A DNA stretch of 64,000 nt, from sequence record OK335775.1, one strand, 5' to 3'. The translations under genes and the position numbers were made by a program. The stretch is from Escherichia phage PSD2002. The notes beneath the pieces were generated by a model that was not told where the DNA came from, made no database searches, and saw only the letters and a program-made list of their open reading frames with translations. This document shows, in pieces, positions 1 through 64,000 of the stretch (within the stretch, counting starts at the first letter, position 1; the number at the start of each line of letters is the position of its first letter).

Positions 1-378
1 AAAGACTTCGATTTTGTAGCCGTGACTGCGCTAGGCGACTCAATTGATGCACTGCTGAATAGACAATTCAATTTGAATGCTTTGTTCCCTGGCGCATTCA
101 AGGAGATTCTGATGTGTGGTCATTCAGAATCAAAAGAAGACCTCTTCATAAGAGCTAAAAATACGTACGGTAAACGTATTAAGTTTTATGTTGATGATTT
201 GGCTCACCACTGTGATGCTGCATCTAATGTTCTCATGGATATCCAAGTTTATTGGTTAGCTCGTGGTGAACGTGACTTTAAACCTAATTTAGCCGTAAAG
301 GTTAATTCATGGGACGATATCGCAGCAATCGAATCCCTTCGTAATAATGCCGCAGTTGAATGGATTGCTCGAGGTTAA
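1..378 (+). CDS. hypothetical protein, 5'-truncated at window edge
   Basis: Frame 1 open from nt 1 to stop at 376-378; track ORF 22..378 starts at a non-ATG codon, so the true start is probably upstream of the window. Confidence 0.4.
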   Translation, partial: KDFDFVAVTALGDSIDALLNRQFNLNALFPGAFKEILMCGHSESKEDLFIRAKNTYGKRIKFYVDDLAHHCDAASNVLMDIQVYWLARGERDFKPNLAVKVNSWDDIAAIESLRNNAAVEWIARG

Positions 379-379
379 T

Positions 380-658
380 ATGTTTGTAGTTCATACAATT
401 TCAGACTATGGTCCTACCACTACAATGGATTATGGTCATGTAAACCAGTTTATTCGTCATGTGAATCATGATTACTCATTTGATGTAAATCCGGCTAAAG
501 ACCATCCTGTTTGGCGCGAATGCGTCGAACAGGGATTCATTTATGTCCACTTTATGTCCAAGTTCAAATCTGATGGGCGAATGAGATTTGTGTTCTCTTA
601 TCATAAGCGATTAGACTTGCTTTTGGCTGATGTGGCTTATAATAGAATCCATGACTAA
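380..658 (+). CDS. hypothetical protein
   Basis: Track ORF 347..658 trimmed to the ATG at 380 (MFVVHT...) preceded by GAGG; no recognisable motif. Confidence 0.45.
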   Translation: MFVVHTISDYGPTTTMDYGHVNQFIRHVNHDYSFDVNPAKDHPVWRECVEQGFIYVHFMSKFKSDGRMRFVFSYHKRLDLLLADVAYNRIHD

Positions 659-668
659 TGAGGTGATT

Positions 669-2195
669 ATGATTTTAGATATTTTAAACGAAATTGCTGC
701 TATTGATTCTACTAAAGCTAAAGAAGCCATTATTGCTCGTGAAAAGGACAATGAGCTTCTGAAACGTGTTTATCGTATGGCTTATACCCGTCGTCTGAAC
801 TACGGTATTAAAAAGTGGCCAGAACCTGGATTTACATCTCAATCCTTTGGTATGATTACTCTTGAAGACCTTCTTGATTTCGCTGAATTCACATTAGCCA
901 CACGTAAGATTACGGGTAATGCGGCTATTGAAGAACTGGCTCAAATCATTGCTGATGCTAAGGCCCCGGATGCCGAGGTATTACGTCGTGTAATGATGCG
1001 CGACCTTGAATGTGGTGCATCGATTTCTATTGCTAACAAGGTTTGGAAAGGTTTAATCCCTGAACAACCGCAGATGTTGGCGAGTTCTTATGATGAAGCT
1101 TTGATTAAGAAAAATATTAAATGGCCAGCGTTTGCTCAATTAAAAGCTGATGGTGCTCGTTGTTTTGCCGAAGTTCGTAACGATGGTGTGACATTCCTTA
1201 CTCGTGGTGGTAATGAATACCAAGGGCTTCATCTTTTAGCTGCTGAATTAATGGCGATGACCGAAGAAGCTCGTCAACGTCATCCTAATGGCGTTATGAT
1301 TGATGGCGAATTAGTTTACCATACTCCTAAAGTTGAACCTAAAGCATCTAATGATTTGTTTAGTATGTTTGACGAGGAACTTCCTGAATTAAGTAAAGCC
1401 AAAGAATTCCAAACTGTCGCCGATCGTTCTACGTCAAATGGATTGGCTAATAAGGCTCTTCAAGGAACTATCACCCCATCTGAAGCCGCTGGTATGGTAT
1501 TACAGGCATGGGATTATGTCCCACTGGATGTCGTGTATTCTGAAGGCAAAATTAAAGGTGATAAGTATGATGTACGCTTTACAGCCTTAGAACTTATGGT
1601 GGCTCATAATGTCGTATTGCATGGCACAACGCGTGTTGAAGCTATCGAAAACCAGTGGGTTAATAATCTTGAAGAAGCTAAAGTCGTTTATAAGAAATAT
1701 GTCGACCAAGGTCTGGAAGGTATTATCCTTAAGAACATGGACTCCTACTGGGAAAACCGCCGTTCTAAGAATCTTATCAAGTTCAAAGAAGTAATCGATA
1801 TTGCTTTAGAAGTGGTGGGTTATTATGAACACTCGAAGGACCCTAACAAACTAGGCGGTGTTGAATTAGTATCACATTGTCGTCGAATTACAAGTGACTG
1901 TGGTTCAGGCTTTAAAGATACCACCCATAAGAAAGATAAATCAGGTAAAAAAGTATTGATTCCATTGGAAGACCGTCCTGATTTAGACCGTGAACTTCTT
2001 ATGAAACAAGCTCGTGAAGGTAAGTTGATTGGACGTATTGCTGACTGTGAATGTAATGGTTGGGTTCATTCTAAAGGACGTACTGATACTGTAGGTATTT
2101 TCCTTCCAATTATTAAAGGTTGGCGTTTCGATAAAACAGAAGCTGATACATTTGAAGATGTATTCGGGTCGTGGGACCAAACAGGACTTAATTAA
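669..2195 (+). CDS. 30: ATP-dependent DNA ligase (T4 gene 30 homolog)
   Basis: Track ORF 630..2195 trimmed to MILDILNEIA...; KADG adenylation motif (AFAQLKADGARCFAEV); N-terminus and overall sequence closely resemble T4 DNA ligase as recalled. Confidence 0.9.
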   Translation: MILDILNEIAAIDSTKAKEAIIAREKDNELLKRVYRMAYTRRLNYGIKKWPEPGFTSQSFGMITLEDLLDFAEFTLATRKITGNAAIEELAQIIADAKAPDAEVLRRVMMRDLECGASISIANKVWKGLIPEQPQMLASSYDEALIKKNIKWPAFAQLKADGARCFAEVRNDGVTFLTRGGNEYQGLHLLAAELMAMTEEARQRHPNGVMIDGELVYHTPKVEPKASNDLFSMFDEELPELSKAKEFQTVADRSTSNGLANKALQGTITPSEAAGMVLQAWDYVPLDVVYSEGKIKGDKYDVRFTALELMVAHNVVLHGTTRVEAIENQWVNNLEEAKVVYKKYVDQGLEGIILKNMDSYWENRRSKNLIKFKEVIDIALEVVGYYEHSKDPNKLGGVELVSHCRRITSDCGSGFKDTTHKKDKSGKKVLIPLEDRPDLDRELLMKQAREGKLIGRIADCECNGWVHSKGRTDTVGIFLPIIKGWRFDKTEADTFEDVFGSWDQTGLN

Positions 2196-2365
2196 TGAAA
2201 GTTTATTTAGAAACAATTGTTATATCAAATACAAATATTACGGCAGTCTCTCAAATCATCCTTGATTTTGAGGACGAAATAGCTTTTGCCGATTTTAAAG
2301 ATACCTTCGATGGCTATGAAAAAGGCCCTACATTCGAAGTATATCGTACACTGTTACCACTTTAA
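2195..2365 (+). CDS. small hypothetical ORF (56 aa), start overlaps ligase stop (TAATG)
   Basis: ATG overlapping ligase TAA; open frame MKVYLETIVISN... ends just inside a terminator hairpin; below the 60-aa track cutoff. Confidence 0.3.
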   Translation: MKVYLETIVISNTNITAVSQIILDFEDEIAFADFKDTFDGYEKGPTFEVYRTLLPL

Positions 2366-2384
2366 GGCCTTCGGGCCTTTTCTG
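2364..2384 (+). terminator. stem-loop AAGGCC-TTCG-GGCCTT followed by a short T-run
   Basis: Perfect 6-bp stem with tetraloop, then TTTTCT, between ligase operon and alt1. Confidence 0.45.
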
Positions 2385-2415
2385 GCATAAATAAGGTTAT
2401 TAAAGAGGAATTATT

Positions 2416-4311
2416 ATGTCCGAACAATTGAATGAGGTATTTGATGGTGATATAAATTTATCTGCTGTCAATTTAAACCCTAAACTTAAAGTCCCACAGA
2501 TTTGGAATATAAAGGCTGAAGGTAACGAGAACCTTGTTGCCCGCATGGTTTCATATACTTCCGAAGGCGATGTAATTCGTCAGGTTAAGCCTGGTGACAA
2601 GTATGTTCATGTCGTTTTAATGAGCCTATCGGCTAAAGGTTCTCCTGCCGAACTCAAAGGTGGATTAGGTACCAATCCTATTTCCGCTATTCGTTCTATA
2701 TTTGATATCGTCTATGAACAGGTCAAGGCCCTTCGTATGGACGCTGTTATGTTCCGTTTTCCTACCAAGAAAATGAAAGGGCAGGAAAAAGCTATACAGA
2801 GGGTATTGGCTAAATTAATAGCCTCTAGAGCAGGCGGACAGTTTAAAGTTCTTGATGCCTTGTATCAATTCACCGGTAAGCATTCGTATGTTTTTATCTA
2901 TCGTAAAAATAAAAATATAGAATCTATAAATGGTATTCCTAATATTAATTTAGAATTGTATACTAAAGTCGAATCTGAAGTCGGTGACGTGTATGTTTCA
3001 AAGAAAACAGGCGAAGATGTTACCAAACTAGAAGCTATAGCTAAGTCCATAGACGAAATAGAAAAATCACGTTCTGATAAAACTGTTATAACCAAAACAA
3101 AGGTTTCTAAACGTGCTGCTATCAATGCTTTATATCCTACAGCAGAGCCTACAGGATTGAGTAAATTTTCGGCAGAGCACAAAAAAGCTTATGCAGATTA
3201 TTCTGCTACTAGTTCCGTTCATTCTTCTGAAGATTCTAAAGAAAGCCAAATAGCTTTAGCCAGTAATAAAATATTAAAAGACACCTCTAAAGAAATGGCA
3301 GAATATTTGGATTATATTTTTAACGGTGTTAATCCATCATTTGAAGTAGACGAGCGCAAACTTAAACTAATTGCTGATATAAAGTTTGCTTTAGAGGCAT
3401 CAGATTCTTTAGATAAATCTAATAGTGTCATAGAGGCTTTAAAATCAGGTAAATCTCATGTAGACATTCTTAGACTAGTCGCTGCGGCCCTTTTAGATGA
3501 TTCAGTTAAAGGTACTTGGGCTAGAGAATCTAAAATCAAGGAAGTAATAAAATCCTTAGTAGCAGTTTATACAAAATCTATCCAACCGTTGTTTAAGATA
3601 TCTGATAATCCTAATTTATCCAAACCTCAAGAAGAGGCAGTCAAAAAGTATACTCGTGGCGGCTACAACCATATAAACAACTTTTTGCTAGGTAAAACAG
3701 ATACCACCGATGAAATGATAAAAATGATTGGTGAGTTGGATTCTACATTTGAAAATGGTACAAAACTTCCTAAAGGAACCATAGTGTATCGTTCTCAGAT
3801 AATGCCTACCGAAATGGCTTTGAATTCTATAAAACATAAGGTGATGTATCTTCCTATTTTTGCATCAACTTCATTGGCTCCTAATATTTTCGGTGAAATG
3901 GGTCATGCTCAATCCAACTTAGACCCTGAAGCTCTTTCTAGCGATATAGATAGTAATCTTGAAGACACCATTAAAAGTGCGACCGGAAGTGCTAGAGATA
4001 CCATTAAGCTAGGGTTAATTATTAAAGGTGCTGATAAAATTAAGGTTATTGTGCCCGGTGACTTGGCTAATTGGTCTACAGAAACCGAAGTAATTCTTCC
4101 TCGTGGGGTTATGCTTAAGATTAATAAAGTATACGGTGCTTCCAAGGGACCTATGGGTTCAATTGGTAAATATGTTTTAGTGGAATGTGAAGTTGTAGCT
4201 ACCGAGCAAATCACAGAGGAAGATTCATATAGCACCGGATTCTCGTTTGGAAATTATGATAGAATTATGTATGAAGATTCTATGGAAAAATTAGCAAATT
4301 TATTTAAATAG
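2416..4311 (+). CDS. alt: Alt-like ADP-ribosyltransferase, paralog 1 (631 aa)
   Basis: RBS AAAGAGGAA; N-terminal block shared with the next two ORFs; C-terminal ART signatures VYRSQ, FASTSL, ETEVILPRG; position next to gene 30 as in T4. Confidence 0.8.
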   Translation: MSEQLNEVFDGDINLSAVNLNPKLKVPQIWNIKAEGNENLVARMVSYTSEGDVIRQVKPGDKYVHVVLMSLSAKGSPAELKGGLGTNPISAIRSIFDIVYEQVKALRMDAVMFRFPTKKMKGQEKAIQRVLAKLIASRAGGQFKVLDALYQFTGKHSYVFIYRKNKNIESINGIPNINLELYTKVESEVGDVYVSKKTGEDVTKLEAIAKSIDEIEKSRSDKTVITKTKVSKRAAINALYPTAEPTGLSKFSAEHKKAYADYSATSSVHSSEDSKESQIALASNKILKDTSKEMAEYLDYIFNGVNPSFEVDERKLKLIADIKFALEASDSLDKSNSVIEALKSGKSHVDILRLVAAALLDDSVKGTWARESKIKEVIKSLVAVYTKSIQPLFKISDNPNLSKPQEEAVKKYTRGGYNHINNFLLGKTDTTDEMIKMIGELDSTFENGTKLPKGTIVYRSQIMPTEMALNSIKHKVMYLPIFASTSLAPNIFGEMGHAQSNLDPEALSSDIDSNLEDTIKSATGSARDTIKLGLIIKGADKIKVIVPGDLANWSTETEVILPRGVMLKINKVYGASKGPMGSIGKYVLVECEVVATEQITEEDSYSTGFSFGNYDRIMYEDSMEKLANLFK

Positions 4312-4319
4312 GATAGATT

Positions 4320-6401
4320 ATGACCCAATTAAATGAAGTGTTCGAGTCCGAAGGTACACTGCCTGTTGTGAACTTGAACCCAAAACTTAAAGTACCTCAG
4401 ATTTGGAAGATTGGAGACGCGGAGTCTCAGTTAGTAGCACGTATGGTATCCTACGCTTCTGAAGGTGATGCTATTAAACAAGTTAAAATGGGTGATAAAT
4501 ATGCCCACGTTATCCTTATGAGCCTTTCAGCTAAAGGTTCGCCTGCCGAACTTAAAGGCGGCTTAGGCCCTACTCCTGTAGATGCGATTAATACTATTTT
4601 TGATGTGGTTTATGACCAAGTTAAAAAGCTTCGTATGGATGCCGTGATGTTCCGTTTCCCTACTAAGAAAATGAAAGGTCAAGGCCCTATCGTTCAACGG
4701 ATTATCCAACGTTTGGTAGCACAGAAAACCGGTGGACGTTTTAAAGTGGTTCCGGCTATGTACCAATTTACCGGTAAACATACTTACATCCTGGTAGTTC
4801 GTAAACAAGCTGATATAGAAGATATCAAAGGTATGCCTGGAATTAATGCTGAATTGTATACTAAGGTAGATTCTGATGTCGGTGAAGTTTATATTTCTAA
4901 AAAAGAAGGCGTACAGGTTACTAAAGAAACTGCTATCGCCGGTAGTATTGCTAAGGTTGAAGAACGTCGCACTGATAAAATGGTTATAACCAAGACTAAG
5001 ATTTCTCGACGTGCTATTGCAGCAAGTCAATCGTTAGAATCTTATCGTAATGAAAGTGGGCTGTTTAAGAAATATGAAGCTACTGCAGTAGATTTTAATA
5101 AACCGGCAACAGTTCCATTAATCCCTGAGGCCCAGGAAATGGTCACTAATAACAATTCTCCTGCGGCTAAAAATAAGGTTGCTAATATAGTAGCTGAAGG
5201 CACTGCTGAAGAATTGCATTACGACTATAAATTGTTCCCACTTCACGGTATTGGTGAAATCCAAGAGAAAATTAAAGAGAAAATTCTTACAGCTATCAAA
5301 AATGAACCTTTGACATCTGTTAAAGCCCTGGAAAAATATGCCTCTACCATTAATACCATTTTCGAAGAATATAAAGGCGAGTGGCTGGCTATCCATAACA
5401 GAACTCGTAAAGGCCAACCTGACGACGTCTGGAATGAATTAACCGAGTCCAAGTGGAAAGCAGCCAAGACTAAGTTCATTAAAAAACGTGTGTATAGTTT
5501 TGCTGGCGTAGGTGGTGGTATTATGGTCGATATTACTATTGCTCGTGAGGGCTCTAAATATACCCCATCACAAAAGCGCGGCATCAGAGAATATTGTGGT
5601 TCAGGATATACAGACATAAATAATCTTCTTTTAGGACGTTATAATCCCCAGAACTATGAGGTTATGAGCGAAAAAGATATCGAATCTGCAGTTAATAATT
5701 TGGATTCCGCTTTTGAAAATGGCGACCGTATACCAGAAGGCATCACAGTTTATCGTGCACAGAGTATGACTGCTCCTATATACGAAGCACTAGTTAAAAA
5801 TAAAGTGTTCTATTTCAGAAATTTTGTATCTACTTCTTTAACTCCTATAATTTTCGGACGTTTTGGTGTTACACACGCTGGTATTGGTCTTTTAGAACCG
5901 GAAGTTCGCAACGAATTGACAGTTGATAAAAATGAAGAAGGAATAACTATTAATCCTAATGAAATAAGAGCGTATAAGGAAAATCCCGATTACGTTAAGG
6001 TTCAAATAGGATGGGCCATTGATGGGGCTCATAAAGTTAATGTCGTATATCCAGGAAATCTCGGAATAGCAACTGAAGCCGAAGTTATTCTACCGCGTGG
6101 ATTAATGGTCAAAGTTAATAAAATAACAGATGCTTCTAATAATGATGGAACAACATCTAGTAATACAAAACTCATCCAAGCTGAAGTTATGACAACAGAT
6201 GAGCTTCAAGAATCTGTTGTATATGATGGTGATGTACTAATGGAAACCGGCGAGTTGGTCGTATATCAAGATGACTTCGATACTTCCGAAAGCCCCTTAT
6301 CTTTTGATTCATTTGTTAAATCTACACGGTTTGATGTACTGCCTCTTTTGGCTTCATGCATAGACCTCTATGACATCCCAGAAAAATTCATCCAAGGGTA
6401 A
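4320..6401 (+). CDS. alt: Alt-like ADP-ribosyltransferase, paralog 2 (693 aa)
   Basis: Same conserved N-terminal block; C-terminal VYRAQ, FVSTSL, EAEVILPRG; central region unrelated to paralogs 1 and 3. Confidence 0.8.
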   Translation: MTQLNEVFESEGTLPVVNLNPKLKVPQIWKIGDAESQLVARMVSYASEGDAIKQVKMGDKYAHVILMSLSAKGSPAELKGGLGPTPVDAINTIFDVVYDQVKKLRMDAVMFRFPTKKMKGQGPIVQRIIQRLVAQKTGGRFKVVPAMYQFTGKHTYILVVRKQADIEDIKGMPGINAELYTKVDSDVGEVYISKKEGVQVTKETAIAGSIAKVEERRTDKMVITKTKISRRAIAASQSLESYRNESGLFKKYEATAVDFNKPATVPLIPEAQEMVTNNNSPAAKNKVANIVAEGTAEELHYDYKLFPLHGIGEIQEKIKEKILTAIKNEPLTSVKALEKYASTINTIFEEYKGEWLAIHNRTRKGQPDDVWNELTESKWKAAKTKFIKKRVYSFAGVGGGIMVDITIAREGSKYTPSQKRGIREYCGSGYTDINNLLLGRYNPQNYEVMSEKDIESAVNNLDSAFENGDRIPEGITVYRAQSMTAPIYEALVKNKVFYFRNFVSTSLTPIIFGRFGVTHAGIGLLEPEVRNELTVDKNEEGITINPNEIRAYKENPDYVKVQIGWAIDGAHKVNVVYPGNLGIATEAEVILPRGLMVKVNKITDASNNDGTTSSNTKLIQAEVMTTDELQESVVYDGDVLMETGELVVYQDDFDTSESPLSFDSFVKSTRFDVLPLLASCIDLYDIPEKFIQG

Positions 6402-6404
6402 ATA

Positions 6405-8528
6405 ATGGAAAATTTAAATGAGGTTTTTGATAGTGATTCCGCTAAAAACTATCCAGTAACAAATCTTAAACCGGGTTCCGGTATTCCACAGATTTTCTCT
6501 ATCCAAGCACCAGGTAATGATAATCTGGTTGCTCGTATGGTATCTTATGCGTCTCAAGGAGACGCTATTAAAATGGTTAAGCCGGGCGACAAATATGTTC
6601 ATGTTATCTTAATGAGTTTATCTGCTAAAGGCGCTCCGGCAGAACTCAAGGGTGGTTTGGGTACCGATCCACTCGGTACACTGAACACCATTTTCGATAC
6701 CATATATGAACAAATAAACAAACTTAAAATGGACGCGGTTTTGTTCCGTTTCCCTACTAAGAAAATGAAAGGTAAAGGTCCTACCGTTCAGCGCGTATTA
6801 GCTCGCTTGGCTATGGCTCGTACCGGTGGTAAGTTTAAAGTTGTTGACGACATGTTCCAATTCAGCGGAAAACATACCTACGTTCTTTTAGTACGTCGTG
6901 GTGCTAGTATTGAAGATATCAAGGGTATGCCTGAAATTAATGCCGATCTTTATACTAAAGTTGAGTCTAAAGTTGGCGAAGTGTATGTTTCTAAGAAAAC
7001 CGGCCAGGCTGTAAGTAAGGTCGAAGCCGTAGCGGCATCTATTGCACAAGTTGAAGAGAAACGTACTGATAAGGCTGTCATTACTCGTACTAAGATTTCG
7101 CGTCGTATGGCAGCGGCGGCGCAGTATTCTACTGCTGAGCCTGAAACTTTGTCCTCTAAAGAATTGCAGGTTTATAACGAGTTTGAAGCTTCTGTACCGG
7201 TTCACACGGCTGAAGGCCCTGAGAACGAAGGTATTGAACAGATTAGTCAGAACTTTAAAAAAGGTGCCATTACTAAAATGCGTCAGGCTTCTCAGTTTAA
7301 ATCTAAGAGCGAGGACCTTGCCAACTTTAGATACACTATTGCTCTCACACACGCTTTAATGACTGATAGTAAATTTAAACTAAATTATGCTAATAGAGAT
7401 AAACAAGGGTTTGAAATTTACTCTAATAATATGGCATTTTTTAATACAGAAGTCGATAGACTTTTAAGTGGCCTTTCGCAAATCAATACAACCAATAGTC
7501 TGGATATTATTAAGAAAATTGTTAATAACCTGAGTACCCGTTTTAAGGGTTCCCCTTCAGAGAAAGCATCTAGAATTGCTTTCGCTATGGAAGCCGTTTA
7601 TAAACTGGTTAACGATTCTATTAGTGATGCATATGCTTATTCAGGCGAGCTCATTAAACCTAAGGACCTAACCAAAGATGAAAGCAATGCTATTATTGAA
7701 TATTGCGCGGCTGAATATGCTCCTATGAACTTATTCCTTTTAGGTAAACCTGAATCCGAAAACAATACAACGGCTATTAAATTGATTAAGGATTTAGACT
7801 CAGCATTTACTAAGGGTATTAAACTTCCTAAGGGTACTATTTTGTATCGTGGTCAGGATTTGCCATACAAAATTCTGCGCCATAATATCGATAACAAAAC
7901 ATTTTACTTTAAGAACTTTGTGTCAGCCTCATTAAAGCCTAACATCTTTGGTGAATTCGGTAAAAATTATATGGCCCTCGACAACCAAGCCGTTTTTGTT
8001 GGTGGTGAAGGTTCTTTGTCCTCCGCTGATGAGTTGTTTAAATTGGCTAGTGGTAGTTCATCTGATGTGGGTGAAGTCGATGACGAAGAGGTAGAATGGG
8101 AAGAAGACGAGTTTGGTAATCCAATTGCACCTGAAGGTCCTGCAGATAGAATTGCTGAAATTGGTATGGTTATTCGAGGTGCTGAAGCAGTTAAAGTTAT
8201 CGCTCCTGGTGACCTTACAGAATATGCCGAAGAAGCAGAAATTATCCTTCCGCGTGGATTATTGTTGAAGGTTGATAAAGTAGCGGCTTTTGCCATGAAT
8301 GATAGAGTATCTCACAAATACCTTATGGAAGCTACCGTAACGCCTCCTTCAGAGCTCAGCGAATCTGTTTACGATGGTGACCATTTGATGGAAACTGGTG
8401 AAGTTCGCCTGATGGATGGATTTAGTCAATTCTTGGTTAATGAATCCGTTTCTGAAAGCAACGAAGCTATGGAAATCCTTGCCGCGTCTTTGGATATCTC
8501 TTCTTTATCAAATAAATTCAAAATGTAG
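6405..8528 (+). CDS. alt: Alt-like ADP-ribosyltransferase, paralog 3 (707 aa)
   Basis: Same N-terminal block; C-terminal LYRGQ, FVSASL, EAEIILPRG; acidic insert (VDDEEVEWEEDEF). Confidence 0.8.
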   Translation: MENLNEVFDSDSAKNYPVTNLKPGSGIPQIFSIQAPGNDNLVARMVSYASQGDAIKMVKPGDKYVHVILMSLSAKGAPAELKGGLGTDPLGTLNTIFDTIYEQINKLKMDAVLFRFPTKKMKGKGPTVQRVLARLAMARTGGKFKVVDDMFQFSGKHTYVLLVRRGASIEDIKGMPEINADLYTKVESKVGEVYVSKKTGQAVSKVEAVAASIAQVEEKRTDKAVITRTKISRRMAAAAQYSTAEPETLSSKELQVYNEFEASVPVHTAEGPENEGIEQISQNFKKGAITKMRQASQFKSKSEDLANFRYTIALTHALMTDSKFKLNYANRDKQGFEIYSNNMAFFNTEVDRLLSGLSQINTTNSLDIIKKIVNNLSTRFKGSPSEKASRIAFAMEAVYKLVNDSISDAYAYSGELIKPKDLTKDESNAIIEYCAAEYAPMNLFLLGKPESENNTTAIKLIKDLDSAFTKGIKLPKGTILYRGQDLPYKILRHNIDNKTFYFKNFVSASLKPNIFGEFGKNYMALDNQAVFVGGEGSLSSADELFKLASGSSSDVGEVDDEEVEWEEDEFGNPIAPEGPADRIAEIGMVIRGAEAVKVIAPGDLTEYAEEAEIILPRGLLLKVDKVAAFAMNDRVSHKYLMEATVTPPSELSESVYDGDHLMETGEVRLMDGFSQFLVNESVSESNEAMEILAASLDISSLSNKFKM

Positions 8529-8558
8529 TTTACAACACCACAAGGATGTGGTACTATT
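8528..8558 (+). promoter_or_regulatory. sigma70-type early promoter (GTTTACA -35, 17-bp spacer, TACTAT -10) with an inverted repeat in the spacer
   Basis: GTTTACA at 8528-8534, TACTAT about 8552-8557; inverted repeat ACCACA-agga-TGTGGT at 8537-8552. Confidence 0.45.
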
Positions 8559-8585
8559 ACCTTACACAAACATGAGGAGAACATT

Positions 8586-8876
8586 ATGAAATCTGCATTC
8601 CGTTTTAATGGTCAAGAACTGGTAGTTGAAAACGTTATCCCTGCTTCCGAAGAGTTTGACAGTGCCGTAGGTAATGAATTACGTCGAGTTTTCGGTGAAG
8701 ACAAACAGTTTGATATCCGACCTGTTGAGAATTTTTCTTATCCAGAACAAACCGAAAACATTTTTAACGGTGTAGTGACAGGACAACTCGAATCTGAAGC
8801 TCCTATTTCTATCACGGTCTTTGTTAAAAAGCAGCCATTAATGACTGCAGCAGGTTTCATTTCGTTCCGTAAATAA
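8586..8876 (+). CDS. hypothetical protein (96 aa), alt-downstream position
   Basis: Track ORF with ATG and RBS GAGGAG; own early promoter upstream; no recognisable motif. Confidence 0.5.
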   Translation: MKSAFRFNGQELVVENVIPASEEFDSAVGNELRRVFGEDKQFDIRPVENFSYPEQTENIFNGVVTGQLESEAPISITVFVKKQPLMTAAGFISFRK

Positions 8877-8883
8877 ACCCCTA

Positions 8884-8909
8884 AAGGAGAGCATATGCTC
8901 TCCTTTTTT
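8884..8909. terminator. palindromic hairpin GGAGAGCATATGCTCTCC + T6 between convergent genes
   Basis: 18-nt perfect palindrome followed by TTTTTT; lies between the + ORF ending 8876 and gp54 ending 8911. Confidence 0.6.
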
Positions 8910-8910
8910 G

Positions 8911-9864
8911 TTATAACAGCCTCGATATTCCATTATTAATAGCACGCCCACCAAATGTATTAACCAATCCTGTTAATCCACTAGAAGCTCCTGAAAGTCT
9001 ACTTAATTTGGCCACTGAAGAACTCAGCGAATTGCTCTCACTTAGCCCAGCGACGCCTTTAATAATCTTATCTTCCAACCACTCATAAGCAGCTTGTTTA
9101 CCAACTGCACCCGTCTGTACACTTCTATAAGCAAATGTAACATCAAATGAAGCAATTTGGTTATCACCGTCGTAGGATAATTCCGGTGACGAAACACCAA
9201 CAGGAACACAACCATTAAGCATTACTACTGTATGGGGTAATCCATTACGAGAATGAAGGTTGACTTGAATGTCGGCTTCAACATCCTCGGGTAATGCTCT
9301 TAATTGTGTAATAGGGTCTTGAACACTATTAACCCAATCATTAAAAGCACGGTAGTTAGCAGCTTCAGAATCCATACGGAAGCTTAATACTAATGGAGAA
9401 TATTCTCTTCCGGTAATTTTGATGTTAGGTGAGTTGTGGTTCAAATCCATTTCATAGTTCAAAGTATTATCCGGGATTTTAACGGCGTGGACTAAAAGAC
9501 CTGCCGTAGGATAGGCCATATTGAAAAAATCCATCAGATATGTACCTACTTCAAACTCCCCTAGTAAGCTCTGCACAACCCTGGATGACATAGCTCCAAT
9601 CAAATATTTACTTATGCCTGACTTACGAATCAACTTCTGAGTGCCCGCTGTCACTAATGTCGTAACACCTTGGGTCAACTCTCCTTGTGTAATACCAAAC
9701 AAATCGCTATTCAATGGGATATTGTTAAATAAAGCTCCACCAAACTGGTCGAGGAGCGCTTGGGATTTAGAAGAAGGAACCGTAGCAAATACTACACTAA
9801 ACAGGTTATTCCTCTGTAGGTCAATATTAATTGCCTGGTTCTGAAATTCTTGTAAAGTATACAT
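8911..9864 (-). CDS. 54: baseplate tail-tube initiator gp54
   Basis: 317 aa (T4 gp54 about 320 aa); N-terminus MYTLQEFQNQAIN resembles T4 gp54; synteny 54-48-29. Confidence 0.8.
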   Translation of the reverse strand: MYTLQEFQNQAINIDLQRNNLFSVVFATVPSSKSQALLDQFGGALFNNIPLNSDLFGITQGELTQGVTTLVTAGTQKLIRKSGISKYLIGAMSSRVVQSLLGEFEVGTYLMDFFNMAYPTAGLLVHAVKIPDNTLNYEMDLNHNSPNIKITGREYSPLVLSFRMDSEAANYRAFNDWVNSVQDPITQLRALPEDVEADIQVNLHSRNGLPHTVVMLNGCVPVGVSSPELSYDGDNQIASFDVTFAYRSVQTGAVGKQAAYEWLEDKIIKGVAGLSESNSLSSSVAKLSRLSGASSGLTGLVNTFGGRAINNGISRLL

Positions 9865-10952
9865 TAGAATCCTTCCGTATAAAGTGAGCCACGGTTAAGA
9901 GTAATAATTTCACGGAAAGTAACTTCTAAACTAAACGTAGATGGTAAGTTAGGAGCAATAGCCAATCCGTTAAAATGGCCGTCCGGAGTTTTATCAAAAC
10001 GGATACTCTGGATTTGGCATGGACCAAAAATATCTTCACGACCATCATATGAACTGCTATCACCAAAGTTTCGGATATACCAAATGGTTGGGTTACTTAC
10101 CACAATAACATTAGAAAGGAAGCTTGTAATACTTTCCCCTAATAGCTTACCGTCAAACTTGTCAATAGCTTCTTTTTTAAACGTAGAACGATACCAGGTA
10201 TCAATCTTATCTTTTAATTCGCCTGCGAAGGCTGAATTGCCTGTTTCGCCATAAGAATAGTAATTAAAGATTTCATATATTTTAATAATCTGGATAAGGT
10301 CTTGGGCATTTCGTGGAGTCATTTCCCAAGTGAATACCTTAGTACGGTTATCCGGGCCGGCGTACATACTACGAGCTGTAGTGTATATCTGTTCGCCTGA
10401 ATCAGCCATTACGCCGTTAGTCACAGATTCTAATGCACCAAATACCGCGGTACTAGCAACGTTACTTAAAATACCTGTAGCAGTACCACCGCCTTTAGTA
10501 ATTAAGGACTCACCAACATCATTAAATTTGTGTGATACGGAATCCACATCAGATTTAGAACGAGGTAAAAGGATATTAGCTAAGGCTTGGGTATCAAATT
10601 TAACGCCCTTAGTATTTCCACCAAATAAGTTTTTAACAGCACTATATGTTCCACTATTGCCTGTTAATTTGCTGGCTGCACTTGAGAACTTTTTAGTCAT
10701 TTGACTCGAACGGTCGTTACGCAAATCCGGAGATACACGAGAACTAAAATTATATGCGGTAAAAAGCAATCCATTTTTATAGAGGTCGTTTAATACCATA
10801 TCGGTTGAGGTATCATTACCTGAAGCCCGCTCAGCTGGATACTGAGCGGTTACCGTGGTTTTTATTGGTGGTGTTTTAGATTGACCTGCGGAGGTCTTTG
10901 AACCTCCTTTAAACAAGGAGGCTACATCAAAGTCAAGTTCTTTTACTTTCAT
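9864..10952 (-). CDS. 48: baseplate tail-tube cap gp48
   Basis: 362 aa (T4 gp48 364 aa); synteny. Confidence 0.8.
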   Translation of the reverse strand: MKVKELDFDVASLFKGGSKTSAGQSKTPPIKTTVTAQYPAERASGNDTSTDMVLNDLYKNGLLFTAYNFSSRVSPDLRNDRSSQMTKKFSSAASKLTGNSGTYSAVKNLFGGNTKGVKFDTQALANILLPRSKSDVDSVSHKFNDVGESLITKGGGTATGILSNVASTAVFGALESVTNGVMADSGEQIYTTARSMYAGPDNRTKVFTWEMTPRNAQDLIQIIKIYEIFNYYSYGETGNSAFAGELKDKIDTWYRSTFKKEAIDKFDGKLLGESITSFLSNVIVVSNPTIWYIRNFGDSSSYDGREDIFGPCQIQSIRFDKTPDGHFNGLAIAPNLPSTFSLEVTFREIITLNRGSLYTEGF

Positions 10953-10960
10953 TATTAATC

Positions 10961-12697
10961 CTAATTAACTTTAGTAGCTTGACGCATACCAGGAGCAGGA
11001 GTAGAGGACTGTGGAGGCATATTATAGCTTGTCTTACTCGTTTTCTTGATATTCGTTTGCTGATTTATTTGAGTTGGAGCTTGCTGACTATATTTAGCAT
11101 TTTCCTTTGCTCTCATTTGCTCATCAACCTTTTTAACCTGGGTATTTTCAGGAGATTCCGCTACAGAAGCAGGTTTAGGCTTTTCAGCTTCATTAAATTT
11201 CTCTAAAGATTTATTCATCTTATCAAGTAATTGCTGGATATTAAGGTCTTTCGGTGCCCCACCTTTAGCCATAATAGGGTCGGCCAATTGTTTCTCGATA
11301 TCAGCTTTAAATGCTTTAGCATTTTCGATATCTTTAGAATCTGGCTTCATTATATTATCAGCGGTTTGTGTCAAACGAATAATATCAGCCTGAGCTTTAT
11401 CACGTTTCTTGAAATACTCTAAACGTTCTTCTTCAGGGAGGTCACGGAAGCTTGTGTCAATTCCACCTGCGCGTAATTGGTCGGCTTGTTCTTTAGTAAG
11501 ATTACCGTATTTCTCTGCCTGGTTTATAAGCTCAGGTTTATCCTTATACTTCTTATTCATTTTCTCGGCTGTTTCTAAAGCCTCGGCTGAACGTCTATCA
11601 TGGTACTTGGCCACTTTAGTTTGGTCTTCATCGTCCAAAGTGGCTCCGGTATTTTGCTGATATGACATTAAAGCAGAAGCCTCTACGTTTTCAGCTAAAT
11701 CACCCATACCAGGTATTTTACTTAAAATAGCAGAAATCAACTTAGAAATACCAAGCATTAAAAGTTGTGCCATATTTTTGGTAAGATTAACCATACCACG
11801 AATAATAGCTTCAGCCAGACCTAACCAGTTTCCTTCACTAAACATGGCTTCAGCATTCTTGGCCCATGTCATTAGCCCTTCAAGTAATGGTCCCCACTCT
11901 TTAAACTTATCGTTAAATTCTTTCCACCCTGACTCAAATTGGTCCATGAAATATTGGAAGTATACGCGAATGGCATCTATACCAAATATTAAAAGGACTA
12001 AACCTGCTGCGAGTTTAGCAGCTTCAGCGGCAGCGGTAATGGTATACTTAAAAAGCATGCCTGAAATTCTATCAGCGACGCCTATAGAAGCTTTAAATCC
12101 CTTTTCAGTTATTTTAGTAAGGGCTTCGATTTTCTCGGAAAGAGAAGTCTTATCACCTTCTTTACCTTCATCTGAATTTTTAGGAGGCTCAGGCATAAAT
12201 TCGGCGTCAGGTTTATTATCTTCAGGTGGAAGAATATCTTCAACAACAGCAGGAACTTTAGGAGTTTCGGCCTTAGGTTCTTCTGGAATAGAGTCTTCAA
12301 TAACCTTTAATGAGCTCCCTTCCGGTGGAATAGAAATACCAGAAAATTTAGCCTCCAACATATTAGAAAGCTTATTAATCTTTTCGTTTAATGCATCCGA
12401 AAGAGCTTTAGACTGTTGGGTTTGTTCTGATATGGCTTCGGCCGTTAATTCTGTTCCAGCGACAACATCTTGGACGCTTTTGTCTACTCGGTCTACAGAA
12501 TTAATAATCTGGTTAGACTTTGTCTCAACAACTTCAGAGAGCAATTCAGACGCCGCCTGGGAATCGGATAAAACATCTGATATATTTCCTAATTCGTCGT
12601 TCTGAGTTTGGGCTAGCGCCTCAGCACGACGCTGAGGAGCCATTTCTTCAATCAGTTTATTGCGACGAAAACTATTCTGATTAGATTCGTTCTTCAT
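10961..12697 (-). CDS. 29: baseplate hub / tail-length determinant gp29
   Basis: 578 aa (T4 gp29 590 aa); coiled-coil rich, low-complexity; synteny. Confidence 0.75.
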   Translation of the reverse strand: MKNESNQNSFRRNKLIEEMAPQRRAEALAQTQNDELGNISDVLSDSQAASELLSEVVETKSNQIINSVDRVDKSVQDVVAGTELTAEAISEQTQQSKALSDALNEKINKLSNMLEAKFSGISIPPEGSSLKVIEDSIPEEPKAETPKVPAVVEDILPPEDNKPDAEFMPEPPKNSDEGKEGDKTSLSEKIEALTKITEKGFKASIGVADRISGMLFKYTITAAAEAAKLAAGLVLLIFGIDAIRVYFQYFMDQFESGWKEFNDKFKEWGPLLEGLMTWAKNAEAMFSEGNWLGLAEAIIRGMVNLTKNMAQLLMLGISKLISAILSKIPGMGDLAENVEASALMSYQQNTGATLDDEDQTKVAKYHDRRSAEALETAEKMNKKYKDKPELINQAEKYGNLTKEQADQLRAGGIDTSFRDLPEEERLEYFKKRDKAQADIIRLTQTADNIMKPDSKDIENAKAFKADIEKQLADPIMAKGGAPKDLNIQQLLDKMNKSLEKFNEAEKPKPASVAESPENTQVKKVDEQMRAKENAKYSQQAPTQINQQTNIKKTSKTSYNMPPQSSTPAPGMRQATKVN

Positions 12698-13208
12698 TTA
12701 AGATATCCATGATTTTAAGCAATCCTTTGATAGGACCATTAGGACCAGGGATAGCTACAGTAGAAGTTATATCGTCGGCCCATGTAGCAACAAAGGCAGG
12801 CATATCCAGAAAATCTGGTACATCATCACCAAGATAAAGAGATTGTAGTACACTATCAACAGGACCAAATGTTTGAAATGGTTCATGTGATTTAAATTTA
12901 AACGTTTTACCTTGGAACTGGAATTCAAGTCGTTGGCAAATATAAAGGTCATTTAAATTATATGTGAATCCATCTTTAGTTACTTTTTCTTTTAATCGTC
13001 CGTTGAATTCTAAAAGGTGTAAAGCAGCAAAATCTGTTTCTGCTGCAGACAGTCCTTTACAAATGGATTCCATTGTCATATAGAGGGCCTTGTAAGGGTC
13101 CTTTTCATCTTTAACCAATTTCTGGTGTTTAAGACCCAATTTAGGAATGGAAATCTCTTTGTCACCCAGCGTTATTTTCTTGATCGGGAGTATCAGTTTT
13201 AAGTTCAT
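12681..13208 (-). CDS. 28: baseplate hub distal subunit gp28
   Basis: Track ORF 12681..13250 trimmed to internal ATG ([11 protein letters not shown]) with GAAGG RBS, giving about 175 aa (T4 gp28 177 aa); synteny. Confidence 0.7.
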
Positions 13209-14331
13209 TTTTAACCTTCGGCGGTTCTTCAATCTTAATAGGCTTACCATTAGTAAACATATAAAGGTTTGTAATTGATGTATTGTTACTCACTTCATGA
13301 ATAACTTCGTCTACATAAAAATCGTACTGGAATTGGTTTTTAGGGTCATAGAAATTAATCTTATCGCCTGGAGTTAGTTCAAAGTTACCATATACCTTAC
13401 AATGAGCGTATCCATCGTATTGGGCCATAGTAACTAATCTATCGGCTTCTTCAAAACCGTTTCGGTAGGTATAATCAGAATATCCACCGGAGCGAGAAAC
13501 CAATATACTGTTTTGCCCGTCACCAAAAGTAATTCGTGTGGCGTTTTTGTCTAAGAAAGAGTGGGCGTATACAGTAGCGTTTTCATATGGTTTTCTGGAA
13601 TGTTGGTTGGCTTTAGTTAACCATTCAAAATCAAATGCGATAGGTGTATCCATATCTTGAACGTATTGACCTATTAATCGCGGCTCACCCACTACAAAAT
13701 TAATAGGCTCTTGGTTAACCATAAATTCGTAGTCCATGATAGAAATACCATCTATATCTTCCCAGACAAATACAAATTTATCAGATTCAACGGCCATACC
13801 TACTTCTCGTACAAATTCCATATAACGGTCCATTGAATCACACCAAGGAACATTAGGAACGTAAACGTTTATCCCGTTCAAAGGAGGAGCAAGAAGCGGA
13901 CGGTCTTGATAAATAACACCAATCATTTCAGTTAATGTTTCTTGAACACTCGGGAAGAACATACGACTAAATTTAAGATTCTCTAAAAAGTGGATTGGGG
14001 CGAGTTGTATTGTTATGATATTGTCGCCCTTCGAATCCACTCCTACAGCAAAGTGTTTACTTCCATAAATTCTTGATTGGGTACGTTCAGAGTTAGCATT
14101 CTTAACAGAAATTTGAATAATCTGCTCACCGTCCATTTTAGTATGAAGGTTCTTTGCATCATAAAACTGAAGCAACCCTTCATTACTACCGTAAAGCCCA
14201 TCTCGCATTGTTAGAGTAGTAAATGTCGCGCCTAGTTCAACAAAACGATGCTCTAACCAGGCGTCATAATCTTCGTAAAGGCGTATACTAATATTAGGAA
14301 AGCCTTCACGTTGCATAGTTTTTGAACTCAT
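13162..14331 (-). CDS. 27: baseplate hub subunit gp27
   Basis: 389 aa (T4 gp27 391 aa); N-terminal region ([16 protein letters not shown]...) resembles T4 gp27. Confidence 0.85.
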
Positions 14332-15080
14332 TTCTTAAGGTCCTTTTCAACCAAAGACAAAGCAATACCGCGTTCGATTGGAATCATCTGCATAATGCTT
14401 TCTAATGAATAATTGTTCTTTACCAGTAAATGGTTTATTTGGTAAAATAAAAATATCTCATCCGGGTTGACTATAAGCTTAAACACCTCTAAAATATCGG
14501 TATACGTAATTGTTCTACGATTACAGCATCCATATTTTAGTTCAAAATTAATAGGGCTAGTTTGTTTGACTATATCCTCTAAAGTGGATAAGTCTATAGC
14601 ATCTATTACGGCTAATTGGTCTTCTTCAGAAAGGTCAGTCCAATTATATTTCCCGTTTTCATCTTCCACGGTTTGGAGGGTGTTCAGAATCAATTCGGAT
14701 TTGTCTTGATATTCTATTTCCGGAAATTTGAATGTTAGCTTCAAGCCGGCCACTTCAATTGTGGGATTATCTAACTTGGTCTGTTTCAAATTGAATAAAA
14801 CTTGTCTATCCTTTTCACACTTACTACAAGTGTATCGGATAGGAATTTTGGTCTTGCCGAGTGATGACGTATAAAGTTCAATGAACATATATGGGCGCCA
14901 TGACATAGGATATTCACCGAAGTATTCTTCCAGTAACTCATCTAAAATTTGTTTTTGCTCTTCAGGTGATTTATTATTCATGTCATTTCGAATCAAAATA
15001 AAATCACGATAATCAGCTACTGTAAAAGGTTTAAATCGGTGGACTCCATCAGGCATTTCACAACGTACTATATTAGCCAT
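14328..15080 (-). CDS. 51: baseplate hub assembly catalyst gp51
   Basis: Track ORF 14328..15131 trimmed to ATG at 15080 ([12 protein letters not shown]); about 250 aa (T4 gp51 249 aa); late promoter immediately upstream. Confidence 0.7.
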
Positions 15081-15100
15081 AGGGTGTCCTCTTATTGATG

Positions 15101-15112
15101 TATTTATAAATA
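15101..15112. promoter_or_regulatory. bidirectional late promoter: palindrome TATTTATAAATA gives TATAAATA on both strands
   Basis: TATAAATA at 15105-15112 on + (gp26 ATG 15131) and on the reverse strand at 15101-15108 (gp51 ATG 15080). Confidence 0.6.
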
Positions 15113-15130
15113 AGCTTAAAGGAGAAGACA

Positions 15131-15754
15131 ATGAATTATACTTTTGACGTAAAAATTAAAAACAAAACCATAAAATGCAGAGCATTTACCCTCAGAGAGT
15201 ATAAGGACTTGCTCCAAGCTAAATTAGAAGGCAGAATAGAGTCCTTTATCAATGAACTCATTTCGAATTGCACAGATGCTCGTGATTTAAACAAGCAAGA
15301 ATCTGAGCTCCTGGTGATAAACCTGTGGGCCCATTCATTAGCTGAAGTGAATATAGAACGTGAGTGGAGTTGTAGTTGTGGCCGCTCACAGGTTGTCCCT
15401 ATGACACTAACTCGAGCAACATTGGGTAAAGAGCCGGATGTTATTAAAGACTTTGGCAACTTTAAAATTGTTTTCAGATATCCTAAACTCTTTGAAGATA
15501 AAAATAGAGCTATGATGGTCGCAGGGTGTATCGATTATATTTTAACTTCTGCAGGCGAAAAGCTTCTTCTTTCCGATTTAAGCGGTGCGGAACTTGATGA
15601 CCTTTATTCTGTGATAACAGAAAAAGATATAAAAGAAGTTTATGATGCACTAGTCGCCCCTAAGCCTATTTTGGCTATACCTATTTCTTGTGAATGTGGT
15701 GAACACACCGTCCACGTTATTGAGGGACTTAAAGAGTTCTTTAAGGTGATGTAA
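15131..15754 (+). CDS. 26: baseplate hub subunit gp26
   Basis: 207 aa (T4 gp26 208 aa); RBS AAAGGAGAA; late promoter; synteny with gp25. Confidence 0.75.
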   Translation: MNYTFDVKIKNKTIKCRAFTLREYKDLLQAKLEGRIESFINELISNCTDARDLNKQESELLVINLWAHSLAEVNIEREWSCSCGRSQVVPMTLTRATLGKEPDVIKDFGNFKIVFRYPKLFEDKNRAMMVAGCIDYILTSAGEKLLLSDLSGAELDDLYSVITEKDIKEVYDALVAPKPILAIPISCECGEHTVHVIEGLKEFFKVM

Positions 15755-16143
15755 TGAATATCAATAAAATGTATTCAGATTTAGACCCTGAAATGAGGAC
15801 GTCTTGGAATAGAGACGTCGCTAAAGCTACAGGTGCTCGCGCAGTAAAAAATAGTTTGTTAGGCATTATTACTACTCGCAAGGGTTCGCGCCCTTTTATG
15901 CCTGAATTCGGTTGTGACATCAGCAACCAATTGTTTGAGAATATTACTCCATTAATCACGGATACCATTAAGCGTAATATAGTTTCCGCAGTGCGGAACT
16001 TCGAACCCAGAATTTCTGCTCTAGCTGTAGGTGTGACACCTGTGTACGATGATAACTCGATTATCGTGACCGTTCAGTTTAGTATCGTTGATGACCCAGA
16101 TACATTAGAGCAAATTAGAATCCAGCTCTCACAGAGTGGTTAA
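15754..16143 (+). CDS. 25: baseplate wedge protein gp25
   Basis: 129 aa; sequence (GIITTRKGSRPFMPEFGCD...) closely resembles T4 gp25; TAATG overlap with gp26. Confidence 0.9.
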   Translation: MNINKMYSDLDPEMRTSWNRDVAKATGARAVKNSLLGIITTRKGSRPFMPEFGCDISNQLFENITPLITDTIKRNIVSAVRNFEPRISALAVGVTPVYDDNSIIVTVQFSIVDDPDTLEQIRIQLSQSG

Positions 16144-16170
16144 TTGCTGTTCAAATGAATAGTGTATAAT
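16143..16170 (+). promoter_or_regulatory. candidate MotA-dependent middle promoter for uvsY
   Basis: TTGCTGTT (MotA-box-like, TGCT at about -32) and TATAAT at 16165-16170. Confidence 0.35.
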
Positions 16171-16201
16171 GGTCCTATGGTTATTACACAGGAAACATGC
16201 G

Positions 16202-16636
16202 ATGAGTAAAGAGATTGAGTACAAGTTGGAGTCGTTTCAAGATGCTTTGGATGAAGATTTAAAGATTGATGGGACTCGTTTACAGTACGAAGTACAGAAC
16301 AACGTTTTGCTGCACAGCAAATGGCTAAGGCTGTATACGAATTGTAAGAAAGAAATAATGAGATTAGAAATCCAGAAAAAGACCTCACTTAAGAAGCGAT
16401 TAGATTTCTACACGGGACGTGGAGAGCCTGGTGATGAGGTTTGTATGGACCAATATGAGAAATCTGAATTAAAGACCGTTATGGCTGCGGATTCTAGTGT
16501 AATTAAAATCGACACATCAATTCAGTATTGGGCTTTATTACAAGACTTTTGTAGTTCAGCACTTGATGCTATTAAGGCGCGTGGTTTTAACCTTAAGACC
16601 ATGCATGAGATGAGACAATTTGAGGCGGGCAAATGA
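16202..16636 (+). CDS. uvsY: recombination mediator UvsY
   Basis: Track ORF 16169..16636 trimmed to MSKEIEYKLESF...; strongly resembles T4 UvsY (LQYE...KSE.KTV.AD..V.K.DTS.QYW..L.DFCS.ALDAIK.RGF). Confidence 0.9.
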   Translation: MSKEIEYKLESFQDALDEDLKIDGTRLQYEVQNNVLLHSKWLRLYTNCKKEIMRLEIQKKTSLKKRLDFYTGRGEPGDEVCMDQYEKSELKTVMAADSSVIKIDTSIQYWALLQDFCSSALDAIKARGFNLKTMHEMRQFEAGK

Positions 16637-16737
16637 GTTATCGTAAACCAGTCATCAATAAATGCCCTAAACCATCTAAAGAGCGGATGGACGAACTCCA
16701 AAAATTCATTAATGCTGCTTTAGCAAGTAATAAATAG
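16633..16737 (+). CDS. small hypothetical ORF (34 aa), ATGA overlap with uvsY stop
   Basis: ATG overlapping uvsY TGA; position of T4 uvsY.-1; below track cutoff. Confidence 0.3.
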   Translation: MSYRKPVINKCPKPSKERMDELQKFINAALASNK

Positions 16738-16765
16738 GTATGTAAGTTAAACTAAGGAGACAATC

Positions 16766-16933
16766 ATGTCAGATAAGATTTGCGTTGTCTGTAAAACTCC
16801 AATCGATGCTGCATTGGTTGTTGAAACAGAAAAAGGTCCGGTTCATCCGGGCTCATGCTATAATTACGTTCAAAGCCTGCCGGTTACGGAAAACACTGAA
16901 GAACAGCTGAACGAAACCCAATTACTACTTTAG
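16766..16933 (+). CDS. small Cys-containing hypothetical protein (55 aa)
   Basis: Strong RBS AAGGAGA 7 nt before ATG; MSDKICVVCKTP...GSCYNY; terminator directly downstream; below track cutoff. Confidence 0.35.
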   Translation: MSDKICVVCKTPIDAALVVETEKGPVHPGSCYNYVQSLPVTENTEEQLNETQLLL

Positions 16934-16962
16934 TCTAGTGTGTATAGCCATTTATGGTTATT

Positions 16963-16990
16963 GGCCCTTCCGAAAGGTTGGGCCTTTTTT
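16963..16990 (+). terminator. rho-independent terminator GGCCCTTCCGAAAGGTTGGGCC + T6 (repeated element)
   Basis: GC stem plus T-run; near-identical copies at about 62337 and 62980. Confidence 0.6.
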
Positions 16991-16992
16991 GT

Positions 16993-17220
16993 TTAGAAAT
17001 CTTCCTCTTCCTCGTCGTCCATCGACTCCAATTCAGCTCTCTTACCAGCCAATGCATCACGCACGCTAATATCATCCGAATCACGAAGTTCGGCTTCCTT
17101 ACTACGAGTTTTGTAATACTTTTCCAATTCCTTCAGACCATCCATAGTCTGACAAGAACCAATTTTAGCCATGAAGCTTTCAATAGATGCTTCTTGAATA
17201 ACTTCTTTAAAGGTTTTCAT
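16993..17220 (-). CDS. uvsW.1: UvsW.1-like small acidic protein
   Basis: 75 aa (T4 UvsW.1 76 aa); position downstream of uvsW. Confidence 0.55.
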   Translation of the reverse strand: MKTFKEVIQEASIESFMAKIGSCQTMDGLKELEKYYKTRSKEAELRDSDDISVRDALAGKRAELESMDDEEEEDF

Positions 17221-17912
17221 AAATCCACCTGTTTCATTAAATTTCTGATTTTGTGACGAGAAAGACCCGTGGCTTCAGAAGCTTGTTTCATCGAGCCATA
17301 TTCAACACCATTTATAGTAACCTTTTTAGCTGCCGGGTTTTTAGATGGGTCTTTATATCTTTCTTTAGCTTTATCTGAAATTTTCTTAGAAGCTTCAGGG
17401 GTATGATTTTTACCATACATGCCGTTGCCGGCACCGGAATTTCTTTCAGATATAGCTTGACATTGTTCTTGCGTGTATTTATAAGGATTCGCTTTTTTAG
17501 TTGCAGATATTTTATCGCCCCATAAAATAGGTCTACCTTTAAATAAATTGCTCATATATTCTTTATGAGCTTCAGTGTGGTGCTTACCGTAAAATGGATT
17601 TCCTTCTCCAGTCTGAAGAATTGCCAATTGCCTACGTTCCCACCCATATGATTTACTAAATTGTCTTTTATGAGTCCTGGAGCTCATACCCATAGAAATA
17701 ACAGCTTTTATGAGACCGTAGTTATTTGGATAAATTTTGGCCAGTAATTTATGAGCTATAAAATGTTCTTCTGGGGTAAGGCGTACTCTATTTTCTTGAG
17801 TATCAGGCCCACCAATACACGACGGGATAATATGATGAGATTCTGTATAACCCATAGGTTTAGAAGCCTTTCGGCTTCTAATTAAATTGTCATAAATTTT
17901 TTGATAATTCAA
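17217..17912 (-). CDS. free-standing HNH homing endonuclease with NUMOD3 and NUMOD1 motifs; TTG start
   Basis: HNH motif HHIIPSCIGG...ENRVRLTPEEHFIAH; NUMOD3-like NPFYGKHHTEAHKEYMS and NGMYGKNHTPEASKKIS; C-terminal HTH; first codon reads TTG, overlapping the uvsW stop. Confidence 0.85.
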   Translation of the reverse strand: MNYQKIYDNLIRSRKASKPMGYTESHHIIPSCIGGPDTQENRVRLTPEEHFIAHKLLAKIYPNNYGLIKAVISMGMSSRTHKRQFSKSYGWERRQLAILQTGEGNPFYGKHHTEAHKEYMSNLFKGRPILWGDKISATKKANPYKYTQEQCQAISERNSGAGNGMYGKNHTPEASKKISDKAKERYKDPSKNPAAKKVTINGVEYGSMKQASEATGLSRHKIRNLMKQVDL

Positions 17913-19405
17913 ATTTGGACCTCTTTCATGACATAATTAAATTTCTCGTCTGCGTACCGTTGAATACGTTCTAATCCATGTTTTAATGCATAATTTAGGT
18001 GAATGTATTTCTTTTTAGAATCTTTGGATTTAGGTTTCACCCCCATGTCATCGATGATGTCAAAAACTTGGGCTGTTGTTTTAGATTTGTGTTTACGTAA
18101 AACCCTTCCTATGGTTTGCAGTACCGTTACCTTGGATTTTACTGGATGGGCAAATACAACGTGGTGAAGGTTCTTAACGGAAATACCTGTAGAGAACACA
18201 CCATAACTTGCCACAACAATAATACCCTTACCATTTTCCGCCATTACCTTCAGAGCATTACGCGTTTCGGTATTAACTTCACCCGATACGTAATAAACTT
18301 CTTTATGTTGCTCTTTAACCATTTCAAAAAGAGTTTTACCGTGTTCGATGTTTTTAAACATCAGGAATACGTTCTCTTCTTTCTTAGCGAGTTTAACAGC
18401 TAAATTAGCAACCCATTTATTACGACGAGTAGCCTTAGTAATGACCTTGATTTCTGATTGGTAATCTTTACCTTTCATTTTAACCGTGAATTCGTCTGGG
18501 TATCGAAGGAAAATACTGTTGATTTTAAGGTCAGTAACCTGTCCTTCTTCCATTAATTGGGAGGTGGATACTGGCTTAAACACATCACCAAACAAGCCCA
18601 TATATTGCATTAAATTAGCTTTACCATCTTTTAAAGAACCCGACAAACCGAATTTAAACATACAGTTGGTTAGGCCTTCGATGATAGTAGAAATAGATTT
18701 ACCTGTAGCCAAATGGCATTCGTCGTTCATAAACATACCGAACTGAGCAAACCATTCTTTAGGTTGCTTGATAGCGGTTTGATAAGTTGAAACATAAATC
18801 ATTGCATCGGAATCACGAGCAGTACCTGAACGAATACCAAGCATTGCGGCTTTAGGGAACAGACGATAATCGATGAAGTCATTAATCATCTGGTCGACAA
18901 GTGCAGTAGTAGGAACTAATATAAGGATTTTACCTTCATAGTTCTCAACGTAATATCGACTCAGGAGCGCCTGGATTAATGATTTACCTGCGGATGTAGG
19001 TAAATTCAGAATTGCACGACGTTTTGTCAGGCCGTTGTATACGGCTTCATTCTGATACCAATGAGGCTCAATCTTGGTAGACCCTGAATAAATTTCTTGA
19101 GAAGCCACCCATGAGTCAAAATCTTCACGAGAAATATCTTCCTGTTCAAGAATACGTGGGTCAATCCACAGAGAGTATTCAAATTGTTCAGCGAACTTTT
19201 TAATTTGAGGAACCAATCCATATGGCAGTTTACGGTTATAATCCAGAAGGCGAATACGTCCGTCCCATTGACCATAACGAAATTTAGGGTTGAATTTATA
19301 TCCATCAGCTTCAAAGCTAAAATAGTCTCTGAGTTCGTAGAATGTAGATTCATCGCATTCAATACGGACATGACTAAAATTATCAAAATGTACTTGAATT
19401 TGCAT
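17909..19405 (-). CDS. uvsW: UvsW helicase
   Basis: 498 aa; Walker A (PTSAGKS), DECH box; N-terminus resembles T4 UvsW. Confidence 0.9.
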   Translation of the reverse strand: MQIQVHFDNFSHVRIECDESTFYELRDYFSFEADGYKFNPKFRYGQWDGRIRLLDYNRKLPYGLVPQIKKFAEQFEYSLWIDPRILEQEDISREDFDSWVASQEIYSGSTKIEPHWYQNEAVYNGLTKRRAILNLPTSAGKSLIQALLSRYYVENYEGKILILVPTTALVDQMINDFIDYRLFPKAAMLGIRSGTARDSDAMIYVSTYQTAIKQPKEWFAQFGMFMNDECHLATGKSISTIIEGLTNCMFKFGLSGSLKDGKANLMQYMGLFGDVFKPVSTSQLMEEGQVTDLKINSIFLRYPDEFTVKMKGKDYQSEIKVITKATRRNKWVANLAVKLAKKEENVFLMFKNIEHGKTLFEMVKEQHKEVYYVSGEVNTETRNALKVMAENGKGIIVVASYGVFSTGISVKNLHHVVFAHPVKSKVTVLQTIGRVLRKHKSKTTAQVFDIIDDMGVKPKSKDSKKKYIHLNYALKHGLERIQRYADEKFNYVMKEVQI

Positions 19406-19419
19406 AAGTAATTCTCAGT

Positions 19420-19441
19420 TATAAATATAGTTATATTTATA
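19420..19441. promoter_or_regulatory. divergent late promoters (TATAAATA on + for inh/hoc; TATAAATA on the reverse strand for uvsW)
   Basis: TATAAATA at 19420-19427 (+) and complement of TATTTATA at 19434-19441. Confidence 0.55.
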
Positions 19442-19460
19442 CACCAACAAGAGACTAATT

Positions 19461-20132
19461 ATGGATACTCAATATATTGAAGAGCTTCGTGCACTCGAAG
19501 ATAAAAAAGAAGCTAAAGCTAAGTTAATCGAATACGGCGAACAGTTCGGTTTAAAACTTAAGAAAACCCGTTCGTTTGATAATTTGATTATCGATATCTC
19601 TGAAGGCCTTAAAGCCTTGGCTGACGAACCACTCCCAGAAACCGAAGGGTTGTCCATTTCTGATTTGATTGATGCTGCCGACGAACTTACAGGTGCTAAC
19701 GAATTTGTTGATGGTGCTGAACCAGCTAAAGAAGAAGCCACCCTGTTGTTCGATGCCCCTGAGGCTGCAGTAGAAGTCGTTGAGGTAGCCGAACTTCCTA
19801 AGGTAGAGATTATCGAAGAGGATGTTCCATTTGACGAAGAGAAATTCAAAGGGGCTATAGCCAAGGTTGTTGAATCTGAAAAACCTGTATTCTCTTTACC
19901 TGAAAACTTCAGTCCTAATCTTTTGCTTATCGGTAAGAACCCAGGTTATTGCACCGTTCCTTGGTGGATTTACCAATGGATTTCTGAGACTCCGGATTGG
20001 AAAGAACGTCCAACTGCTTTCCAACATCCTTCTGCCCACCAAACATTATTTAGTCTGATTTATTACATTAATCGTAATGGTTCAGTATTAGTACGTGAAA
20101 CTCGTAACTCATCTTTTGTCACTTTAAAATAA
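19461..20132 (+). CDS. inh: Inh-like protein (inhibitor of prohead protease), by position
   Basis: 223 aa (T4 Inh about 226 aa); located between uvsW and hoc as in T4; no diagnostic motif recognised. Confidence 0.5.
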   Translation: MDTQYIEELRALEDKKEAKAKLIEYGEQFGLKLKKTRSFDNLIIDISEGLKALADEPLPETEGLSISDLIDAADELTGANEFVDGAEPAKEEATLLFDAPEAAVEVVEVAELPKVEIIEEDVPFDEEKFKGAIAKVVESEKPVFSLPENFSPNLLLIGKNPGYCTVPWWIYQWISETPDWKERPTAFQHPSAHQTLFSLIYYINRNGSVLVRETRNSSFVTLK

Positions 20133-20141
20133 GGGTTTATT

Positions 20142-20990
20142 ATGGCTTATACCGTAGATATGGCTCCTTTGGCGGCTACGGCCGTTATTGGAGCAACAAC
20201 CAATTTCACTGCGACCGGTTCCGGTGCTGCAGCTGAAGGTACCGAATCATTTGTCTGGACCGTTGATGGCGTTCCTCAATCTTCTGTGACTGCTGCAATG
20301 GATTATGTTGCTGTTGGCCCGGCAGGCAGCAAGACTATTAAAGTTGTTGCAACAACTACACCGGCGGACGGCGAACCAGAAACAGCTGAAGCCGAAACAA
20401 CTTTAACTATCCAGAATAAAACCATTTCCGGTGTTTCTGTGACATTAACCCCAGCTTCGATTAATGTTCCGGAAGGCACTCCAGCTTCTTTTAAAGCGGA
20501 TGTGGTCGGCGCTCCTGCTGGTGCTACTTTTGCCTATTCTTGGAAGAAAGACGGTTCTCCTGTAGTTGGCACCACGGATACTCTAGCAATCGATACAAGC
20601 ACTGAAGGTTCACAGGTTATTGAAGTTTCTGTTGTGGTTTCGGCGACTGATTATAACCCGGCGACTGTCACAAAAACCGGTAATGTAACAGTCACGGCTA
20701 AAGTCGCACCGGTTCCGGATGGCGAATTACCTTACGTTCATCCACTCCCTGTTCGTAATTCAGCATATATTTGGGTTGGTTGGTGGGTTATGGATGAAAT
20801 CCAGAAAATGACTCTTGAAGGCAAAGACTGGAAAACAGATGACCCGGATAGCCCGTATTATTTGCACCGATATACACTTCAAAAAATGATTACCGACTAT
20901 TCAGAGGTTGATGTACAAGAATCTCGTAATGGCCGAATTATTCATCGCACCGCTTTAGAAGCTGGTATTATATACGATTACATTTATTAA
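20142..20990 (+). CDS. hoc: Hoc outer capsid protein (Ig-like domains + capsid-binding domain)
   Basis: C-terminal half (SWKKDGSPV...YNPATVTKTGNVTVTAKVAP...GWWVMDEIQKMT...) closely resembles T4 Hoc; 282 aa versus 376 aa in T4. Confidence 0.85.
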   Translation: MAYTVDMAPLAATAVIGATTNFTATGSGAAAEGTESFVWTVDGVPQSSVTAAMDYVAVGPAGSKTIKVVATTTPADGEPETAEAETTLTIQNKTISGVSVTLTPASINVPEGTPASFKADVVGAPAGATFAYSWKKDGSPVVGTTDTLAIDTSTEGSQVIEVSVVVSATDYNPATVTKTGNVTVTAKVAPVPDGELPYVHPLPVRNSAYIWVGWWVMDEIQKMTLEGKDWKTDDPDSPYYLHRYTLQKMITDYSEVDVQESRNGRIIHRTALEAGIIYDYIY

Positions 20991-20992
20991 TA

Positions 20993-21014
20993 ATGGGCCT
21001 TGCGGCCCATTTTG
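20993..21014 (+). terminator. stem-loop ATGGGCC-TTGC-GGCCCAT + T-run
   Basis: Perfect 7-bp stem with tetraloop, followed by TTTT. Confidence 0.55.
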
Positions 21015-21093
21015 CATTAAAGTACAAAATTCCTGTTTACAAGTTAAAAATTCTATGTTAAGATGGGTTTACCAACTCAACGAGAGAATTGTT

Positions 21094-21303
21094 ATGGATA
21101 AGGTTAAAGTACATTTTTTACACGAATCTGGGTTGAATTTTATAGAAATTGCTAAAAAAATGGGCGGGACCGCTAAGGACATGGCCAAAGCATGGGTTGA
21201 TGTAGAACAAGCCAAGGCCAAATTTAAAGCGAAAGAAAAGGTTGTTTATCGTAAAAGATTGAACAACAAGGTTCGGCGCAAAGCGCGTTCTAGTTCAAAG
21301 TAA
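21094..21303 (+). CDS. small basic protein with predicted helix-turn-helix
   Basis: Track ORF 21055..21303 trimmed to ATG with GAGAGAA RBS; basic C-terminal tail; candidate early promoter (GTTTACA, TAAGAT) upstream. Confidence 0.45.
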   Translation: MDKVKVHFLHESGLNFIEIAKKMGGTAKDMAKAWVDVEQAKAKFKAKEKVVYRKRLNNKVRRKARSSSK

Positions 21304-21417
21304 TATGCTTTAAATTTAGGTGTGATATAATGGGTCTAGGTCCTTCCGTTAAACCATTTGGCTTGGTGACAGAAGACTACTAGCTCTTCTATTTAATTAT
21401 ATTTATTATGGTGATTT

Positions 21418-22425
21418 ATGTTCAAGAAATATAGCAGTCTCGAAAACCACTACAACAGTAAGTTTATCGAAAAACTCCGTACTAACGGTTTGACTGGTGG
21501 TGAATGGGTAGCACGTGAGAAGATTCATGGAACCAACTTTAGTTTAATCATAGAACGTGACGCAGTCACATGCGCCAAGCGCACTGGCCCTATCCTCCCT
21601 GCTGAAGATTTCTATGGTTATGAAATTTTACTTAAGAACTATGCTGATTCTATTAAATCTGTTCAACATCTAATCGAATCGATTAATTACCAGTCATATC
21701 AGATTTACGGCGAATTCGCTGGGCCAGGTATCCAGAAGAATGTGGACTATGGTGATAAAGACTTTTATGTGTTCGATATCCGAGTTACTAAAGAAGATGG
21801 CTCAGAATCTGTTCTAACCGATACATTGATGGAAGCCTTCTGTATTATCCATAAGTTTAAGGTAGCTCCATGTCTGGCCACTGGTAGCTTTGAAGACCTT
21901 ATTAAACTTCCTAATGATTTTGATTCAGTTGTTCCTGATTATAATTTTGCAGTGGATAACGCAGGCTTAACTATTGCAAACTCAACCGATTTTATTCCTA
22001 AGGTAGAAGGTAAGGTATTCACGGCTGAAGGCTTTGTATTGAAACCTGATGTTCCTACCTGGCTTCCAAACGGAAATCGTGTGGCGATTAAATGTAAGAA
22101 CTCTAAATTCAGCGAGAAGAAAAAGTCTGATAAGCCTATTAAAGTTGCAGTGGTATTGTCCCAAGACGATATGGATTTGATGTGGCAATTCACCGATTAT
22201 GTGACTGTTAACCGCATTAACAATGTCATCAGTAAGATTGGCGAAGTATCGCCGAAGGATTTCGGAAAGGTGATGGGCTTGACAGTCCAGGATATCCTTG
22301 AAGAAGCCGCCCGTGAAGAATTGGAATTAACTGATGCGGAAAATCCCGTTGAAGTTAAAAAGCAGCTCGTTGAGTGCGTAAAAGAAACATTAAGACATGT
22401 ATGGATTGAACTAGTATCCAAATAA
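21418..22425 (+). CDS. rnlB: RNA ligase 2 (RnlB)
   Basis: 335 aa; nucleotidyltransferase motif I EKIHGTNF; sequence closely resembles T4 Rnl2; position adjacent to gene 24. Confidence 0.9.
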
Positions 22426-22432
22426 ACGATAA

Positions 22433-22454
22433 AGGGACCTTACGGTCCCTTTTA
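22433..22454. terminator. hairpin GGGACC-TTAC-GGTCCC with flanking T-runs, between convergent rnlB and gp24 paralog
   Basis: Perfect 6-bp stem; TTTTATTTTT downstream on +. Confidence 0.5.
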
Positions 22455-23732
22455 TTTTTCTAAAGGCGGTAATTTTACGCCGAGATAAGAACTCAATTGA
22501 CTTTGATTAGCCATTTTGTCCATATCAGAACCATCAATAATGCGGGCTTCTTTATCGTCCTTAGCGACGGTATAAGGGTTTGCAGACAATGCATAACGAG
22601 CAAGCAATGCTACTGTAGGTTGTAAGCTTTCCGGGTCAACAATAACCTTAAATTCACCAACTGAAGTATCACCTTCTTCGTCAACCACATTCAAACCTTC
22701 CGTATAAGGCGCATAATATAAAGATGCGACCGTCTGTCCTTCACCCATCTGGGCATTTACACCAACAATAACATAATCACATGGACTATTCATATCAGCA
22801 TAAAGTGGTAGGCCATTCTTTAATATACCATAAGCCAATTCGTCCTGGTCTTCCTTTTTCTCAACCCAACCAGAGGCGGCGAGAATAGCAGCACAACGAG
22901 AACTAGCTACTGCATAAGTCCCGGCAAAAGAAGTCTGTCGTTGGACGGCAGAGTTCATCTCACACATATAATAATATAATGTGCGAGCACGGTCCTGGGC
23001 ATTATCGTAGCGAGGGTTGGTAAGGTCTAATACACCCTTTTCAGAAACACCCTGGACTTTAAAACGAGAGCTCACGGTAATTAATGACTGTAATACATCC
23101 TTATTAATTTCTTCTGCCATTTGAATGCCTAGCAGATTTTCAACAAAATTAGGAGCATTAAACCCGTTAGATTCTAGGTCTTGGGCTAATTCGACTGTCA
23201 ATGAAGTTTTCAGTTTACGTGATTTAACTTCAGATTGCCATTTGTCGATACGGAATCCGGTTTCAGCAATTTCAGGATGGCCTTGTTCAAATTTAGAAGT
23301 AATAGCAGCATCCGACACCATACGGATATGGCCGGCTGCCACTGCTTCAGAAATAACTTCGCTGAGGTTGGTTTCTGTGGTTCCGGCGAAAGGAGATGCT
23401 TCTAGAACTTTAAACACTACGCTTTCAAACTGGAACATATCACCGACCGCATAAGCTGTAGATGAATCAGTAAATTCTGGAATATTTTCACGTTCCGTCA
23501 TACCAATCTGGCCCGCAAATGTTGCTCCACCAAGATAAGTCATTTTGTCGTCAGGATTCAGTACACGTACCCCATACAGAGCAGCAACCGGTTGATTTGT
23601 TTTTTGTTCAGCAACTAGGGCTTTAAAGATTCGTTTATTAGTTGCTTGGGTGTATGAAAGAAGAGCAGGACGGCCAACCGAGCTGGCAGCCGTCAATGTG
23701 GATTCTTTAATTAGGTCTACAATCTTAGACAT
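22452..23732 (-). CDS. second, diverged gp24-like capsid vertex protein paralog
   Basis: 426 aa; alignable along full length to the adjacent gp24 ortholog, shared blocks KSRKLKT, TVELAQD, EINKDVLQSLITVS, RYALSANPYTVAKDDKEAR. Confidence 0.85.
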   Translation of the reverse strand: MSKIVDLIKESTLTAASSVGRPALLSYTQATNKRIFKALVAEQKTNQPVAALYGVRVLNPDDKMTYLGGATFAGQIGMTERENIPEFTDSSTAYAVGDMFQFESVVFKVLEASPFAGTTETNLSEVISEAVAAGHIRMVSDAAITSKFEQGHPEIAETGFRIDKWQSEVKSRKLKTSLTVELAQDLESNGFNAPNFVENLLGIQMAEEINKDVLQSLITVSSRFKVQGVSEKGVLDLTNPRYDNAQDRARTLYYYMCEMNSAVQRQTSFAGTYAVASSRCAAILAASGWVEKKEDQDELAYGILKNGLPLYADMNSPCDYVIVGVNAQMGEGQTVASLYYAPYTEGLNVVDEEGDTSVGEFKVIVDPESLQPTVALLARYALSANPYTVAKDDKEARIIDGSDMDKMANQSQLSSYLGVKLPPLEK

Positions 23733-25015
23733 TAATCAGCCTCGTAAATAATTGCCGGAAGTTTAACGCCAACCAGATAAGACATATTGCTCTGTCCAGC
23801 CATTAAATCCATATTGGTTGCATCGATAACACGAGCTTCTTTATCGTCTTTAGCCACGGTGTACGGGTTAGCTGATAGTGCATAACGAACCATCAGAGAA
23901 ATAGAAGGTTGTAATGAATCCGGGTCAACAATAACCTTATAAGCACCGACGTGTTCTTGGTCATCTAAATCTAAGCCTTCGGTATAGGGAGCGTAGAAAA
24001 TAGAACCGACAACTTCATTACCGCCGTAATTCTCTTTAACACCAACGGTAACATAATCTAATGGACTGTTAACGTCACAAAACAGAGGCAGACCATTCAA
24101 CAAATATCCGTATGCAGTTTCCGGAAGCCAATTATTATCTTCGGGTTTATGTTTTAACCAGCCAGAACCTGCAAGCATTGCAGCCACACGACTTGAAGCC
24201 ACAACAAACGTGCCAGAATAAGAAGTAGTTTTCTGGATTTCAGAATTCATCTCACAAACGAGTTCATAAAGTTTACGTGCAGATTCAGGAGCACTGTCAT
24301 AAGACAAATCGATGATGCCGTTATCAGATACACCAGTAACTTTATAACGTTTGGATACGGTTATTAGAGATTGCAGAACGTCTTTATTAATTTCATCTGC
24401 CATTACTGTAGCCAAGAGGTCTTCTAAGAACGCCGGCGCGTCAAAGCCATTTGATTCCATATCCTGCGCTAATTCTACAGTCAAAGCCGTCTTCAATTTA
24501 CGGGTCTTAACCGGAGCATTCCATTTATTAACCTGGAATACAGCATCAGAGATTTCTACATCACTCGCTTCAAATTTAGTGGTATGGGCAGCATCAGGAA
24601 CCAGACGACATGTTAATGACACTAAACCTTCTTGAAGAGCATCAGCCAATTCTGTGGCGCTAGTGGACGCGAGTGGGCTTGCTTTAAGAGCCTTATAAAC
24701 CACATTCTGGTACTTGAAATATTCACCCTGAGCAATCGCCTGGGCCTTATCTGTGAGTTCTGGGATAGTTTCACGGTCTTTAGAACCAACTTCACCACCA
24801 TAAGAGGCACCTGTCTGGAAACTAAATTCATTATCAGGGGTAAGATATTTGACACCATACAGTGCAGCAATAGGCTGGCTAGTACGTTGTTCGGCGATAA
24901 TATCACGGTAAATCAATTTGGTTGTAGCACGGGTCAAAGCAACAAGATTAGGGCGACCCAATGAGTTGCTGGAAGTAGTTGTTGACTCGCGCAGTAATTC
25001 GTTAATCTTTGCCAT
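23732..25015 (-). CDS. 24: capsid vertex protein gp24
   Basis: 427 aa; N-terminus MAKINELLRESTTT... and overall sequence closely resemble T4 gp24. Confidence 0.9.
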   Translation of the reverse strand: MAKINELLRESTTTSSNSLGRPNLVALTRATTKLIYRDIIAEQRTSQPIAALYGVKYLTPDNEFSFQTGASYGGEVGSKDRETIPELTDKAQAIAQGEYFKYQNVVYKALKASPLASTSATELADALQEGLVSLTCRLVPDAAHTTKFEASDVEISDAVFQVNKWNAPVKTRKLKTALTVELAQDMESNGFDAPAFLEDLLATVMADEINKDVLQSLITVSKRYKVTGVSDNGIIDLSYDSAPESARKLYELVCEMNSEIQKTTSYSGTFVVASSRVAAMLAGSGWLKHKPEDNNWLPETAYGYLLNGLPLFCDVNSPLDYVTVGVKENYGGNEVVGSIFYAPYTEGLDLDDQEHVGAYKVIVDPDSLQPSISLMVRYALSANPYTVAKDDKEARVIDATNMDLMAGQSNMSYLVGVKLPAIIYEAD

Positions 25016-25043
25016 TGCGCTTTCCTTATTGAGGGTATATGTT

Positions 25044-25051
25044 TATTTATA
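25044..25051 (-). promoter_or_regulatory. late promoter TATAAATA upstream of gene 24
   Basis: Complement of TATTTATA, 28 nt upstream of the gp24 ATG. Confidence 0.5.
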
Positions 25052-25057
25052 AAAGTT

Positions 25058-25090
25058 GTTTACAGCAAGATTCTCACATGTTACTATAGA
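25058..25090 (+). promoter_or_regulatory. early promoter (GTTTACA ... TTACTATAG ... ATCAAAACA)
   Basis: Matches the conserved early-promoter core repeated at 59859, 60427 and 63031. Confidence 0.45.
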
Positions 25091-25116
25091 CATATCAAAA
25101 CATGAGGAGATTAAAA

Positions 25117-25383
25117 ATGAACAAGTTAAACTTTATTCGTACTACTCTTTCCGCTCTTGATAAAGACATCAAAGCTCTGGTAGAAAAATTCGGTAACAAT
25201 CCTAATGGTAATGCAGTGAATGCCTTAGTTAAGAAATACGAAGCCATGGCTTATGCTACCGACTTCTGGTGGAACGGTGAATACTCTACCCATACCAAAG
25301 ACAAATCTGGTAACTGGCTGAAAATCCAAGAAAATCGTATTGACTTCCGTGATATCATCAACCGTCGAGTTAAGATTGCATAG
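25117..25383 (+). CDS. hypothetical protein (88 aa), opposite strand between genes 23 and 24
   Basis: Track ORF 25102..25383 trimmed to ATG 6 nt after GAGGAGA; own early promoter; no recognisable motif. Confidence 0.5.
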   Translation: MNKLNFIRTTLSALDKDIKALVEKFGNNPNGNAVNALVKKYEAMAYATDFWWNGEYSTHTKDKSGNWLKIQENRIDFRDIINRRVKIA

Positions 25384-25396
25384 TACAGAAACAAGA

Positions 25397-25418
25397 ATGG
25401 GAGACCGAAGTCTCCCAT
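25397..25418. terminator. perfect 9-bp hairpin ATGGGAGAC-CGAA-GTCTCCCAT between convergent genes
   Basis: Stem-loop seen directly; T-rich tract follows on the reverse strand after gene 23. Confidence 0.45.
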
Positions 25419-25432
25419 AATAAGGTTATATC

Positions 25433-26992
25433 TTAGATACCTTTAACATATACACGACGGAAGTAACCATTCAGACCAAGGCTGTTAACGATGTCAGGCA
25501 TACCGCTCTGAATACGTTTGGTAGGAGCCTGTGCAGACGGGTCAGCGAACGGGTTGATACCGATACCGTAACGAGTTTTGAAGCCCATTACCGGTTGGAA
25601 GTTCTTCGGATCGGAACCACGCAGCGGGGTCAGTGCAACGTATGGAGCATAGTAGATACCTGCGTCCATTTCGTTAGCGCCTTTATAACCGATGGTGAAG
25701 TAATCGGAACGTGCATACTGGTCGATGTAAACGCGATATTTACCACCAAGAACACCGGCAAATACTGCTTTGGTTGTGTCAACGTTGAAACCTTGACCCA
25801 GACCTTGAGCTGCATAACTTACAGAAGTATCAACTGCAGCCAGTACGTTAACTACGTTACGGGAAGCGATGATGAAGTTACCAGCACCACGACCGGTCTG
25901 ACGAGCGATTTCGGCTGCTTCTTTATCAATCTGGAACAGAAGGGCTTTAAAGCTCTCACCGGCCCAACGAGCACCACGGATATCAATCGGGTCCTGGAAG
26001 TCAAACACACCAGCTTTAGCGCCAACGGTGTTGGTCATACCAGATTTACCAACCTGTGCAGAGTAGTTAATCCAATCGATAACTTCACGGTTGATTTCGA
26101 GCATAATTTCGGTAGCAAGGATACCGGACAGTTCAGCATCTGCATCCATACCGTGTACTGCACGAAGGTCCTGTGCCAGTTCGATAGAGTAGCTTGCTTT
26201 CAGCTGACGGGATTTAGCTTCGATAACTTGTTTGTCGATGCGGAAGCCCATTTCGTTCCACGGGTTATCGGTAGAACCGTTAAAGCCTTCCTGAAGTTCG
26301 GCGATAGAAGTAGCCATACCTTCAGCCAATTCAGCCAACTTACCAGCTTCAATCAAAGCGGTAACAGCAACATCCAGTTTAGCGGCATCAGTAGCAGCAG
26401 CATCAACGGTTACGGCTTCGACAGCCTGGAAGTGTGCAGCACCGGTAGCTTCGAAGAAGTGAGAATAAATTTTACCAACTTCCAGAACTTTGCTTGCAGC
26501 CAGTGCTTCGAAAGTTTCAGCAGCACCCTGACCAGAGAACATAGCGTCTGGAGAATACATCGGATGGAAAGCTTCTTTAGCGCCAGAAGCGATAGGGTCT
26601 TTACCATAAACTGCACGAAGGGCAAATACCTGGCCGGTAGGGTTATTCAGAGGCTGAACACCACAAATATCAAAAGCAATCAGATGAGGAATAGCACGAC
26701 GAACCATACCCATTACTGCCGGCCCAATCTGAGTTACAGCACCAGAAGTCTGGCCAGCTGCGATATTGGTAGCATCATAACCGTGGTCACCACCAATTTC
26801 AGCTTCGGTCAGGAAAGAACCAAATGCTTCAGAGATTTTTTCATCACGATATTCCGGAGCAGTCAGGATGTCTTGTTCCTGGTTTTCGAAAATTTTAGCG
26901 ATGATAGCTTGTTTAGAAGCACCCACGATTTCAGGAAGGGCTTCGTTTTCCAGCAGAGCGGACCATTTTTGAACTAATGCATTCTTTTTCAT
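25433..26992 (-). CDS. 23: major capsid protein gp23
   Basis: 519 aa; near-colinear with T4 gp23 as recalled (QAIIAKIFENQE...GSFLTEAEIGGDHGY...YYAPYVALTPLRGSDPKNFQPVMGFKTRYGIGINPF). Confidence 0.95.
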   Translation of the reverse strand: MKKNALVQKWSALLENEALPEIVGASKQAIIAKIFENQEQDILTAPEYRDEKISEAFGSFLTEAEIGGDHGYDATNIAAGQTSGAVTQIGPAVMGMVRRAIPHLIAFDICGVQPLNNPTGQVFALRAVYGKDPIASGAKEAFHPMYSPDAMFSGQGAAETFEALAASKVLEVGKIYSHFFEATGAAHFQAVEAVTVDAAATDAAKLDVAVTALIEAGKLAELAEGMATSIAELQEGFNGSTDNPWNEMGFRIDKQVIEAKSRQLKASYSIELAQDLRAVHGMDADAELSGILATEIMLEINREVIDWINYSAQVGKSGMTNTVGAKAGVFDFQDPIDIRGARWAGESFKALLFQIDKEAAEIARQTGRGAGNFIIASRNVVNVLAAVDTSVSYAAQGLGQGFNVDTTKAVFAGVLGGKYRVYIDQYARSDYFTIGYKGANEMDAGIYYAPYVALTPLRGSDPKNFQPVMGFKTRYGIGINPFADPSAQAPTKRIQSGMPDIVNSLGLNGYFRRVYVKGI

Positions 26993-27013
26993 GTGTTGTA
27001 TAACCTTATTAAA

Positions 27014-27829
27014 TTAAGAAATTCGTGATGCTGCGATTGCAGACAGGTCCGCGAAGGACAGGGTAGGCTTAGCGCCTTTTTCTTCAACTGCTTCTGAAAT
27101 GTAATTCAGTGCCGCAGCATCGTCTACATTTTTATTTATAGCGGCTTCGGTGATTGGGTTTCCAACGTCAGACTGACCTTTAACCATTTCAACAATAGCG
27201 CCAATTTTTTTACCGAATGCATCGGAATAATCCATGCCTTCTACCAGAGAACTGACTTTTTCTTTTTGAGATTCGGTCAGGTCTTTAGTTGCTTCCGTAA
27301 CAGCAACTTCACGCTGTACGTAATTAATATACGCATCGCGCATACCAACTTCTTCGAACAGACGAGCGGTTTCATCTTTCTGCTCTTGGAGCTCTTCTTC
27401 CATTTCAGCAACAACATCTACTGCTTCTTCTGGAACAACCACATTGTGTTCAACAAACAGTTCTTTCATACCCATCAACATGGATTCGAAAAGTTCGGCT
27501 TTAATACCTTTATCAACAGCCAGCTGGTTTTCAGCCATCCATTCTTTAGCAACGTGGTCAAGGAAACGACCTGCAGCTTCTTGGATTTTCTTATCGGCTT
27601 TTTCTTCAGCTTCTTCTTTATTTTTCTCGACTTCTTCTTCCGCTTTTTCAGCGATTTTAGCGATGTGAGATTCAGCCAGTTTCACGGCGTGTTGCTTGAC
27701 GGTAGCTTCGAATACAGTGCCGAAAGTTTCTTTTGCTTCCGGAGAAATATTAACTGATTCGAAAATACTATCAAGAGCAACGGAAGCATCAATATTCTGT
27801 GCTTCGGCAATCAGTTGTTCTTTAAGCAT
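27014..27829 (-). CDS. 22: prohead core scaffold protein gp22
   Basis: 271 aa; acidic coiled-coil; N-terminus MLKEQLIAEAQ resembles T4 gp22; late promoter TATAAATA (complement of 27857-27864) upstream. Confidence 0.85.
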   Translation of the reverse strand: MLKEQLIAEAQNIDASVALDSIFESVNISPEAKETFGTVFEATVKQHAVKLAESHIAKIAEKAEEEVEKNKEEAEEKADKKIQEAAGRFLDHVAKEWMAENQLAVDKGIKAELFESMLMGMKELFVEHNVVVPEEAVDVVAEMEEELQEQKDETARLFEEVGMRDAYINYVQREVAVTEATKDLTESQKEKVSSLVEGMDYSDAFGKKIGAIVEMVKGQSDVGNPITEAAINKNVDDAAALNYISEAVEEKGAKPTLSFADLSAIAASRIS

Positions 27830-27859
27830 TTTGTAGTCCTGTTGTTTAGATAATAATAT

Positions 27860-28495
27860 TTATAACGCTTTTTTCATGGCCTCTGCGAGAGCCATAAAGG
27901 CGTCATCGGCACTGGTATCGGTATCTACCGTTTGTGATTCTGTAATTTGCTTTGGAGTTACATAAGCATCAGGAGCAGATGGTCCCCATACTGCATCAAC
28001 ACCGACGGTTAATTTATAACCTTCGTTTACACGCTTATATCCTTTGTTGGTTTCGGTTAAAGAACCAAGACCACGAGAACTAACACCAGGAACCCAACCA
28101 GCACGGATATTTGCAGCTAGTTTATCACCCGGACCATGGTCACCTTCGATGATACGTGCACGTCCATAAACATCATTACCTTTCCACCACATATCTTCAA
28201 TAATGATAGCGGCTTGCATAGGGTCAACGTTAGCACGAGGTGGATGGTTTAATTCTCCTAAAGCTTGTTTAGTAGCAACCTGTTCTGCCATATAATCAGA
28301 AACGGCTTTTTCCAAAATAGGTTTTGGGTAAAGGCGTTTATTACGGTTAACTACCTCTGCTTGCATGAAAATGCCTTCTATATAAAGGCCGGGAGCAAGC
28401 CCAGAATTTTTTCCATCATGAGATTCCAACATAGGAACCCCATCGATAATTTCACCTGGTTGTCCCCAATGTTCGATGAGCAATTCAGGTTTCAT
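27860..28495 (-). CDS. 21: prohead protease gp21
   Basis: 211 aa (T4 gp21 212 aa); synteny 68-21-22. Confidence 0.85.
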   Translation of the reverse strand: MKPELLIEHWGQPGEIIDGVPMLESHDGKNSGLAPGLYIEGIFMQAEVVNRNKRLYPKPILEKAVSDYMAEQVATKQALGELNHPPRANVDPMQAAIIIEDMWWKGNDVYGRARIIEGDHGPGDKLAANIRAGWVPGVSSRGLGSLTETNKGYKRVNEGYKLTVGVDAVWGPSAPDAYVTPKQITESQTVDTDTSADDAFMALAEAMKKAL

Positions 28496-28923
28496 TAGTT
28501 AAGTCCAAAAGCTTTACGTTTAGAACGGGCTTTCTTACGCTTACGTTCGGCACGTACTTGAGTAGACGGGTTAGCACGTTTGGTTTTAGATGCTTTACGA
28601 GCAATCTGACGGCGTTTTGCTTTAGATAAACCTGTCGTTTGGAATGCGTTACGTTGACGGGTTTTAATATCTTTAGTACGAGTAAGCTCACCTTTAGAGG
28701 AAACGTGTTTAACGATAAATTCGTTAAGAGCCATTGATTCATTTAAAGAACCAAGAGCGATAGCACAATCGATATCGCCTTCAGCAATCATGTTCTCTAC
28801 AAGATTATTTATATCGCTTTTCTCGAGCGCTTCAGAAAGAGCAGCAAAACGTCCCTGTGCTTCTGGAATTTTGGCCTCTACGCTTTCTAGAGTTAATTCG
28901 TAATCATCAGGGATAAGGAACAT
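28495..28923 (-). CDS. 68: prohead core protein gp68
   Basis: 142 aa (T4 141 aa); basic C-terminus; synteny. Confidence 0.6.
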
Positions 28924-29189
28924 TATTCATCGTCCTCGTCTTTGCCATCATCACCTTCGTCCGCATCGTCAGATTCTTTTTTGTCTTTCTTATCTGCTTT
29001 ATCGGATTTTTTGTCATCTTCGTCTTCGTCATCTTCGTCGGCTTCTTCGCCTTCAATCATAACGGAGCGAGCAATTTCTGCTTTACGGGCTTCAATCAAA
29101 GCGGCTACTCGAGATTCGATAAGCGGGGCTGCTGCTTTACGAACTGCTACGAGGTCGTTTGATTTAATAGCTTCGATTAAATCTTCCAT
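28923..29189 (-). CDS. 67: prohead core protein gp67
   Basis: 88 aa; highly acidic C-terminus; synteny. Confidence 0.6.
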
Positions 29190-30763
29190 TAGAAATCCTC
29201 TTCTTCTTCATCTGGGTTTTGGAAACGAGCCTCTTTAGACTCTTCTTCAATTTGCTTAGCTTCTTGATTAATTTCTTCGTCAGTCATCTGGAGGAAATCT
29301 TTCATAGCCGTTTGATGTGAAATGTACTTACCAATAAATGGTTCGGCCATCGTTAGCATATTGATTCTGCGTTCCATGATTTCAGCATCTTTCATTTCAC
29401 TGAAATAGCTATCACGGTTAAATGTAACTTTAATATTATTTATTTCCTTTTCCCACTCATCTTCTGTAATAATCTTTTTAAGAATGAGGTTTGTTTTTAA
29501 CGGGTCTAGGAAAATTTCTTCAAATTTGTTTTGTAACTGACGAATCCATTTAGCAAATTTCAACTCATCACGAGTGATTGCTGTACCGGCATCAAACATA
29601 ACGCCTGAATTAGATTCACTAGGGATACGTGATTCTGGAATACGCAGTGCACGGTAAAGTGCTGTGCGGAAATAAAGAACGTCATCCATATCACTCATAC
29701 CAGTAGCACCTGGCATTGTATCAACTTCTGTTACCGCTTTACCGTCACGACGTTGCAACCAATAGTCTTCAGTCATGGACATATTGTGTTGTTGGTTTTT
29801 AATTTTACCTGTCGAAGCATCATACACCACACGGTTTTTCATCGTGTTCATGATATGTTGCATTTGTGCTGCAGCCTTACGTGAAGGCATATTACCTGTA
29901 TCGATATAAAACACACGACGGTCAGGAGCACGTGTAATACGGTAGATGACCATTGCGTCTTCCATCAATTTAAGCTGGTTTGCAGGCTTAATAGCACGTT
30001 GCAAATAGCCAATGATGTTTTTACCACAACAATCTAATAATCCTGAATGGGCATAAACCACAGCAGCACGAGGAATTTTAACTTTAGTCCCTGCTGAATA
30101 AATGCGTCCATCTGCGCAATAGCTTTCATGGCCTGTATCATAAACGAAAAACTCGCGATATCCGTCTACAACTTTAACACCATCTTCCATACGTGTAACG
30201 ATTTCACGAATATATTGGACTTGGCGTGGGTCTAAGCGACGAAGCTCTTGTACGCCATCTTTCATTTTTTTAGGGTTTATAATTTTATGAAAGAAAATTC
30301 TTGAGTCTACATACCAGCGTTGGAAATGGTCAGTGCCTTTACGTTGGAAATTTAAAAGGTTTAAAACGTCACTGAATTCGGCCAAGATTTTATCTTTAAT
30401 TGCTTGACTAAATTCTGTCCCGTCTAAATTCAATGCAACTACTTCTTTATCATCCTCGTAGACAATAGCGTCAGACACAATTTCCTGTACGGCGTTGTCG
30501 ACTTCATAGTTGTTCATTAAATTACGGTAGGTATCAATAAGTTCCCTGGTATTTTTAACTTCAGGCTCATTACTACCAAACATCTGTTGCATAAGAGCAT
30601 TATAAGGAATATTTTGCTCTTGTGTCTCAATTTCGCGAGCGCCATCATCAAGCTTAGGTGCGGTGACAGACTCTAAATTGTTATTAATTTGTTGTTTATA
30701 TTCTTTTTCGTCTTCATTAGCCCATGGCTTAAGAAAACTTAATATTGTATTAAAGTTTGCCAT
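29189..30763 (-). CDS. 20: portal vertex protein gp20
   Basis: 524 aa (T4 gp20 524 aa); synteny. Confidence 0.85.
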
Positions 30764-30820
30764 TAGAGTCTCCGATGAATGGGATAAGGAGCCGAAGCTC
30801 CTTGATAATTCTATTTATAC

Positions 30821-31312
30821 TCATTCCCACCAATCGATAGCGAACGTAGATTCGAAAGTTTCTACCTCGTTGTTTGAATCCCAATCCATCTGGACTTCAC
30901 CAACGTTAGTAGGCCATAAGCCGTAAATTGTAACTTCTTTGGTCACAGTCTTGCCGTCACGATGGAACTGGCGAACTACTGCTTGTTTCTTATATTCTGC
31001 AGGTGCTGCACCGGTAATTTCATTGGTCATACCATGACAGAGATTCTGCCAATCAACAATTGCCTGACGGGTGTCATGTGCATCATCGTTATAAATGGTA
31101 ATTGTCCAATCATCAAACGTACGGTCACCAGCTACGTTAATTTTACGGTTCATGTAGCCAACCGGTACTTTTTCTACAATGCCTGCCGGCATAGGTGCTG
31201 CTTTACATTTAAAGCTAAAGTTTTTACCAAGAAATGGAATTTCCACTTCGAAAAGGTTAGGGCGTGCAAAGTCACCAGATTCAAAAGCCCTAGTGATATC
31301 GGTAAGTTCCAT
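30821..31312 (-). CDS. 19: tail tube protein gp19
   Basis: 163 aa (T4 gp19 163 aa); synteny. Confidence 0.85.
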   Translation of the reverse strand: MELTDITRAFESGDFARPNLFEVEIPFLGKNFSFKCKAAPMPAGIVEKVPVGYMNRKINVAGDRTFDDWTITIYNDDAHDTRQAIVDWQNLCHGMTNEITGAAPAEYKKQAVVRQFHRDGKTVTKEVTIYGLWPTNVGEVQMDWDSNNEVETFESTFAIDWWE

Positions 31313-31497
31313 GGGATGCCTCTTAAGTCAGTTCCTGGACACACCAGGAACGTTCTGATTAATTTATTTATAACAGTTGATAAATCATATTCCTAAAGAA
31401 TAATCAATCCCAGGCGCAATTCTACGTGATGTACGCTGTAACCAAACTCATGGTATAATGGTTTTAGGTTCTTTATATTACAGCCTGGGATAATAGA

Positions 31498-33480
31498 TTA
31501 TACTAAAGGTCCAATCAATTCATCAAAATCAGCACCAGTGCTCGTTGCAACGAAGTTCAACGTGATATAATTTATCGATCTCGCCGGCTTGATGTATATA
31601 TTAGCAATAAACTCGTTACGGTCAATAACCGCAGGGGTGTTCACTGTAGTATCACAAACCACACGTCCTTCATAAATCCCACCAAGTGCCTTAATACCAT
31701 CTAAATACTGAGAAACTTCCATACGGAAGCTTGAACGAGTGAAGTTGTCGTTCAATTCAAACAGCTTATATTTAGAGGCATCACCGATATTTTTCTTAAG
31801 CATGTTGAACAGACGGCGAACGTTAATGTGGTCCATCGGAGATGGAACTTTAGTTGCAGTCTTATCACCAAACAATACGAAACCATCACCACCAGCAAAA
31901 CCAACAACTGGGTTAATAGCTTCCTGGTACATGCGGTCACGTTGTGCTTGACGTGGTTCAATTGCCAATTTCAGAACGTTAAGAATCTGGCCACGGTTAT
32001 AACCTGCCGGAGACATCCAAGGCTGAGAAACATCATCAGTACGTGCACACAAACCAGCCATATCAGCGGCCAGAGGCACCCAACGGTTTACGTCATTATA
32101 TTTGTCATACTGATATTTATAGTTACCGTCAATAGCAGCATAAGTGGTGCTAATGTTCATGTTGTTGGCATCGAAAGTACCTGCACCGGTACGCCAGTCG
32201 ATAAGGTTATCTACTGCACGAGTCAATGGAACGTTAACCAACAGACCTTTAGGAGGAGAAATAAATGCCAAGCAATCCTGACGTTCATCAGCAATGCTCA
32301 CAACATGTTTCTGGACGGTCGAAGCAACTTCGTCACCTTCACCGGCAACAGCACCTGCAATAAGAAGGTTGATGTGTAATGCTTCACGGTCGGCAAACAA
32401 ATCCCAACCCTGCATCAAATCACCTGCAGTAACCTGGTCGTTAGCAGAAACACCGCCCATCAGATTAATGATACCACTGAAGCCTTTAGGCCAGTTCAGC
32501 GAGGTAGCGAAGATATAGTTCGAAGTACCTTTAGCGAAATAGTCATCAAGATAAATGTTATTACCGTAAACGTCTTTTTCGCCTTCTTTGGTAGAAAGTA
32601 CGACGGATTCTACGATTGCACCGTCACGGCGAACAATAATAGCATATTGGTCTTCTGTTTGAGGGCCGTAGTTGAATACCGCTTTAGCAACAGAAGCACG
32701 CGTACCACCATTTGGATAAATATCCAACATTTTAGTAGAACCTGCATCATAAGCTGCTTTAGAAACAATTTCAACTTCCAGAGTACTACCAATTTCACCA
32801 GGATAAAGAGCGACCACGCCTGGCATAGCGAATTGTTTAAGGGACGCCTGGAATTCCAGAGAAGTTATCGCTTCTTGACTATTCTCTGCTTCGGTCAACA
32901 GAATACCTGAATCGGTTACAATTTTACCAACAGTAATGGTACCGGAAACACCGGAAGAGGCAGAAGTAACTTCAGCAGTCCATGCTGGTCCAAGGTCAGG
33001 ATATTGATTGATAGAACGGGCATAAGAAATAATCTTGGCCGTAGGAATAAACACCGATAGAATTTTACCGTCTGTATCAACCGAAGTTACACGCCCTTCA
33101 GATTCGACTACAGTTTGGTTATGTTTAATATTGATTTTATCGCCTACAGCATAGTTAGAACCTGCAGTAGTAATAGTGGTTTGGACGTTACCTGCTACCG
33201 GAGATGCGTTTTTAGCAAACTCACGACTAACAACACGAACTGTACGAAGGTCGTTACCGTACTGGAGGAAGTTCATACCAGACATAAAATAATCTGCTAC
33301 TTCGTTATTAGGGCCTCCAAACAAATCCACCAGTTCAACTTCGTTAGTAATTTGAGTTACCTGGAAAGCAGGGCCCCACTGGAATTTACCAACCAGCGCT
33401 GCACGACCCGTTGCGTTACGAACGACAGTACTCTGTACGGACGTTTCTTTGAGCTCAATGCCCGGTGATAATAAAGCCAT
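31498..33480 (-). CDS. 18: tail sheath protein gp18
   Basis: 660 aa (T4 gp18 659 aa); late promoter (complement of 33510-33517) upstream. Confidence 0.9.
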   Translation of the reverse strand: MALLSPGIELKETSVQSTVVRNATGRAALVGKFQWGPAFQVTQITNEVELVDLFGGPNNEVADYFMSGMNFLQYGNDLRTVRVVSREFAKNASPVAGNVQTTITTAGSNYAVGDKINIKHNQTVVESEGRVTSVDTDGKILSVFIPTAKIISYARSINQYPDLGPAWTAEVTSASSGVSGTITVGKIVTDSGILLTEAENSQEAITSLEFQASLKQFAMPGVVALYPGEIGSTLEVEIVSKAAYDAGSTKMLDIYPNGGTRASVAKAVFNYGPQTEDQYAIIVRRDGAIVESVVLSTKEGEKDVYGNNIYLDDYFAKGTSNYIFATSLNWPKGFSGIINLMGGVSANDQVTAGDLMQGWDLFADREALHINLLIAGAVAGEGDEVASTVQKHVVSIADERQDCLAFISPPKGLLVNVPLTRAVDNLIDWRTGAGTFDANNMNISTTYAAIDGNYKYQYDKYNDVNRWVPLAADMAGLCARTDDVSQPWMSPAGYNRGQILNVLKLAIEPRQAQRDRMYQEAINPVVGFAGGDGFVLFGDKTATKVPSPMDHINVRRLFNMLKKNIGDASKYKLFELNDNFTRSSFRMEVSQYLDGIKALGGIYEGRVVCDTTVNTPAVIDRNEFIANIYIKPARSINYITLNFVATSTGADFDELIGPLV

Positions 33481-33512
33481 TTTGAATCCTCTTGGTTATG
33501 CTTTATTGTTAT

Positions 33513-35819
<2,307 letters not shown>

Positions 35820-35823
<4 letters not shown>

Positions 35824-36686
35824 GGGTTTCTCCTTGGTGCTGGAGGCGCTGGCTCGACAGGCACTGGAATATCTTGTGAATATGTTTGAACGGAACTTCC
35901 ATCCCATTCTTTTTCTTCTACACCTCTAGGAACCACTTCGCTATCAACCGATTCAAAATTACCTTCGGGAGCGAGTTCCTTTGAGTTAGCAAAGAAATCA
36001 AGATAAATGGTTTTAATTTCGCCTTCCATTTCTTTAACCGGAGGATATAACCATCCGTTAACCTCAAACATCATAGACCATTCTAAGCGACGACGTGAAG
36101 TGGTATCGCCTTCTAATTGTTCGTCCATTGCAATAGACTGGAACACAATACGAATATCACGGTCAAATTTAATTTCGTTTGTATAGAGTTCAGTGATTGT
36201 TGTATTAAAGTGAGGTTGGAAATAAGGCATAATCTGTTCCACAATTTGGAACATATCATCTTGGGTTCTAGTGTAAATACCCAGTTCGAAAATCATTTTA
36301 ACCGGAGTAGGAGAATATTGGCTGACACGCTTACGTGGGTCGCCATTCTCAAATTGAATTTGTGTTCTGTTTTGAAGGGCTGTTTTATATTGTGAGTTGT
36401 AAAGCATATCAACCATTTGGAGGTTCATACGCGGAAGAACTGTTTCCACTTTAGCTTTTTGTTCGGCCCGTTCTTTAGCTGTCATATTAGGATTTGGAAT
36501 ATTCTGTACTGCCGTCCATTTACCTAAGTTAGCCATAAATCTTTCTTTAGAAGCATATGTAATAGGAACCTTAATAAATTTAAGTCCTGTATCTTCTCTT
36601 TGACGTGCTACTTGAACATGGGAAAATAAATCACCCATCAAAACAATATAGCGACGTAGCGAACTATTATACCAATGTCCAAACAT
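35820..36686 (-). CDS. 15: tail sheath stabilizer / tail terminator gp15
   Basis: Track start codon reads TTG followed by ATG; ATG with AGGAGG RBS taken as start; 288 aa; synteny. Confidence 0.8.
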
Positions 36687-36725
36687 CAAACCTCCTAAAA
36701 TGGCGCACCATGCGCCATGTATTAT

Positions 36726-37499
36726 TTAATCATCTAAAAAAGCATCATCAAATGCTGTAGGAGGAGCATCCTCTCCTCGTCCATTAATTACAACATAAGG
36801 ATGTACGAATTCCGCCGCTTCAGCATTAATCTCATTGACCTCTTCATATTGAATGTCTGAGATATCCGCCAATCCGTCGATATTCTTAACAGGCATTAAA
36901 TCAAGCTCACTAAACTCAGGAATATTAATACCTTCATTTCTCTGTAATTCGGGACGAAGTTCTTCACCATTGTAAATGAACTTGGTAGCAGTGATGCGAC
37001 GCTGGACGTTAGCTCCTACTTGATAGAATGGGTCATAAGGTTGTACCCAGTTAATTTCGAATAGGCTGTTGTCCATTGGGAAATAAATCAAATCGCCTGA
37101 AACAGGTTCAGTGCCATTGCATTGATGTTTAAAAAGGTTAGGGTTAATTGTGATTGTTACTTCATCATTAACCATCATACCTAACTTACTGAAATAAGTA
37201 TTGTCACCGGAATAACCTTCAAAGGAATCTAAATAACCTGCAAATTTCCAGGCTTTAGTAAATTTGTTCTGAAGGTCTTCGCCAAATAGCTGGTCTGGAT
37301 TAACGTATTCACGTGGTATATAATAAAGCTCAATACCACGCATTTGAATAGACTCAGCAACTAAAGCATCAGCCAATGTTTGGGTATTCTCATGCTTGTA
37401 GAAGTTGACAAAGGGATTGAGAATTTCGGCTTCGTTCGTATTAGCGTAACCTGTATTATTTTCTAGTTTGGCAAATAAACTCGAATCGAAAGTAGCCAT
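36726..37499 (-). CDS. 14: neck protein gp14
   Basis: 257 aa (T4 gp14 256 aa); synteny. Confidence 0.75.
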
Positions 37500-37501
37500 A
37501 A

Positions 37502-38437
37502 TTATCCAATTAAAATAGGTGTTGGTGGGTCGAGTAAATCTAATTCTTCGCGAAGGCGTTCTTTTTCTAAACGGGCTTCTTCAATCAATCGAATACCGTC
37601 TACAGTGGTTCCACCTGCAAGTTGCATGCCTTGGTGTTTGGCCAAAATATTACCATTGACTTCTTTAACCAATGCCGTGGCATAATCTTTGACCCAACGG
37701 TTATTATATGAACCATCTTGCAAACCAAGGTCTTCACCTGCTCTCATACCTGAAATACGACGAGCCGGGTTGTCCCAAATAGCTCCGGGGCTCCATTCAT
37801 TTTCGTCGCACCCACCAGAGGCATATCCATATCCTGCGGTATTTCCTACCATAGAATCGACCCCATTAAAAGAGCGAGTATAAACTTCAATTACAATAAA
37901 ATCGCCTTTAACAAAGTTACCCATTACCTTCAACTGCTCAGTGGCATCGTTATACCAATAATCAGGCAATGGAACCAAAAGGTCTTGCATCATAGAACGA
38001 TATTGCATTAATTGTGTAAAATAACCAAGGTCAGCACCGAAGGCATTAGGTCCAAAGCTATTACAAGAAGTTCCAAGACCACCATTAATACCGGCTAAAC
38101 CCAATACAAAATCAGTAAACCATGGATAAGTCGCTTGACCGTCCATAGATGTTAAAGAACCCACATTGGTTCTTAAAATTTGTGTCACCGCAAATATATT
38201 ACGACCTTTAAGGTCAAATACGCCGTTACGGAATTTTTCTTCGTCATCATGGCCTATATAAAAAGCCTGATAACCTTTGTTATAGCCGTTATAATGATAC
38301 TCACCGTAGAGCTCCAGGGCGCGCTGGATGCAATCGTATACTTGGTCTGTAGTTACTTCAATATTCGTAATCGGTGCACCCAGGCGGCGCAGGATTGCGT
38401 CCTTGAGTTGCTTAGGGTTATATGATTCACTTGCCAT
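37502..38437 (-). CDS. 13: neck protein gp13
   Basis: 311 aa (T4 gp13 309 aa); N-terminal region ([21 protein letters not shown]...[14 protein letters not shown]) resembles T4 gp13. Confidence 0.8.
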
Positions 38438-38458
38438 GGTTTATTCCTCTAATAACCG

Positions 38459-38489
38459 TATTTATAGCAAAAAAGGGCCGAAGCCCTTT
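38459..38489 (-). promoter_or_regulatory. terminator hairpin after wac followed by late promoter TATAAATA for gene 13
   Basis: Reverse strand reads AAAGGGC-TTCG-GCCCTTTTTT, then TATAAATA (complement of 38459-38466) 21 nt before the gp13 ATG. Confidence 0.55.
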
Positions 38490-38491
38490 TA

Positions 38492-40561
38492 TTATGGTGC
38501 TGGGTTTAAAGTCACAAAATCTGACAATAGCACCCACGCATTATCAACAAGAACATATGGAAGTCCATCAGCAACTGGAGCCGCTGGTGGACGTTTACCA
38601 AGTTCAGTTTCTAGTGCAGTGATTTTAGCTTCAGCCGCAGTTAAACGGGTTCCTAAATCAGCAACTTTATCAGATTCAACTTTAACAGCAGCTAAACCTG
38701 TTTCAAGAGTACCAACTTCACCTTCAACTGTAGTGACTCGGACGGTCAAAGGAGCTATTTTAGCAGTGTCCAATTTAATATCAGCAATTTCACCTTCATT
38801 AGCAGCTACTCGTCCAGTTAAAGTAACGATATCGCCTTTGTTCTTAGTTATATCAGCTTTAATAGGAGTTAATTGTGATTCTATAGAACTCACATCTAAG
38901 GCCAAAGCAGTAACATCAGAATCAGTGGTATCGGTTTTAGATTCAAGTGCCGTTATTTTTCCATTAACGGTAACATCACTTTCTTCTAAAGCTGTGATAC
39001 GACTATCTTGCTCGGTGTCTTTAGATTTTAACAAAACGATATCGGCTTTAATTTCTCCTACTGAAGTGTTTAAAGCTCCGGTACGTGTATCAAGAGAAGA
39101 AATTGAAGCATCATTATCGTCGACTCTAGAAGTTAAGGCAGTTACTTTACCATTGGTAACAACTAAATCAGCCTTAATAGATTCTATTTCTGTAGAGTTA
39201 TTGAGAACTTCGGTCCATGTAGCATTACGACGAGCATAAAGCTTACCATCGGAAGGAGCATCATTTAACTTACCTAACATCTGGGTTTCTAAAGAAGTAA
39301 CCGCATTAATAAGACCACGTTCTTCTACAGTAGCACCGTTAGGGTTTGTCCCATCAACCTTATTGGTGAGTTTAAGTAAAGTACCCTTAATACCAGATTG
39401 GTTATTCCCAATTTCTACTTGAATATCCTGGATAGATGAAGTAGATTGGTTTGCTTGGATAATAACGTCATTTAAACGCTTATTAATGGTCCCAGCTGCC
39501 GGAGATACTTCACTACCTAAACGGCGGTTGATATCAGTAACTTGGAAACGTAAGCCATCACTTGAACTAACACCCACTATGGTTTTAAGGTCATTTACAT
39601 CAGTACGAAGACCGCTTAAACGTCCATTAATAGAAGTAGGAGTTGATTCAGAACCTATTTGGGTTTCAATTGATGTTACACGAGGTTTTAAATCAACGTT
39701 GACTGAATTTTCTAGGGTAAGAGTTTTGCTTTCTAAAGTAGTTACTCGGTCCTTTATAGGCATACCGGAGAAATCAATATTAGTCTTAATTTCGTCGATA
39801 GATGTATTGAAATTAATTGCAGCCGTTTCTAATACAGAAATTCGGGTATAAGCCTGTTGTTTACCTACCGTATCGGAATGGGGCCCGAGTTCAGCACGAA
39901 TTTCATTTAATTTAATACCTAGTTGCCCGACGTCAGAATCTTCATAATTCCTTTCAAGGGTATCAATGCGAAGACGATGGTCGACCAATTGAGTGGTATT
40001 ATCAATGATGCGACGTTTCATACCGGTGGCTTCGCTGGTTTCACCAGGAGGCAACGGATTACCATTTATATCCCGGTTTTCATAATGACCTATTTCGGTT
40101 TTAAGAAGAACAATATTTTCACGTACAGTTAAATATGGGCCATCTTGTAAAGGGTCATGGTAACCAACGTCTTCTTTTAGGTGGTCTAAATTTATGGTTA
40201 AATTGTTTAGCCCAGTAGTGGTTTCGCCTTCTACTCTCTTAAGCTCTACGATATCAACACGGTTTTTCTCAATTTGTTGGATGACGGAAATATCCGTAGC
40301 CATTTCTAAGGCATCATTGATATTATTAACGTTTTCTACCAGTTCGTTAACTTTATCTGCGGTTTTCAAATCATTCGCATCAAGAGCTTCAACGTTTTTC
40401 TGAACTCCTAAAGCAGCAGCGTTCAAATTACCTTCATTGCCGTATTTTGTTTTTGCTGCAGACATACAATCACCCTCGCGTATCCATTGGATACGCTTTT
40501 GAGGAGCATCAGGTACGCCGTCAACAAATGGTAACTCACTAAGTTCCAATTTGTTAATCAT
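38492..40561 (-). CDS. wac: fibritin (whisker antigen control), extended coiled-coil
   Basis: 689 aa versus 487 aa in T4; segmented coiled-coil; C-terminal foldon-like GLPYVLVDNAWVLLSDF. Confidence 0.8.
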   Translation of the reverse strand: MINKLELSELPFVDGVPDAPQKRIQWIREGDCMSAAKTKYGNEGNLNAAALGVQKNVEALDANDLKTADKVNELVENVNNINDALEMATDISVIQQIEKNRVDIVELKRVEGETTTGLNNLTINLDHLKEDVGYHDPLQDGPYLTVRENIVLLKTEIGHYENRDINGNPLPPGETSEATGMKRRIIDNTTQLVDHRLRIDTLERNYEDSDVGQLGIKLNEIRAELGPHSDTVGKQQAYTRISVLETAAINFNTSIDEIKTNIDFSGMPIKDRVTTLESKTLTLENSVNVDLKPRVTSIETQIGSESTPTSINGRLSGLRTDVNDLKTIVGVSSSDGLRFQVTDINRRLGSEVSPAAGTINKRLNDVIIQANQSTSSIQDIQVEIGNNQSGIKGTLLKLTNKVDGTNPNGATVEERGLINAVTSLETQMLGKLNDAPSDGKLYARRNATWTEVLNNSTEIESIKADLVVTNGKVTALTSRVDDNDASISSLDTRTGALNTSVGEIKADIVLLKSKDTEQDSRITALEESDVTVNGKITALESKTDTTDSDVTALALDVSSIESQLTPIKADITKNKGDIVTLTGRVAANEGEIADIKLDTAKIAPLTVRVTTVEGEVGTLETGLAAVKVESDKVADLGTRLTAAEAKITALETELGKRPPAAPVADGLPYVLVDNAWVLLSDFVTLNPAP

Positions 40562-40570
40562 TTTTTACCC

Positions 40571-42097
40571 TTATTCTACTTTAATAATAAAAAGAACGGA
40601 CATTGTCCATGGACGTGTTTCGTTGGCAATAAGACCTTCACTATTCAATGTGGTATGTCCATCACGGTTCCAAGGATCGGTGGTCTCAAAACCTTCGTTG
40701 GTATAATAACTACGGTTATCCCAGTCAAGGCCTTTACGAGTACCAACATATCCGGAGTTAGCGGTGTTACCAAAAGCGCCATAGTTATCATGTTCACCAA
40801 AACCACCAGCATGTTTATGATAACGTAATGCTTGGGCTTGAACGGAAGATTGCGGGAAAGAACCAACACCATTACCTAAACGGGCTTTACCTTTACCGTC
40901 TTCTCCTCGGTTACCGGCAATATGCGGGTTAACTTCGCCTTCAGAATATCCACCGACCATGTTAGCGCCACGAGGATATAATCCACGGAAATCTGGAATA
41001 GCACCCCACCATCCCCAACGCCCACCAACAGCATTTAAATATGCTCCACCAGTGTAAGTCCCACCTACACAAGCACGCCATTTACCAGGTATATTACCTT
41101 CATTGCCACCCCACATGCAAATAGTACCCACCGGAACGCTATCTGATAATTGGTCATGGGTAACAACATCAACACCATTACGACGTAATGCTCCATTAAC
41201 GTTTAAAGTACCCCATATTTCGCCGCCTGAAGTAGAAATAACGTTAGCATTATAAGCCAGCGCCGTATTACCATCGCCTTGGCCTACAGTAGTAGATAAA
41301 CGAACCAACCCAATACGTCCAGTATTACCTGTACGAGCTAACAAAGAAGCCGGTGTAACTGCGGCGGTATGGTCGGTACCATTAGATACCATATCCCAAC
41401 CTGCGAGTTTAATAATACCGCTTCGTTCTTCGGTGGAAGTTAATGTGGCTAATCCTGCCGGAGAAATAGCGATACCTACCGAAAGACTTCCATTACCAAC
41501 CTCTGCATTGGTCGCTAAACGAACTAAACCTTCATTTGTAGTCGTTGCTGTAGAATAAACCGGTAACGCGGCCGTCGCTGCACCAATTGCCTGAGATACT
41601 TTAAGTGGGGTCATTGCTGTGGTATCATCGGTACCAGCTAATGCGGCAGGTGTAGTTGAAATCTTGATAACGCCTGTGGCGTTCTCTGTTGATAAACGGT
41701 TCTCAAATGTATAATCCATTACCGCTTTCAAAGAAGTTGCTACGATTGCAGCCTGGGGCTCTGTGCCTGCTATAGCTTCAGCGTTAGTAGCATAACGGGT
41801 GATACCTACATAAGTTTCTGTTGCCTGAGTAGGAATATCTAAACGGGCTTTTAAAGTTGCCGGTGTCACTGCACTATAAGCATCCAGACCATCCATTACT
41901 TCTTGTGTTGTGGCAAGACGAATAATGCCTTGGGACGTTTCTGTAGCTGAAGGAACATTACCTGTGACGCCGATTAATGAAATAGTTGCCAATGCTTCTT
42001 GAACATTAGTAATATCAGGCGGGAAATTCGACCCAGTAGGGTCGAATGATTTGAATTCCGATTTATCACTAATGTGTTTTAGTGTGTTTGTTGACAT
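40571..42097 (-). CDS. 12: short tail fiber gp12
   Basis: 508 aa; N-terminus and C-terminal receptor-binding region (YHKHAGGFGEHD..GAFGNT...VGTRKGLDWDNRSY.TN.G...L...L..NETRPW) closely resemble T4 gp12. Confidence 0.9.
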   Translation of the reverse strand: MSTNTLKHISDKSEFKSFDPTGSNFPPDITNVQEALATISLIGVTGNVPSATETSQGIIRLATTQEVMDGLDAYSAVTPATLKARLDIPTQATETYVGITRYATNAEAIAGTEPQAAIVATSLKAVMDYTFENRLSTENATGVIKISTTPAALAGTDDTTAMTPLKVSQAIGAATAALPVYSTATTTNEGLVRLATNAEVGNGSLSVGIAISPAGLATLTSTEERSGIIKLAGWDMVSNGTDHTAAVTPASLLARTGNTGRIGLVRLSTTVGQGDGNTALAYNANVISTSGGEIWGTLNVNGALRRNGVDVVTHDQLSDSVPVGTICMWGGNEGNIPGKWRACVGGTYTGGAYLNAVGGRWGWWGAIPDFRGLYPRGANMVGGYSEGEVNPHIAGNRGEDGKGKARLGNGVGSFPQSSVQAQALRYHKHAGGFGEHDNYGAFGNTANSGYVGTRKGLDWDNRSYYTNEGFETTDPWNRDGHTTLNSEGLIANETRPWTMSVLFIIKVE

Positions 42098-42762
42098 TAA
42101 TATAATCTCTTATAGTAATATAAAGGAATCGTGCCGTTAACTGTACCACCTGCTAACGATTGGGTAGAGTTACCTAAGTATTCCCACTTACCGTATCCAG
42201 CCCTTGGCTGTTGGACTATAGTATGGGAAATTGTACAACCCGATTGTTTATATGGTGAAAAAATATGATTCTGATAGTCATTGTATTTAATATTCAAGGT
42301 AGATTGGTCTAAGGCATCAATAGCAGTTTCGGCCAAAATATAGCTATTAGCAATAGCGTCTAAAAACACATCATTTACTTTAGATGCAACCAATACAGAT
42401 GAATCGCCAACTAAGACCTCTACAGGAAGTCCGAACACTTTAATAATAACCGGGTCGCCAAGTTCACCGCCTGAAGAAATAGAACCGGTAAATGTAATTT
42501 TATCAGATTGCTGGATAAATCCAGGTGCTCTGTTTTCTGTGGTAATAATAACAGAGTTCACAGGAAGCTCTGTTCTAAATGCAATATCATCTATTGCACT
42601 TTGGACCGTAGGAAAATAAACACCCTTCTGGGTTTGGTTTGCAGAAGGACCACCAATAGGACGTTGGTCAGCGACAGCAGTAGGCTTGTCACTAGTGTAA
42701 GATAATTCCAAATAATCGGCTAAGCGGGATTTTAACCCGCTTTTCATTTCAGTTAAAGTCAT
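42097..42762 (-). CDS. 11: baseplate wedge / short-fiber attachment gp11
   Basis: 221 aa (T4 gp11 219 aa); synteny. Confidence 0.75.
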   Translation of the reverse strand: MTLTEMKSGLKSRLADYLELSYTSDKPTAVADQRPIGGPSANQTQKGVYFPTVQSAIDDIAFRTELPVNSVIITTENRAPGFIQQSDKITFTGSISSGGELGDPVIIKVFGLPVEVLVGDSSVLVASKVNDVFLDAIANSYILAETAIDALDQSTLNIKYNDYQNHIFSPYKQSGCTISHTIVQQPRAGYGKWEYLGNSTQSLAGGTVNGTIPLYYYKRLY

Positions 42763-44573
42763 TATGCAATCCTCATCCAGCGATGAACAGTTAAGTATGG
42801 TGGTAGAGTATTAACCGGGATAGGAGTGGTTCCTTGAGCCTTATTAATACTGGCTTTATCTTCACGATATTTTGTATAAGCCGGTCCTTGTGAATCAGGG
42901 TCAACTAAACATCCACCTACAAAAATAGGGCCATCGTTATCAGCAATAAGGACTTTATCATCGGTATTAAGTTCAGGGATATTCTCATATTTCAAATTAG
43001 CCACATGAGCGCCACCAGTACCGCCAGCAGTTGACTGTGGAATACCAGCAGAATTCAGATCGTTGTTATTTGCATTAAACAAAGAACTAGCGTCAGGAGA
43101 CCAACCTACCAAGAACACATCAGATAAACGCTTCCATGAACCAAAGCCCATATAAGTTTTAGGGTTATTAGGGTTCACTGTGTTCTCGTAGATAGTTCCT
43201 ACAGGGTAAATTAAATCAAAAAACGTTGCTGCTGTATCTATTGTAATATTGGACGCGGCGACCGGTTCAACGTTAGGTGCAAAAGGATTGTCTACATCAG
43301 TGATACGAACTTGACCTGTTATATCGATAGAAGGCCCTTTAGAAATATAGATGTTGTTGGTATAATCCAAAATCTCATCAATTTCCATGGTGGTACCGAT
43401 ATCATTATTGTACCAAATTACTGTAAGAATATCGCCGTGTTCAAAGTTACGTCCAAATTCAATAGATTCAATCTTGTCTTCAGGAGTCAAATTAAAAATA
43501 TAATCTGATTTAGATTGGGTCCATTGACCACCAGCATTAAAACACTCGGTAGCAGTACGACCATCAGCACCTTCACAATAAAACGAAGGAAGTCCTGCCG
43601 TACCAGCTTGATGAAGTAATGTGCTATTCAGCATAACTTGGCAAGCATTTGGGTTGATAGGACTATTAACAGAAATATTCAAATCTGCGGCCGATATAAC
43701 ATGCGAAGTATTCAAATCAGCCACGAAAGAAGAACCAGGAACAGAAACGTTTTTAGTCAATTCTGAACTTTGGATTGTTATATCACGGCGGTTATAAGAA
43801 CTGCGCCATTGAGCAAGCCCGTCATTATATGATTTGATAATAACAGTATCACCTGCTTCACAAGGATATTTTAAACGGATGTCTTTACCATTCAAGGCAA
43901 CCAATTCACCTGGTTGAGCACCCGGAGAACCGAATTCTGCAGTAGCCGCATCAAAAATATCATCAATACCGTAGAACAAATTGTTACCACGTTGCGAAAC
44001 GCTTAAACTTGCTACGTTATAAGAAAGCCCTGGGAAAATGTCTAGAAAGTCTGTTTGACCTTCAGTGGCAATAAACTGCTTAGTTGCTACAGTAGCGAGG
44101 TCGTTATTTGGAATACGGTTTACTTGCTTATTTTCAACATATTCCCAACGTCCTGGGGCACAATAAACTAATTCAAGGTCAGAGAAGTTGCGAGCAATTT
44201 CTACTTGAGTAGCTGAACCCTTAATGGTATCACCTGTGGCAGGGATTAGGGTTACAGGGTTAGCTTGCCATGAGGAATACACGTCACGTACACGGATAAC
44301 AAAGTTATATTCTTCAGGGGAGCCTTTAGGAAGCTGAACGTTAATACGCCCACCTTGAGTATTAAGGGTATAGCTATGACCCATTACAGCGTTCAACAAA
44401 GCACCATCTGCAGTAGAATGCTGTTTCCAAGCGCCCGCTGCATGCGGGTTGTTGCCATCACCTAATTGGTAATAAAGCTCATTGAAGTTGTTATTAATTT
44501 TAAGACCACCTGCACGCAGGTAATCACCGGACCCGTCATCAACAGCGGAACCTACTTTTAAGTCTTGTTTCAT
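42762..44573 (-). CDS. 10: baseplate wedge gp10
   Basis: 603 aa (T4 gp10 602 aa); synteny. Confidence 0.75.
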   Translation of the reverse strand: MKQDLKVGSAVDDGSGDYLRAGGLKINNNFNELYYQLGDGNNPHAAGAWKQHSTADGALLNAVMGHSYTLNTQGGRINVQLPKGSPEEYNFVIRVRDVYSSWQANPVTLIPATGDTIKGSATQVEIARNFSDLELVYCAPGRWEYVENKQVNRIPNNDLATVATKQFIATEGQTDFLDIFPGLSYNVASLSVSQRGNNLFYGIDDIFDAATAEFGSPGAQPGELVALNGKDIRLKYPCEAGDTVIIKSYNDGLAQWRSSYNRRDITIQSSELTKNVSVPGSSFVADLNTSHVISAADLNISVNSPINPNACQVMLNSTLLHQAGTAGLPSFYCEGADGRTATECFNAGGQWTQSKSDYIFNLTPEDKIESIEFGRNFEHGDILTVIWYNNDIGTTMEIDEILDYTNNIYISKGPSIDITGQVRITDVDNPFAPNVEPVAASNITIDTAATFFDLIYPVGTIYENTVNPNNPKTYMGFGSWKRLSDVFLVGWSPDASSLFNANNNDLNSAGIPQSTAGGTGGAHVANLKYENIPELNTDDKVLIADNDGPIFVGGCLVDPDSQGPAYTKYREDKASINKAQGTTPIPVNTLPPYLTVHRWMRIA

Positions 44574-45433
44574 TATACTGGAACTCCAATAGTTTGGGTT
44601 TCTACGACCTTAATTGCAAGCCTCATAGGATTGACAGAAGAAGCGGTCGCGATAATATAGTTTGATGTATCGAATTTAAAATCTAGGGAATAAATTTCGT
44701 CATCATCTGAAGTTTGTCCACGTTTAATAACAGCGTATTCAGTGGAATAAATCTTTCTAGCTTGGTTGTCGATAAACACAAGGTATTCTGAAGCTTTGTA
44801 AATGGTTTCGTTGGCATTCACTGCCGTAACTAAAAGTTTGACCAATGAATACTGACCGGAATAAACCACCGGAATATCACGAGCGACAGAAGATATATTA
44901 TATGTCTTATTTAATGGAACTCGTTTATCACCAAACATACTTTCAATTGAATAATCCCATACTGCAACGCCGTTTGTATCCGATACACACCATAAAAGAA
45001 CTCGTGTATAAGGTGTTACGATACGCAAAGTCGAAGTTGAATGGCTTGCAAAAGTATCCAATATACGGATTTCAAGATAATTAGTGGAAGAAATACTCCC
45101 GTTAGAGTTGATAATCTCGATTCCTTCACCGACTGCACCTTTTACAGTGGTTAATACGATAGAACCGGTAGAAGCATCGATATCTACCAAAGAGCCTAAA
45201 TCAACTGAACTTGCTTGGTCCGTATCACCAAATTTTTGATAGTAGCCTGTAGCGTGTAATTTCTGACCTGTTAATTCGCCGGTTAAAGCAGTTTTACGTT
45301 GGTCACCGAAAGTATTATAAATGTTGTTTAAGTCAGTGTTCAGTTTAACACCGCCGTCATAAAGAATGTCGCCGGTGCTGGCATTACCAATTTCACCGAC
45401 GTCAATTAGTTCTTTACCAGTTTGCTTAATCAT
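44573..45433 (-). CDS. 9: baseplate wedge / long-fiber socket gp9
   Basis: 286 aa (T4 gp9 288 aa); synteny. Confidence 0.75.
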   Translation of the reverse strand: MIKQTGKELIDVGEIGNASTGDILYDGGVKLNTDLNNIYNTFGDQRKTALTGELTGQKLHATGYYQKFGDTDQASSVDLGSLVDIDASTGSIVLTTVKGAVGEGIEIINSNGSISSTNYLEIRILDTFASHSTSTLRIVTPYTRVLLWCVSDTNGVAVWDYSIESMFGDKRVPLNKTYNISSVARDIPVVYSGQYSLVKLLVTAVNANETIYKASEYLVFIDNQARKIYSTEYAVIKRGQTSDDDEIYSLDFKFDTSNYIIATASSVNPMRLAIKVVETQTIGVPV

Positions 45434-45476
45434 AGGTATGCCTCATTATTGATATACTGTATTTATTAAACCCCGA

Positions 45477-45494
45477 AAGGGCCTTGCGGCCCTT
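45477..45494. terminator. hairpin AAGGGCC-TTGC-GGCCCTT in gp8-gp9 spacer
   Basis: Perfect 7-bp stem with tetraloop; weak T-run only. Confidence 0.35.
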
Positions 45495-45495
45495 A

Positions 45496-46500
45496 TTAGA
45501 ATTCGAAGATAATGTTAATTTCTTCTGTTTGGTCCATGGAACGAATAACCGGAGGACGGTTTTCCATATAAATCATTTCACCGGAATGGCGGGAGAGGTC
45601 TATAACATCATAGTACTCTTTTTCGGCTTTAATGATCGGATCGGATGGGTGAGCTTTAGCTTCTAATGGATTAGAGATTATCGAAAGCTGTCTAAATCCT
45701 TTGTTACCAGGAAGACTAAATTCAGGGAAGTAAACTGAATCTAAGAATGCTTTAAAACGAATGGTATTGCCTTTAATACGATAAATCAATCCATAATCGT
45801 CTTGCTGCCAAGTAAGGTTATTCTCGTATCCCCAACGTTCTGGGTCTTCAGCAATTTCTTCCGGCCATGGAACCACAATATATTCATTAGTGCAACGGTT
45901 GATACTTACATCAGGTGGAATCTCATACAAATATTCCCAGAGATATCCATCACCTGTATCAACCATACCTTCCGTATCGCCTTGTCCTGCAGGGGCTTTA
46001 ACCGATTGTACGTTTGAAGTCCATTTACCACCAAGTTTAATACACTCAGTTTTATTATCAAGGGACAAAATAGAACATGTACCCGATTCAGGAATATCTA
46101 CACAACGATAAACCATCCACCCAGCGCCGACATCAGTACGGTTTTGCGGCTGGCTGTTCGCCACTACAATTTCACCAATCTGGAAAGTAAATGGGTTAGG
46201 ATAAGAGGTATCGCCCCAGTCTTTGCGCGGGACAACACAATCCAACATGCTCTTATAAACCTTAACACAACCCATCATGTTTGTCCAGACGTCTTCTACG
46301 CCCTCAGAATCATCTACAGGATATGGTGGTGCAAAACCCGGGTCATTTTCGTTATCGGCCCATGGTCGGGCCCTTCCGAAAGATACATACATGGTGTTCT
46401 GGTCTTCACCATCACCTATTGTTCTGTAAAAGTTGTACATTTTTTCCGTTCTAAATTTTGAAGTAACAATAGAACGATAAACTACTGTAGAATTAATCAT
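45496..46500 (-). CDS. 8: baseplate wedge gp8
   Basis: 334 aa (T4 gp8 334 aa); synteny. Confidence 0.75.
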   Translation of the reverse strand: MINSTVVYRSIVTSKFRTEKMYNFYRTIGDGEDQNTMYVSFGRARPWADNENDPGFAPPYPVDDSEGVEDVWTNMMGCVKVYKSMLDCVVPRKDWGDTSYPNPFTFQIGEIVVANSQPQNRTDVGAGWMVYRCVDIPESGTCSILSLDNKTECIKLGGKWTSNVQSVKAPAGQGDTEGMVDTGDGYLWEYLYEIPPDVSINRCTNEYIVVPWPEEIAEDPERWGYENNLTWQQDDYGLIYRIKGNTIRFKAFLDSVYFPEFSLPGNKGFRQLSIISNPLEAKAHPSDPIIKAEKEYYDVIDLSRHSGEMIYMENRPPVIRSMDQTEEINIIFEF

Positions 46501-49500
46501 TAATTTTTACCTGAGTTGGAACTTTAGGGTCTCTAGGATTTCCAATACCGTCTTTAAGACGCTTATCAACCAGTGCACGCCAATTGGCAAAGGTCACCAC
46601 ACTTTGGTCAAACAATGGACTATGCTTTTTAATACGTTCGTGTGGTAATTGACCTTGGAATACAGAGAAATCATTTTCTGCATCATAATCGGCAGGAATA
46701 TCAAACGGTTCTCCTGCTTTAGGTCCTACGTTGTACGTTGGAGCACCTGTACGAGGGTCTCGTTCTATATTACCATCAAAACCTATTACAGCAACTCTAT
46801 CATACCATTCAGATGGCAAACCTGAGTCCCATTTATAGTTCTTAAGGATATTAATAATAGTTTCTGTATGTTTTAGCGTTAAACCTACGTTAACAAACAT
46901 AGAAAGCAAAGTTATACCTACAAAGCCGAAACCTACTGGATGAACAAATCTCAAAACATCGTTGCGGTAACGAGAGGTAGGGAGATTAGACTTAATAGTC
47001 ATAACATAATAAGAACGGTTACGGTTGATATAGTCGATATTGTTACTCAAAAGCTCTTTACCACGTACACCCCGAACAATCATACCCTTGAACGAAGTAC
47101 GTTCAGATTTAATTTCCTGACCGACTATAAAACGACCTAAAAGGTTATGAATGGTTAAACGCCATTGCAGTTTACCTTGTTTATAGTTACGTTCAATATA
47201 AGTAACATTACTACGTCCTGTAGGAGTATAAATGGTTTGGCCGACAATATCTTCACTGATATTATCAGATTCTACGATGATATCATATTCGATAGAGTTC
47301 TTGGACTCGATATCAATTTCGACATCTTCGTTGTAAAGCAATTTAAACAGGAATTTATATGAAGCTTCGGTACCTTTAGTAGACCAAAAATCGCTTTGGC
47401 GCGCCTGGAAAAAACGAACAACTTCATCGCGTTTTTCCTTCGACAAATAGATATTACGCTTATAGATTTCTGACCACAAATATTCCCATGAATCTTCTTC
47501 ACGTGGGTATTGGTTACGAATAAGATTCAACAAATTATTATAGTGTGTACCAGAACCATCACTAATAAATTGGAGATAGTATTCACAGAATTTTTCAAAG
47601 TTAGAATCTTGAAGCAAATAACTATCTGGAATCATTTTAACCAGTAAAGGCTGGAGGTCTGGGTCCTGCTCACCAACTTCCTCTTTAGGTTTCCATGGGA
47701 TTTCATGTTCTTGGTTTTGCAATTCTGCCGTAAACATAATTTCTTTAGGCTTCCAAATAACACGGACTTCATCACGCACGCGATAGTCAAATTCAAAATA
47801 TCCAACCAATTCGCCTGTAGATTTGTGAATCATCATTCCGGAAGAATATTTCTTAAAGCCATTAAACTCTATATTAGGAGATGTGACTTTACAAAAACCT
47901 TTATTCCAAATCTCATGAACAATACGTTCAGGTGAAGAACCACTGTTCAGGTCGATAATTTTCTGGTATAAAGCATCATTATAAACAACCATCGCATGGT
48001 CGCCAGTAGTAATCCATGAACGGGTTCCATCACGACGAGACCAACTAAAGAATGGTTCGGCATAATAAGCCATACGCCCAGGTTTAAATTCTTTGAAATC
48101 GGATTTAGAGTTAGACCTAAAACTCATCATCAAATAATGTTTATCGTGAATCCATTGTTCATCTTTAACATATTTAACGGCGGAGGTGACAATTTCAGGG
48201 TATTCCAAAGGAAGCTCAGAATCAACCTCTACTTCATATCTAAAGTTGCTTGAACTGAAAAATAATTCCTCTCCGTCGGTAGACATGCTGGTATATCCAT
48301 GCTCTATACGACGACGTTCTTCTTCTGTGTTTCCAAATACACGAGTCCATGTATCAGTTGAAGTGTCTAACCAATAAACACCTTTGGATTCAGAATCAAC
48401 CACATTGGATTCGACCGTAGGGTCCATTTTTTCTTCTTTAACTTCACCTGTAATTAAAGCAAATGTATGGCCTTGGATAGAATCTAATTTATAACAAACA
48501 GCTTTAGGGTTCCCTGTGATAGTCGAATATCCGCTTTCAAATATCTTCTCTCCATAAGTCGGAGAACTAGGGTCGGTGTCTATAGGGGCTTCAGATGTTT
48601 TTGCTTTATAAACTCTGTCTCTACCGGCAACATAAATGAATTCATCAGATGCGCACATGGCCTCGGCAATAGTAGAAATAGGTAAAGGAAGCTTTGCATA
48701 TGAACCGAATATCTCAATTTCAAATGGAAGGTCGATATCGCTACCTATTTTAGCAAAAGTTACATCTTGGGAACTAAATCTAACGTCATCAGCAGACCAA
48801 CGAATATCACTTGATTTACGTCCGTAAAATATTTGGTCATAACCTAGAACATAAGTGGTCGTGTCGGTTTGGTAGTGTACCGTACGTGAAACAGGGTTAC
48901 CTACTCGGTCATTAAACAAACGGATATAATGCCAGTTCTGCCCTTTATCATTAGAAACCTTAGCGGTACTTTGGAATCTTTCTAAAAGGTAAAGTACGCC
49001 ACCGAGTTCCATTAAAATAGAACGTTTAGGGTCTTTACAAACCGCTTGGATGCTTCCTTGGATTTCATGGAAACGGTCAGCTTTTAAAACATAATTTGAT
49101 ATAGATGACAAATGCGAATATGCAGGGGTAAAGTTAAAATCTTCACTCATCAAAGAAGCCATAATGGCGTCAGTATTAAAGTTCACATAATTCTGATTAT
49201 TTTTTGTGAATTTTTCTTCAATAAATTTATTAGACAAAGTGAATTCGCGCATATGCTCAAATGTATATGCGTTGGTAGAGAAAGTTTCAAATTCTTCAGT
49301 GTAAACCCATTCGGACTGCTCAAACCCCTGGGCGGCCACCGCAACTCGCATTTTATAAAATGAATTAGGAGAAATGAATGCCTCTTCAAACCATTCGTTA
49401 TTAGGGGTGTAACCTAAATTTCTCCAAAATAATCTATCGTCGGGAATTTCTACACCCGCATCCTTCGTTTGGGCCAGTTCTACGAAATAATAGAAGTTGG

Positions 49501-49588
49501 CGCCTACGTCATCCCAAAGAATGCTCACATGGTTAGCCGAGAGTTTATCAATTCTCAGACTAGTAACATAAGGCGCTTGTACAGACAT
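46493..49588 (-). CDS. 7: baseplate wedge gp7
   Basis: 1031 aa (T4 gp7 1032 aa); synteny. Confidence 0.8.
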   Translation of the reverse strand: MSVQAPYVTSLRIDKLSANHVSILWDDVGANFYYFVELAQTKDAGVEIPDDRLFWRNLGYTPNNEWFEEAFISPNSFYKMRVAVAAQGFEQSEWVYTEEFETFSTNAYTFEHMREFTLSNKFIEEKFTKNNQNYVNFNTDAIMASLMSEDFNFTPAYSHLSSISNYVLKADRFHEIQGSIQAVCKDPKRSILMELGGVLYLLERFQSTAKVSNDKGQNWHYIRLFNDRVGNPVSRTVHYQTDTTTYVLGYDQIFYGRKSSDIRWSADDVRFSSQDVTFAKIGSDIDLPFEIEIFGSYAKLPLPISTIAEAMCASDEFIYVAGRDRVYKAKTSEAPIDTDPSSPTYGEKIFESGYSTITGNPKAVCYKLDSIQGHTFALITGEVKEEKMDPTVESNVVDSESKGVYWLDTSTDTWTRVFGNTEEERRRIEHGYTSMSTDGEELFFSSSNFRYEVEVDSELPLEYPEIVTSAVKYVKDEQWIHDKHYLMMSFRSNSKSDFKEFKPGRMAYYAEPFFSWSRRDGTRSWITTGDHAMVVYNDALYQKIIDLNSGSSPERIVHEIWNKGFCKVTSPNIEFNGFKKYSSGMMIHKSTGELVGYFEFDYRVRDEVRVIWKPKEIMFTAELQNQEHEIPWKPKEEVGEQDPDLQPLLVKMIPDSYLLQDSNFEKFCEYYLQFISDGSGTHYNNLLNLIRNQYPREEDSWEYLWSEIYKRNIYLSKEKRDEVVRFFQARQSDFWSTKGTEASYKFLFKLLYNEDVEIDIESKNSIEYDIIVESDNISEDIVGQTIYTPTGRSNVTYIERNYKQGKLQWRLTIHNLLGRFIVGQEIKSERTSFKGMIVRGVRGKELLSNNIDYINRNRSYYVMTIKSNLPTSRYRNDVLRFVHPVGFGFVGITLLSMFVNVGLTLKHTETIINILKNYKWDSGLPSEWYDRVAVIGFDGNIERDPRTGAPTYNVGPKAGEPFDIPADYDAENDFSVFQGQLPHERIKKHSPLFDQSVVTFANWRALVDKRLKDGIGNPRDPKVPTQVKIND

Positions 49589-49615
49589 TAAATCTCCTTA
49601 AACCTCCGAAGAGGC

Positions 49616-51574
49616 TTATATTGTAATTGGTTCCAACTCTATAGTTGTGTACTGAGGACGAAGGTCATCTTCAAATACGATTAAAGAACCGTCTTTGGTA
49701 AAGATGTTGTCTTGGTCTGGCCCTGCATAAAGTTCAATAGACTGGACTTCAAAACGATCGGAAGTAAGGCCTATTGCGGCGATATCCCAGAAAATAAAGT
49801 CCGAGTAATAATCAATTTCGCCAATAACATAGTAGACCGATTGGTCTGCAGGCGCTGCCATTTTATCAAAGTCATCTCCGGTGTAAGGTTGGATGTATTG
49901 GTTTTCAATTACATCGCCAGGTCGGAAAGGACCTATAACCATTTTACCATCGCCTCGTTCGTCTTTATCTGTGGCAACAATACGTACGTTGTAAGATTTA
50001 ACAACATCAGATACGTTTGTTGGGACGAACTCAAATTCACTAGAAGTTACAGAACGGTTGGTGTATTGATTATAGTATTTAATACCCGCTTCAGGTGTTT
50101 TGAAGAAGTTTAATACCTCGCGAACCATTGTTACCGTAGCCGAAGAGCCAAGGATACTGTGGTCTGCATTATCAATATAAGTCAGCATTTTAGACTTGGC
50201 AAATCCGTGGTTGAATATTTCAACTTCGTTAATATAATAACGGTCTATTTGGGAAAGGATTTGGGCCGTTAACCATTGTTCGGATTCCTGTAATTTGTTC
50301 AGTGCATATGAAACCTTAATTTTATGCTTCAAGAACAAGTAGTCAGGAGAAATAACCGAAGGGGTAATAGGTGCCAAGTTAAATTCTGAAAGATAATTTT
50401 GGATATCTTCGCGTTGAACCGCAGTCAAATACAATCCTGATTTAGGTTTAATGGTAACAAAGGCATAACCTGGTTTATTTGGGTCTGTAAAGGTTTGTAC
50501 TGCTTGTACAATAGAACCAAATCGCTCCGAAACGAATGTATCATAATCTGTACCGGTTACAGCACGCATCTGGGCTTCACGTTTAACTACAGCAAGTTCA
50601 CGAATACGTTCAATATCTTCAGGGTCACCACCACCGTCAGCACCTACATAATCCGGGTTTTCATCGTAGTTTTCTGTAATTTTTTCAACCGTAATATATG
50701 CCAAAGAATCCGCATAACTAAAGTCCACTGCCCCGTTAGCAACTTCACCATCTGTACGAAGGTATTCTATAACAATGGTAGCATCTTTAACAGGTTTTAA
50801 ACCACCAATATAATTAGCTTCTAATACCCCACCTGCAACTGATTTTTCAGCAACACCTTCACCAAAGAAGAATTCAGTATTACCATCTACGGTTTCACGC
50901 ATATAGTAAATTGTTGATGTACTACCAGCATGAACCATGGATTTATTAGTCCAGTTAGTCCATTCTGCGCCATCGACATAAAGTTTAACTTCCTGTCTAT
51001 CAATATCCGGGTCACGAATAAGAATAGGAGTTTTAGGGTCATACTTAAGTTCAGTACGGATAATACGACCTTGTGCTAAAGATACGATAGGAAGATATTG
51101 GTTATTAACATCACGTACGGCAATAACGTTTTCCGTGGTAACAAAAGAATACGGGTCTGCTGAAGTATCACGGGCATAGGCCAAGAATTTAGTACCACGT
51201 GGGATACGAATATTCTTTTCATTCAGGGCTTGGGTACAGGTCAACATGATACTTGTTTTGGCTGCTGATTTAGAACTTGGCAAATAGCCGTTATCCTGTG
51301 CAGCCTGGACGACGGAGGAACGCAAGTTAGCAGTACCGATGAAAGATTCATATACCGCGGTATTAGCAAACTGCTGCATATACAGGGTGTTGTAAGCTAA
51401 CATGTCAATCAGGATATTCATTCGCGAACCAACGAAATCGTAATCCTTAAATTCGTCCTGGCTAGAAAGCCAATCGATAATATTCTTTTTAATCTCTTCA
51501 AACGTAGCTCCCACAAATACTTTTGGGATAGCGTTAACGGTTCTTGTTAATTGGTAATTCGTAGGAGTAGCCAT
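49616..51574 (-). CDS. 6: baseplate wedge gp6
   Basis: 652 aa; N-terminal region (NYQLTRT.NAIP..FVG.TF.EIK...DYDF.GSR.N.L.D.LAYNTLY.QQF) closely resembles T4 gp6. Confidence 0.9.
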   Translation of the reverse strand: MATPTNYQLTRTVNAIPKVFVGATFEEIKKNIIDWLSSQDEFKDYDFVGSRMNILIDMLAYNTLYMQQFANTAVYESFIGTANLRSSVVQAAQDNGYLPSSKSAAKTSIMLTCTQALNEKNIRIPRGTKFLAYARDTSADPYSFVTTENVIAVRDVNNQYLPIVSLAQGRIIRTELKYDPKTPILIRDPDIDRQEVKLYVDGAEWTNWTNKSMVHAGSTSTIYYMRETVDGNTEFFFGEGVAEKSVAGGVLEANYIGGLKPVKDATIVIEYLRTDGEVANGAVDFSYADSLAYITVEKITENYDENPDYVGADGGGDPEDIERIRELAVVKREAQMRAVTGTDYDTFVSERFGSIVQAVQTFTDPNKPGYAFVTIKPKSGLYLTAVQREDIQNYLSEFNLAPITPSVISPDYLFLKHKIKVSYALNKLQESEQWLTAQILSQIDRYYINEVEIFNHGFAKSKMLTYIDNADHSILGSSATVTMVREVLNFFKTPEAGIKYYNQYTNRSVTSSEFEFVPTNVSDVVKSYNVRIVATDKDERGDGKMVIGPFRPGDVIENQYIQPYTGDDFDKMAAPADQSVYYVIGEIDYYSDFIFWDIAAIGLTSDRFEVQSIELYAGPDQDNIFTKDGSLIVFEDDLRPQYTTIELEPITI

Positions 51575-51575
51575 T

Positions 51576-53639
51576 TTAATTCCTAGTAGGAGATTCTAAA
51601 CAAGGTATGCAAATGGAAAGGGATGGAAATGCAATCGTTAAACCGAATATTCCCAGCATCTTATTAATCCATTGTACCACCTTACTTAAGGATAATGTTG
51701 ATATTTGGTTATACATTGATTTGCACAAGTCTTTCATTGACCTGGAACCATCAGTAAATTCGTGATATAAAGATTTTGCTTTAGTTACTGAGTTCTCGTA
51801 TATAACCATGATATCATCTACAGTAGCTCCGAGCATACCGAGAAGTTCTTCCATTTGAGCCACAATAGGAAGTTTTTTGAATTCTTCTAAAGCCATATCT
51901 AATACATCAGAAACGGAGGTTTGACTTTCGGTAATAGAGTTCTTAATCTGATTATATTTATTCTTTAAAAGTTCGAGTGCAGCTTCAGCTTGTGCTAATG
52001 CGGCTTCCTTCTGAGCAGTTAGCTCGTCTGTAACTTTTTCGTACATTCCTGAAAGATATTGTTTAAATTCAATAGCTTGTTTTTGTACTTCTTGCTTTTT
52101 GAGCTTAATCTCATTCCACAGATTGAGTGCCTGGGTTTTAAGAGCCTCAATCATTGCATAAGCTTCGTCTATTTTCTGGTCTACCTTTTCCATAACCATT
52201 TGATAAACATCTGATGCTGTGAATCCTGGAAAGTTACCGCTCATTATCATGTCCAGTGGTTTAACTTGCTTCATCATTTCCTTGACCGCAGTAATAACGC
52301 TCCAAACTGGGTTCGGAACTATAGGAGGCATACTCCATATTTGAGCGAGGTCTACACACAGTTTTGATAATGCAACACCAGCCATAAGCAATTGAGACCA
52401 GGCCCAGTCATACAAGTCTGTAATTGCATCAATAAGGTCACGCGAATACATCTTGACGCGTTCAACCGAATAATCGTATGCAGACCCAATGGCAGAATAA
52501 ATCGATTGGATGGTTTCTTCTAAATTAAAGTTTTTCCATGCTTCTTTTAATTTCTGTACACCATCACCTGAAGTGCAGAGGTCTTCTAGGTCAATAGTCA
52601 TGCCCATAATAGTAATCGAGGGTAAAAAGCTTTTAAGTAAGTCCCACCCACCGCCAACAATATCCAAGACCTGTGATATGGCATCTTTAAATGCAAGAAA
52701 AGCCATTTGCTGAACATATTGACACATAGCAACAGCTGAGTTGCCTAGCTCTTCCATTGCGACCGATAGCTTACTATAACCAGAATCGAAGAATTTTTCC
52801 CAATCGGTTCCACCAGATGATGGCCATCCAGGGAGCATATCCCAATATAATTTGAATGAATTCCTAGATGTATTCCATGAAGCCATAATCGCATTGGTCA
52901 ATCCGTTGTAAGGGAATTCCGCTGTAAAAGGAACACAGCTTATTGCCCTGGCTCGCCCGGTTATTTCTGGCGGTAAAGACCCGATGGATACCGGTCCCGG
53001 AATCGGAGTTCCTGGGATACTCATATCAACATCTAGATTTAATACCAGTCCAACATAAGTACAAGGTTTTGTCTCATAGTACTTCAAATAAGCCCTGCGG
53101 GAGTCACCAAGGCCGTTAAAGTTGACATACATATGATAATCAGCCGTAACTGCAATCATCGTCCTGGGGTCCATTCTGGGGCCTTGTGATGTCCATACAC
53201 CGCCACAGTTTTCGATGCGATACATATCATATTCAATAGATGTTTTATACAATACAGATTTTGATAAATCAGCGCCGTACCAATCATTACCGGGCAAAAG
53301 AGTTGCACCAATCGATTCTACATAATTTTCTAAATCCAATTGCGTAATAAAGAATATTCCGAGTTTAGCACACCAGATACCTTGACTTGTTCCATCTTCC
53401 GGTGGGGGAGGTGCAGGAAAAGTTTCGGACTTATTACCAAATGGATTTTGTGTGTATAAATGTGTAGCTAGTGGAATAATCTCGGTATCCCATTCAACGC
53501 CATTCCCAGGTTGAATAAAAGCACCTGTTGGGTTATATAATTCCCATTTAACCCGGCGATATTCACCGGGTCCTACTGCGTCATCACAGGGACTTGTTAC
53601 AGTCCCTACCACTTCATCAACTTTATCGTAGTAATTCAT
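51576..53639 (-). CDS. hypothetical protein of unknown family (687 aa from ATG; 695 aa if GTG start) between gp5 and gp6
   Basis: Long uninterrupted ORF tightly packed in the baseplate operon; C-terminal coiled-coil and hydrophobic tail; no motif I recognise; T4 has only small 5.x ORFs here. Confidence 0.6.
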   Translation of the reverse strand: MNYYDKVDEVVGTVTSPCDDAVGPGEYRRVKWELYNPTGAFIQPGNGVEWDTEIIPLATHLYTQNPFGNKSETFPAPPPPEDGTSQGIWCAKLGIFFITQLDLENYVESIGATLLPGNDWYGADLSKSVLYKTSIEYDMYRIENCGGVWTSQGPRMDPRTMIAVTADYHMYVNFNGLGDSRRAYLKYYETKPCTYVGLVLNLDVDMSIPGTPIPGPVSIGSLPPEITGRARAISCVPFTAEFPYNGLTNAIMASWNTSRNSFKLYWDMLPGWPSSGGTDWEKFFDSGYSKLSVAMEELGNSAVAMCQYVQQMAFLAFKDAISQVLDIVGGGWDLLKSFLPSITIMGMTIDLEDLCTSGDGVQKLKEAWKNFNLEETIQSIYSAIGSAYDYSVERVKMYSRDLIDAITDLYDWAWSQLLMAGVALSKLCVDLAQIWSMPPIVPNPVWSVITAVKEMMKQVKPLDMIMSGNFPGFTASDVYQMVMEKVDQKIDEAYAMIEALKTQALNLWNEIKLKKQEVQKQAIEFKQYLSGMYEKVTDELTAQKEAALAQAEAALELLKNKYNQIKNSITESQTSVSDVLDMALEEFKKLPIVAQMEELLGMLGATVDDIMVIYENSVTKAKSLYHEFTDGSRSMKDLCKSMYNQISTLSLSKVVQWINKMLGIFGLTIAFPSLSICIPCLESPTRN

Positions 53640-53640
53640 A

Positions 53641-55428
53641 TTAACCGACCTGTACGTTGCCACCAGATACTTTAGCTAATGAACCGCCATCCATATGCAC
53701 AGTATTTGATGCGTTTAAATTAATGTTCGTCGCTGCAAAATTTAAATCTTGTTCGACATTTACATCCATATTTTGAGCATTGATTGTGGCCTTTTGTTTA
53801 ACGCTTATATCTGCATTCTGGTTGACATTAACTGTTGTATCTTTTTCAACCGTAATATATGCTTCTTGTTCAACAGTTATATCAGCAGTACCCATAATAA
53901 CTATTTTAACATTTCCTTTAACAAGCAGAGTTCCATTACCTTCTACAGTTTTGGTTTCATTCCCTCGAATATGAATGCTTTCAGACCCATCAGTTTGACG
54001 GCGCACGTTTGCCATATTATAATAGGTTTCATCGCCACCAACGTTGACTTTATTATTACCACCAACATAAGTATTTGAATCGCCTTGGGTCATATAATAA
54101 CCATCGGCTACCGTCTTAGAAGTTTTACGTCCATCAGGAGCAACTTCTTCATAACTACCGGTAGGATGGATTAAACGGTATCGTTCTTGCCCTGGGGTAT
54201 TATCGAATTCTTGGATATGCCCGCCTTCAGTTTGCATGGTTTGGACATATGGATATTCGCCTTTATAACTAGAATCAGGTTCTTTAAAAAGAATCCTTGT
54301 GTCTTCTGGAGTCCACGGGTCGGCAGGGTCTGAATTTGTAGGGGCCACAAAGGTTTGAATCATTCTATACGAACGGCCATTAAATGACCTTTCTTTAGGG
54401 GCCATAATACCATATGATTCCATGTTACCTGTGAGGATAATCATTGACACCCTTGATGCGCGACCTTTAGTTTGGTTAAACCATACCGAATTACGGGCTT
54501 CTTCAAATGCCTTTTTATAATCGCCTATTAACATTGCACTAAGCATTCCACGGAATTTAGCAAGCCCACCTAATCCCATTTGGAAAGCCATGTTTTCAAG
54601 AGCCATTTGTCTCGAACGGTTTTCTTTATTATAAACAGGACCTACAACACTATGCAGGCCTATATCATTTTGGACTTTTTTAAGGTCGTCTTGGAATAAT
54701 TTAGAAACCTCGTCCATTGATATTGCACCAGGGTTACCTTTAACTTCTCGTCCTACCTGATTAGATAATATTTTGTTTATTTGATTCATATCTCTAATAG
54801 GTTGTGGCGTAATAAGGTGACCTATACCTATAGTAGGATAACCTTCGGTATCCCAATATACCTTCAGTCTAAGCCCTTCATCACGATGAAGCATGTTTTC
54901 TATTGTGAAATTAGGATTATCATCAGGCTTGACTTGGCTCAAATCCAAACCGTCTGGGTTAATACCTACATCGGTGTTTGCATCTTGTATTACGTTGGAA
55001 GTGGCATCATATCCAACTTCACCACCTCGGTTTAAAGCCGCGGCATCATTACCTAAATAAAGTGGGTATTGACCTGTCGGGTCGCTAAAACCTTCATTAG
55101 GATTAGCCTTTTGTCTTGAAGCGGAACCGTATGTACCAAGGACCAGTCCGTTTAATTTCCACTTATCAAGAAAATGCCCATAAACCTGTGTACCAGGAAC
55201 CATACCGGTCATGGCGGTTTGAATACCTGAAACAGAGGCTGAAGATGTAGGCATTAATACCGACATCCATGGTAAATCTTCTGTACGAAGGCCTTTTACT
55301 GGACCTTGCACTTTTTCGTATGGATGCATGCCCCATACGCGCACGCGTACTCGGCCTTGTTGGAGTGGGTCCATTCGGTCTTCAACTACGCCGACGAACC
55401 AACTGACATTATCAGACATGTTAATCAT
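53641..55428 (-). CDS. 5: baseplate central spike / cell-puncturing lysozyme gp5
   Basis: 595 aa; N-terminal OB domain (NVSWFVGVVED..DP...GRVRVRV.G.HP) resembling T4 gp5; lysozyme domain (TIENMLHRDEGLRLKVYWDTEGYPTIGIGHL); C-terminal beta-helix repeats. Confidence 0.9.
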   Translation of the reverse strand: MINMSDNVSWFVGVVEDRMDPLQQGRVRVRVWGMHPYEKVQGPVKGLRTEDLPWMSVLMPTSSASVSGIQTAMTGMVPGTQVYGHFLDKWKLNGLVLGTYGSASRQKANPNEGFSDPTGQYPLYLGNDAAALNRGGEVGYDATSNVIQDANTDVGINPDGLDLSQVKPDDNPNFTIENMLHRDEGLRLKVYWDTEGYPTIGIGHLITPQPIRDMNQINKILSNQVGREVKGNPGAISMDEVSKLFQDDLKKVQNDIGLHSVVGPVYNKENRSRQMALENMAFQMGLGGLAKFRGMLSAMLIGDYKKAFEEARNSVWFNQTKGRASRVSMIILTGNMESYGIMAPKERSFNGRSYRMIQTFVAPTNSDPADPWTPEDTRILFKEPDSSYKGEYPYVQTMQTEGGHIQEFDNTPGQERYRLIHPTGSYEEVAPDGRKTSKTVADGYYMTQGDSNTYVGGNNKVNVGGDETYYNMANVRRQTDGSESIHIRGNETKTVEGNGTLLVKGNVKIVIMGTADITVEQEAYITVEKDTTVNVNQNADISVKQKATINAQNMDVNVEQDLNFAATNINLNASNTVHMDGGSLAKVSGGNVQVG

Positions 55429-56030
55429 TAGAGGGCTTTCTCCATTTCTCTAATTAAAGCGGAAACAAAGGACTCGATGTCATTAGGGTCTATAATCTTT
55501 ATTTCGCGCTTATATTCATTTTTACGAATGGCGTCCTCGTAAATATCTACTGCAGCCAAAGGACCTTCATATTGAGGATAACGTTTTTCTGTATCACCTT
55601 TATCGTACCAAGTATAAGGATTTTCCGGAGTATTTACTAGATTCCAGAATTTCTCACCCTTTTCATTGACATGATAAAGGACTTGGTTTCCGCCTGCAGT
55701 AGCATAACGTTGAATAGCTGCTTGATACGCAGATTCTTGGCCTGTAATCCAGCCGTAATAAGGGTCATATACGTTATTACACATCAATAAAACCCAATAT
55801 AATTGCACGTTACCATAAAGTTGATGGGCTAATTCTTCTGGACGAGGGGCCCCACTGATATAATATGTTTTAAGTGTATAATTTTTAGCCACTTTATCAA
55901 AATATTCTTTATAGTTTCTAAATATATCAGTCATCGGTACGCTCAGTACATCGGCATCAGTTAATGAGCCGGAATCTGGCTTGACTGTTTTTGATTCGTA
56001 ATTTATAGGATCGAAAAATGAGAAGAGCAT
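55428..56030 (-). CDS. 53: baseplate wedge gp53
   Basis: 200 aa (T4 gp53 196 aa); synteny; late promoter upstream. Confidence 0.7.
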   Translation of the reverse strand: MLFSFFDPINYESKTVKPDSGSLTDADVLSVPMTDIFRNYKEYFDKVAKNYTLKTYYISGAPRPEELAHQLYGNVQLYWVLLMCNNVYDPYYGWITGQESAYQAAIQRYATAGGNQVLYHVNEKGEKFWNLVNTPENPYTWYDKGDTEKRYPQYEGPLAAVDIYEDAIRKNEYKREIKIIDPNDIESFVSALIREMEKAL

Positions 56031-56075
56031 AGTGCCTCCGAGTATAAATAATATTAATATTTATAAGGAGGCACT
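56031..56075. promoter_or_regulatory. symmetric divergent late promoter region: TATAAATA on each strand flanked by 9-bp inverted repeat AGTGCCTCC/GGAGGCACT
   Basis: TATAAATA at 56043-56050 (+, gp4) and complement of 56058-56065 (gp53); the inverted repeat supplies GGAGG RBS to both genes. Confidence 0.6.
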
Positions 56076-56525
56076 ATGGCCTACTCAGGGAAATTTAAAC
56101 CTACAAACTTACAAAAATATAAAGGTGATTGGAAGAAAATCCAATATCGTTCCTCTTGGGAAGCATGGCTTATGCGTTGGCTTGACAACCATCCTAATGT
56201 CGTCCAGTGGAACTCGGAAGAGGTTGTGATTCCATATTTTAGTAACGCTGATGGAAAGAAACGTCGGTATTTTATGGACTTCTGGGTGAAGTTCGACAAT
56301 GGTCAACAATTCTTTTTCGAAGTCAAACCTTTTAAAGAGACCCATCCTCCAGCGGCGCCTGCTAAAATGACTACAGCTGCTAAAAAGAGATATATCAACG
56401 AACATTATACATGGAGTGTAAATAAAGATAAATGGAAAGCTGCTAAAGCTACAGCAGATAAAATGGGAATTAATTTCAGATTGATTACCGAAAACTCACT
56501 GAAAAAATTAGGATGGAAAGGATGA
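56076..56525 (+). CDS. 4: head completion protein gp4
   Basis: 149 aa; sequence (MAYSGK...[16 protein letters not shown]...GQ.FF.E.KP.KET.PP) resembles T4 gp4. Confidence 0.85.
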
Positions 56526-57349
56526 GTATATTTTCTTACATCAACGAGGCTACTGAAACTACAAAAGGTTCCAAGCCTACTCGTTCAGAACAACAATGGA
56601 TAACTTTAGGCGTTGAATATGCCAACGCTAAGGCTAAAGGTGTTTCGGCTAAGAAATTCGCTGAAGATAAAGGCATCAAGTATTCTAGCTTTACATCTGC
56701 GATGTCTCGATACTCGAGTCGAATTAAAACTGCTGTACAGGTTGAAAAACTTCAGAAGAAACCTGGCAATAAATTAACCAAAGCCGAACGTCAATTAATT
56801 TTGGTGAATAGTTTTAGAAAGAGTATTCGCGATAAGATTGCTAACGAAGGCGCTGCCGTAAACAATAAATCAGCTAAATGGTTTACAGAAACATTAAAGA
56901 AAGGAATTCGTGGACACCAGGTATCTAAACCGTCTCCTGGTAAGCTTTATGCTTATATCTATGATGCCAAACATAAGGATACCCTACCATACTGGGACAA
57001 ATATCCTTTAATAATTTATCTTGGGTTAGGTAAGCATAATTTAATGTACGGACTGAACTTACACTATATTCCACCTAAAGCACGTCAGCAATTTCTGGAA
57101 GAATTGCTGAAGCAATACGCGAGTACGCCTACCATTACGAACTCGACTAAATTAAAAATCGATTGGAGTAAGGTAAAAGGATTCGCTGGCGCCGACGTGA
57201 TGATTAAGGCTTATATCCCTGGAAATATTAAGGGACCTTTAGTAGAGATAAAACCGTCTGATTGGGCTAATGTCGTAATGATGCCGCTCCAACAGTTCAT
57301 GTCTAAAGGCAAGCGTTATTCAGCTCAGAAAGTATGGAAGAATTCATAA
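56522..57349 (+). CDS. 2: DNA end protector gp2
   Basis: Track ORF 56513..57349 trimmed to ATG overlapping gp4 TGA (ATGA) with GGAAAGG RBS; 275 aa (T4 gp2 274 aa). Confidence 0.7.
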
Positions 57350-57431
57350 TCTATTATCCCAGCCAGTTATTGAATGGAACAGACCTAGGACCATTATACA
57401 CTGTCTGGGACTTAAGCAATATAGGAACCCT

Positions 57432-58022
57432 ATGAACGGTTTATTTAACCAAACTAACACTACTAACTTTATCTTAGAGGTTAGTGACGCAGGAATGACG
57501 CAGGCATTCAAATTGAACGTACAAGATGTAACACTACCGGGTATCCATATTCCGGTCTCAGACGTCCCGGGATCGACCCAGGGCATACATCGTGCTAAGC
57601 TGCCAGGTTCTACGGTAGAATTCGATCCATTGATTGTGAACTTTCTTGTAGACCGTGAATTGAAATCATGGCTTGATGTTTATAAGTGGATGTTGTCATT
57701 AAACAACTATGTAACCCATGATTCAGAAGCCTGGCACCCTAAAGGACAACCGGAAGCTATCACCCTCCACATCCTTGATAACAACAAACAAAAAATCGTA
57801 ATGAGCATTCATTACTACGGTGGTTGGCCATCTGACCTCTCGGAAATCCAGTACTCTTATAAAGAGGATTCTGACCCGGCGATAATCGCCACAGCAACAT
57901 TCAACTTCAAATCGTTTGCTGTAGAAATAGATGGTACAATAGTTACAGGTCGTCCACAAATTGATTCGTATGCCGAACAACGAGTGGCTCGTATGTCTAT
58001 GCATCCATCTATGAGAAAATAA
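57432..58022 (+). CDS. 3: tail completion / sheath stabilizer gp3
   Basis: 196 aa; assignment by position between genes 2 and 1 only. Confidence 0.6.
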   Translation: MNGLFNQTNTTNFILEVSDAGMTQAFKLNVQDVTLPGIHIPVSDVPGSTQGIHRAKLPGSTVEFDPLIVNFLVDRELKSWLDVYKWMLSLNNYVTHDSEAWHPKGQPEAITLHILDNNKQKIVMSIHYYGGWPSDLSEIQYSYKEDSDPAIIATATFNFKSFAVEIDGTIVTGRPQIDSYAEQRVARMSMHPSMRK

Positions 58023-58772
58023 TGAAACTAATATCAATTGTAGGAATCAAACGTAGCGGTAAGGATACCGTTGCTAACTATGTAATCGAAAATATGGATT
58101 CGGTAAAATTTCAGCTCGCAGGTCCTATTAAAAAGTATCTGGCTGAAGCCTATGAATACATCTCTGATGACCCTGTATTCGACCGTAGTTACATGCCTAA
58201 ACTAGATTTTAACTGTTTTGAAGGTATCGGTTACGACCGTGAAGAAATCCTTCCTTTAAAACCAGATGATGTGATTGATATCTTTGAACATGCTATTGTC
58301 AAACTGAATAATATCCTTCCTATTCCAGGAATTGATACCGTAACTACGTATCATTATGGTCCTACCATTCAATATCTGTCTGAAGAAACAAAAGACCAAC
58401 TGTTTGAAGTAATAAATAAAAATAACAATTGGTCAGTACGTCGTCTCATGCAGACCCTTGGGACTGATATTATTGTTAACCAATTTGATAAGATGTATTG
58501 GGTTAAGTTGTTCGCTTTAGACTATTTTGATAAAATATACTCTGATGCGAAATACTATGTCGTACCTGATGTTCGTCAAACACACGAAATTGATTCGCTC
58601 AGAGCGATGGGTGCTACGATTATTCATGTAGTTCGCGCTGAAACCGGTCAAGTACAAGACTCGCACATCACTGAAGCGGGTCTACCAATTTTACCCGGTG
58701 ACGTTGTTATTGAAAATAACGGCACTCTTTCTGAACTATACACCACTATTGATAAATTATTAGGAAATAAAA

Positions 58773-58780
<8 letters not shown>
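58022..58780 (+). CDS. 1: deoxynucleoside monophosphate kinase gp1
   Basis: 252 aa; P-loop GIKRSGKDT near N-terminus; synteny. Confidence 0.8.
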
Positions 58781-59473
<693 letters not shown>

Positions 59474-59480
59474 GAACAAA

Positions 59481-59810
59481 ATGAAAACATATAACGAATT
59501 TGTACAAACTGAAGCAATTAATGAAGTAGCCATCCCTAAACCGGCTAAAGCTGACGGTACTGAGTACTACCATATTGAAACATCTTTTGATGCAGCTTCA
59601 GATATGGCTAACGGGCTTGGTGATTTCATCCGTCAAGCTAAGTCCGACCTGGCTAAATTTACAAAGACCCTTGATAAAGAGCAAAAGAAACCTTTCTCGG
59701 ATCTGGCTAAAAAACTGGACGCGTTAAATGACAAGGTCTTTAAAGAAGTTTACCACGGTATGATTGGTCTTACCCGTGAATTCAATGCTGAAGTTAAAAA
59801 ACTTCCCTAA
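59481..59810 (+). CDS. internal-protein-like gene 1 with capsid-targeting N-terminus (MKTYNEFVQTE...)
   Basis: N-terminus matches the T4 internal-protein capsid-targeting consensus MKTYQEFIAE; gp21-type (L/I)-x-E sites; position adjacent to 57B as T4 ipI. Confidence 0.7.
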   Translation: MKTYNEFVQTEAINEVAIPKPAKADGTEYYHIETSFDAASDMANGLGDFIRQAKSDLAKFTKTLDKEQKKPFSDLAKKLDALNDKVFKEVYHGMIGLTREFNAEVKKLP

Positions 59811-59820
59811 GTACAGATAA

Positions 59821-59841
59821 GGAGCCACAAAGCTCCTTTTT
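59821..59841 (+). terminator. stem-loop GGAGC-CACAAA-GCTCC + T5
   Basis: 5-bp GC-rich stem followed by TTTTT. Confidence 0.5.
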
Positions 59842-59858
59842 GTATCTAAACAAAAGGT

Positions 59859-59889
59859 GTTTACTTTCCTGGATAGCCGTGATACTATA
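59859..59889 (+). promoter_or_regulatory. early promoter cassette (GTTTAC ... TGATACTATAGCCCTATCAAAACAA)
   Basis: 32-nt core identical to the copy at 60443-60472. Confidence 0.55.
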
Positions 59890-59925
59890 GCCCTATCAAA
59901 ACAAACTAACCAAACGGAAATCAAA

Positions 59926-60150
59926 ATGAAAACTTATCAAGAATTTATTACCGAAGCTAAAAGACATGAAGATGAACTGCCAATTGTTACAAAAACCTTT
60001 GATGGCACACTGGCTGATTTTAAAAAAGTCCCTAGTGATAAGCTTGCTAAATTGACTGGCTCTATCAATGAAAAAGGTGGCAAGGTCACATTTTCTGCTC
60101 AAGGCACTGCCAATCTTAAAAAACTTTTGAAAGCCGCAGGCGTAGAATAA
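59926..60150 (+). CDS. internal-protein-like gene 2 (MKTYQEFITEAK...)
   Basis: Track ORF 59857..60150 begins at GTG inside the promoter; ATG at 59926 gives the MKTYQEF capsid-targeting N-terminus. Confidence 0.65.
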   Translation: MKTYQEFITEAKRHEDELPIVTKTFDGTLADFKKVPSDKLAKLTGSINEKGGKVTFSAQGTANLKKLLKAAGVE

Positions 60151-60151
60151 A

Positions 60152-60424
60152 ATGAAATCATACCAAGAATTTATCGCTGAATCTATTCTTAATGAAGAAG
60201 TAAAAATTAACAAATCTGTTAAGACCATGATTGATAATATAAATCATCTCTATAACATCGATTTGACTAATCACGTAACTTTAGGCAATAAGCGAAACTT
60301 TTTTGTATTTGATACTTCAGAACTTGACCAGAATCAAATTAACAATATTGAACGTTTTGCTAATGAAAAAGGGCTGCGCCACGAGACAGCCGGTTATAAA
60401 AAGTATGCAATTTATTTAAAATAA
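60152..60424 (+). CDS. internal-protein-like gene 3 (MKSYQEFIAESILNEE...)
   Basis: Capsid-targeting-like N-terminus with I-A-E and L-N-E gp21-type sites. Confidence 0.65.
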   Translation: MKSYQEFIAESILNEEVKINKSVKTMIDNINHLYNIDLTNHVTLGNKRNFFVFDTSELDQNQINNIERFANEKGLRHETAGYKKYAIYLK

Positions 60425-60426
60425 TT

Positions 60427-60457
60427 GTTTACAACGGGCTTTAGCCGTGATACTATA
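60427..60457 (+). promoter_or_regulatory. early promoter cassette (GTTTACA ... TGATACTATAGCCCTATCAAAACAA)
   Basis: Duplicate of the cassette at 59859-59903. Confidence 0.55.
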
Positions 60458-60492
60458 GCCCTATCAAAACAAATGAGTGAATGGAGAATAAA

Positions 60493-60678
60493 ATGAAACG
60501 TTGTGAATTAATTAGAAATGTTACTGCACTGGCCGCTGTTACTGCTTTTGGCTTTAGTATGTTTGCAGGATTCATGCTCGATATGCTTTCAACTTCCGAG
60601 AATATAATCTCTTTAGTAGTGGCATTTTTAATTGGTTCAATTTCTTTTGTTATGGATAAAATCTCTAAAGGTGAGTAA
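60493..60678 (+). CDS. small predicted membrane protein (two hydrophobic helices)
   Basis: Track ORF 60481..60678; ATG at 60493 follows GGAG; hydrophobic segments LAAVTAFGFSMFAGFML and [16 protein letters not shown]. Confidence 0.5.
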   Translation: MKRCELIRNVTALAAVTAFGFSMFAGFMLDMLSTSENIISLVVAFLIGSISFVMDKISKGE

Positions 60679-60679
60679 A

Positions 60680-61060
60680 ATGTATAAAGTGTATGCAGAT
60701 TATCAGGCAAATCCATCTGAAAAACCAGATTGTCAAATTGGGTGGGCACACGACACCCTGCTTAAGGCGGTAGATAAAGCCCAGGAATTAGGGTATAGTT
60801 ATGTGGATATTGTTCAACCCAATGGGACCGTTATTACACTTGAAGAATTCAAGAATATCAAAACAAACTTTTTGCTCTTTGCGGGTGATAACTATTACCC
60901 TCGTGGCGGTTATGCCGACTTAATCGCAAAGGCCGCTACTGAAGATGAACTGCGCGATATCATTAAAGAAAATGAGAATAACCCTCTTTACGGTTCTAAT
61001 CGTTTTGACTGGTGGCAGATTGTTAATGCCAATACCCATACTATTGTAGACGAGGGTTAA
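60680..61060 (+). CDS. hypothetical protein (126 aa)
   Basis: Track ORF 60632..61060 begins at TTG overlapping the previous gene; ATG at 60680 with AAAGGTGAG RBS. Confidence 0.5.
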   Translation: MYKVYADYQANPSEKPDCQIGWAHDTLLKAVDKAQELGYSYVDIVQPNGTVITLEEFKNIKTNFLLFAGDNYYPRGGYADLIAKAATEDELRDIIKENENNPLYGSNRFDWWQIVNANTHTIVDEG

Positions 61061-61351
61061 ATGTTATACGTTAAGGTTACTAATCCAGAGAATGGATATA
61101 ATTCAGACCAGGTTGCAGCAGAGCTACTGATTCGCAACTTTGGCAAAGGTGCTGTGCTTGATGTCCAACAGGTTAATATTGGTCGTAGTTCAAGCGACGT
61201 TAAACTAAAAGTTAACGGTCGCCGTTATAATTCTGTTAACTTTACTTTCTACACCGCAACTGAAAACGGGTTGGTCGAATACGACATCTTTAAAAATCCT
61301 TTGAAGATTGCTTCTATTAAACTTGATTACATTAATATGTGGCCACAATGA
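61061..61351 (+). CDS. hypothetical protein (96 aa)
   Basis: Track ORF, ATG start immediately after previous stop. Confidence 0.5.
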   Translation: MLYVKVTNPENGYNSDQVAAELLIRNFGKGAVLDVQQVNIGRSSSDVKLKVNGRRYNSVNFTFYTATENGLVEYDIFKNPLKIASIKLDYINMWPQ

Positions 61352-61525
61352 ACCAAATTTGACCAGACTATTCCTAAAAATAGTAATATGCTTTAAGAGT
61401 AATGTGTTATTATTACTCTATCATTAATACCCTCTATTACCAAAGGTTCTTCCCTCAAAGAACCTTTCATAATAGACAAGGTCTATTAATCAAACTTACT
61501 TTACTTAATTTTATTTGAGGTGTTT

Positions 61526-61792
61526 ATGTTAGTATTAAAATTAGCTTTTTATGACCCGGCAACCAAGACAACAACAACCAAACGTTGTTCTATTTCATAT
61601 GAATGTCAATTTGGTGAAGTTGAGACCGACGGCGGGCCCTTTATGGCAATTGCCGATAGCACATTCGCTAAACCAAAAATAATTCCACTAGTTAACGCTG
61701 CGGCTTATCTGGTTGCTCCTGAAGAAATGACTTATCACACAATTCAGCACATGGCTAAAGATGATAATGCTCCTGCTGGATTTGTAGTTTAA
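61526..61792 (+). CDS. hypothetical protein (88 aa)
   Basis: Track ORF 61520..61792 begins at GTG; ATG at 61526 follows GAGG. Confidence 0.5.
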   Translation: MLVLKLAFYDPATKTTTTKRCSISYECQFGEVETDGGPFMAIADSTFAKPKIIPLVNAAAYLVAPEEMTYHTIQHMAKDDNAPAGFVV

Positions 61793-61797
61793 ATTAA

Positions 61798-61874
61798 GGC
61801 CCTGTAGCTCAATGGTTAGCAGCAGTCCCCTCATAAGGGAAAGGTTACCAGTTCAAATCTGGTCCGGGTCACCA
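61798..61874 (+). tRNA. tRNA with CAU anticodon (Ile2 or Met), non-canonical D-stem
   Basis: Hand fold: acceptor GGCCCTG/CCGGGTC (one mismatch, one G-U), anticodon loop CTCATAA, T-arm ACCAG-TTCAAAT-CTGGT, encoded CCA. Confidence 0.6.
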
Positions 61875-61879
61875 ACTAT

Positions 61880-61954
61880 GTCCCGCTGGTGTAATGGATA
61901 GCATACGATCCTTCTAAGTTTGCGGTCCTGGTTCGATCCCAGGGCGGGATACCA
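61880..61954 (+). tRNA. tRNA-Arg (anticodon UCU)
   Basis: Hand fold: acceptor GTCCCGC/GCGGGAT, D-loop AATGGATA, anticodon loop CTTCTAA, T-arm CCTGG-TTCGATC-CCAGG, encoded CCA; T4 also encodes a tRNA-Arg(UCU). Confidence 0.75.
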
Positions 61955-62335
61955 AATGAAGACTATTATATAGTCAAGCCGTCGTATGAAGACTGATTAC
62001 CAGCATTCACCGGCGCAACAAACAAGAAACCGGGTCGCTACCGGTAAGTCGTCGGACTGATGTTCCCTGAGTAAGGACTGGCATTAACAAATCTTTACGA
62101 TCTGTTAACGTTCCCTTACATCACAGCAGAAACGGCGCACCGAATTATCGATTCGAGGAAATATCTTTGCCGTAAGCCGAGTAGCGTTTTTGACGGAACG
62201 TTCGGATATGGTCGAGATATGGCCTTTTAAAAATATTGAGTGGCGTCAACTACTTAATAACCGGGTTCGAATCCCGGCGTTTCGTACAAACACTTGCCTA
62301 GCAGGTGGAACCCCGACAAGGTTACCCTAGGTTAA
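61955..62335 (+). ncRNA. candidate stable small RNA(s) with tRNA-like T-arm (position of T4 rnaC/rnaD); boundaries uncertain
   Basis: About 380 nt with no ORF over 24 codons, immediately after tRNA-Arg and ending at a terminator; contains CCGGG-TTCGAAT-CCCGG at 62261-62277 and a possible 7-bp acceptor pairing 62194-62200 with 62278-62284. Confidence 0.3.
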
Positions 62336-62336
62336 A

Positions 62337-62364
62337 GGCCCTTCCGAAAGGTTGGGCTTTTTTT
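62337..62364 (+). terminator. terminator GGCCCTTCCGAAAGGTTGGGC + T7 (variant of the repeated element)
   Basis: GC stem plus T-run; copy of the motif at 16963 and 62980. Confidence 0.55.
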
Positions 62365-62365
62365 G

Positions 62366-62373
62366 TATAAATA
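62366..62373 (+). promoter_or_regulatory. late promoter TATAAATA upstream of internal-protein-like gene 4
   Basis: Exact TATAAATA 26 nt before the ATG at 62400. Confidence 0.5.
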
Positions 62374-62399
62374 TGTAGTAAACTAACTTAGGAAATAAT

Positions 62400-62864
62400 A
62401 TGAAAACTTACAATGAATTTTTGACTGAACAATCTAGTTCAGATGTAAAAGCCGCTGCTATTGCAGCAATTCAAGCAGGTAAATATTCTTACAAAGACGC
62501 CTCTGATGAAGAACGTTTCCGTTTTATTAAAGATTTTAAAGCCGAAGGTTTTACTAATGCTAATACTGTTAGCCGAGTTTTTAAAAGCCTAGCTGCATCA
62601 GGTGAATTGTTCCAGAAAGCTACAGGTAAAGCACCTGCGTCAAAAGCGGACCCTAAAGCCGCTCAAGAAAAAAATATCGCCAAAGGAATTATTTCTAAGT
62701 ATGAAGCAATTCTTAAAGAGCTTTTAGTAATCAAAACAGAAGGCCAGAAACTGGCACGAGCACATAGCTTCAAAGATAATCCACATGCTCACGACTTAGA
62801 GTATGTTGAAGATATTCAGAAAATCATCAAAGACCGTATCTGGTCTGCTAAACAAATCAAATAA
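62400..62864 (+). CDS. internal-protein-like gene 4 (MKTYNEFLTEQ...)
   Basis: Capsid-targeting-like N-terminus with L-T-E gp21-type site; late promoter. Confidence 0.65.
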   Translation: MKTYNEFLTEQSSSDVKAAAIAAIQAGKYSYKDASDEERFRFIKDFKAEGFTNANTVSRVFKSLAASGELFQKATGKAPASKADPKAAQEKNIAKGIISKYEAILKELLVIKTEGQKLARAHSFKDNPHAHDLEYVEDIQKIIKDRIWSAKQIK

Positions 62865-62866
62865 CG

Positions 62867-62888
62867 AAAGCCCCAGATGGGGCTTTTT
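62867..62888 (+). terminator. stem-loop AGCCCC-AGAT-GGGGCT + T5
   Basis: Perfect 6-bp stem followed by TTTTT directly after the stop codon. Confidence 0.6.
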
Positions 62889-62979
62889 GGTTAACTTAGA
62901 GAAATATATGAAACTTTTAAAATAAAGCTATGTTAGCCTTCCACATAAACCCATTCCGGTTCTACAAGAACTGATTCTA

Positions 62980-63007
62980 GGCCCTTCCGAAAGGTTGGGC
63001 CTTTTTT
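62980..63007 (+). terminator. terminator GGCCCTTCCGAAAGGTTGGGCC + T6 (repeated element)
   Basis: Identical to the element at 16963. Confidence 0.6.
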
Positions 63008-63030
63008 GTTTCTAAAAAGTTTAAAAAGTT

Positions 63031-63060
63031 GTTTACACCTCCTTTAAACATGATACTATA
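63031..63060 (+). promoter_or_regulatory. early promoter cassette (GTTTACA ... TGATACTATAGACCTATCAAAACAA)
   Basis: Third copy of the conserved early-promoter core. Confidence 0.55.
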
Positions 63061-63094
63061 GACCTATCAAAACAACAGAGTGAAGGAGAGTAAA

Positions 63095-63358
63095 ATGGAT
63101 AATTATGGTGAATTGTTTAATTTCTTTATGAAATGCGTTCCGGAAGAATTTGGTGCTACAGTTAACGATATTAAAGTTATCGGTCCTGAACACCCGGTGT
63201 ATGAAACCTATGCAGTAATGGGTAATGAAGATGGACAGTGGTATACAATTAAAGTTGTGATTAATATGTTCTCAGCTGAAGGTTACGCCAAATCGTCTAC
63301 CAAAGTTTACCATGGTAATGATTTTGATGCAGAAAATTATTTCAATAATATGAAATAA
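63095..63358 (+). CDS. hypothetical protein (87 aa)
   Basis: Track ORF 63080..63358 begins at GTG; ATG at 63095 follows GAAGGAGAG. Confidence 0.5.
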   Translation: MDNYGELFNFFMKCVPEEFGATVNDIKVIGPEHPVYETYAVMGNEDGQWYTIKVVINMFSAEGYAKSSTKVYHGNDFDAENYFNNMK

Positions 63359-63361
63359 AAC

Positions 63362-63397
63362 GTTTACATGGGCTCATGATTAAGATATTATGAGCCC
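63362..63397 (+). promoter_or_regulatory. early promoter (GTTTACA, 17-bp spacer, TATTAT) with 8-bp inverted repeat across spacer and -10
   Basis: GGGCTCAT at 63370-63377 pairs with ATGAGCCC at 63390-63397. Confidence 0.45.
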
Positions 63398-63416
63398 ATA
63401 ATTTGAGGAGAACATA

Positions 63417-63815
63417 ATGAATATCGAAGATAAAGAAATGCAAGAGTTGTATAATTCATTAACACCTGAACAACAAAAATATGCCAAAGAACTAGAGAAA
63501 GCTCTTACTTTCAACTTGGCAAAAACTGATTGGGCCGCGATGTATGAAGAAAAAACTAGATTAGAAATTGAAGCTGCTGAGAGAAATGAATGGGTTGTCG
63601 AAACCAAGATTTCTGATGGTGGTTGCTCTGTTGAGGTGTCAGCTGTAGTTAAAGGTACCCATGGCGAAAAATCATGGGGCTGGCATAATGAAGCAAACAA
63701 ATGTATTGTTCTCTCAACGTCAAAAACTTATGGGCAAAGGGCTCCTGTATCCAAAGCTATTATTAAGCAAGCTCAATGGGAAGCCAATGAAATTTGCCTC
63801 GCAAAAATGAAATAA
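63417..63815 (+). CDS. hypothetical protein (132 aa)
   Basis: Track ORF with ATG and GAGGAG RBS; no recognisable motif. Confidence 0.5.
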   Translation: MNIEDKEMQELYNSLTPEQQKYAKELEKALTFNLAKTDWAAMYEEKTRLEIEAAERNEWVVETKISDGGCSVEVSAVVKGTHGEKSWGWHNEANKCIVLSTSKTYGQRAPVSKAIIKQAQWEANEICLAKMK

Positions 63816-63819
63816 AAAT

Positions 63820-63855
63820 GTTTACAACCCTCAGAGGACAGGGTATAATGTCCTC
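63820..63855 (+). promoter_or_regulatory. early promoter (GTTTACA, 17-bp spacer, TATAAT) with 7-bp inverted repeat flanking the -10
   Basis: GAGGACA at 63834-63840 pairs with TGTCCTC at 63849-63855. Confidence 0.45.
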
Positions 63856-63891
63856 ATGGATTATAAATCTTAATCAACTGAAGGAAATACT

Positions 63892-64000
63892 ATGAACACT
63901 TTAAAGAAAATCGTTGAATTCATCCGTTCTAAACTGGGTACCGCAATGACTCAGAACCTGTCAATCGAAGACCAATACACCAAAGCGGCTTCTACCCTGA
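63892..64000 (+). CDS. hypothetical protein, 3'-truncated at window edge
   Basis: ATG at 63892 after GAAGGAAA; frame open to the end of the window ([16 protein letters not shown]...). Confidence 0.4.

Follow-up and report, generated by a model that had tools for sequence, protein, structure and literature searches.

The closest described counterpart of the locus reported here is the promoter-early stem-loop (PeSL) regulatory cassette of T4-like phages (Arbiol et al. 2010, PMC2839356; Comeau et al. 2014, PMC4122927). In these cassettes, a stem-loop directly precedes an early promoter and serves as a linker for recombination; sequenced crossovers fall inside such stem-loops, and recombination in T4 needs patches of less than 50 bp (PMC2839356, PMC4122927). 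Their T-even promoter consensus is TTTACW-N17-TAYWAT (PMC4122927), and Arbiol et al. liken the whole units to integron cassettes (PMC2839356). A further point of comparison is provided by the T-even internal protein (IP) loci (Repoila et al. 1994, as related in PMC2839356, PMC4122927 and PMC3012670), which, so far as these accounts relate, share with the present locus small leader-bearing genes whose number and identity change from one close relative to the next, and conserved regulatory elements that serve as borders. A literature search found no account of the present hairpin element for the JS98 group.

The window, by which we mean the whole 64,000-nt stretch analysed, belongs to a JS98/WG01-like Dhakavirus, a T4-type coliphage. 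A preliminary description had reported one terminator element used three times, and this proved correct: the 22-mer GGCCCTTCCGAAAGGTTGGGCC is present on the plus strand at 16963-16984 (copy A) and 62980-63001 (copy C) with no mismatches, and at 62337-62358 (copy B) with a single mismatch, its last C being replaced by T, and a run of six to seven T lies directly 3' of each copy. There is no fourth copy in the window at up to three mismatches, and 100 shuffled sequences gave 0 matches, in keeping with a chance expectation of none. Copies A and C are identical over 32 nt (GGCCCTTCCGAAAGGTTGGGCCTTTTTTGTTT), and the flanks outside the shared stretch are unrelated between copies, which sets the repeated unit at about 30 nt (28 nt in the preliminary description). 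A scan of both strands of the window for the architecture itself (5 bp, a 2x2 internal loop, 2 bp, a terminal loop and then a T-run) returned only these three sites. Under strict terminator criteria (a hairpin of -9 kcal/mol or better with at least five T directly after it), 5 sites were found in the 64 kb, three of which are the present family; a relaxed census was too permissive for quantitative use. The features discussed below are collected in Table 1.

Table 1. Features at the uvsY.-2 junction and in the rnaC-e.8 interval (positions in the window)
Feature	Position	Strand	Remarks
Hairpin copy A, GGCCCTTCCGAAAGGTTGGGCC + TTTTTTGT	16963..16992	+	fold -15.1 kcal/mol; end of 26-25-uvsY-uvsY.-2 unit
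uvsW.1	16993-17220	minus	convergent with copy A
tRNA-Met	61798-61874		upstream of rnaD homolog
tRNA-Arg	61880-61954		upstream of rnaD homolog
T4 rnaD homolog (species 2 stable RNA)	62022..62141	+	alignment to annotated T4 rnaD
T4 rnaC homolog (species 1 stable RNA)	62148..62286	+	alignment to annotated T4 rnaC
50-nt conserved spacer, rnaC to hairpin	62287..62336	+	constant left flank 'a' of cassette locus
Hairpin copy B, GGCCCTTCCGAAAGGTTGGGCT + T-run	62337..62365	+	predicted terminator of tRNA/rnaD/rnaC unit
T4-type late promoter TATAAATA	62366..62373	+	abuts copy B T-run; labelled 'promoter' at equivalent Lutter place
Cassette gene, 154-aa ORF	62400..62864	+	phrog_2280; presence/absence of homologs at locus among relatives
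Second, unrelated terminator hairpin AAAGCCCCAGATGGGGCTTT	62867..62886	+	ends 154-aa ORF
DUF7338 membrane-protein gene remnant	62908..62979	+	about 490 bp deleted relative to E33
Hairpin copy C + TTTTTTGT	62980..63009	+	stem-loop part of PeSL-type cassette
AT-rich region, early promoter, conserved initial transcribed region, e.8 Shine-Dalgarno	63010..63094	+	promoter part of PeSL-type cassette
e.8 homolog (MDNYGELF...)	63095..63358	+	constant right border of cassette locus

In the RNA hairpin, a G-C clamp of 5 bp is separated by a tandem U.U internal loop (UU/UU) from two C-G pairs, which carry a GAAA tetraloop; a U-tract comes after the stem-loop. This structure is the minimum-free-energy fold at -15.1 kcal/mol; it makes up 99% of the ensemble, stands out from shuffled sequences with z = -3.2, and is unchanged in native context. 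In copy B, which folds at -13.8 kcal/mol, the closing G-C pair has become G-U and the stem is lengthened by A-U pairs. All three copies sit just past 3' ends on the transcribed strand, those of uvsY.-2, rnaC and the cassette ORFs, and other annotators label the hairpin a 'terminator', for example at the equivalent site in Lutter. Stem pair 2 is either G-C or C-G across genera at both the uvsY.-2 and the rnaC loci, a compensatory change; the remaining stem pairs are invariant and hence uninformative, so that covariation is confined to one pair. Among the 102 occurrences in IMG/VR of the scaffold with the TT/TT loop, the free S/S stem position is complementary in 101, and 98 carry a T-rich tail (at least five T in the next 8 nt). 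Covarying pairs were counted directly from the sequences and IMG/VR and not from the MAFFT alignment, in which a gap was misplaced for two sequences with 5-nt loops. By structure, position, covariation and outside annotation alike, the element is identified from its sequence as an intrinsic (Rho-independent) terminator, as first proposed, and transcription would be expected to end at it. With canonical intrinsic terminators it shares a GC-rich hairpin, a stable GNRA tetraloop, a U-tract and a place at operon 3' ends; it differs from them in keeping a conserved tandem U.U mismatch within the stem, and in occurring as three alike copies in one genome, whereas the window's other terminators all differ in sequence. 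Rfam recognized two tRNAs in the window and no known RNA family for the hairpin.

Judged by comparison among genomes, the element occupies two old orthologous terminator positions, one after uvsY.-2 and the other after rnaC. T4, JS10, UPEC07, LF82-7 and X20 carry an ortholog of copy A at the corresponding junction, and across five genera this site has the stem GGCCC/GGGCC or GCCCC/GGGGC with loops of GAAA, TTTTT, TTTT, AAAAA or TTAT. Its flanks are constant in every relative examined, with no rearrangement, and no promoter adjoins it; copy A is thus not a rearrangement joint, and the suggestion that all copies are candidate recombination sites does not extend to it. On the opposite strand, the copy A hairpin folds at -12.6 kcal/mol with no U-tract after it, which leaves termination of uvsW.1 transcripts at this place unsupported; we rejected a bidirectional terminator there. 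By position, copy B is orthologous to the terminator that T4, and T2 likewise, has after rnaC (species 1 RNA), and across genera the rnaC site undergoes the same compensatory stem change as the uvsY.-2 site. The 50-nt spacer before copy B is retained even where rnaC is deleted; rnaC is absent from JS98, MX01 and AnYang.

At copies B and C, the surroundings are of a different kind. As the preliminary description had stated, both adjoin promoters, copy B the late TATAAATA at 62366-62373 and copy C an early promoter at 63031-63059. The interval between rnaC and e.8 takes at least 8 different architectures among relatives, and conserved flanks in all relatives, the pattern that the preliminary description had set against its own proposal, are not found for either copy, the flanks being reshuffled. 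We constructed the junction expected if the two copies had recombined (the left flank of copy B, one hairpin and the right flank of copy C, with the 643 bp between them removed), and found it contiguous in Dhakavirus ABTNLS3 (100% coverage, 97.8% identity) and in Dhakavirus FB (98% coverage, 98.9% identity). Two further comparisons follow the same pattern. In JS98, the hairpin and late promoter together form a repeat of about 37 nt that is present twice; C6 and CLBP2 join the left flank of the first JS98 copy, through one hairpin-TATAAATA unit, to the right flank of the second, and so match JS98 with the stretch between its two repeats taken out. Likewise, T4 and T2 have a single hairpin with no gene where Lutter has a hairpin, late promoter, gene and second hairpin, and thus correspond to Lutter minus one cassette. 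These alleles support the view that copies B and C are points at which close relatives gained or lost small gene cassettes, with breakpoints that lie inside the repeat; each event may have been a deletion or an insertion. In our own window, the left flank of copy C (flank 'b') is the 3' remnant of the DUF7338 gene (62926-62979), which follows the start stub MKLLK* of the same gene (62908-62925).

Based on these comparisons, we consider it probable that the element is a Rho-independent terminator reused as a cassette border, and that direct repeats of about 30-37 bp recombine by homology. On this model, the hairpin would stop counter-clockwise transcription downstream of uvsY.-2 and at the end of the tRNA/rnaD/rnaC unit, and in the variable rnaC-e.8 interval it would have been reused to border small gene cassettes. 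Copy B would end the stable-RNA operon and abut the late promoter driving the internal-protein-like gene, while copy C would end the cassette or cassettes ahead of the early promoter of e.8; with hairpins as borders and promoters adjoining them, each cassette would be transcriptionally insulated and timed. Homologous recombination between the repeats, presumably carried out by the phage's own recombination system, would delete or insert the intervening DNA, a process equivalent to the modular shuffling through linkers that has been put forward for PeSL cassettes.

Identity between the copies is by itself no proof of copying and may partly reflect a favoured design, given that the same hairpin design exists in unrelated phages. 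The identical 22-mer GCCCCTTCCGAAAGGTTGGGGC is found in the T5-like Salmonella phage UTK0009, GGCCCTTCCGAAAGGTTGGGCC occurs in viral contigs of 60% GC, the 102 scaffold occurrences come from contigs of 35-62% GC, and among internal combinations TT/TT ranks third in frequency in an unbiased sample (7 of 69). Salmonella phage SHP1 was rejected as an additional unrelated carrier, being a partial Dhakavirus record. Such observations favour an account in which the copies are only terminators, the cassettes having arrived with terminators of their own by illegitimate recombination (moron-style accretion) and the likeness being convergence. We regard this as unlikely, for in three independent comparisons the phages with one hairpin combine the left flank of one copy with the other copy's right flank, no base being added or lost, and the shared identity runs past the hairpin into the T-run and GT(TT) or TATAAATA. 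In addition, the flank combinations are reticulate across 42 hairpin instances (a1, a2, a4, a6, b2, b3, c4), and the loops at uvsY.-2 vary freely between genera, which argues that GAAA is not forced there by selection.

Integron attC sites are long imperfect palindromes with paired core sites, and stand beside a tyrosine-recombinase integrase. The cassettes described here resemble integron cassettes in that the small mobile unit is one gene with a 3' imperfect palindrome, and the 2x2 internal loop of the hairpin stays unpaired across genera and is not repaired. This raises the question of whether the hairpin could be the target of a dedicated, attC-like recombination specific for structure or sequence, to which general homology would be immaterial; Arbiol et al. 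raise, as speculation, the idea of a DNA-binding protein directed at PeSL stems (PMC2839356), and Mosig 1998, as cited in PMC2839356, is credited with finding GGGC/GCCC inverted repeats where T4 deletions end, the present arms being GCCC...GGGC. We nevertheless hold such a mechanism to be extremely improbable. The rnaC-e.8 locus holds small ORFs only, none of integrase size, and neither an integrase nor a recombinase was seen there. The crossover that separates C6 from JS98 falls outside the hairpin proper, in the stretch of plain homology that runs from the T-run to the end of TATAAATA, and other joints of the locus fall in Shine-Dalgarno/ATG or AT-rich promoter segments, as plain homology predicts. 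Unrelated phages, moreover, also use weak-middle hairpins as a general design for terminators. The present element also differs from attC in its length, 22 nt where attC is far longer, and from integron cassettes in that each cassette carries its own promoter; it was not assigned to the attC class. Some cassette boundaries of the locus are away from the hairpin, which makes it one of several joints: in E33 versus MX01 the 154-aa ORF is bounded by Shine-Dalgarno/ATG repeats, not by the hairpin, and in the window the deletion of 490 bp falls inside a gene and not at a hairpin.

Copy A, despite its constant flanks, may still have exchanged sequence with the rnaC locus 45 kb away, if ectopic gene conversion (concerted evolution) acts between the two terminators and copy A recombines without crossover. 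The two sites differ from each other in T4 (GGCCCTTCC-TTTTT-GGTTGGGCC versus GCCCCGACC-GAAA-GGTTGGGGC) and in Mosigvirus, and in Dhakavirus they share 30-32 identical nt, combining a stem of the uvsY.-2 type with a loop of the rnaC type. Only about 3-5 positions are informative, given a narrow design space a handful of substitutions could produce the same pattern, and intermediate alleles were not found; we therefore entertain conversion as a tentative possibility, somewhat short of an even chance. A bolder combination, in which the interval would be an integron-like array of late promoter, injected anti-defence gene and 3' hairpin exchanged between phages specifically at the hairpin, with the unpaired T.T marking a structure-specific site and ectopic conversion keeping identity with the uvsY.-2 terminator, strikes us as very doubtful. 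The element is in any case sparse. The preliminary description had called such elements dispersed; we rejected a high-copy dispersed repeat, as the hairpin family occupies at most three places per genome among the 60 phage records listed and the exact 22-mer occurs in 14 IMG/VR stretches only. An origin in the host was likewise rejected: across 5,426 E. coli genomes, a 42-mer around the element had no match on the chromosomes, its sole matches (83%, E = 2) being on 13 plasmids.

Returning to homologous exchange between terminator borders, the copies beside promoters are a new example of the shuffling mechanism already described for T4-like phages. Copy C has the sequence of a PeSL, with the hairpin at 62980-63001, an AT-rich stretch at 63002-63030 and an early-type promoter of the form GTTTAC-N17-TACTAT from 63031 (GTTTACA...TACTAT, 63031-63059), then by GAAGGAGAG (Shine-Dalgarno) and the ATG of e.8 at 63095. 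The interval it borders is, like those of PeSLs, a hyperplastic region in which the element borders the indels and replacements that distinguish close relatives, and natural deletion and insertion alleles, with breakpoints inside the repeat, stand as its candidate recombination products; the proposed mechanism, homologous recombination between short conserved regulatory 'linkers', is also the same. Copy B, with its late promoter, and copy A, with none, lie outside the PeSL definition. The repeated part differs too, being here a GC-rich hairpin and T-run of about 30 nt in at most three copies per genome among the records listed, whereas PeSLs are described as longer, promoter-centred and present in dozens of copies; the IP-associated T-even stem-loops are weak, AT-rich and variable (Arbiol et al., PMC2839356), whereas the present one is GC-rich and identical between copies. 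The papers give early and middle versions, and the term 'late promoter' is absent from the 2010 text (PMC2839356), in contrast to the late promoter joined to copy B. The locus thereby extends the PeSL model to a terminator-late promoter junction, and it offers a very clean natural example of that model, since a recombinant predicted from one genome was then found in two others. Exact joints of cassette gain and loss of this kind would explain part of the mosaicism among the therapeutic coliphages of the JS98 group, and may give engineering natural landing sites that are transcriptionally insulated.

The T-even IP leader (MKTYQEF-type) ends in an L/I-x-E site of the prohead protease, and T4 internal proteins block host restriction systems. 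The 154-aa ORF at 62400 begins with MKTYNEFLTE, a capsid-targeting leader of the internal-protein type, and M1, K2 and F7 are invariant in an alignment of this ORF with T4 IPI and the IP homologs of the window. Its best family is phrog_2280 ('unknown function'), it has a weak N-terminal match to phrog_7857 ('internal virion protein'), and searches found neither homology to a known IP family nor a Pfam match. We regard its product as internal-protein-like and putatively packaged, and the genes between the hairpins as host-adaptation genes of T4-type phages that change fast and are probably injected. The rnaC-e.8 locus differs from the T-even examples in being neither of the two classical IP loci, and in that its phrog_2280 genes are without internal-protein annotation. 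The window has three leader-type genes at the classical IPI position (59481-60424), where ORFs 59481, 59926 and 60152 match IP families, and one at 62400. The promoter part of the e.8 cassette belongs to a repeat family with three copies in the 64-kb window, at 59871, 60439 and 63042 (family D6).

Our findings support, for two of its three copies, the reading of a predicted terminator as both a border of gene cassettes and a linker for recombination, in a coliphage of the T4 type (JS98/WG01/QL01 group, genus Dhakavirus; the + strand of the window corresponds to the counter-clockwise strand of T4). The 22-mer GGCCCTTCCGAAAGGTTGGGCC occurs at 16963, 62337 (last base C to T) and 62980, each time directly followed by a T-run, and no further match was found in the window at up to three mismatches, nor in 100 shuffles. 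By alignment the three neighbourhoods are alike over only about 30 nt, with unrelated flanks. A late promoter lies immediately 3' of copy 62337, and copy 62980 is followed by an AT-rich stretch and then an early promoter; the preliminary description of a thrice-present terminator element and T-run with promoters of both kinds beside it was accurate. Under strict criteria, the 64 kb hold five sites of a hairpin followed by at least T5, three of which belong to this family, and the remaining compact terminators all differ from one another in sequence.

In the predicted RNA fold (-15.1 kcal/mol, 99% of the ensemble) a 5-bp G-C clamp is followed by a 2x2 UU/UU internal loop and then by two C-G pairs that carry a GAAA tetraloop; the U-tract lies next to this hairpin. 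T4 has GGCCCTTCC-TTTTT-GGTTGGGCC-T6 after uvsY.-2 and GCCCCGACC-GAAA-GGTTGGGGC-T5 after rnaC, a stable RNA gene, and both sites appear to be old terminator positions. At the uvsY.-2 site the hairpin shape is common to five genera, with loops GAAA, TTTTT, TTTT, AAAAA and TTAT; stem pair 2 is G-C in some of them and C-G in others, a switch that is also seen at the rnaC site. The scaffold G-S-CCC-TT-CC-NNNN-GG-TT-GGG-S-C was found 102 times in IMG/VR; its two free S positions can pair with each other in 101 instances and a T-rich tail follows 98. Equivalent sites carry the label 'terminator' from independent annotators. It is from the fold, the U-tract, the old positions, the stem switch, the IMG/VR pairing and these annotations that we take the element to be a predicted intrinsic terminator.

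The exact Dhakavirus 22-mer also occurs in 60%-GC viral contigs (IMG/VR L021 and L029), as part of a longer stem that has a T-rich tail, the exact RB69/fDHCT2-type 22-mer in the T5-like Salmonella phage UTK0009 (L037, about 698-719), followed by TTTTCTTTT, and a perfect-stem version 3' of the capsid gene of a T7-like Aeromonas phage. When the internal positions of the scaffold were left free, an unbiased sample of 69 distinct sequences gave TG/TG (9), TG/CG (8) and, third commonest, TT/TT (7), which makes up 7 of the 11 double mismatches. On these sequences, a GC-clamped hairpin whose middle is weak (U.U or G.U) is a common phage terminator design. It may be favoured, among other possibilities, because the RNA is stable while the DNA palindrome stays imperfect. 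Because the design recurs in unrelated phages, identity alone is weak evidence of copying; the claim of recombination is based on the flanks, not on hairpin identity. A host origin is ruled out, since E. coli chromosomes contain no copy of the element. These 22-nt hairpins, tandem T.T mismatch included, were seen as terminator-like sites in unrelated phages (UTK0009, L021, L029 and L040-L190 of IMG/VR), and the weak-middled, GC-clamped type is common among viral contigs.

Features of the window discussed in the text
Feature	Position	Strand	Remark
26, 25, uvsY, uvsY.-2	around 16963	+	converge on minus-strand genes
Hairpin copy 16963	16963	+	
uvsW.1, homing endonuclease gene, uvsW	around 16963	-	opposite the uvsY.-2 unit
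uvsW.1	16993-17220	-	start MKTFKEVIQE
Homing-endonuclease-like ORF	17217-17912	-	231 aa, between uvsW.1 and uvsW
Looser hairpin family	20992-21013, 22432-22453, 45476-45497		
gp3, gp1, 57A, 57B, three internal-protein genes, in order	around 62-63 kb		
Three ORFs with PHROGs internal-protein matches	59481-60424		starts MKTYNEF, MKTYQEF, MKSYQEF
Different hairpin	59819-59838		upstream of early promoter at 59871
43-nt block of early promoters	59871-59913, 60439-60481, 63042-63084		
trna.4/.3/.2-like ORFs, tRNA-Met, tRNA-Arg, in order			after the three internal-protein genes
rnaD homolog (T4 stable RNA)	about 62022-62141		after tRNA-Arg
rnaC homolog (T4 species 1 stable RNA)	about 62148-62286		after rnaD
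50-nt spacer	62287-62336		between rnaC and copy 62337
Hairpin copy 62337	62337	+	last base C to T
Late promoter TATAAATA	62366-62373		
154-aa ORF	62400-62864		start MKTYNEFLTE
DUF7338 gene remnant	62908-62979		5-codon stub (MKLLK*) and last ~54 nt
Hairpin copy 62980	62980	+	
Promoter GTTTAC-N17-TACTAT	63031-63059		
Stretch with the JS98-type -35 and spacer of the e.8 promoter	63020-63059		

The interval between rnaC and e.8 was tabulated per phage as hairpin (H), late promoter (PL) and early promoter (Pe). It reads H - spacer - Pe - e.8 in T4 and T2 (284 nt, gene-free), H - PL - gene - H - spacer - Pe in Lutter, H - PL - DUF7338 membrane gene - H - Pe in MX01, H - PL - membrane gene - H - PL - 205-aa leader-bearing gene - other terminator - Pe in JS98 and AnYang, H - PL - 205-aa gene - Pe in C6 and CLBP2, H - PL - 154-aa gene - other terminator - membrane gene - H - Pe in E33, and H - Pe - e.8 in ABTNLS3 and FB. 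The window and fDHCT2 have the E33 layout and share an internal deletion of ~490 bp in the membrane gene, which encodes 184 aa in E33, MX01 and JS98. An rnaC homolog was found in the window, E33, fDHCT2, ABTNLS3 and FB. It is cleanly missing (a gap of ~145 nt) in JS98, MX01 and AnYang, which retain rnaD, the 50-nt spacer and the hairpin; since its presence varies among Dhakavirus phages, rnaC is dispensable and polymorphic within one genus. The spacer, retained even where rnaC is deleted, holds its own small hairpin, CACTTGC-CTA-GCAGGTG (CACTTGCC-TT-GGCAGGTG in T4), which may be a processing signal.

From 61400 to 64000 the window shares 95-98% identity with JS98/WG01/QL01-group phages, yet the region is mosaic, as only 12 of the 770 matching records span it contiguously. 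Breakpoints fall within the hairpin repeat in three comparisons. In the first, a junction predicted from the window alone, joining the left flank of copy 62337 through a single hairpin to the right flank of copy 62980 (643 bp removed), was expressed as a 90-mer and is contiguous in Dhakavirus phages ABTNLS3 (100% coverage, 97.8% identity) and FB (98% coverage, 98.9% identity), where base-level alignment gives rnaC and spacer, a single hairpin, the AT-rich region, Pe and e.8. In the second, the left part of C6 and CLBP2, up to and including the hairpin, T6 and GTATAAATA, matches JS98 copy 1, and what comes after GTATAAATA matches JS98 copy 2; the switch point falls after the T-run and no later than where TATAAATA ends, within a 36-37-nt direct repeat. 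T4 and T2 stand in the same relation to Lutter, with one hairpin where Lutter has a cassette between two. Across 42 hairpin instances left and right flanks are combined in a reticulate way: at least four right flanks occur with the rnaC spacer, and the PL-leader-B right flank has two different left flanks, as does the T4-type spacer. Such reshuffling is the pattern that would be expected of a recombination 'linker'. Each event could be either a deletion or a circle integration. Some joints lie away from the hairpin, such as that of the E33 154-aa gene against MX01, which has near-repeats of the Shine-Dalgarno/ATG region at its borders. Another is in the window's e.8 early promoter, where a JS98-type -35 and spacer (GTTTACACCTCCTTTAAAC) stand amid E33/MX01-type flanks; this resembles a small patch of conversion, or a crossover within the AT-rich region.

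The earlier proposal that the dispersed copies are candidate recombination sites is supported for copies 62337 and 62980 and not for copy 16963, whose flanks (uvsY.-2 on the left, the uvsW.1 stop on the right) are constant in every relative examined. Crossover of this copy with either of the others would delete ~45 kb of essential genes. The uvsY.-2 and rnaC hairpins are unlike in stem, internal loop and loop in T4 and Mosigvirus, yet copies 16963 and 62980 share 32 nt without any difference, which suggests, on few positions, that the Dhakavirus copies were homogenised by gene conversion. The minus strand at 16963 also folds (-12.6 kcal/mol), and because no U-tract follows it there, a bidirectional terminator is not evident. 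The start of uvsW.1 resembles the T4 IPI leader MKTFKEF, probably by coincidence, and the neighbouring homing-endonuclease-like ORF is not at this position in T4 or JS10.

Copy 62980 with its promoter matches the T-even sequence definition of a promoter-early stem-loop (PeSL), namely a stem-loop followed by an AT-rich region, the promoter TTTACW-N17-TAYWAT, a Shine-Dalgarno sequence and ATG, all lying where the genome is plastic and indels are close by (PMC2839356, PMC4122927). Copy 62337 follows this plan with a late promoter, whereas the PeSL papers give early and middle versions (PMC2839356, PMC4122927). The stem-loops associated with T-even internal proteins (IPs) were called weak and AT-rich (PMC2839356), but the hairpin described here is neither. 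Copies 62337 and 62980 resemble the PeSL model in using short regulatory repeats as crossover places; crossovers between such repeats have been sequenced, and the homology need of T4 recombination is said to be <50 bp (PMC2839356, PMC4122927). The hairpin-cassette system is a clean, fresh example of PeSL-type shuffling, already known in kind, and its value lies in a recombinant predicted from one genome and then found in others, and in the extension of the PeSL-type model to a terminator/late promoter junction.

The 154-aa ORF begins with an MKTYNEF-type sequence, the leader that targets T-even internal proteins to the capsid (PMC3012670). Its family, phrog_2280, is functionally unannotated and it has no match in Pfam; its leader, together with the late promoter, leads us to infer an 'internal-protein-like' character. 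Leader-bearing ORFs (MKTY(N/A)EFL(T/N)E) between rnaC and e.8 were also seen at L001:2987-3604 (JS98) and in two further sequence loci (L006:3457-3897 and L011:4000-4563). All belong to phrog_2280 ('unknown function') without a Pfam match and are candidates for unrecognised injected proteins, in a locus outside both classical T-even IP loci. The 43-nt promoter blocks, at 81-86% identity, take in the -10 region together with the first transcribed bases, GATACTATAG(C/A)CCTATCAAAACAA, and form a repeated promoter cassette family in their own right. Terminator-like hairpins of another, less uniform family, AA(T/G/A)GG(G/A)CCTT(G/A)CGG(C/T)CC(A/C/T)T..., were also observed in the window at 77-86% identity.

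Follow-up and report, generated by a model that had tools for sequence, protein, structure and literature searches.

The 154-aa open reading frame (ORF) located between the rnaC region and the e.8 homologue of Escherichia phage PSD2002 probably encodes a T4-type internal protein (Ip), a member of a previously unlabelled Ip family that occupies a third genomic locus. This protein would be made only late in infection, directed into the prohead by its capsid-targeting sequence (CTS), trimmed by gp21, packaged, and injected. The window analysed here, a 64,000-nucleotide stretch of sequence record OK335775.1, is from a T4-like member of the genus Dhakavirus; over positions 61300-64000, it shares 98% identity with phages E33, WG01, and QL01. 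The presence of a shared Ip leader on unrelated protein bodies has been known. The new aspects are the recognition of phrog_2280, the family of the 154-aa protein (E = 6e-53; annotated as 'unknown function'), as a probable Ip family, its location at a third site, and a late promoter of its own that adjoins a repeated terminator stem-loop.

The gene order on the plus strand of this region (gp3, gp1, 57A, 57B, three ip genes, trna.4-, trna.3- and trna.2-like ORFs, tRNA-Met at 61798, tRNA-Arg at 61880, rnaD/rnaC homologues, the 154-aa ORF, and the e.8 homologue) is the T4 order (Table 1). As stated in the initial annotation, the 154-aa gene is set apart from the three ip genes by the tRNA region, which comprises the two tRNA genes and is followed by the rnaD/rnaC homologues, and the exact late promoter TATAAATA lies ahead of the ORF that begins with MKTYNEFLTEQ, with the promoter, the ATG and the protein length all confirmed to the nucleotide or residue. 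The promoter directly abuts the T-run of the upstream terminator and is separated from the ATG by 26 nt. The stretch between the terminator and the ATG contains neither a -35 box nor a MotA box, and no GTTTAC[AT] box was found within 120 nt of the ORF. The upstream terminator is also present in T4, T2, T6, PST, RB18, and fD1. Judging from the sequence, it is the end of the tRNA/rnaC unit and apparently insulates the 154-aa gene from early and middle transcription; terminator read-through could give some early expression. Because the gene is followed by a terminator of its own, it forms a monocistronic unit.

Table 1. Features of the 154-aa gene, its neighbourhood, the ipI-locus cluster and the head-maturation genes in the 64-kb window.
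Feature	Position	Strand	Evidence or remark
gp22 scaffold	27014-27829	-	Pfam T4_CASP, E = 8e-90
gp21 prohead protease	27860-28495	-	Pfam Peptidase_S77, E = 3e-103
ip gene cluster (ipI locus)	59481-59810, 59926-60150, 60152-60424	+	phrog_7857, phrog_8765, phrog_7673, all 'internal virion/head protein'
Homologues of T4 stable RNAs rnaD and rnaC (species 2 and 1)	62027-62293	+	near-identical by eye to the NC_000866 annotation
Upstream intrinsic terminator, GAAA loop and T-run	62334-62365 (hairpin 62334-62361)	+	MFE -15.1 kcal/mol, z = -2.6
Late promoter TATAAATA	62366-62373	+	exact match; T4-type, gp55/gp33-dependent class
5' leader, short, unstructured	62374-62399	+	MFE 0 kcal/mol
Shine-Dalgarno AGGA	62390-62393	+	sequence
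CDS, 154 aa, phrog_2280	62400-62864 (ATG at 62400; stop codon ends at 62864)	+	ORF begins MKTYNEFLTEQ
Predicted CTS, codons 1-10, MKTYNEFLTE	62400-62429	+	ends in predicted gp21 site L-T-E, cut before Q11
Terminator of the 154-aa gene, hairpin and T-run	62866-62892	+	MFE -14.5 kcal/mol, z = -3.6
Second copy of the upstream terminator (30/31 nt)	62979-63009	+	followed by early promoter 63032-63059

The gene is bracketed by a direct repeat that consists of two terminator copies (62336-62366 and 62979-63009), the second of which, together with the early promoter, makes up a PeSL-type (promoter-early stem-loop) cassette for the e.8 homologue at 63095. The 21-nt core of this terminator, GGCCCTTCCGAAAGGTTGGGC, occurs three times on the plus strand (16963-16983, 62337-62357, and 62980-63000) vs 0 expected; the copy at 16963 is distant from the tRNA region and is flanked by genes that converge on it. 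Recombination of the PeSL kind may use the repeated core as a substrate. In the same neighbourhood, about 70 nt between tRNA-Arg and the rnaD homologue (61955-62026) are absent from T4 and contain the short direct repeat ATGAAGACT twice. The rnaD/rnaC homologues matched no family in Rfam 15; given that this release has no rnaC/rnaD family, RNA scans and most annotations of related phages omit them.

The leader of the 154-aa protein bears all the residues on which a T4-type CTS is known to depend. In the summary of work on T4 IPIII in PMC9026906, the first 10 residues are described as sufficient for head targeting, with the targeting information residing at positions 4 and 7 and processing governed by positions 8 and 10, and gp21 is described as cleaving after L/I-x-E. 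The CTS alone brings foreign proteins into heads (PMC3012670, PMC9026906). The sequence MKTYNEFLTE contains Tyr4, Phe7, Leu8, and Glu10, that is, all four determinants mapped in T4 IPIII, and is identical to the IPII/IPIII CTS, MKTYQEFIAE, in 7 of the 10 positions. The pattern M..[YF]..F[LI].E starts only three ORFs of at least 40 aa in the six frames (at 59926, 60152, and 62400), and the other two carriers are PHROG-annotated internal protein genes.

Distant members of the family, at 27-34% identity, were found in Klebsiella phage vB_Kp_M198, Yersinia Tegunavirus fHe-Yen9-01, Serratia Muldoonvirus PS2, Kosakonia Winklervirus Kc304, and metagenomic sequences. Even at this level of divergence, the family keeps an aromatic residue at position 4, Phe7, Leu or Val at position 8, and Glu10 (leaders MKFKEFLAE, MLQYNEFLKE, MLEYSEFLKE, MKSFNSFLNE, and MLKFNEFLAE). 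Every phrog_2280 member examined has the two residues needed for targeting (positions 4 and 7), and among the distant members no other short feature is conserved as persistently as the leader. The leader codons differ between these, so that selection apparently acts on the peptide rather than on a shared stretch of DNA. Thus, the capsid-targeting-like start with an L-T-E site that was proposed originally is supported both by the four mapped residues and by the retention of the leader across the family.

The machinery that would recognize this leader is encoded in the same window, where gp20 (portal), gp67, gp68, gp23, and gp24 adjoin gp22 and gp21. In this phage, gp23 carries GSFLTE/AEIGG and gp24 carries MAKINELLRE/S, which, going by T4, we take to be maturation sites (at the slash); both sites are conserved. 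The gp23 site shares F-L-T-E with the 154-aa ORF, which places the F-L-T-E of the latter in a substrate context of the resident gp21 protease. The residue that follows the predicted cut in the 154-aa protein (P1'), Gln11, is unusual: the T4 sites compared have Ala or Ser, and most phrog_2280 orthologues have Ala, Gly, or Ser in this position. In the orthologue from phage fD1 (Gp140), the sequence from Ala11 onward reads AVLNEASSTEIQ... There is a second L-x-E in the body, Leu105-Lys106-Glu107, located inside a predicted long helix, where the product could be cut further.

The mature form predicted after cleavage at Glu10 consists of 144 aa (15.9 kDa), with a pI of 9.5, a net charge of +7, and 14.6% Lys, which falls within the range of T4 IPI*, IPII*, and IPIII* (13.2-15.6% Lys, pI 9.0-9.7). 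In the AlphaFold2 model (mean pLDDT 72.6), the protein is all-helical, with disordered leader residues 1-9, a three-helix N-domain (13-67, pLDDT 80-90), a low-confidence linker rich in Lys, Ala, and Pro (K/A/P; 73-84), and a C-terminal helical hairpin (85-151). The bodies of the family share the N-domain motif GKYSYKD.SDESRFQFARDMKAEGF; the linker varies in sequence but is always K/A/P-rich, and the helical C-domain comes in at least two versions. According to the statement cited in PMC3012670, solid-state NMR indicates that internal-protein lysines contact DNA phosphates; by analogy, the Lys-rich linker of the 154-aa protein fits such contacts and might bind DNA.

Searches of PDB and BFVD yielded no match outside the phrog_2280 family, nor did the body resemble any Ip or anti-defence protein that has been characterised. 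In tblastn comparisons with the ip genes of T4, T2, and T6, only the 10-residue leader matched. The body was initially described as devoid of recognisable motifs and, indeed, no known family or fold could be assigned to it. A distant homology to IPII (tblastn E = 0.03-0.09) was driven by the leader and was rejected, with a leaderless hhalign probability of 0.8%.

Homologues of phrog_2280 were detected by tblastn in about 511 phage records, all of them T4-like phages infecting E. coli, Shigella, Klebsiella, Yersinia, and Serratia; about 70 of these match at 90% identity or higher, and about 400 Tequatrovirus records match at 60-80%. Forty records drawn from across the 511 matches were sampled, and each of them annotates the gene as hypothetical or as an unnamed feature, never as an Ip. 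In RB18, for example, the orthologue goes by the name 'RB32ORF132c, hypothetical protein', and its gene lies in the interval from the rnaC region to e.8. When 1.84 billion representative proteins were searched exhaustively with a family profile, only 10 were retrieved, which were phrog_2280 family members, chimeric predictions including part of the family, or, in one case, a weak repeat-protein match. Three metagenomic proteins (P0009, P0013, and P0014) consist of parts of the family fused to unrelated sequence; P0009 combines a trna.3-like N-terminus with the last 31 residues of the 154-aa protein. These fusions are either deletion variants of the tRNA region or assembly chimeras.

Among the genomes compared, the gene is absent from T2, T4, T6, PST, and phiR1-RT. 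The virion proteomics of phiR1-RT (PMC6893735) was ruled out as evidence on packaging given that this phage lacks the gene, and the fPS-phage paper reports no proteomic data. The gene-less Tequatrovirus alleles of T4, T6, T2, and PST share the junction ...GGGGCTTTTTGGTAT/CTARGCC (about 6830-6850 of the T4 locus sequence; the slash marks the break), where RB18 reads GGTATAAATA. These alleles retain GGTAT and have lost AAATA; of the late promoter, nothing beyond its initial three bases is left. The shared junction suggests, at the level of sequence, a single ancestral replacement event with a break inside the late promoter. At the corresponding locus of fHe-Yen9-01, there are two diverged tandem paralogues, both CTS-bearing (1922-2491 and 2501-3037 of the locus sequence), behind one late promoter. 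In PS2, a small unrelated ORF starting with MKSFNEFINE (1235-1453 of the locus sequence) precedes the homologue, again with one late promoter. It seems that genes for capsid-targeted proteins accumulate at the site between rnaC and e.8. That the classical T-even phages lack the gene, and that it lies outside the two known ip loci, plausibly explains why its putative Ip identity went unseen. In the literature (searched for ORF132c, MKTYQEF, and recent Ip catalogues), we found no paper that describes the phrog_2280 family as an Ip.

Evidence from virions comes from the orthologue in phage fD1, which infects Yersinia and E. coli. The product of g140 (Gp140; 157 aa, about 75% identical to the 154-aa protein) was classified as 'PPAP' at the strict threshold in LC-MS/MS of purified virions, and the adjacent e.8 homologue g139 as well as g138 were not detected in the particles (PMC8309999 Table S3). 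The fD1 particle list is unspecific, comprising 113-137 of the 277 gene products (41-49%), including DenV, lysozyme e, and NudE (PMC8309999), so the detection of Gp140 lends weak support to packaging. Taken with the leader, it is consistent with the likely presence of the 154-aa protein in the head.

The presence of many non-structural proteins on the fD1 list raises the alternative that the 154-aa protein is late but unpackaged, an assembly, lysis-timing or DNA-handling factor, in which case the CTS resemblance would be accidental and the mass-spectrometric detection of the orthologue would reflect carry-over from the lysate. The uninformative annotation of the family is compatible with such a role, and the K/A/P linker and helical hairpin of the model would also suit an intracellular DNA-binding protein. 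We nevertheless consider this alternative unlikely. A CTS bearer made late should be packaged, whether 'intended' or not, the leader residues are kept at 27-34% overall identity, and Gp140 passed the strict threshold while the products of both neighbouring genes were missing from the particles.

If the protein does enter the prohead, it might be an accessory of the core or scaffold akin to gp67 and gp68 that enters via its leader, is degraded by gp21, and is expelled, so that it is neither retained nor injected. Late-only expression, as for scaffold genes, would agree with this possibility, as would the second L-x-E at 105-107 and the resemblance of the modelled all-helical, coiled-coil-like C-terminal half to scaffold proteins. 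Such a role appears quite improbable all the same: core proteins are universal but this gene is dispensable, being missing from T2, T4, T6, and PST; the gene is not placed among the head genes; there is a single internal site, and it falls within a predicted long helix; and peptides of the orthologue occur in mature fD1 virions.

Late-only expression of this putative Ip is predicted from the promoter, which is conserved across relatives. A hairpin with a T-run followed by TATAAATA is found ahead of the gene at -34 in the window, -44 in RB18, -48 in fD1, and -44 in Klebsiella phage vB_Kp_M198. In fHe-Yen9-01, the hairpin and TATAAATA are located at -38, before the first of the two tandem paralogues, and in PS2 they are at -248, directly before the extra small ORF. 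Altogether, the layout recurs in six genera: Dhakavirus, Tequatrovirus, Tegunavirus, Muldoonvirus, that of the T4-like Klebsiella phage, and Winklervirus, the last with 7 of the 8 promoter positions matching. The promoter is exact in 7 of the 10 distinct homologous loci and matches in 7 of 8 positions in the remaining three (AATAAATA twice and CATAAATA once, in Kosakonia phage Kc304). A scan of IMG/VR, which yielded no more than seven loci, mostly from phages already in the comparison, contributed three of the exact cases of TATAAATA and the two AATAAATA variants.

The exact 8-mer occurs in the 64-kb window four times on the plus strand and 18 times on both strands, compared to 6.96 expected from shuffles. 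The expectation is about 5.4e-5 per strand position (6.96 per 128,000, from shuffles) which puts the chance of encountering TATAAATA in the 60 nt ahead of any one start codon at about 0.003.

The canonical ip genes present the opposite picture. Among the 17 such genes examined in T2, T4, T6, RB18, PST, and this window, there is no case of an exact TATAAATA within 120 nt, and a GTTTAC[AT] early -35 box stands 60-90 nt upstream of 12 of them. Because the situation is reversed in the 154-aa ORF, the contrast between its late promoter and the early-type promoters of the ip genes, originally noticed in this window, is real and general. For the window itself, the initial annotation placed all three ip genes behind early cassettes. 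This is correct for the genes at 59926 and 60152, which follow a stem-loop and early-promoter cassette at 59819-59890, the same one that fronts the trna.4-like gene and e.8, but not for the gene at 59481, which starts 7 nt past the stop codon of 57B and has no promoter of its own. This first ip gene (59481-59810) also has a divergent leader, MKTYNEFVQTEAINE, with Val at position 8 and a residue other than Glu at position 10, so that L/I-x-E first occurs at residues 13-15; a late-promoter-like sequence with a 7/8 match, TATAAAGA, lies 52 nt upstream, inside 57B. The closest exact late promoter upstream of the ip cluster on the plus strand is at 56043, so late expression of the cluster must come from distant read-through. 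At 56043-56065, exact late promoters are arranged back to back, 56043 (+) and 56058 (-), in the divergent region that separates the gene 4/2/3 block from the baseplate genes, an arrangement also seen in T4.

It could be argued that TATAAATA is fortuitous or non-functional and that read-through from the tRNA operon drives the 154-aa gene at early, middle, and late times, as with the other ip genes, given that the T4 tRNA cluster is transcribed throughout infection, intrinsic terminators leak, and only 7/8 promoters are found at some orthologous loci, but this is very unlikely in view of the small chance probability of the 8-mer in those 60 nt, its recurrence at -34 to -48 in four further lineages with diverged surroundings, its displacement in PS2 together with the extra upstream CTS-bearing ORF, and the break of the gene-less T2, T4, T6, and PST alleles exactly within the motif.

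The view that different timing of proteins destined for the same compartment would be unexpected, voiced in the initial annotation, is overstated. Late synthesis is what one would expect of a prohead component, and it is the early synthesis of the Ips that is odd: T4 IPI, IPII, and IPIII are made in large amounts both early and late (PMC6071114). A late-only Ip is a regulatory departure from the canonical Ips and yet has the timing natural for a component of the prohead.

Under the preferred reading, in which the 154-aa protein is a late, injected Ip, the following scenario can be proposed. After the onset of replication, RNA polymerase with gp55/gp33 would start transcription a few nucleotides downstream of 62373, and the upstream terminator would exclude the early and middle transcripts of the tRNA operon. 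The 154-aa precursor would then enter the scaffold core via the 10-residue CTS, with Tyr4 and Phe7 as the targeting residues, and would be cleaved by the gp21 prohead protease after Leu8-Thr9-Glu10. The basic, Lys-rich product of 144 aa (about 16 kDa) would stay with the DNA in the head, possibly through the K/A/P linker, and would be injected together with it. In the next host, by analogy with Ip1, Ip2, and Ip3, which act against GmrSD enzymes, it would most likely neutralise a host defence. A broader version of this proposal, which we put forward only tentatively, holds that the segment from the tRNA/rnaC unit to e.8 is a third cargo locus for late-only, capsid-targeted injected proteins, where the phrog_2280 family, with its conserved three-helix N-domain, histone-H1-like K/A/P linker, and variable helical C-domain, would enter along with the DNA and disarm a defence other than the GmrSD enzymes targeted by Ip1-3. 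If true, a third cargo locus would explain differences in host range between the phages of the roughly 500 carrier records and T2, T4, and T6.

Several implications follow. Since 2022-2025, all three T4 Ips have been tied to overcoming host barriers (PMC12373910, PMC9391042), and a reservoir of further injected anti-defence proteins is expected among the Ips that remain. The phrog_2280 family is a widespread and cheap candidate for host-range and anti-defence screens, and many of its carriers are therapy candidates. Its predicted late-only control offers a natural contrast to the canonical Ips, whose heavy synthesis early in infection is unexplained (PMC6071114), and the junction of a stem-loop with a late promoter extends the idea of cassette shuffling by PeSL to late genes.

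Among the known systems, the closest are IPII, IPIII, and the other T-even Ips (Ip4-Ip7, among others), with which the 154-aa protein shares a leader with targeting residues at positions 4 and 7 and a gp21 motif L/I-x-E at 8-10, a small, basic, Lys-rich (predicted) mature product, and a non-essential, variably present gene. Its body is unrelated to those of other Ips, just as these are unrelated among themselves (PMC12373910). Unlike the genes of these proteins, which occupy the 57B-ipI and e-ipIII/ipII loci ('the two Ip loci', in the wording of PMC12373910), its gene lies at a third one, in the interval from rnaC to e.8, and has an exact late promoter of its own and no early promoter. The 154-aa protein is also longer than most Ips, and position 8 is Leu or Val in the phrog_2280 members seen, unlike Ile8 in most named Ips. 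The leader belongs to the same class as that of T4 IPI (Ip1), and the same logic of injected cargo is predicted; the IPI leader, however, has 19 residues, there is no similarity between the bodies, and IPI* is an alpha/beta protein (PMC3012670) as opposed to the all-helical model of the 154-aa protein. Each of Ip1, Ip2, and Ip3 targets a different GmrSD type IV restriction enzyme for inhibition (PMC12373910), and on E. coli strain ECOR17 the phage depends on IPIII (PMC9391042); comparison with these three GmrSD inhibitors revealed no relationship in sequence or fold. With gp67, gp68, and Alt, the 154-aa protein would have in common late synthesis, location in the head interior, and gp21 processing at L/I-x-E, all predicted in its case; it has no sequence similarity to them, and their genes belong to the head-gene block whereas its own is a dispensable gene in a hyperplastic region. 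Finally, the bracketing of the gene by two 31-nt terminator stem-loops resembles the PeSL cassettes (Arbiol 2010, Comeau 2014, PMC4122927), an arrangement proposed to mediate the gain and loss of accessory genes (PMC4122927). In PMC4122927, early (PeSL) and middle (PmSL) versions are described and a late version is not mentioned. The downstream copy before e.8 (62979-63059) is a true PeSL. The upstream copy falls outside the PeSL definition, which includes a sigma-70-like early promoter directly after the stem-loop and a Shine-Dalgarno sequence, in that its stem-loop is joined to a late promoter.

Follow-up and report, generated by a model that had tools for sequence, protein, structure and literature searches.

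Promoter-early stem-loops (PeSLs) have been described in the phages RB49 and phi1 (Arbiol et al. 2010, PMC2839356), and they are also present in PST/T4 and nt-1/KVP40 (Comeau et al. 2014, PMC4122927). Like the sites analysed in the present study, they combine an intergenic stop codon, an AT-rich region, a sigma-70-type early promoter, a stem-loop, an SD and a start codon, and numerous copies of them are found in hyperplastic early regions, where they precede small genes of unknown function and adjoin insertions, deletions and replacements. The stem-loop lies mostly between the −35 and −10 elements or overlaps the −10, and that of RB49 PeSL211/210 reduced the expression of a lacZ placed downstream to the same extent as rrnB T1 (PMC2839356). 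For the T4/PST type, a promoter consensus of TTTACW-N17-TAYWAT was given (PMC4122927). Terminator activity and mini-circles have been demonstrated for RB49/phi1 only, and the PeSL papers describe neither the locus analysed here nor its genus, with JS98 mentioned for the gene 43 region only.

Related arrangements are found elsewhere in the T-even phages. As at the present sites, the repeats of the T-even internal-protein (IP) locus (Repoila et al. 1994, as cited in PMC2839356) flank shuffled small genes and contain T4-type early promoters, in the account given there with stem-loops that are weaker, AT-richer and of variable size; the locus, however, is a different one. The T4 genes e, soc, 49 and I-TevI (PMC3014915) resemble our sites in having the promoter inside the structure, such that folding is confined to upstream transcripts and the promoter's own transcript escapes it, but there the promoter is a late one and the 3′ arm sequesters the SD or AUG, whereas here the arm is the discriminator of an early promoter and the RBS is free. 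A stable stem-loop just past a stop codon, at a cistron's 3′ end, is also common to our sites and to the intrinsic terminators and REP-type 3′ barriers of E. coli. In E. coli operons, intercistronic hairpins such as the REP-type 3′ barriers stabilize mRNA. The present elements differ from intrinsic terminators in that they are without a U tract, and from REP in that every copy is joined to a promoter and differs from the others in the sequence of its arms.

The DNA analysed (hereafter named the window) is a stretch of 64000 nucleotides, and its end is the e.8/variable gene/e.6 region of a Dhakavirus-like T4 relative with 98% identity to phage WG01. The features of this region are as follows.

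63350–63368, plus strand: end of e.8, stop codon plus −35, copy 1 of a direct repeat (ATGAAATAAAAcGTTTACA), the string being repeated at 63807–63826
63362–63391, plus strand: early promoter 1, −35 GTTTAC(A) 63362–63368, 17-bp spacer, −10 TATTAT 63386–63391, 10/12 consensus match
63368–63399, plus strand: stem-loop 1, 5′ arm 63368–63380, loop 63381–63386, 3′ arm 63387–63399
63405–63419, plus strand: SD GAGGAG (63405–63410) and ATG (63417–63419) of the 132-aa gene, not paired with stem-loop 1
63417–63815, plus strand: variable 'slot' gene between the two promoter cassettes, 132 aa, PHROG 8232, unknown function
63807–63826, plus strand: end of the slot gene, stop codon plus −35, copy 2 of the direct repeat (ATGAAATAAAAatGTTTACA)
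63820–63849, plus strand: early promoter 2, −35 GTTTAC(A) 63820–63826, 17-bp spacer, −10 TATAAT 63844–63849, 11/12 consensus match
63834–63855, plus strand: stem-loop 2, GAGGACA 63834–63840, loop 63841–63848, TGTCCTC 63849–63855
63881–63894, plus strand: SD AAGGA (63881–63885) and ATG (63892–63894) of the e.6 homologue

A sequence-only reading of the window had called early promoters at both sites, and the calls are supported. The two promoters were the best sigma-70/T4-early matches within 59.5–64 kb, both fit the T4-type early consensus given above (PMC4122927), and AT-rich DNA lies upstream of each (aaataaaac for promoter 1 and aataaaaat for promoter 2). Independent annotations agree: that of fPS-2 labels the orthologue of promoter 1 a 'predicted early promoter', and that of ATK48 labels the orthologue of promoter 2 a 'sequence similar to consensus host promoter'. 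In promoter 1, GTTTAC occupies 63362–63367 and the 17-bp spacer is counted from TTTACA. The start sites are predicted near 63398 for promoter 1 and near 63856 for promoter 2. Both promoters are intergenic, with the upstream stop codons ending at 63358 and 63815 and the next start codons at 63417 and 63892 respectively. The genes that follow are, as that reading had it, small and of unknown function: the 132-aa ORF, and a homologue of T4 e.6 (PHROG 1203) which starts at 63892 and is truncated by the window end.

Inverted repeats had been reported around both −10 elements, and both were recovered, GGGCTCAT (63370–63377) with ATGAGCCC (63390–63397) at site 1 and GAGGACA with TGTCCTC at site 2. 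The repeat at site 1 turned out to be longer than noted, with a perfect 10-bp core in which ATGGGCTCAT (63368–63377) pairs with ATGAGCCCAT (63390–63399). RNAfold extended it to 13 bp including one G·U, with a 6-nt loop and −20.1 kcal/mol (z = −6.6); this folding energy was matched by 0/200 shuffles, and only three 10-bp repeats were counted in the window, this one included. Stem 2 has 7 bp and −11.7 kcal/mol, and was unremarkable in a test of composition only (z = −1.8, 12/200 shuffles); when the −10 was fixed and the remaining positions were shuffled, p was ~0.002–0.004. The description of the arms as flanking the −10 does not hold for site 1, where the −10 is largely within the 3′ arm. Both 5′ arms lie within the spacer and both stems end 6–8 nt past the −10. 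A known RNA family was rejected: with the Rfam 15 covariance models neither hairpin gave a match at E≤1, and significant matches were limited to two tRNAs at 61798–61951.

Perfect 7-bp inverted repeats with loops of 3–12 nt are common in the window (100 observed in the 64 kb compared with ~50 after shuffling), and stem 2 is unexceptional on composition alone, as would be expected if the repeats had no function and were there by chance or had been carried along with copied promoter cassettes. The cassettes have clearly been copied around the genome, near-identical ones being found upstream of different genes (e.g. WG01 55.2, ORF226 and e.6). Copying, however, keeps sequence and would not yield compensatory double changes. 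For the comparison, ~25 of the ~900 INPHARED records matching the region were retrieved, and the alignment of promoters across relatives, the check that the sequence-only reading had proposed, found the pairing kept in orthologous and paralogous promoters of several T4-like genera via compensatory substitutions, an outcome that does not refute that reading. In the e.6-type stem, pairing was 92%, against only 35–49% in slid registers, 6/8 pairs had changed on both sides and 0/500 shuffles reached the observed value; another alignment gave 88% of cells paired and 5/7 pairs double-changed. The arm variants included GAGGACA/TGTCCTC, GGGAACA/TGTTCCC, GAGAGCA/TGCTCTC, GGGAGTA/TACTCCC and GGGACCA/TGGTCCT. 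For stem 1, 97.5% of cells were paired across 12 orthologues and 2/10 pairs had changed on both sides (UA/CG and AU/GC), with TG/CA, TA/TA, CA/TG and CG/CG as the variants at two positions; the covariation is weaker here, the observed value being reached by 28/500 shuffles. The stem is dispensable in places: a convincing one was absent at some orthologous e.6 promoters (ime09, RB51 and AUBRB02), and the stem at the T4 e.6 promoter has only −2 kcal/mol. When metagenomes and IMG/VR were scanned for further orthologues of the 3′ end of e.8, they yielded 9–13 and 12 loci respectively, several of them unrelated, and the matches of an e.6-start pattern scan were mostly chance. The covariation in these comparisons shows that the stems, and not the promoters alone, are under selection across genera.

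The hairpins were also sought in a set of 35 early promoters made up of those in the window and in the WG01 early regions. A core hairpin (p≤0.05) was present at 16/35 promoters against ~2 expected (Stouffer z = −11), which, with the compensatory changes, makes an origin without function very improbable. In 13 cases the hairpin encloses the −10 and ends 2–9 nt past it, no further than the expected start site. Recurrence at other promoters had been taken to suggest a common regulatory logic, and this is borne out, although the logic has already been published as PeSL (PMC2839356). The recurrence had been noted from one further site:

8528–8557, plus strand: early promoter between alt and alt.-3, with a hairpin in the spacer and −10 TACTAT at 8552–8557

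There, ACCACA (8537–8542) pairs with TGTGGT (8547–8552) in the spacer, and the last base of the hairpin is the first of the −10. At −6.9 kcal/mol this hairpin is weak taken alone; it covaries too, its orthologues forming the stem with other bases (ACCAC/GTGGT in kv_tblp8, ACACA/TGTGT in ATK47 and GCAC/GTGC in VR25).

Dyad symmetry at the −10 is typical of repressor operators, and the arms could in principle be half-sites bound by a dimeric phage or host regulator. The arms are, however, wholly different between promoters of one genome (GGGCTCAT, GAGGACA, GGACCA, GGTAGGACT, CGAGAATC, GAGGGCC and GGTCTAT), and the complementary arm substitutions between relatives keep pairing rather than sequence. 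An operator palindrome was rejected on the ground that the arms share no half-site consensus, and we regard it as extremely improbable.

PeSL stem-loops were originally interpreted as efficient intrinsic (Rho-independent) terminators located in the next promoter. The RB49 lacZ result described above speaks for such a role, and stem 1 is as stable as nearby bona fide terminators (−20 compared with −16 kcal/mol). Embedded hairpins also tend to occur where there is no separate terminator: promoters with and without a preceding canonical terminator (a GC stem plus T-run) had one in 2/9 and 14/26 cases respectively when scored automatically (p = 0.135), and in 1/8 and 15/27 cases after hand curation (p = 0.047), suggesting that they are rarer where a separate terminator precedes the promoter. 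However, a U tract is absent after both stem 1 and stem 2, where the following sequences are AAUUUGAGG and AUGGAUUAUAAAUC (tails AAUUUGAG and AUGGAUUA), and after all of the 13 hairpins enclosing a −10, whose tails are A-rich. A consensus terminator scan requiring at least five T in eight bases called neither hairpin, yet it picked up the true terminators at 62867–62886 and 59819–59838; the annotators' terminator predictions in fPS-2 and ATK48 also pass over these sites. Moreover, the sequence 3′ of stem 1 is not conserved in relatives (T4 has ACAAAUGAGG), whereas the stem itself is. The missing U tracts and the failure of the scan to call the sites thus make efficient intrinsic termination unlikely, and the absence of a U tract led us to reject it as the main interpretation.

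The slot gene is highly variable, having at least five forms among relatives. In T4, RB51, AUBRB02 and ATK48 its place is taken by other genes, unrelated or related in part, and it is deleted in L015, L013, L018, L077, L078 and L083, with the junctions in L015, L013 and L018 located within the cassettes. The L015 junction falls within the direct repeat (63350–63368/63807–63826), and its clean deletion is the product that PeSL-type excision between neighbouring cassettes would be expected to leave. Upstream of e.8, the window differs from WG01 by ~490 bp because ORF138 of WG01 has been deleted internally, leaving a 5-codon remnant; a cassette-mediated event was rejected for this difference, the deletion not being promoter-mediated.

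Breakpoints within cassettes, together with a repeat centred on the −10, raise the question of action at the DNA level, in which a hairpin or cruciform at the −10 modulates promoter opening or the shut-off of early promoters, or a structure-specific recombination protein uses it to mobilize the cassettes. The PeSL authors speculated on a stem-loop-targeting protein (PMC2839356), and the T4 deletions at GGGC/GCCC inverted repeats that are cited in that paper find a counterpart in stem 1, which has GGGC...GCCC. Against this, the breakpoints observed were in direct repeats, which consisted of the stop codon and −35 or else of SD/spacer sequence, and not in the stems, and a hairpin is unnecessary for homologous recombination. 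The perfect arms lie 8–12 nt apart, a separation that disfavours cruciform extrusion. Folding of the two hairpins as DNA is weak and equivalent for the two strands (−9.9/−9.5 and −6.0/−5.6 kcal/mol). In the RNA the strands are not equivalent: for the 16 hairpins the sense RNA is on average 2.4 kcal/mol more stable than the antisense (Wilcoxon p = 0.016) because of G·U pairs, which favour the sense strand only. Stem 1 gives no strand signal of its own, since U·G and C·A intermediates at position 2 are about equally frequent among relatives, and the signal came from the wider promoter set alone. We consider action at the DNA level improbable.

If the hairpins act in RNA, they might control how the downstream gene is translated from read-through RNA, so that only the promoter's own transcript is translatable, following the logic of T4 e, soc, 49 and I-TevI, for which the known cases are reviewed in PMC3014915. 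Judged by the predicted start sites, the promoter is inside the structure at our two sites also, and its own transcript would escape it. Neighbouring early promoters of the same family pair the spacer with the SD, as in the window at 63039–63044 with 63083–63088; such pairing was seen at the promoter at 63031 and at WG01 denV, regB, alc and nrdC.8, the WG01 spacer/SD complements being 9–12 nt long (permutation p = 1e-4). At the two sites themselves, however, the 3′ arms end at 63399 and 63855, 5 and 25 nt upstream of the respective SD, and in folds of the read-through RNA the SD and AUG are unpaired at both, the SD of the 132-aa gene being essentially free. SD sequestration was therefore rejected for the two sites, where the SD is unpaired, although it holds for the neighbouring promoters, and control of translation by these two hairpins seems quite improbable.

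The two sites have the promoter, the stem-loop overlapping it, the intergenic location, the repetition and the association with insertions and deletions that characterize PeSLs; the elements match this published kind, and the finding is real but not new. There are differences of detail: RB49 PeSLs have polyG/polyC stems and a TTGACA −35, whereas here the promoters are of the T-even type (GTTTAC...TAnnnT) and the stems of mixed sequence, and for PST/T4 the authors drew the stem-loop just upstream of the promoter, whereas the −10 is enclosed by the stem here and likewise at the e.8/e.7 junction of T4. The literature on T4 transcript 5′- and 3′-end maps held nothing usable for this region. We think it probable that the two sites are PeSL-type composite cassettes in which the hairpin serves as a 3′ boundary on read-through RNA.

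In such a cassette, a strong T4-type early promoter is read by the host sigma-70 RNA polymerase, and the stem-loop is packed into those parts of the promoter where the sequence is not constrained: the 5′ arm lies within the spacer, the −10 within the loop or the 3′ arm, and the 3′ arm within the discriminator, ending at ~+1. The promoter's own transcript would start at the 3′ edge of the stem and so be without the hairpin, which would be present only in the RNA of polymerases that read through from the gene upstream. There the hairpin would most likely bound the upstream message at its 3′ side, which it might do by weak attenuation or pausing of read-through or, alternatively, by blocking a 3′-to-5′ exonuclease after cleavage in an AU-rich or GGAG leader. 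Each small early gene would thereby be an insulated unit. The near-identical cassettes (stop codon, −35, −10 and initial transcribed region) would provide short homologies for recombination, and the gene between them could therefore be swapped or deleted.

More tentatively, it is possible that the promoter spacer in T4-like phages is systematically the 5′ arm of RNA structures, in which case read-through RNA would adopt a fold other than that of RNA initiated at the promoter. The hairpins enclosing the −10 (3′ boundary) and the spacer/SD pairings (translational silencing of read-through) might then together make up a 'transcript-origin' code across the genome, by which immediate-early and delayed-early expression of each small gene are kept apart.

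Current understanding is not overturned by these results. The covariation provides independent sequence-based support for the PeSL idea, and the missing U tracts suggest that 'terminator', the published label, may be inappropriate for elements of the T-even type. For phage engineering, the cassettes mark natural insulated insertion sites. Taken together, the elements explain how a promoter, a transcript boundary and recombination homology are packed into the 55–75 bp between small early genes, and why almost every lineage has a different gene in the e.8–e.6 'slot'.

At its end the window shares 98% identity with Escherichia phage WG01 and is close to the other Dhakavirus matches (QL01, MX01 and Bp7); its counterpart in T4 is the e.8/e.7/e.6 region. 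Two promoters, each with an inverted repeat, gave the strongest sigma-70-type matches in the interval 59.5-64 kb and are arranged as follows.

63095-63358, + strand: e.8, upstream of promoter 1
63362-63367, + strand: promoter 1 -35, GTTTAC
63370-63377 and 63390-63397, + strand: stem 1 arms as first described, GGGCTCAT and ATGAGCCC
63386-63391, + strand: promoter 1 -10, TATTAT
63417-63815, + strand: 132-aa ORF, between the two promoters
63820-63825, + strand: promoter 2 -35, GTTTAC
63834-63840 and 63849-63855, + strand: stem 2 arms, GAGGACA and TGTCCTC
63844-63849, + strand: promoter 2 -10, TATAAT
63892 (start), + strand: e.6 homologue, downstream of promoter 2

The three gene products all fell into PHROGs of unknown function, as the sequence-only reading had said of the genes behind both promoters, and a Pfam search with these proteins gave no significant match. 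Independent annotations record the orthologous site of fPS-2 as a 'predicted early promoter' and that of ATK48 as a host-consensus-like promoter. Two tRNA genes lie nearby, tRNA-Met (CAT) at 61798-61874 and tRNA-Arg (TCT) at 61880-61954.

At site 2, promoter and repeat were found at the coordinates first reported. At site 1 the arms were likewise in place, but the repeat proved longer than claimed: it is perfect over 10 bp (ATGGGCTCAT at 63368-63377 with ATGAGCCCAT at 63390-63399), and RNAfold gave a 13-bp stem (63368-63380 with 63387-63399; one G.U pair, 6-nt loop). Because the folded 3' arm spans 63387-63399, the -10 lies mostly within that arm and not between the arms. Stem 1 had a folding energy of -20.1 kcal/mol (z = -6.6; 0/200 shuffles, RNAfold). 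Stem 2 (-11.7 kcal/mol) was unremarkable by composition alone (z = -1.8) and became unusual once the -10 was kept constant in the shuffles (p about 0.002-0.004). The window has many perfect 7-bp inverted repeats (100, versus about 50 in shuffles); those of 10 bp number three in all, stem 1 among them. Another of the three is a canonical terminator 3' of alt.-3 (8883-8906, AAAGGAGAGC atat GCTCTCCTTT then TTTT). Two stable hairpins without T runs lie at 61390-61467, intergenic and 3' of the trna.2 homologue (arms AGAGTAAT/ATTACTCT and AAGGTTCTT/AAGAACCTT); the second is a 10-bp perfect repeat at 61442.

The sequence-only reading had staked its claim on conservation of the repeats in orthologous promoters. 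We compared both intergenic regions among 11 annotated relatives and further IMG/VR and metagenome contigs, and found that pairing was kept, with compensatory changes. Stem 1 was found in Dhakavirus and Tequatrovirus, and its paired variants differ from one another at two positions (ATGGGCTCAT/ATGAGCCCAT in the window, ATAGG.../...CCTAT in T4 and RB51, ACAGG.../...CCTGT in ime09, ACGGG.../...CCCGT in dhabil), with one G.U in Bp7. Across its 12 distinct sequences 97.5% of cells were paired, as against 23-46% in slid registers; both sides had changed in 2/10 pairs, a covariation value reached by 28/500 shuffles. Stem 2 is the more informative of the two. Its orthologues read GAGGACA/TGTCCTC in the window, GGGAACA/TGTTCCC in P896, GAGAGCA/TGCTCTC in ATK48 and GGGAGTA/TACTCCC in fPS-2, and cassette paralogues before other WG01 genes read GGGACCA/TGGTCCT and GGGAGCA/TGCTCCT. 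Over 14 sequences (covariation was also computed for an 11-sequence version), 92% of cells were paired (35-49% in slid registers), both-sided changes occurred in 6/8 pairs and 0/500 shuffles matched the observed covariation. The ime09, RB51 and AUBRB02 e.6 promoters had no convincing stem and that of T4 was weak, so the structure is favoured, not obligatory. The element at 8528 (+ strand, between alt and alt.-3), a promoter with an inverted repeat originally cited for comparison, covaried as well: ACCACA/TGTGGT in the window, ACCAC/GTGGT in a Klebsiella phage, ACACA/TGTGT in ATK47 and GCAC/GTGC in VR25.

The claimed recurrence was real. We scanned the window and the remaining WG01 early regions for a -35 resembling GTTTACA that is followed, after a spacer of 16-18 bp, by TAnnnT and further downstream by an SD and ORF; with three implausible matches taken out, the set comprised 35 promoters. 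When the -10 was fixed and the remaining positions shuffled, the core hairpin reached p<=0.05 in 16/35 promoters versus about 2 expected (Stouffer z = -11), 13 of the hairpins enclosing the -10 and 3 lying in the spacer. At 60436-60461, the -10-enclosing hairpin GGGCTTTAG/CTATAGCCC (one mismatch; -11 kcal/mol, p = 0.002-0.007) has GGGC...GCCC in common with stem 1, a motif that Arbiol et al. recall from the T4 deletion endpoints of Mosig et al. 1998 (PMC2839356). The -10 and initial transcribed sequence, TGATACTATAGaCCTATCAA(A/C), are nearly identical among many early promoters (window 25058, 59859, 60427 and 63031, and many in WG01), so that 20-30-bp homologies are dispersed through the early regions.

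This organization resembles the promoter-early stem-loop (PeSL) of T4-like phages, which consists of an intergenic stop codon, an AT-rich region, a sigma-70-type early promoter, a stem-loop and an SD/start, the stem-loop most commonly lying in the -35/-10 interval or overlapping the -10; PeSLs cluster ahead of ORFans in hyperplastic regions and are linked to indels and mini-circles (Arbiol et al. 2010, PMC2839356). Comeau et al. 2014 extend them to T4/PST (consensus TTTACW-N17-TAYWAT) and nt-1/KVP40 (PMC4122927). All defining features that sequence can test are present at both sites, which on these grounds are members of this described kind. Differences are minor: the arms are of mixed sequence here versus polyG/polyC in PMC2839356, and the -10 is enclosed by the stems, while in the PST/T4 figures of PMC4122927 the stem-loops are drawn immediately 5' of the promoter. 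PMC4122927 does not mention e.6-e.8 or JS98; neither locus nor genus had been described.

The e.8-e.6 slot (63417-63815) is hypervariable, with at least five occupants and two kinds of clean loss among loci that include L002, L008-L010, L013, L015, L018 and L020. It holds a 399-nt ORF in the window, WG01, ime09 and P896. T4 has e.7 there (336 nt), RB51 and AUBRB02 have a 519-531-nt gene with a probably related C-terminal part (PHROG 6869), and ATK48 has a 228-nt frd.3-like gene. In a 155,101-bp IMG/VR contig (L015) the e.8 stop codon is joined straight to promoter 2, the junction lying inside the direct repeat ATGAAATAAAA(n)GTTTACA (copies at 63350-63368 and 63807-63826). L013, L018, L077, L078 and L083 lack the gene and have a truncated promoter 2 after promoter 1, and in L020, L075 and L082 e.8 is followed by another promoter, whose spacer contains the hairpin ACACCA/TGGTGT; the L020-type case has both a different promoter and a different gene 3' of e.8. 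These replacements and deletions are the pattern published for PeSL-mediated modular shuffling. Away from the promoter cassettes, a 5-codon remnant ORF at 62908-62925 (ATGAAACTTTTAAAATAA) marks a deletion within the 555-nt ORF138 of WG01, whose junction falls in the gene itself. The e.8 promoter (63031-63059) and its WG01 counterpart (L001 4521-4550) have identical -35, -10 and flanks and differ in the spacer (cctcctttaaacatga in the window, ctttcgtagaacatga in WG01); the likeness of the window spacer to those at other promoters in WG01 (ctttaaaca/cgtga) suggests an exchange between promoter cassettes.

Three functions of the hairpins were considered and rejected. Canonical intrinsic terminators would carry a U tract, which follows none of the hairpins; a terminator scan called neither site while finding true terminators nearby (e.g. 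62867-62886 and 59819-59838), and the sequence 3' of stem 1 varies among relatives that retain the stem. For operators, the arms are wholly different from promoter to promoter and evolve by complementary changes. Sequestration of the ribosome-binding site was rejected for the two sites on read-through RNA folds, in which SD and AUG were unpaired; promoters of T4 e, soc, 49 and I-TevI likewise lie inside hairpins, but there the 3' arm covers the ribosome-binding site (PMC3014915). The hairpins matched no Rfam family.

G.U pairs made the 16 hairpins more stable as sense than as antisense RNA, with a mean difference of 2.4 kcal/mol (Wilcoxon p = 0.016); folded as DNA, both strands were equivalent and weak. 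This bias speaks for a coding-strand RNA as the molecule that folds. The -10-enclosing stems finish 2-9 nt past the -10, about the expected start site. From predicted starts, a promoter's own RNA would lack the hairpin, which would form only in read-through RNA from the upstream gene. Embedded hairpins were rare where a GC-stem-plus-T-run terminator precedes the promoter (2/9 versus 14/26 by automatic call, p = 0.135; 1/8 versus 15/27 by curated call, p = 0.047), an association that is suggestive only and fits a 3'-end element of the upstream unit. Such an element might be placed where the promoter tolerates any sequence, in the spacer and discriminator. The e.8 promoter, which has no embedded hairpin, is preceded by tandem canonical terminators with T runs (62867-62886 and 62985-63002; -15.8 and -16.0 kcal/mol). 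Strand bias, stem ends and terminator association together therefore favour a role as a 3' boundary on read-through RNA, which may act by weak attenuation or pausing and/or as a barrier to exonuclease.

A second promoter architecture was also observed, in which the spacer directly 3' of the -35 holds an anti-Shine-Dalgarno (CTCC...) that can pair through 9-12 complementary nt with the SD region of the gene behind the promoter, with the start site between the arms. In the window (63031-63097), CTCCTT at 63039-63044 pairs with AAGGAG at 63083-63088. WG01 examples (loci L073, L090 and L091) are denV and regB (CTCCTGTAG/CTACAGGAG), nrdC.8 (CTCCAGTAG/CTACTGGAG, a compensatory variant) and ORF12 (CTCCTCATG/CATGAGGAG); alc too has an anti-SD spacer. 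Complementarity was greater in cognate than in non-cognate spacer/SD pairs (permutation p = 1e-4). The logic is like that of T4 e, soc, 49 and I-TevI but is found at early promoters.

Taken together, the original observation is confirmed and its interpretation as a common regulatory logic is supported. Our analysis adds cross-genus covariation, a bias towards the sense strand and the lack of U tracts; this lack calls the label 'terminator' into question for T-even-type elements.
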